From assembly GCA_036478295.1 (NCBI GenBank), contig JAZGDW010000241.1:1-11851 (forward strand): DNA of 11,851 bases, read 5' to 3'. This stretch comes from Candidatus Krumholzibacteriia bacterium. GTDB taxonomy: Bacteria > Krumholzibacteriota > Krumholzibacteriia > WVZY01. How positions within the stretch are numbered: position 1 is the first letter of the stretch; each line of letters begins with the position of its first letter. Below are positions 1 to 11,851 of this stretch, in pieces. The notes beneath the pieces were generated by a model. That model did no database searches, was not told the DNA's origin, and saw only the letters and a list, made by a program, of their open reading frames with translations. The position numbers were made by a program, and so were the translations under genes.

Positions 1-1
1 C

Positions 2-685
2 CGGAGGAAAAAGACGGCCATAGGACAGGGGAAAGTCGGGAATGGCGAGTCCCGCCCCGGTGTGCCGCATGATCGCTCCGAGCAATATCTGCAGGTAGAT
101 CACGCCGGTGGTGACAAGCGAGAGTCGCCGCAGCATGGATGCGTCCGACCTACCAAGTGGAGCTTCCTGCCAGCTCCGTGACGTGACGAGTGCGATGCTC
201 ACAATCGAACCAAAAAAGGCCATGGCCAGGCCGGCGTGACTCACCGACACCAGGGTCGGAAGACGGAGGAGAACGGTGAGCCCGCCCAGCAACGCCTGTA
301 CGATCAGCGCAAGAAACGCTACGAGTCCCAGCCTTCTTACCCAGTTTCTTTTCTCTTTTCGAAACAGCCAGACGGTCAGAACCGTGGTCAGGAGGAGAAC
401 CACACCGGCGATCATGCGGTGGCCGTGCTCGTAGAGAATTCCACCCACCATGGGAGGGAAAAGGGTGCCGTAGGAAAGGGGCCAATCCGGCACGGCGAGG
501 CCGGATCCGGTGCTGGTGACCGACGCGCCGGCGGTCAGCAAGAGCAGCGTCGATCCAGCTACCAGTGCCGCGAATCGATGAAGTCGGAGGTTGTGCGGAA
601 GAGCCGCAACGAGTCCGCGGGACGGGGCGGGTTGACGCCTCTCCGGGATTTCGGAAGTCAGTTTTTCAACGCCTTGGCATTCCAT
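2..685 (-). CDS. ctaA: Heme A synthase (COX15/CtaA family), truncated at its 3' end by the window edge
   Basis: Absent from the ORF track because there is no stop in the window. Manual translation from the ATG at 685 gives ...LHRFAALVAGSTLLLLTAGASVTSTGSGLAVPDWPLSYG...LYEHGHRMIAG...QALLGGLTV...VSVSHAGLA...LQILLGAIMRHTGAGLAIPDFPLSYG. These match the CtaA E-x-x-H-R, QxxLGG and H-x-x-LA motifs. It follows sco in the oxidase operon. The exact start is uncertain. Confidence 0.9.
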   Translation of the reverse strand, partial: MECQGVEKLTSEIPERRQPAPSRGLVAALPHNLRLHRFAALVAGSTLLLLTAGASVTSTGSGLAVPDWPLSYGTLFPPMVGGILYEHGHRMIAGVVLLLTTVLTVWLFRKEKRNWVRRLGLVAFLALIVQALLGGLTVLLRLPTLVSVSHAGLAMAFFGSIVSIALVTSRSWQEAPLGRSDASMLRRLSLVTTGVIYLQILLGAIMRHTGAGLAIPDFPLSYGRLFPP

Positions 686-699
686 GGGCTTGGTTGGAT

Positions 700-1413
700 C
701 TAGCTCTTCTCCCCGTCGCGCCGGACGAGGCGCCGGACATCCTTGCGGAGACGCGCCAGATCTTCTGCGTCAGAACTCTCGTAGTAGCCTCGAATACGTC
801 CCTTGGGGTCCACCAGCGCGAATCGCGGGCTGTGCGTGACCTGCCATCCCGGGCTGGCGCCCGAGTTCTCCTGGACGGTCAGATGAAATCCCTCACGAAT
901 GTAACGGTAGGTCTCCGATTTATCCCCGGTGAGAAAGAGCCAGCGGTCGAGGTCGGCGCCGAGCGTCTTCGCATAATCGGCCAGAATGGCCGGAGTGTCG
1001 TGCTCCGGATCCACGGAAAACGAAACGAGCCGGACTTCCTCCGGCAGGTCGGTCTGAAGCCGGGCCAGCTCCGTCACCGTCATGGGACAAGAAGTCGCGC
1101 AGCGGGTAAAGATAAAGCTGGCGATCCAATAGCTGCCGAAGAGGTCGGATTTCTTAACTGAACGGCCACTGCGCTCGGTAAAGGAGAAATCAGGTACGAC
1201 GCCAAGTATCGGATTCTTGGGTTGCACGCTCGCCCCCACGCCGAATGGCTGGGACAGGTGCGCCATTTTTGACGTCACCCCGTTGATCGTGTTGAGACAC
1301 GCCGCGGCGAGGGTCTCGCGATTCTGAAAGACCCAAATAGACGCGCCCCCAACCGCCAGGAAGGCCACAAGCAAAATACCCTTGTGAAGAGAACCGCGCG
1401 GGCGTGAGATCAT
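700..1413 (-). CDS. sco: SCO1/SenC-family copper chaperone for CuA assembly
   Basis: N-terminal TM helix, FIFTRCATSCP (CxxxC), SFSVDPEHDTP, WLFLTGD, and HSPRFALVDPKGRIRGYY carrying the His ligand. The ATG lies 1 nt after the subunit IV stop. Confidence 0.93.
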   Translation of the reverse strand: MISRPRGSLHKGILLVAFLAVGGASIWVFQNRETLAAACLNTINGVTSKMAHLSQPFGVGASVQPKNPILGVVPDFSFTERSGRSVKKSDLFGSYWIASFIFTRCATSCPMTVTELARLQTDLPEEVRLVSFSVDPEHDTPAILADYAKTLGADLDRWLFLTGDKSETYRYIREGFHLTVQENSGASPGWQVTHSPRFALVDPKGRIRGYYESSDAEDLARLRKDVRRLVRRDGEKS

Positions 1414-1414
1414 G

Positions 1415-1705
1415 TTACCTCACGACTCCAACTTCCGGAGAAATAGCGAGGATAAAGAGCACGGCGAGTACGACGGGCGTAACCGCAAAAATGATAATGG
1501 GTCGAGGTTCGAACCGAAGATGCATGAAGAGAAGCGCGACCAGGAGCGCCTTGGCCGACGCAATCGCAAAAGCGAGAAAGGTCCTCATCCCTTCCCCAAG
1601 GCCGGTGTATGACAGCGCCACCGTCAACCCGGTCAGGACCATGAGCCCGAGAAAAACCATTACGTAGTCCTTGGACGAGAGGCGATGCTTTGCGTGCTCT
1701 GTCAT
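1415..1705 (-). CDS. ctaF: Cytochrome c oxidase subunit IV (prokaryotic COX4_pro type)
   Basis: 96 aa with three hydrophobic segments and the AIASAKALLVALLFMHL motif. AAGGAG RBS. Follows subunit III. Confidence 0.9.
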   Translation of the reverse strand: MTEHAKHRLSSKDYVMVFLGLMVLTGLTVALSYTGLGEGMRTFLAFAIASAKALLVALLFMHLRFEPRPIIIFAVTPVVLAVLFILAISPEVGVVR

Positions 1706-1721
1706 TCTTTCTCCTTGGGGC

Positions 1722-2306
1722 TCAGGTCAGATACAAGAGCGGGAAGAGGAAAATCCACACGACATCCACGAAATGCCAGTACAAGCCCACGTTCTCGACG
1801 ACGAGCGCGTCCATCTTCTGTGAGTTCGCTTTTGCCAGGACCACAGACAGCACAATCACCCCGACCAGGACGTGAAACGCATGGATACCCGTCATGATGA
1901 AGTAGAATGAAAAGAAAAGATTCGTGTGGGCGGTGTAGTGATGCGAAAACTTCTGACCGTACTCCACGGCCTTTACTCCCATAAAGGCCAGTGCCAGGAT
2001 GATGGTGAGGAGAAGAAAGAGTCTCAGCCGCTCCCGGTTGCCCCGTTGAATGGCGCCCACGGCGAGGGCCATGGTGAGGCTGCTCGTAATCAGGATAAAG
2101 GTGTTGAGGGCGCCCAGCGGGCGGTTGAGCAGGCCCGCGGCCTCGGTCATCATCACGAGGTTGGCCGCGCGCAGGTTCACAAAACTGCCTATGAGTCCCG
2201 CAAAGAGCATGACCTCCGAGGCAAGAAATATCCACATTCCCAGCTTGCGGTTGTCGATTCCGGTCACGCCGATGGGCAACAATCGATGGGCCCCGGTCGA
2301 GCTCAT
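1722..2306 (-). CDS. ctaE: Cytochrome c oxidase subunit III (short, about 5-TM form)
   Basis: [23 protein letters not shown] and [19 protein letters not shown] motifs. ATGA overlap with the subunit I stop. Confidence 0.95.
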
Positions 2307-4129
2307 GCCGGCTCACCCTCCTCTACAGGACCGCTCGCCTCGACCGTGATCGGTTCTGCTTGTTCGATCCAGTCGCGTTCGCCGCCGCCGTTACTCGAGT
2401 ATTCATACGGCCAGCGATGGACCGTGGGGATTTCTTCAAAGTTGTGGGAGGGAGCCGGTGAAGCAATGGACCACTCGAGCGTATTGGCCCGCCACGGGTT
2501 CGCCTCGGCTCGCTTGCCCCTGAAGATCGACCAAACGAAGTTCCAGAGAAAGATCAGCTGCGCCGCGCCCAGCACAAAAGCCGAAAGCGTAATGAAGACA
2601 TTCCAATCCTGCATGGGACGGAGGTAGTCGTACACCGTGGGATCCGCTATACGGCGCAGGTGTCCCTGGCTTCCGAGCATGTGCATGGGGAAAAAGACCG
2701 CATTGAAAGAAAGAAACGTCAGTGCGAAATGGATCTTGCCCGCGGATTCCGACATGAGACGCCCGAACATTTTCGGAAACCAGAAATGAATCGCACCAAA
2801 GATGGCAAAGATCGAACCCCCGAAGACGATGTAGTGAAAATGGGCGATAATAAAATAGGTGTCGTGGATATGGATGTCCACAGGAAGGGCCGCCATGAAG
2901 ATCCCGGTCAGTCCGCCGATGATAAAGAGGGAAACGAACGCCAGGGCGAACAGCATGGGTGTTTCAAATCGGAGAGACCCTCTCCACAGTGTTGCCAGCC
3001 AGTTGAAGACTTTGACCCCGGACGGCAGGGCAATCATCATGGTGGCCGTCATGAAGGCCATCGCCATCAGCGGGTTCAAGCCTGCCTGAAACATGTGATG
3101 AGCCCAGACGATAAAGCCCAGACCCATGATGGAGACCATGGCAACCACCATTGCCTTGTACCCGAAGATCGGCTTGCGTGAAAAAACGGGCAGGATCTCC
3201 GAAACGATACCCATGGCGGGCAGAATCAGCACATATACCTCCGGATGGCCGAGGAACCAGAAAATGTGCTGCCACAAAATGGCGCTGCCGCCGCCCGCCG
3301 CTTCAACGGCCATGTCCGCGATCTCCAGCCCGTGGGCCAGAAAGAAACTCGTGCCGATTAACCGGTCCGCTTCCATCATGATGAGGCCTGCGGCCGCCAC
3401 CGGAAAGGAGAGCAACAACAGAACCGCCACCACGAACTGGGCCCAGGTGAGGAGCGGCAAGCGAAACCAGCTCATGCCCGGCGCCCGCATGTTGATAATG
3501 GTGGCGAGAAAGTTCAAGGAACCAAGCGTGAGTGCCACCCACATGAGCCCGAGTGCCAGGATCCACAGATCCATGCCCAGACCCGACCCGGGGACCGCTT
3601 CTTTTAGCACGCTGAGCGGTGGATAGACCGTCCATCCTCCGGCGGCACCGCCTCCGGTCACAAAGAGGCTGGTCAACACGACGGCCCCCGACAGGAAGAA
3701 GACCCAGTAGGAGATCATGTTCAGCACCGGGAACGCCATGTCCCGTGCCCCGACCTGGAGGGGGATGAGAAAGTTTCCGAATCCGCCCACCAACAGGGGA
3801 GCGACGACGAAGAACACCATGATGGTCCCGTGCAGCGTGACCAGCATAATGTAAAATTCCGGGGGCATGGAGCCGCCGCTGTCCGGAAAGAGCAGCTTGC
3901 CGATGAGGGGAATCTCTGCCCAAGGGTACGCCAGCTGCCAGCGCATGAGCATGGCCAGGAATCCGCCGACGAACAGAAAGAATATCGACGTCATCATGTA
4001 CTGTTTGCCGATCATCTTGTGATTCGTGGAGAAGACCCACCGGCGCCAGAAGCTGGTCGGCTCGGGATGCGGAGGTTCGTCGTGGATGGGAGCCCGCACT
4101 ACCTGATTCGCCTGGGGATCGTTCGTCAT
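2303..4129 (-). CDS. ctaD: Cytochrome c oxidase subunit I, A1-type heme-copper oxidase
   Basis: TLHGTIM (low-spin heme His), WFLGHPEVY (CuB His, Glu, cross-linked Tyr; A1 signature), VWAHHMF, AHFHY, D-channel DMAFPVLN and K-channel PSGVKVFNW. Start placed at the ATG at 4129 (MTNDP), which has a GGGAGG RBS and an ATGA overlap with subunit II, rather than at 4144. Confidence 0.97.
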
Positions 4130-4944
4130 ACGCCGTCCTCCCAACCCCAGCCCCAGTCCGCAGGCGGGGTTTTTGCTTTGTATTTATTCTCGAGCCAGGT
4201 TTCGAACTCTTCCGGCGTGTAAACAAAAAGTTGGCCCCGCATACGATAATGGCCGAGACCACAAAGTTCCGCGCATGCGATCTCGTAGGTGCCGGACTTG
4301 TTGGCGTCGAACCATAACAGGATCGTATTTCTCGGACCCGGCAGGACATCCTGTTTCACCCGGAGATTAGGCAGGAAGAAGCTGTGAATCACGTCCAGAG
4401 CCCGGAGCTGGACGAGGACCGGTTTCCCCCGTGGAATATAAAGCTGATTCTTCATGGTCAGGTCGTCCTGCGTGTCAAATACGCCGTCCGGTCCCGGATA
4501 CCTTATGTTCCATTCGAACTGCTGGGCGAGGATTTCCACCCGAATCGCTTCGTCGCTGTCAGGGGCGCGAATCTTTGCGTCGGCCCAGGCGTTCCACTGG
4601 TAAACGGCGAGAACCAGGAGGATAATACCCGGGACGACCGTCCACACGGTCTCCACGGTGGCGTTATCGTGGACGTAGGCGGCCCGACGTCCCGGACGCT
4701 GCCGGTAACGAAAGATGAAAAAGACGAGAACTCCCTGGGTAAGGACAAACATGATCGTGGTGATGACAAAGATCACCCGGTAGAGATGATCGATGTCCTC
4801 ACCGATCGTGGAGACGTTTTCCGGCAGCCACGGTCCCCCGGCGAGCGCCGTTCCGAAAGAACAAAACAGCGCCACGCCAAAAGTAACGACAGACATCAAC
4901 CCAAGTATCCAAAGCGATCGGACACCGGGAGGTCCTTCCCTCAT
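4126..4944 (-). CDS. ctaC: Cytochrome c oxidase subunit II (CuA) with no fused cytochrome c
   Basis: Two TM helices, ETVWTVVP, AQQFEWNIRYPG, DVIHSF and the CuA motif CAELCGLGHYRM. No CxxCH. The start is uncertain: the ATG at 4944 is preferred, and the GTG at 5016 is the longest option. Confidence 0.93.
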   Translation of the reverse strand: MREGPPGVRSLWILGLMSVVTFGVALFCSFGTALAGGPWLPENVSTIGEDIDHLYRVIFVITTIMFVLTQGVLVFFIFRYRQRPGRRAAYVHDNATVETVWTVVPGIILLVLAVYQWNAWADAKIRAPDSDEAIRVEILAQQFEWNIRYPGPDGVFDTQDDLTMKNQLYIPRGKPVLVQLRALDVIHSFFLPNLRVKQDVLPGPRNTILLWFDANKSGTYEIACAELCGLGHYRMRGQLFVYTPEEFETWLENKYKAKTPPADWGWGWEDGV

Positions 4945-5062
4945 AATCCTGGCCCCATGTTCATCGGCAAGCCACCGTCTCCCCGAGAAAGTGCGTTCCG
5001 AACCAAAACGAATCACTCGACAGGCGTCATTGGAGCTGAAGAATACCGAACGTCCGTATCGC

Positions 5063-5872
5063 TCACGATGCGGGCTTGAAGGTAAAGGTGATTTCTTTTG
5101 TTTCTTTTTCGGTGACCGTGACCGTCTGGGTTTGCGTTCCGTATTCCTCGTGCCAGGTCTCTATCACGTATTCACCCGGGGGCAGCGGTGACAGCTCAAA
5201 GGTGCCGTCCTCTCCGGTGACACTGTAATACGGATGACTCACGACCCCGACATAGGCGCCCATCCAGCCATGGACGTCACACTTGATCCTTACCATTGTT
5301 TCGGGTCGCTTGAACTTCTTTGTGGTTTCCATGACCTTGGGCATACCAAAGTTGAACCCGTTACCCCTCTTGGATATGGTGTGGATGTTGTGCAGGACCC
5401 CACCATCGCTGTTCTTGATCTTCAGCGGTTGTTTCGCCTGGATCCCGAATATGTGGGGCTTGTACGAGCAACCGACCTGGTCGAGGACGACCGGCTCGCT
5501 CGGCGGCGGAAATGTCATATCACCGAGCCCGTCTTTTACATAAACAAAAACGTTGCGGAGCGTTCCGTTGTCGTTGACCAGTACGTTCTCTGTATAAAGG
5601 GGGCTTGCCTCGTCGTGGCAGGTTCCTTCGGACGAACGATCCACTAGCTGCATCTTTGGGGGAGTCCCGCTGAAGAGCACGCGGCCGGTTACGGTTGCGG
5701 CCGTCGCTACGTCGACGACAGGCGCCGCGGTCTCTGATTTCTTTGTGGTGGTGGCGACTTCGCCCTCCTCTTTCTCGCCACAGCCGACGGCGAGCGTCAG
5801 ACAAAATATCCCGGCAACAAAAACGGTAAACTTTCCTCTCTCAAACCCTTTACGACTACACGTCCGCTTCAT
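5063..5872 (-). CDS. Lipoprotein with carboxypeptidase-regulatory-like beta-sandwich flanks and a central cupredoxin-like domain
   Basis: Lipobox LAVG|C31 and strong GAGGAGGT RBS. DQVGCSYKPH, HNIH and CDVHGWM give a type-1 copper-like ligand set. The C-terminal VTGEDGTFELSPLPPGEYVIETWHE is typical of carboxypeptidase-regulatory-like domains. First gene of the oxidase operon. Confidence 0.8.
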   Translation of the reverse strand: MKRTCSRKGFERGKFTVFVAGIFCLTLAVGCGEKEEGEVATTTKKSETAAPVVDVATAATVTGRVLFSGTPPKMQLVDRSSEGTCHDEASPLYTENVLVNDNGTLRNVFVYVKDGLGDMTFPPPSEPVVLDQVGCSYKPHIFGIQAKQPLKIKNSDGGVLHNIHTISKRGNGFNFGMPKVMETTKKFKRPETMVRIKCDVHGWMGAYVGVVSHPYYSVTGEDGTFELSPLPPGEYVIETWHEEYGTQTQTVTVTEKETKEITFTFKPAS

Positions 5873-5983
5873 CCTTACCTACCTCCTCATTAAAGACGGC
5901 TCTTCAAAAACGATTCTTTTTTTCAAAGAAATAAAATCTGACCAGCGTCGCGGAAATCAAGTCGTCAGATTGAACCCCGAAAC

Positions 5984-5997
5984 TTGACAAGAATCAA
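5984..5997. promoter_or_regulatory. FNR/CRP-family-like box
   Basis: TTGAC-AAGA-ATCAA, one mismatch from TTGAT-N4-ATCAA. It lies in an AT-rich stretch about 110 bp upstream of the oxidase operon start. Confidence 0.5.
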
Positions 5998-6043
5998 TAA
6001 AAATCAATTCGGAAACTGACGTCCGTAATGATCTTTGGTCACT

Positions 6044-6061
6044 TTGTGACATTGTTCACAA
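6044..6061. promoter_or_regulatory. Rex-like (alternatively CRP-like) operator 1
   Basis: TTGTGAC-ATTG-TTCACAA, one mismatch from the Rex consensus TTGTGAA-N4-TTCACAA. It is also a perfect TGTGA-N6-TCACA CRP core. Confidence 0.6.
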
Positions 6062-6116
6062 GAAATGCGCGCAAAGATTATCGACGGCCGACGGGCCGAC
6101 AAACGGCTACGTGTGT

Positions 6117-6134
6117 TTGTTATTTTTTTCACGA
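6117..6134. promoter_or_regulatory. Rex-like operator 2 (degenerate)
   Basis: TTGTTAT-TTTT-TTCACGA, three mismatches from the Rex consensus, with an AT-rich centre. It lies 73 bp from operator 1. Confidence 0.4.
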
Positions 6135-6307
6135 AGTCCTGGATGACACCCGCGCGGGTGTTGGCAGCAAACCTCCCCGGACCGCAAACGCGCGCTAATG
6201 AAAAGGGCCGGTGACAGTTGCGGTGTCGATGTGGAGAAGCGTGGCGTTTGAGTGGGTTGCTTGTGCAGGTCACCGATCCGGTCTTGTCACTCCGTCGAAC
6301 CGCTCTC

Positions 6308-6338
6308 TTGACACCGCGTCTAGTTTCTGTTGTATTCT
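6308..6338 (+). promoter_or_regulatory. Putative sigma70-type promoter for the rightward operon
   Basis: Perfect -35 TTGACA (6308-6313) and a -10-like TATTCT (6333-6338). The 19-nt spacer is suboptimal. Confidence 0.35.
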
Positions 6339-6441
6339 TGCTCTTACCCAAGCGGCCCCGCCGTACGAAGACGACCATGGCGACCTGAGGCCGCAACACG
6401 ATCCGCTGTTGACGCGAACGGTTTCATCAGAGAGGAAGTGC

Positions 6442-7689
6442 ATGGTTAGCGCACAAACCTGCTACAAACCCTCGCTGATCTCCTGGAACTTGACGAAGAA
6501 GTGTAACCTCCGCTGCCCGCATTGCTACATGGAAGCGGGCCACAAGGCGGGAGCAGAGCTCACGACGAAAGAGTGCGTGGCCCTGCTCGACGAAATGAAA
6601 GCCCTGGGTACGGAGATGGTGATCCTGACCGGGGGCGAACCGCTCTTGCGGAGGGACGTCTACGACATCGCGCGCTATGCGTCCGGCCTTGGGATGTGGG
6701 TGGTAATGGGTACGAACGGCGTGTTGATTTCGGACCGCGTCGCCCGGAAGCTGGTCGAGTGCGGGATCAAGGGCGTGGGGATCAGTATCGATTCCATCGA
6801 CCCGGAAAAACACGACGGATTTCGTGGCGGGCCGAACGCCTGGAAGTATTCCGTGCGCGCGCTGGAAATCTGCCGGGCGCATGGCCTGGAGGTTCTCGTC
6901 CAGTCCACGGTCATGTCCATGAACTATGACGAGATCCCCGCCTTGATCGATTTCGCCCGTGAGAAAGGTGCGTGGTCGTTCAACCTGTACTTTCTGGTCC
7001 AGACGGGCCGCGGCCAGAAGATGAACGACCTGACCCCGGAGCAGACCGAGGCGATGCTCTCCGACCTGGTCGATGCGCAGGAGCAATACCGCCCGATGCT
7101 GGTGCGCGCCAAGTGCGCGCCGCAGTTCAAACAGATCGCCTACCAGGAGGGCCGAAGTGGCCTGGAGAGCGGCGGATGCATGGCCGGCACGGAGTACGGC
7201 AGGATTACACCCGAGGGGGACGTCACGCCGTGTCCGTACATGACAGTCGTGGCAGGTAACACGCGCGAGCGCAGTTTCACCGAGATCTGGCGGACGTCGC
7301 CGGTTCTGCAGCGGCTCAGGGACTTGAATCAGCTCGGGGGGCGCTGCGGCCGCTGTGAGTTCAACGCCCTGTGTGGCGGCTGCCGCTGCCGCGCCTATGC
7401 GGCCACCGGCGATTACATGCAAGAGGATCCGGCCTGCAGGTATGAGCCGACCGGACAAGCCCTGGAGTTTCCGGCGCTGGCCTGGGACGAAGAGGCCCGC
7501 GCGCGACTGGAGCGAATTCCCATCGCGTTCATCCGGGAAAAGGTGAAGCGCGGCACGGAGACGTATGCCCAGCGCAAGGCGGTCCGCGTGATCACACCCG
7601 AGTTGATGAAAGACGCGCTGTCGGGCGCCGGCAGGCCTGAGGCCTTCAAGCATATGCCCGCCTTTGTGAATCGGAACAGACGTGACTAA
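6442..7689 (+). CDS. Radical SAM/SPASM enzyme, AhbD/NirJ2-like, with a C-terminal PCP_red-like domain
   Basis: SWNLTKKCNLRCPHCY (CxxxCxxC), LTGGEPLLR, TNG, ISIDS..PEKHDGFRG, LVQTGRG and AKCAPQ. SPASM Cys array GCMAG...PCPY...CGRCEFNALCGGCRCRAY...EDPAC. Tail LAWDEEARARLERIP.AFIREKVKRGTETYAQRKAVRVIT. The start is the ATG at 6442 after an AGAGGA RBS, not the ORF-track start at 6211. Confidence 0.85.
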   Translation: MVSAQTCYKPSLISWNLTKKCNLRCPHCYMEAGHKAGAELTTKECVALLDEMKALGTEMVILTGGEPLLRRDVYDIARYASGLGMWVVMGTNGVLISDRVARKLVECGIKGVGISIDSIDPEKHDGFRGGPNAWKYSVRALEICRAHGLEVLVQSTVMSMNYDEIPALIDFAREKGAWSFNLYFLVQTGRGQKMNDLTPEQTEAMLSDLVDAQEQYRPMLVRAKCAPQFKQIAYQEGRSGLESGGCMAGTEYGRITPEGDVTPCPYMTVVAGNTRERSFTEIWRTSPVLQRLRDLNQLGGRCGRCEFNALCGGCRCRAYAATGDYMQEDPACRYEPTGQALEFPALAWDEEARARLERIPIAFIREKVKRGTETYAQRKAVRVITPELMKDALSGAGRPEAFKHMPAFVNRNRRD

Positions 7690-7701
7690 CGGGGAGACAC
7701 C

Positions 7702-8478
7702 ATGACGACGAGAAAGTTGGACGCGAACACGCTGACCCAGCAGGTTCAGGTGTCGGAGGGCATCGCCCAGCTGCACCGCAACGGGAACATACGAGAATTC
7801 GAAATCAAGGAATTGCCGGAGCAGTTCGTGCGCTGGCAGCTGGACTATAAGCACAGCATCTACGACGCGATCGAGCGCGACGAGTACATCGCCTTCAACG
7901 CGGGGCACCTGCCCGTCGTCGCAACCCGTGGTAATGAATCCCTCGTGCCGAACCTGGCGAACAAGGGGGTCGGGTTTACACCCAAGGATGAACACATCGA
8001 TTACTACCTGGATCTGGTCGAGACGGCGGTGGCGCGAATCCAGGAAGTCCCCGAGCACGCCGTAAACGAAACGCGCGATCTTCGTATCAAAACGGCGCGC
8101 GAGTTCTATGCCCACCCGGAGCATATCGACTGGCGGCGGCTGGGTCTGCTGGAGATCTTTGAGGGATCGACGCTGCGAAATCTGAGCGAGAACCCGCTCG
8201 CTTCAGTGCTGTGGACCGGCAACGCGCCGGTCTTCGTCAGTTTTCAAGTGGATTGCGTTGTCGAGATCATCACCCCGGAAGATCCGCGATATCGCTTCGC
8301 CTGGGCCATGCGCCGGCTGTTCGAGTACGAGCCCTTTCACGTCGTTCAAACGATGTACCCTTACTCGTACTGCTTCTGGGTCTACGACTACAAGGACAAG
8401 ACACCCAAGCGCAGGTTCCCGGGCAGACGCAGCGACAACACGGCGAACGACGGGCACGGCAAGATCGACAAATCATAA
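7702..8478 (+). CDS. Pyridoxamine 5'-phosphate oxidase-like split beta-barrel protein; ligand (FMN, F420 or heme) unknown
   Basis: GGGGAG RBS. HLPVVAT...PNLANKG and STLRNLSENPLASVLW...VSFQVDCVVEI resemble the PNPOx-family pattern T-x-x-N-L-x-x-N-P-x-x-S and the following strands. A helical insert lies between them. Confidence 0.6.
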   Translation: MTTRKLDANTLTQQVQVSEGIAQLHRNGNIREFEIKELPEQFVRWQLDYKHSIYDAIERDEYIAFNAGHLPVVATRGNESLVPNLANKGVGFTPKDEHIDYYLDLVETAVARIQEVPEHAVNETRDLRIKTAREFYAHPEHIDWRRLGLLEIFEGSTLRNLSENPLASVLWTGNAPVFVSFQVDCVVEIITPEDPRYRFAWAMRRLFEYEPFHVVQTMYPYSYCFWVYDYKDKTPKRRFPGRRSDNTANDGHGKIDKS

Positions 8479-8531
8479 TTGCCACCCCAGTGAATGTTAT
8501 GAGTTGTCAATGAGCCCTTGGCCTGAGCGAC

Positions 8532-8720
8532 ATGGCATACAAGATCACCGATACATGCACCGCGTGCGATCTCTGTGTGGAGGAATGTCCAATCACCGCG
8601 ATTTCGGTCGGTGATCCGATTTATGTGATCGACCATACGTGCAGTGATTTCAAGGAATGCCTGGTTGTGTGCCCTGTCGACGCGATCGTCGTCGTCGAGG
8701 ACAAGAAACCGGATTCGTGA
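8532..8720 (+). CDS. Small dicluster-type ferredoxin with 7 Cys
   Basis: MAYKITDTCTACDLCVEECP...YVID.TCSDFKECLVVCPVDAI follows the clostridial-type ferredoxin pattern. The second motif has Phe in place of its middle Cys. Confidence 0.9.
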   Translation: MAYKITDTCTACDLCVEECPITAISVGDPIYVIDHTCSDFKECLVVCPVDAIVVVEDKKPDS

Positions 8721-8727
8721 GCTGCCC

Positions 8728-9351
8728 ATGAGATACTCCCATATCACCCCGGAAACCCTCGCTGATTTCATCACCCGGCTCGACGCCGCGTTTGGCAGGC
8801 CCGGGAGCCTGTACCTCATTGGTGAGACGACGCAGGTGTTCGAGGGGTGGCGCCGGTGGACCACGCAGATCGAATTCACTGCAGAGGTTGCCCCGCAAGA
8901 TCGTGAACACTTCTCCCGCGTCGTCCGGGTACTCCGGGAGCAAACGGGTGTCAGGGTTTTCGATGAATCGCCCGGCGATGTCGTCCCGCTGCCCGATGGA
9001 TACGAGACCCGCGCTCGCCCGGCCGGCATGGGCGAGCGTCCAATCGGCGGGACGTTCGTGGGAGACGGTACGCTCGACCATTTGAAACTCTTCCACTTCG
9101 ATCCCTACAGTGTAGCCTTCCGGTTCATCGCCCGGGGCGACGAGCCGGACTACCATCTGGTCCTGACGTTCCTGGAGCAAGGGTGGGTGACGGTGGCAGA
9201 GATGAACGCCAAACTGGAGGAACTGCTCCCTCGCTTTACGGCCGAATCCATTCAGCAGGACCCGGCGGAATTCCGCCGCAAGTGTAAAGGTCTGCTGCAG
9301 ATGTGGCACAGCGGACGACCGCGCGCCACACATCGGATGACGACGGTCTGA
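8728..9351 (+). CDS. DUF6036-like nucleotidyltransferase-fold protein with a degenerate active site
   Basis: LYLIGETT..FEGWRRWTTQIEF, ESPGDVVPLPDGYETRA and HFDPYSVA..IARG.EPD resemble the DUF6036 pattern as I recall it (xYLxGG...WRxxTxDID; SPxDFIPLPxGWxxR; DPYSxALSK). Start at the ATG at 8728, 7 nt after the ferredoxin stop. Confidence 0.65.
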   Translation: MRYSHITPETLADFITRLDAAFGRPGSLYLIGETTQVFEGWRRWTTQIEFTAEVAPQDREHFSRVVRVLREQTGVRVFDESPGDVVPLPDGYETRARPAGMGERPIGGTFVGDGTLDHLKLFHFDPYSVAFRFIARGDEPDYHLVLTFLEQGWVTVAEMNAKLEELLPRFTAESIQQDPAEFRRKCKGLLQMWHSGRPRATHRMTTV

Positions 9352-9394
9352 TGAAAAAGCGAATGGACCCGAAGGGGACTGGAGCCGCGCCAAC

Positions 9395-9766
9395 ATGCAC
9401 GAAGAGGTCCCGGACATAAACTGGAACGAGTTACAATTCCTGAGCTGGGGTGAATTCAAACACACGGTTCCGTCTATCCTTCAACTGGAGGTGACCCGGC
9501 TCGGCAAGTTGATGGGGGTCTTCTCGGGGGATACGGATCTACACAACAGCGTTGTACGCGCGCGGTTCGCCTTGAAGCAGTTTATTTCTTGCGTGGAACG
9601 GTCGCAAAGGGACGCTCTGGAAGAAAGTAGTAGCGCTCACCTTCGCACGGCGATTATGAATTTGTCATTTCCGCCGCGAGACCTGGACGCGCAAACGAAA
9701 GAGACGCTCAGCTATGTTCTCGACAGGTTGAACTACGTTTACTGCAGGATCGGCCTCATCTATTAG
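9395..9766 (+). CDS. Hypothetical protein, 123 aa, probably all-helical
   Basis: GGAG RBS 10 nt upstream. It fills the gap between co-oriented genes and shows amphipathic helical patterning. No family recognised. Confidence 0.7.
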   Translation: MHEEVPDINWNELQFLSWGEFKHTVPSILQLEVTRLGKLMGVFSGDTDLHNSVVRARFALKQFISCVERSQRDALEESSSAHLRTAIMNLSFPPRDLDAQTKETLSYVLDRLNYVYCRIGLIY

Positions 9767-9782
9767 TCCGAAGGAGGACTGC

Positions 9783-11714
9783 ATGTACCAGAAGATCTTT
9801 GTCCCCGTCGATAATTCCGAGCACTCCATGGCTTGCATCGATGTGGCCGTCCACCTGACAAAAAAATTCGATGGCAGTCTCGTGGGCAGCCATGCCTACG
9901 CGGCCAAGCTGCACGACTACCGGTTCAAACAGATGGAGTTTACGCTGCCGGATGAATATCTTGTCGAGGGCGAGATGGAGAAACAACGGAAAACTCACGA
10001 CACTTTGATTTCCATGGGTCTGGAGTTGATCTCGGATTCCTATCTCGTGGTCATGGAGGAGAAGTGCAAGGAGGCCAACCTTCCTTTCGAGCCGAAGATG
10101 TACGACGGCAAGAATTTCAAGATCATCGTGGAGGATATCAACGAGAGTGACTACGATCTCGTTGTGATCGGCGCCCTTGGCCTGGGTGCCGTGCGGGATA
10201 GCTTGATCGGCAGCGTCTGTGAGCGAGTGGTCCGCAGGGTAAAAACCGATACGCTCGTTATCAAGAACACGGCGCCGATCGAGGAACAGATGCGAGCGAA
10301 CGGAAACGGGCAGGGTGAACATGGAGGCGGTATCCTGGTGGGCCTGGACGGCAGCCCCGAGTCTTTTGCCGGCTTGAAAACAGCTCTGGCGTTGGGCAAG
10401 GCTCTGAACAAGGAAGTCGAAGCCGTGTCCGTGTATGATCCGTATCTGCATTATGCGATGTTCAACAGCCTCGTCAACGTGCTCACCGAGAAGGCAGCCA
10501 AAGTATTCAAGTTCGCGGACCAGGAACAGCTGCACGAGGAGGTCATCGACACTGGGCTCGCCAAGATATACCAATCCCACCTCGAGGTGGCCCGGCGTAT
10601 GGCGGAAGAGGACGGGGTCGATTTGAAGATCACGCTGCTCGACGGGAAAGCGTTCGAAAAGATGCTCCATTATGTGCGCAGGGAGAAGCCCTGGCTCTTC
10701 GTACTGGGAAGGATCGGGGTCCACAGTGATGAGGATATGGACATCGGCAGTAACACGGAAAACCTTCTCCGGATGGTGCCGTGTAACGTCTTGCTTTCGA
10801 GCCAGAGGCATACGCCGCCCCTGGACGTCAGGGCGGAGGAATCCATGTCGTGGACGGAACCGGCCACCCGACTGGTGAACCGGGCGCCCGGCTTCGCGCG
10901 CGGTATCGCTCGCACCGCCGTCAACCGCTGGGCCATGGAACGGGGTCATTCCGTGATTACCTCGAAGATTGTCGAACAGACCATGTCGACCATGCTGCCC
11001 CAATCCGCCATGCAGTCGATGGGGATCGTTGCGGAGGACTACGCCAAGGAGAAAATTGATTTCGAGACGACTGAGACGTACGTGTGCAGCGTGTGCGGTT
11101 ATGCTTCACGCGGGATCAAACCGGCGGTCTGCCGGGTATGCGATGCGCCGGCCGATAAGTTCCAGCAGCTGGACAAGGAAGCCATCAAGAACCTCATCCC
11201 GTTGGAGGGTGGCGTCGAAGAGGAAGAAACCTTCGACAACGTGAAGTTGAAATGGACGGCCGACGCAAGGGAAGCCCTGCGCGAGGTGCCCGCAGGGTAT
11301 CAAAGAAGACGGGCGCGGGCGCAGATTGAGAAAAGCGCACGCATGAAAGGGGTCTCAACGATCACCAAAGACCTGGTGCTGGAAGTGGCTGGGGTGACCA
11401 TGGAGGATACCAAGAACCTGGAGGAACCCGGCAAGCTGAGCAAAACCGCCGTCGTCGCAGAGGAGGGTCCGCACGACGGGCAGGAACTCGTCAAGGACGG
11501 CAAATTCTCGTGGACCGCTGAAGCGATGGTCAGGCTGAATCGCGTTCCCGAGGGATTCATGCGCAACATTACCAAGGGCCGGATCGAAACGTGCGCGGAG
11601 TCGAAAGGTGTCGAGGTAATCACACTCGCCGTCGCCGAGGAAGGCATCGCCGTGGGCCGCAAGATGATGGAAGAGATGGTCAGCGATTACAAAAAGAACG
11701 GGCGAGTCAGTTAG
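9783..11714 (+). CDS. Multidomain universal stress protein: USP-USP-PCP_red-rubredoxin-PCP_red-PCP_red
   Basis: AAGGAGG RBS. Two USP domains (KIFVPVDNSEHS; ILVGLDGSPES), each with a G-x2-G-x9-GS ATP-binding motif. Rubredoxin-like YVCSVCGY...PAVCRVCDAPADKF. Three W-T-x-x-A...P...IT PCP_red-like repeats. Confidence 0.88.
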   Translation: MYQKIFVPVDNSEHSMACIDVAVHLTKKFDGSLVGSHAYAAKLHDYRFKQMEFTLPDEYLVEGEMEKQRKTHDTLISMGLELISDSYLVVMEEKCKEANLPFEPKMYDGKNFKIIVEDINESDYDLVVIGALGLGAVRDSLIGSVCERVVRRVKTDTLVIKNTAPIEEQMRANGNGQGEHGGGILVGLDGSPESFAGLKTALALGKALNKEVEAVSVYDPYLHYAMFNSLVNVLTEKAAKVFKFADQEQLHEEVIDTGLAKIYQSHLEVARRMAEEDGVDLKITLLDGKAFEKMLHYVRREKPWLFVLGRIGVHSDEDMDIGSNTENLLRMVPCNVLLSSQRHTPPLDVRAEESMSWTEPATRLVNRAPGFARGIARTAVNRWAMERGHSVITSKIVEQTMSTMLPQSAMQSMGIVAEDYAKEKIDFETTETYVCSVCGYASRGIKPAVCRVCDAPADKFQQLDKEAIKNLIPLEGGVEEEETFDNVKLKWTADAREALREVPAGYQRRRARAQIEKSARMKGVSTITKDLVLEVAGVTMEDTKNLEEPGKLSKTAVVAEEGPHDGQELVKDGKFSWTAEAMVRLNRVPEGFMRNITKGRIETCAESKGVEVITLAVAEEGIAVGRKMMEEMVSDYKKNGRVS

Positions 11715-11720
11715 CGCCGC

Positions 11721-11851
11721 GGTCCATATCTTGTCGCCAGGTGTCACGCCGTGAGGCGAGGATCGCGCGAAGGTAGCGCGGGTGGCAGCGAACGGGCGCC
11801 CGGCCGCGCGCAGCTTGCGAGCACGGACGGGCTGTTCGCTGACAGGACCCG
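11721..11851. repeat. Palindrome-rich extragenic element (REP/MITE-like or structured 3' end)
   Basis: CAGCGAAC (11786-11793) pairs with GTTCGCTG (11834-11841), GCCCG with CGGGC, and CGGGT with ACCCG. There is a CGCC-GTGA-GGCG GNRA hairpin at 11747-11758 and imperfect terminal IRs TCTTGTCG...TGACAGGA. Confidence 0.35.

What the first reader, a model, noticed from the sequence alone, without database searches (positions are those of the whole stretch)
9909..10583. Both USP domains carry an identically spaced His-x27-His insert, a possible heme or metal site
Seen: USP1 LHDYRFKQMEFTLPDEYLVEGEMEKQRKTHDTLISMGLELISDSYL and USP2 LHYAMFNSLVNVLTEKAAKVFKFADQEQLHEEVIDTGLAKIYQSHL align without gaps as LH-x3-F-x6-L-x12-Q-x3-H-x3-I-x2-GL-x2-I-x2-S-(Y/H)-L. 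The His residues are H44/H72 (9912, 9996) and H223/H251 (10449, 10533). Known: the segment after USP strand 2 is usually short and variable. Both domains keep the G-x2-G-x9-GS ATP motif. Inference: two helical hairpins supply four His ligands for bis-His heme or metal binding, so the protein may be an ATP-gated cofactor chaperone or sensor rather than a generic stress protein.
Basis: partly seen in the sequence, partly recalled or inferred. Interest (0 to 1): 0.75.

Follow-up and report, generated by a model that had tools for sequence, protein, structure and literature searches.

The report
Four-histidine USP, likely haem carrier
A protein annotated only as a "universal stress protein" keeps four histidines almost without exception across a large family, is predicted to bring them together in a pocket between two copies of itself, and is usually encoded beside a haem-synthase-like gene, so it likely carries haem under ATP control, which nobody has tested.

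Summary
Observation confirmed: H44, H72, H223 and H251 lie where stated, in a 643-aa USP-USP-PCP_red-rubredoxin-PCP_red-PCP_red protein. The equal spacing merely reflects a gapless duplication. The real signal is conservation: each His is kept in 313 of 315 homologues and in 92 of 94 representatives at 32-64% identity. The segment is about 23 residues longer than in ordinary USPs.

AlphaFold2 gives a tandem USP with two helical hairpins. A predicted head-to-tail homodimer (0.78; best control 0.00) juxtaposes the ATP loops and packs hairpin 1 on hairpin 2 of the other chain. A crude model puts the four His Cα within 13-18 Å around a mostly hydrophobic pocket; haem placement was not seen.

Context points to haem: an AhbD-like radical SAM gene in 68 of 80 loci, respiratory oxidases nearby, ahbA/ahbB beside a 37%-identical homologue, and repeated fusion to the window's split-barrel gene.

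Best reading: an ATP-gated haem/coprohaem carrier (0.42). Rivals: metal site, haem sensor, nucleotide pocket. No description was found in eight literature searches. The scan noted the same histidines and this gene set before on other genomes.

The parts
9783..11714 (+). 643-aa protein: USP-USP-PCP_red-Cys4 rubredoxin-like knuckle-PCP_red-PCP_red
9783..10265 (+). USP domain 1 (aa 1-161)
   Evidence: Pfam PF00582; model
9900..10073 (+). Helical hairpin 1 (aa 40-97; helices 41-50 and 62-97) with H44 (9912) and H72 (9996); conserved R47, F48, E52, L55, P56, R69, L75, I76, G79, I83
9891..9893 (+). H37, invariant; matches the His at the end of USP strand 2 (Rv2623 V41/H42 line the adenine pocket), probably not part of the new site
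   Evidence: (outgroup rows show the same strand-2 His)
10170..10214 (+). ATP motif G-x2-G-x9-GS of USP1 (G130-S144)
   Evidence: motif in 297 of 315 homologues
10332..10802 (+). USP domain 2 (aa 184-340)
10437..10610 (+). Helical hairpin 2 (aa 219-276; helices 221-231 and 244-276) with H223 (10449) and H251 (10533); conserved D219, P220, F227, L234, F242, Q247, L250, I255, D256, G258
10707..10751 (+). ATP motif of USP2 (G309-S323), holding the invariant H314 (10722), predicted to touch K110 of the other chain
   Evidence: (motif in 266 of 315)
10827..10976 (+). PCP_red domain 1 (about aa 349-398)
11079..11165 (+). Cys4 rubredoxin-like knuckle (C435, C438, C450, C453); dispensable in the family (16 of 117 distant homologues have such a motif, against 115 of 119 close ones)
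   Evidence: (below the Pfam cut-off)
11253..11384 (+). PCP_red domain 2 (aa 491-534)
11511..11642 (+). PCP_red domain 3 (about aa 577-620; limits read from the sequence)
   Evidence: three stretches
6442..7689 (+). Radical SAM/SPASM enzyme with C-terminal PCP_red; best NCBIfam matches NirJ2 (350 bits) and AhbD haem b synthase (314 bits), both under the 500-bit cut-off; start codon inferred
   Evidence: present in 68 of 80 related loci
7702..8478 (+). Split-barrel (PNPOx/HupZ/HutZ-like fold) protein, fused to the His-USP in 5 of 150 representatives
8532..8720 (+). Small 4Fe-4S ferredoxin
   Evidence: in 54 of 80 loci
8728..9351 (+). 207-aa protein, no Pfam or NCBIfam family
   Evidence: in 27 of 80 loci
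9395..9766 (+). 123-aa protein, no Pfam or NCBIfam family
   Evidence: in 56 of 80 loci
2..5872 (-). Divergent haem-copper oxidase operon: carboxypeptidase-regulatory-like domain protein, subunits II, I, III, IV, SCO, CtaA-like (cut by the window end)

Best explanation
The protein is a tandem USP whose four invariant histidines are predicted to line a pocket between the two chains of a homodimer, and it likely works as an ATP-gated carrier of haem b or coprohaem for a haem-synthesis and oxidase-maturation module.

Shown: invariance of the four His, the longer insert, both ATP motifs, the gene neighbourhood, and the fusions with the split-barrel protein.

Predicted: two helical hairpins, and a head-to-tail dimer in which the ATP loops of USP1 and USP2' face each other while hairpin 1 crosses hairpin 2' with small residues (G79, G258) at the crossing, giving two pockets per dimer.

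Inferred: each pocket takes one Fe-porphyrin, with one His pair as axial ligands and the other pair, with R47, R69, Q68 and Q247, holding propionates. ATP binding or turnover at the neighbouring face (H314 reaching K110 of the other chain) would open and close the hairpins. The PCP_red tails would dock the carrier on the PCP_red-bearing AhbD-like enzyme, and the porphyrin would pass on towards the oxidases and cytochromes encoded nearby.
For: Conservation: four His in 311 of 315 homologues and in 15 of 15 family loci from metagenomes (16 loci returned). The residues conserved in both hairpins are His plus F, L, I, G and Q, with no acidic or Cys ligand common to both halves. That suits a flat hydrophobic ligand better than a bare ion.

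Structure: monomer pLDDT 93.8. Dimer score 0.78, best of 3 controls 0.00; the mark was reached by 20 of 30 solved pairs and 1 of 23 single chains; runs agree in at least 62% of contacts, partner pLDDT at least 79; contacts include 230-79', 226-83', 51-262' and 144-323'. Covariation rank 1 is S144-S323 and rank 2 is R47-Y263, matching those contacts. On helical wheels all four His lie 25-76 degrees from the partner-facing side. They are not in the list of chain-chain contacts in a run that held two haems. Crude rigid-body models put their Cα within 13-18 Å of each other; in the 21 accepted solutions of 198 this span ranks in the tightest 12-15% of helix A/B residue pairs.

Context: AhbD-like gene in 68 of 80 loci and cox1 in 34 of 80. 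The radical SAM neighbours from four loci score best on AhbD or NirJ2. In L101 a 37%-identical four-His homologue lies about 6 kb from ahbA and ahbB (both over the NCBIfam cut-off), an ahbC-like gene, two ahbD-like genes and a bd-type oxidase subunit. L088 has cytochrome b and a bd-type subunit. The window's genome has hemE and ferrochelatase but no ChdC, HemF or AhbA/B match (91% complete), which fits AhbD finishing the coproporphyrin route (PMC7242693, passages). A split-barrel domain is fused at the N-terminus (P0146, P0154, P0155) or C-terminus (P0145, P0220), scattered on the tree.
Against: No binding data, and the complex tool does not report where the haems went. An unlisted residue is uncertain, not proof of a gap. 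The dimer resembles the solved Rv2623 dimer, which also juxtaposes ATP pockets, so the pass may come from memory; run 2 scored 0.56 with only 33 confident contacts.

The crude models disagree on pairing: H44-H223' Cα is 7-13 Å but 16-18 Å. Covariation is shallow (effective depth 122), uses largely the same sequences as the folds, and R47-Y263 rests on one clade.

The radical SAM enzyme is below the AhbD cut-off, and 4 of 5 genomes tested have a ChdC/Cld-family match, so it need not be their haem synthase. The split barrel matches haem, FMN, FAD and F420 binders about equally (Z 12.3 to 10). The 80 loci are mostly Rhodothermales and had no background control. L087, L090 and the paralogue's upstream flank on C276 show no haem or oxidase gene among the ORFs scanned. 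A USP review has no occurrence of 'heme', so I found no precedent.
Confidence: 0.42

Rival explanations
1. The histidines bind metal ions: two His2 sites or a dinuclear site (Cu, Zn or Fe) at the pseudo-two-fold axis. The protein is an ATP-dependent metallochaperone for the oxidase copper centres or for iron.
For: H44 and H72 are about 8-10 Å apart (Cα) within one hairpin in all crude models, which suits a cis pair. E52, D219 and D256 are conserved nearby. SCO, CopD-like, cupredoxin and cation-efflux genes occur in related loci. Precedents: a di-Cu site from His404/Met408 at the BchB two-fold of DPOR, the enzyme that also carries PCP_red (PMC12022308, passages), and zinc bound by the tandem USP YdaA (PMC10003552, passage).
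Against: The acidic residues are not matched between the halves, and D219-P220 sits at a helix start. The conserved surround is hydrophobic. A 13-18 Å span is too wide for one four-His ion without closure. The most constant neighbour is the AhbD-like enzyme (68 of 80), not SCO (5 of 80).
Confidence: 0.2
2. The protein does hold haem, but permanently, as a sensor of haem level, oxygen or redox state that couples it with ATP level and regulates the radical SAM enzyme or oxidase assembly through the PCP_red tails.
For: Same structural evidence as the best reading. USPs are commonly regulatory. Four UspA proteins rise under low O2 in Nitrospira marina (PMC8115632, passages; whether any belongs to this family was not checked). 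Response-regulator genes lie directly upstream in L088 and L090.
Against: No DNA-binding, kinase or cyclase output domain among the 40 long homologues scanned. Fusion to a split-barrel protein and linkage to Mrp and ferredoxin point to a biosynthetic or handling role.
Confidence: 0.15
3. The histidines belong to an enlarged nucleotide pocket or catalytic site (ATP hydrolysis, a dinucleotide such as c-di-AMP or Ap4A, a flavin or other small substrate), with no porphyrin.
For: Helix 41-50 directly follows strand 2, which lines the adenine pocket in Rv2623. L43, K110 and H314 are in the predicted ATP-face interface. USPs that bind cAMP or c-di-AMP are known. The fused split barrel could be a flavin enzyme.
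Against: H72 and H251 lie on the long helix 25 residues before strand 3, on the same face as the residues that contact the other chain's hairpin. The haem-related context would be left unexplained.
Confidence: 0.15
4. A generic stress USP whose histidines are structural or conserved by descent.
For: Databases name it only 'universal stress protein'. The fold is canonical.
Against: Invariance at 32-64% identity equals that of the ATP-binding glycines, while four other His of the same protein are kept in 4-14%. There is a sharp E-value gap to ordinary USPs (1e-42 to 1e-18) and a fixed gene context.
Confidence: 0.05

Closest known systems
Tandem ATP-binding USPs Rv2623 (PDB 3CIS/2JAX) and TTHA0350 (3AB7/3AB8)
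   Same: Fold and domain arrangement (Z 28.9, rmsd 3.0 Å over 279 residues; Z 25.9, rmsd 2.6 Å over 238); G-x2-G-x9-GS and strand-1 Asp in both domains; a dimer that juxtaposes ATP pockets (described for Rv2623; predicted here).
   Different: Only 16-23% identity; longer post-strand-2 hairpins with four invariant His; an extra His in the second ATP loop; PCP_red and rubredoxin-like tails; linkage to haem and oxidase genes.
UspE/YdaA (4R2J, 5CB0, 4WY2)
   Same: Tandem USP fold (Z 24.1 for 4WY2). YdaA's N-terminal domain binds zinc and UspE has a hydrophobic ligand cavity (review passages).
   Different: 14-16% identity; weak NCBIfam UspE score (26 bits against a cut-off of 227). No four-His hairpin is described in what I read.
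DPOR subunit BchB/ChlB (PCP_red, PF08369)
   Same: Three copies of its C-terminal domain; a His-based metal site at a two-fold axis is a precedent.
   Different: No nitrogenase-like body; the DPOR site uses His and Met on one helix; the context here is respiratory, not photosynthetic.
Haem carriers and chaperones such as HemW, ChuX/HutX and GAPDH (recalled, not tested here)
   Same: Proposed job: moving haem from the terminal synthesis enzyme to clients.
   Different: Unrelated folds; none is a USP, and to my recollection none has an ATP-faced, two-chain His pocket.

Membership tests
Universal stress protein (PF00582) | Pfam profile above the gathering score; five-stranded USP fold | tested here: met
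   117 bits against 24, two stretches; model and fold searches
ATP-binding USP class (MJ0577/Rv2623 type) | G-x2-G-x9-G(S/T) and strand-1 Asp in each domain | tested here: met
   G130-S144, G309-S323, D10, D189; motif in 297 and 266 of 315 homologues; motif as defined in PMC2682197
ATP-binding USP class (MJ0577/Rv2623 type) | Measured ATP binding or hydrolysis | not testable with these tools
   needs purified protein
Tandem USP dimers of Rv2623 type | Homodimer juxtaposing the ATP pockets | tested here: inconclusive
   predicted, 0.78 against best control 0.00, with 144-323' contacts and top covariation; a prediction that may rest on likeness to solved structures
UspE (NCBIfam NF008380) | Score above the curated cut-off | tested here: not met
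   25.7 bits against 227
Bis-His haem-binding helical bundle | Invariant His on helices facing a hydrophobic cavity | tested here: inconclusive
   invariance met; facing inferred from wheels and crude models only
Bis-His haem-binding helical bundle | Two His opposite each other with haem iron between; low-spin spectrum | not testable with these tools
   no coordinates or ligand contacts are returned
His-rich metal site (DPOR di-Cu type or Zn/Fe site) | Ligand set within coordination distance; metal by ICP-MS | tested here: inconclusive
   H44-H72 Cα about 8-10 Å, four-His span 13-18 Å in crude models; metal content not testable
AhbD haem b synthase (neighbouring gene; TIGR04545) | Score above the 500-bit cut-off | tested here: not met
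   314 bits here; 298-332 in four related loci. AhbD or NirJ2 is always the best match, so it may work like AhbD without being filed as one.

The most novel reading that the evidence does not exclude
The first haem-binding USP family: an ATP-driven clamp in which two chains close four histidines around coprohaem or haem b, dock through PCP_red tags on an oxygen-independent haem synthase, and deliver the product to haem-copper and bd-like oxidases. It would be a missing intracellular haem-trafficking step in Rhodothermales, Methylomirabilota, Poribacteria, Nitrospirota and Nitrospinota.
Probability: 0.35. Interest if true: 0.85.

Novelty: new variant of a known kind. Interest (0 to 1): 0.63.

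Why it matters
USPs are a very large family mostly labelled 'stress protein' with no mechanism. This subfamily is big (247 clusters at 50% identity with E up to 1e-30; 49 of 81 genomes sampled from the phylum of a Methylomirabilota genome). It carries a sharply defined, invariant site that one purification and four point mutants can test. If it binds haem, it shows how haem moves from synthesis to respiratory enzymes in nitrite-, methane- and manganese-oxidising lineages and sponge symbionts, and it gives PCP_red a role outside chlorophyll synthesis. If it binds metal instead, it is still a new ATP-coupled metal site on the USP fold.

Tried and rejected
Sequence search of the PDB gave only ordinary USPs, and fold searches no haem- or metal-protein match above the USP rows. 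This says nothing against a site. The Atlas returned only generic USP clusters.

I hoped to measure His-His distances, but neither folding tool returns coordinates. The rigid-body models are a crude stand-in. The first used four restraints that I derived from the helix register (two dropped in its second run); the second used covariation and predicted contacts only. They agree on clustering, not on pairing.

Covariation beyond the top ranks is noisy. The split-barrel fold cannot tell haem from flavin or F420; that HupZ's haem binding depends on its tag is recalled, not checked.

A siroheme (AhbA/B) route was not found in the window's genome or in 5 relatives' genomes, so the L101 arrangement is not general.

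The family was not found in 200 other genomes sampled from the window's own phylum. Contig composition is not a clear outlier (rank 11 of 87), so transfer versus misbinning is open.

I did not establish an archaeal range: the distant representatives carry no taxon names. My tree label 'ahb_like_clade' was a guess, not a result, and that tree is the quick one.

Eight literature searches gave no description of this family; most subscription journals are not covered. Supplements of PMC8115632 (not opened) and of bioRxiv 10.1101/2021.01.16.426971 (closed) may list these genes.
Full report
1. The observation. The finding lies in ORF 9783-11714 (+), 643 aa. Pfam gives two USP domains, three PCP_red domains and a rubredoxin-like Cys4 knuckle just under its cut-off. 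The two whole domains also align without gaps at 26%, and the insert is no more alike than the cores (13 of 51 against 10 of 36 and 17 of 70). Equal spacing alone is thus only the trace of a duplication.

2. Conservation is the real signal. The representative search found 247 clusters at 50% identity with E up to 1e-30. Of the 150 listed, 94 cover both domains (32-64% identity), and each of the four His is kept in 92 of them. In the pooled set (315 of 374 sequences with near-full coverage; effective depth 122 at 80%) each is kept in 313 and all four in 311, with unchanged spacing in 306. The four exceptions have unrelated sequence or gaps across the whole segment and look like hybrids or frameshifts (inference). 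All 15 family loci among 16 metagenome loci keep the four, as does the 50%-identical paralogue in the same genome. By contrast H24, H180, H296 and H343 are kept in 4-14%, H14 in 69% and H266 in 83%. Two further His are invariant: H37, the usual strand-2 His seen in many ordinary USPs (Rv2623 V41/H42 line the adenine pocket, PMC2682197 passages), and H314 in the second ATP loop. The strand-1-Asp to ATP-loop distance is 120 aa against a median of 97 in 73 outgroup domains. There is a clear E-value gap between the family and ordinary USPs.

3. Structure. AlphaFold2 on aa 1-345 (107 sequences; pLDDT 93.8, pTM 0.91) gives each insert as a short helix (41-50, 221-231), a loop and a long helix (62-97, 244-276). 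The fold and domain arrangement match tandem USPs, best Rv2623 (Z 28.9, rmsd 3.0 Å, 279 residues). Two copies folded with two haems and two ATP pass as a homodimer: score 0.78, best of 3 controls 0.00; the mark was reached by 20 of 30 solved pairs and 1 of 23 single chains; runs agree in at least 62% of contacts, partner pLDDT at least 79; one run of three was weaker at 0.56. The dimer is head-to-tail. The ATP-loop ends meet (144-323', 148-323'), H314 touches K110', and hairpin 1 packs on hairpin 2 of the other chain (79-230', 83-226', 51-262'). Rv2623 also dimerises by juxtaposing ATP pockets, so the pass may partly be likeness. Covariation ranks S144-S323 first and R47-Y263 second; it is shallow, and the second pair rests on one clade.

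The four His are not among the listed chain-chain contacts, but their helical neighbours are, and wheels place them 25-76 degrees from the partner-facing side. Crude rigid-body models from these contacts put H44-H72 at 8-10 Å and all four Cα within 13-18 Å; (21 accepted solutions of 198) that span is in the tightest 12-15% of residue pairs. The models disagree on which His face each other (H44-H223' 7-13 Å, 16-18 Å). So convergence on one inter-chain pocket is predicted; bis-His geometry is not shown. Residues conserved in both hairpins are H, F, L, Q, I and G, with no shared acid or Cys, which favours a flat hydrophobic ligand over a bare ion (inference).

4. Context. In the window the gene ends a run of radical SAM/SPASM-PCP_red, split-barrel, ferredoxin and two unknown genes, divergent from a haem-copper oxidase operon with SCO and a CtaA-like gene. 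In 80 related genome loci (mostly Rhodothermales; also Methylomirabilota/Rokubacteria, Poribacteria, Acidobacteria, Deferribacteres) the radical SAM gene appears in 68, the 123-aa gene in 56, ferredoxin in 54, cox1 in 34 and the split barrel in 25 (many loci are cut short, kin are not independent, no background control). Pfam on 91 of 172 ORFs from 7 of 9 chosen loci shows an Mrp/NUBPL ATPase in 6 loci, a small PCP_red protein in 4 and a CopD-like protein in 2. Named cluster members include Manganitrophus and Nitrospinota.

For distant members I scanned 75 of 113 ORFs from 12 of 16 metagenome loci. L101 has ahbA and ahbB above cut-off, an ahbC-like gene, two ahbD-like genes, a cupredoxin and a bd-type subunit around a 37%-identical homologue. 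L088 has cytochrome b and a bd-type subunit; L091 and L099 have cytochrome or haem domains and the radical SAM gene; L087 and L090 show nothing respiratory. The radical SAM neighbours score best on AhbD/NirJ2 but under cut-off. The window's genome (91% complete) has hemE and ferrochelatase and no match to ChdC, HemF or AhbA/B. That fits AhbD ending the coproporphyrin route (PMC7242693 passages), but 4 of 5 genomes tested do have a ChdC/Cld-family match.

The window's split-barrel protein is fused to the His-USP in 5 of 150 representatives, three at the N-terminus and two at the C-terminus, each with unfused neighbours on a quick tree; the two positions imply at least two events. Its model (pLDDT 87) matches HupZ, HutZ, and FMN and F420 binders alike.

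5. Mechanism. I commit to an ATP-gated porphyrin carrier (0.42): two pockets per dimer, each built from both chains and lying next to the paired ATP sites, with PCP_red tails as docking tags. Only sequence features and context are shown; the dimer and pocket are predicted; ligand, gating and hand-over are inferred. Rivals are a Cu/Zn/Fe site (0.2; precedents in PMC12022308 and PMC10003552, passages), a permanent haem sensor (0.15), a nucleotide or substrate pocket (0.15) and generic conservation (0.05). Porphyrin binding of either kind is thus about 0.57.

6. What is known. It is a USP and has the ATP-class motif; it is not UspE; no haem-binding USP turned up. Literature seen: search listings from eight searches and matched passages only of PMC2682197, PMC11841059, PMC8115632, PMC7242693, PMC12022308, PMC10003552 and bioRxiv 10.1101/2021.01.16.426971. 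The USP review has no occurrence of 'heme', and the bd-superfamily preprint none of 'universal stress' or 'radical SAM'. No supplements were read. The scan's own notes report this gene set many times and the same four His once on another genome; these are not independent support.

7. Verdict. A real, well-defined and untested functional site on a known fold: a new variant of a known kind, interest 0.63.

Noticed in passing
window 7702-8478 (+): Unannotated split-barrel protein with a helical insert and invariant W45, H69, K88, E151, R204, E208, H213; fused to the His-USP at either end in 5 of 150 representatives. Ligand unknown.
   Followed up: partly
window 10722-10724: H314, invariant, in the USP2 ATP loop where USP1 has Gly; predicted to touch K110 of the other chain; a candidate phosphate sensor or catalytic residue acting across chains.
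   Followed up: partly
G000 (whole genome); L002/L086 = G000:C276: A second four-His paralogue (50% identical, cut by the contig end) with no haem gene among the ORFs scanned in 14 kb upstream, where moaA-, moeA-, TauE- and PALP-family genes lie. None of 200 other genomes sampled from this phylum has the family.
   Followed up: partly
window 8728-9351 and 9395-9766 (+): Two conserved genes without Pfam or NCBIfam match; the 123-aa one is in 56 of 80 loci. The 207-aa one looks to me like a degenerate nucleotidyltransferase fold (impression only, not tested).
   Followed up: no
window 5063-5872 (-); L002:1561-2292; several loci: A secreted protein with a carboxypeptidase-regulatory-like domain sits near the USP gene or heads the oxidase operon in 37 of 80 loci and beside the paralogue; five copies in this genome.
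   Followed up: no
L101:1-12624: Ahb-type haem cluster with cupredoxin, bd-type oxidase subunit, the His-USP and an ABC transporter in a fermentation-metagenome contig; both ahbD-like genes appear frameshifted in the assembly.
   Followed up: partly
G000:C38: A second haem-copper oxidase operon (subunits II, I, III at 32-42% identity to the window's).
   Followed up: no
window 6427-8124 (-): A 565-aa open frame antisense to the radical SAM gene with no Pfam match and one weak NCBIfam hit far below cut-off; most likely a shadow frame.
   Followed up: partly
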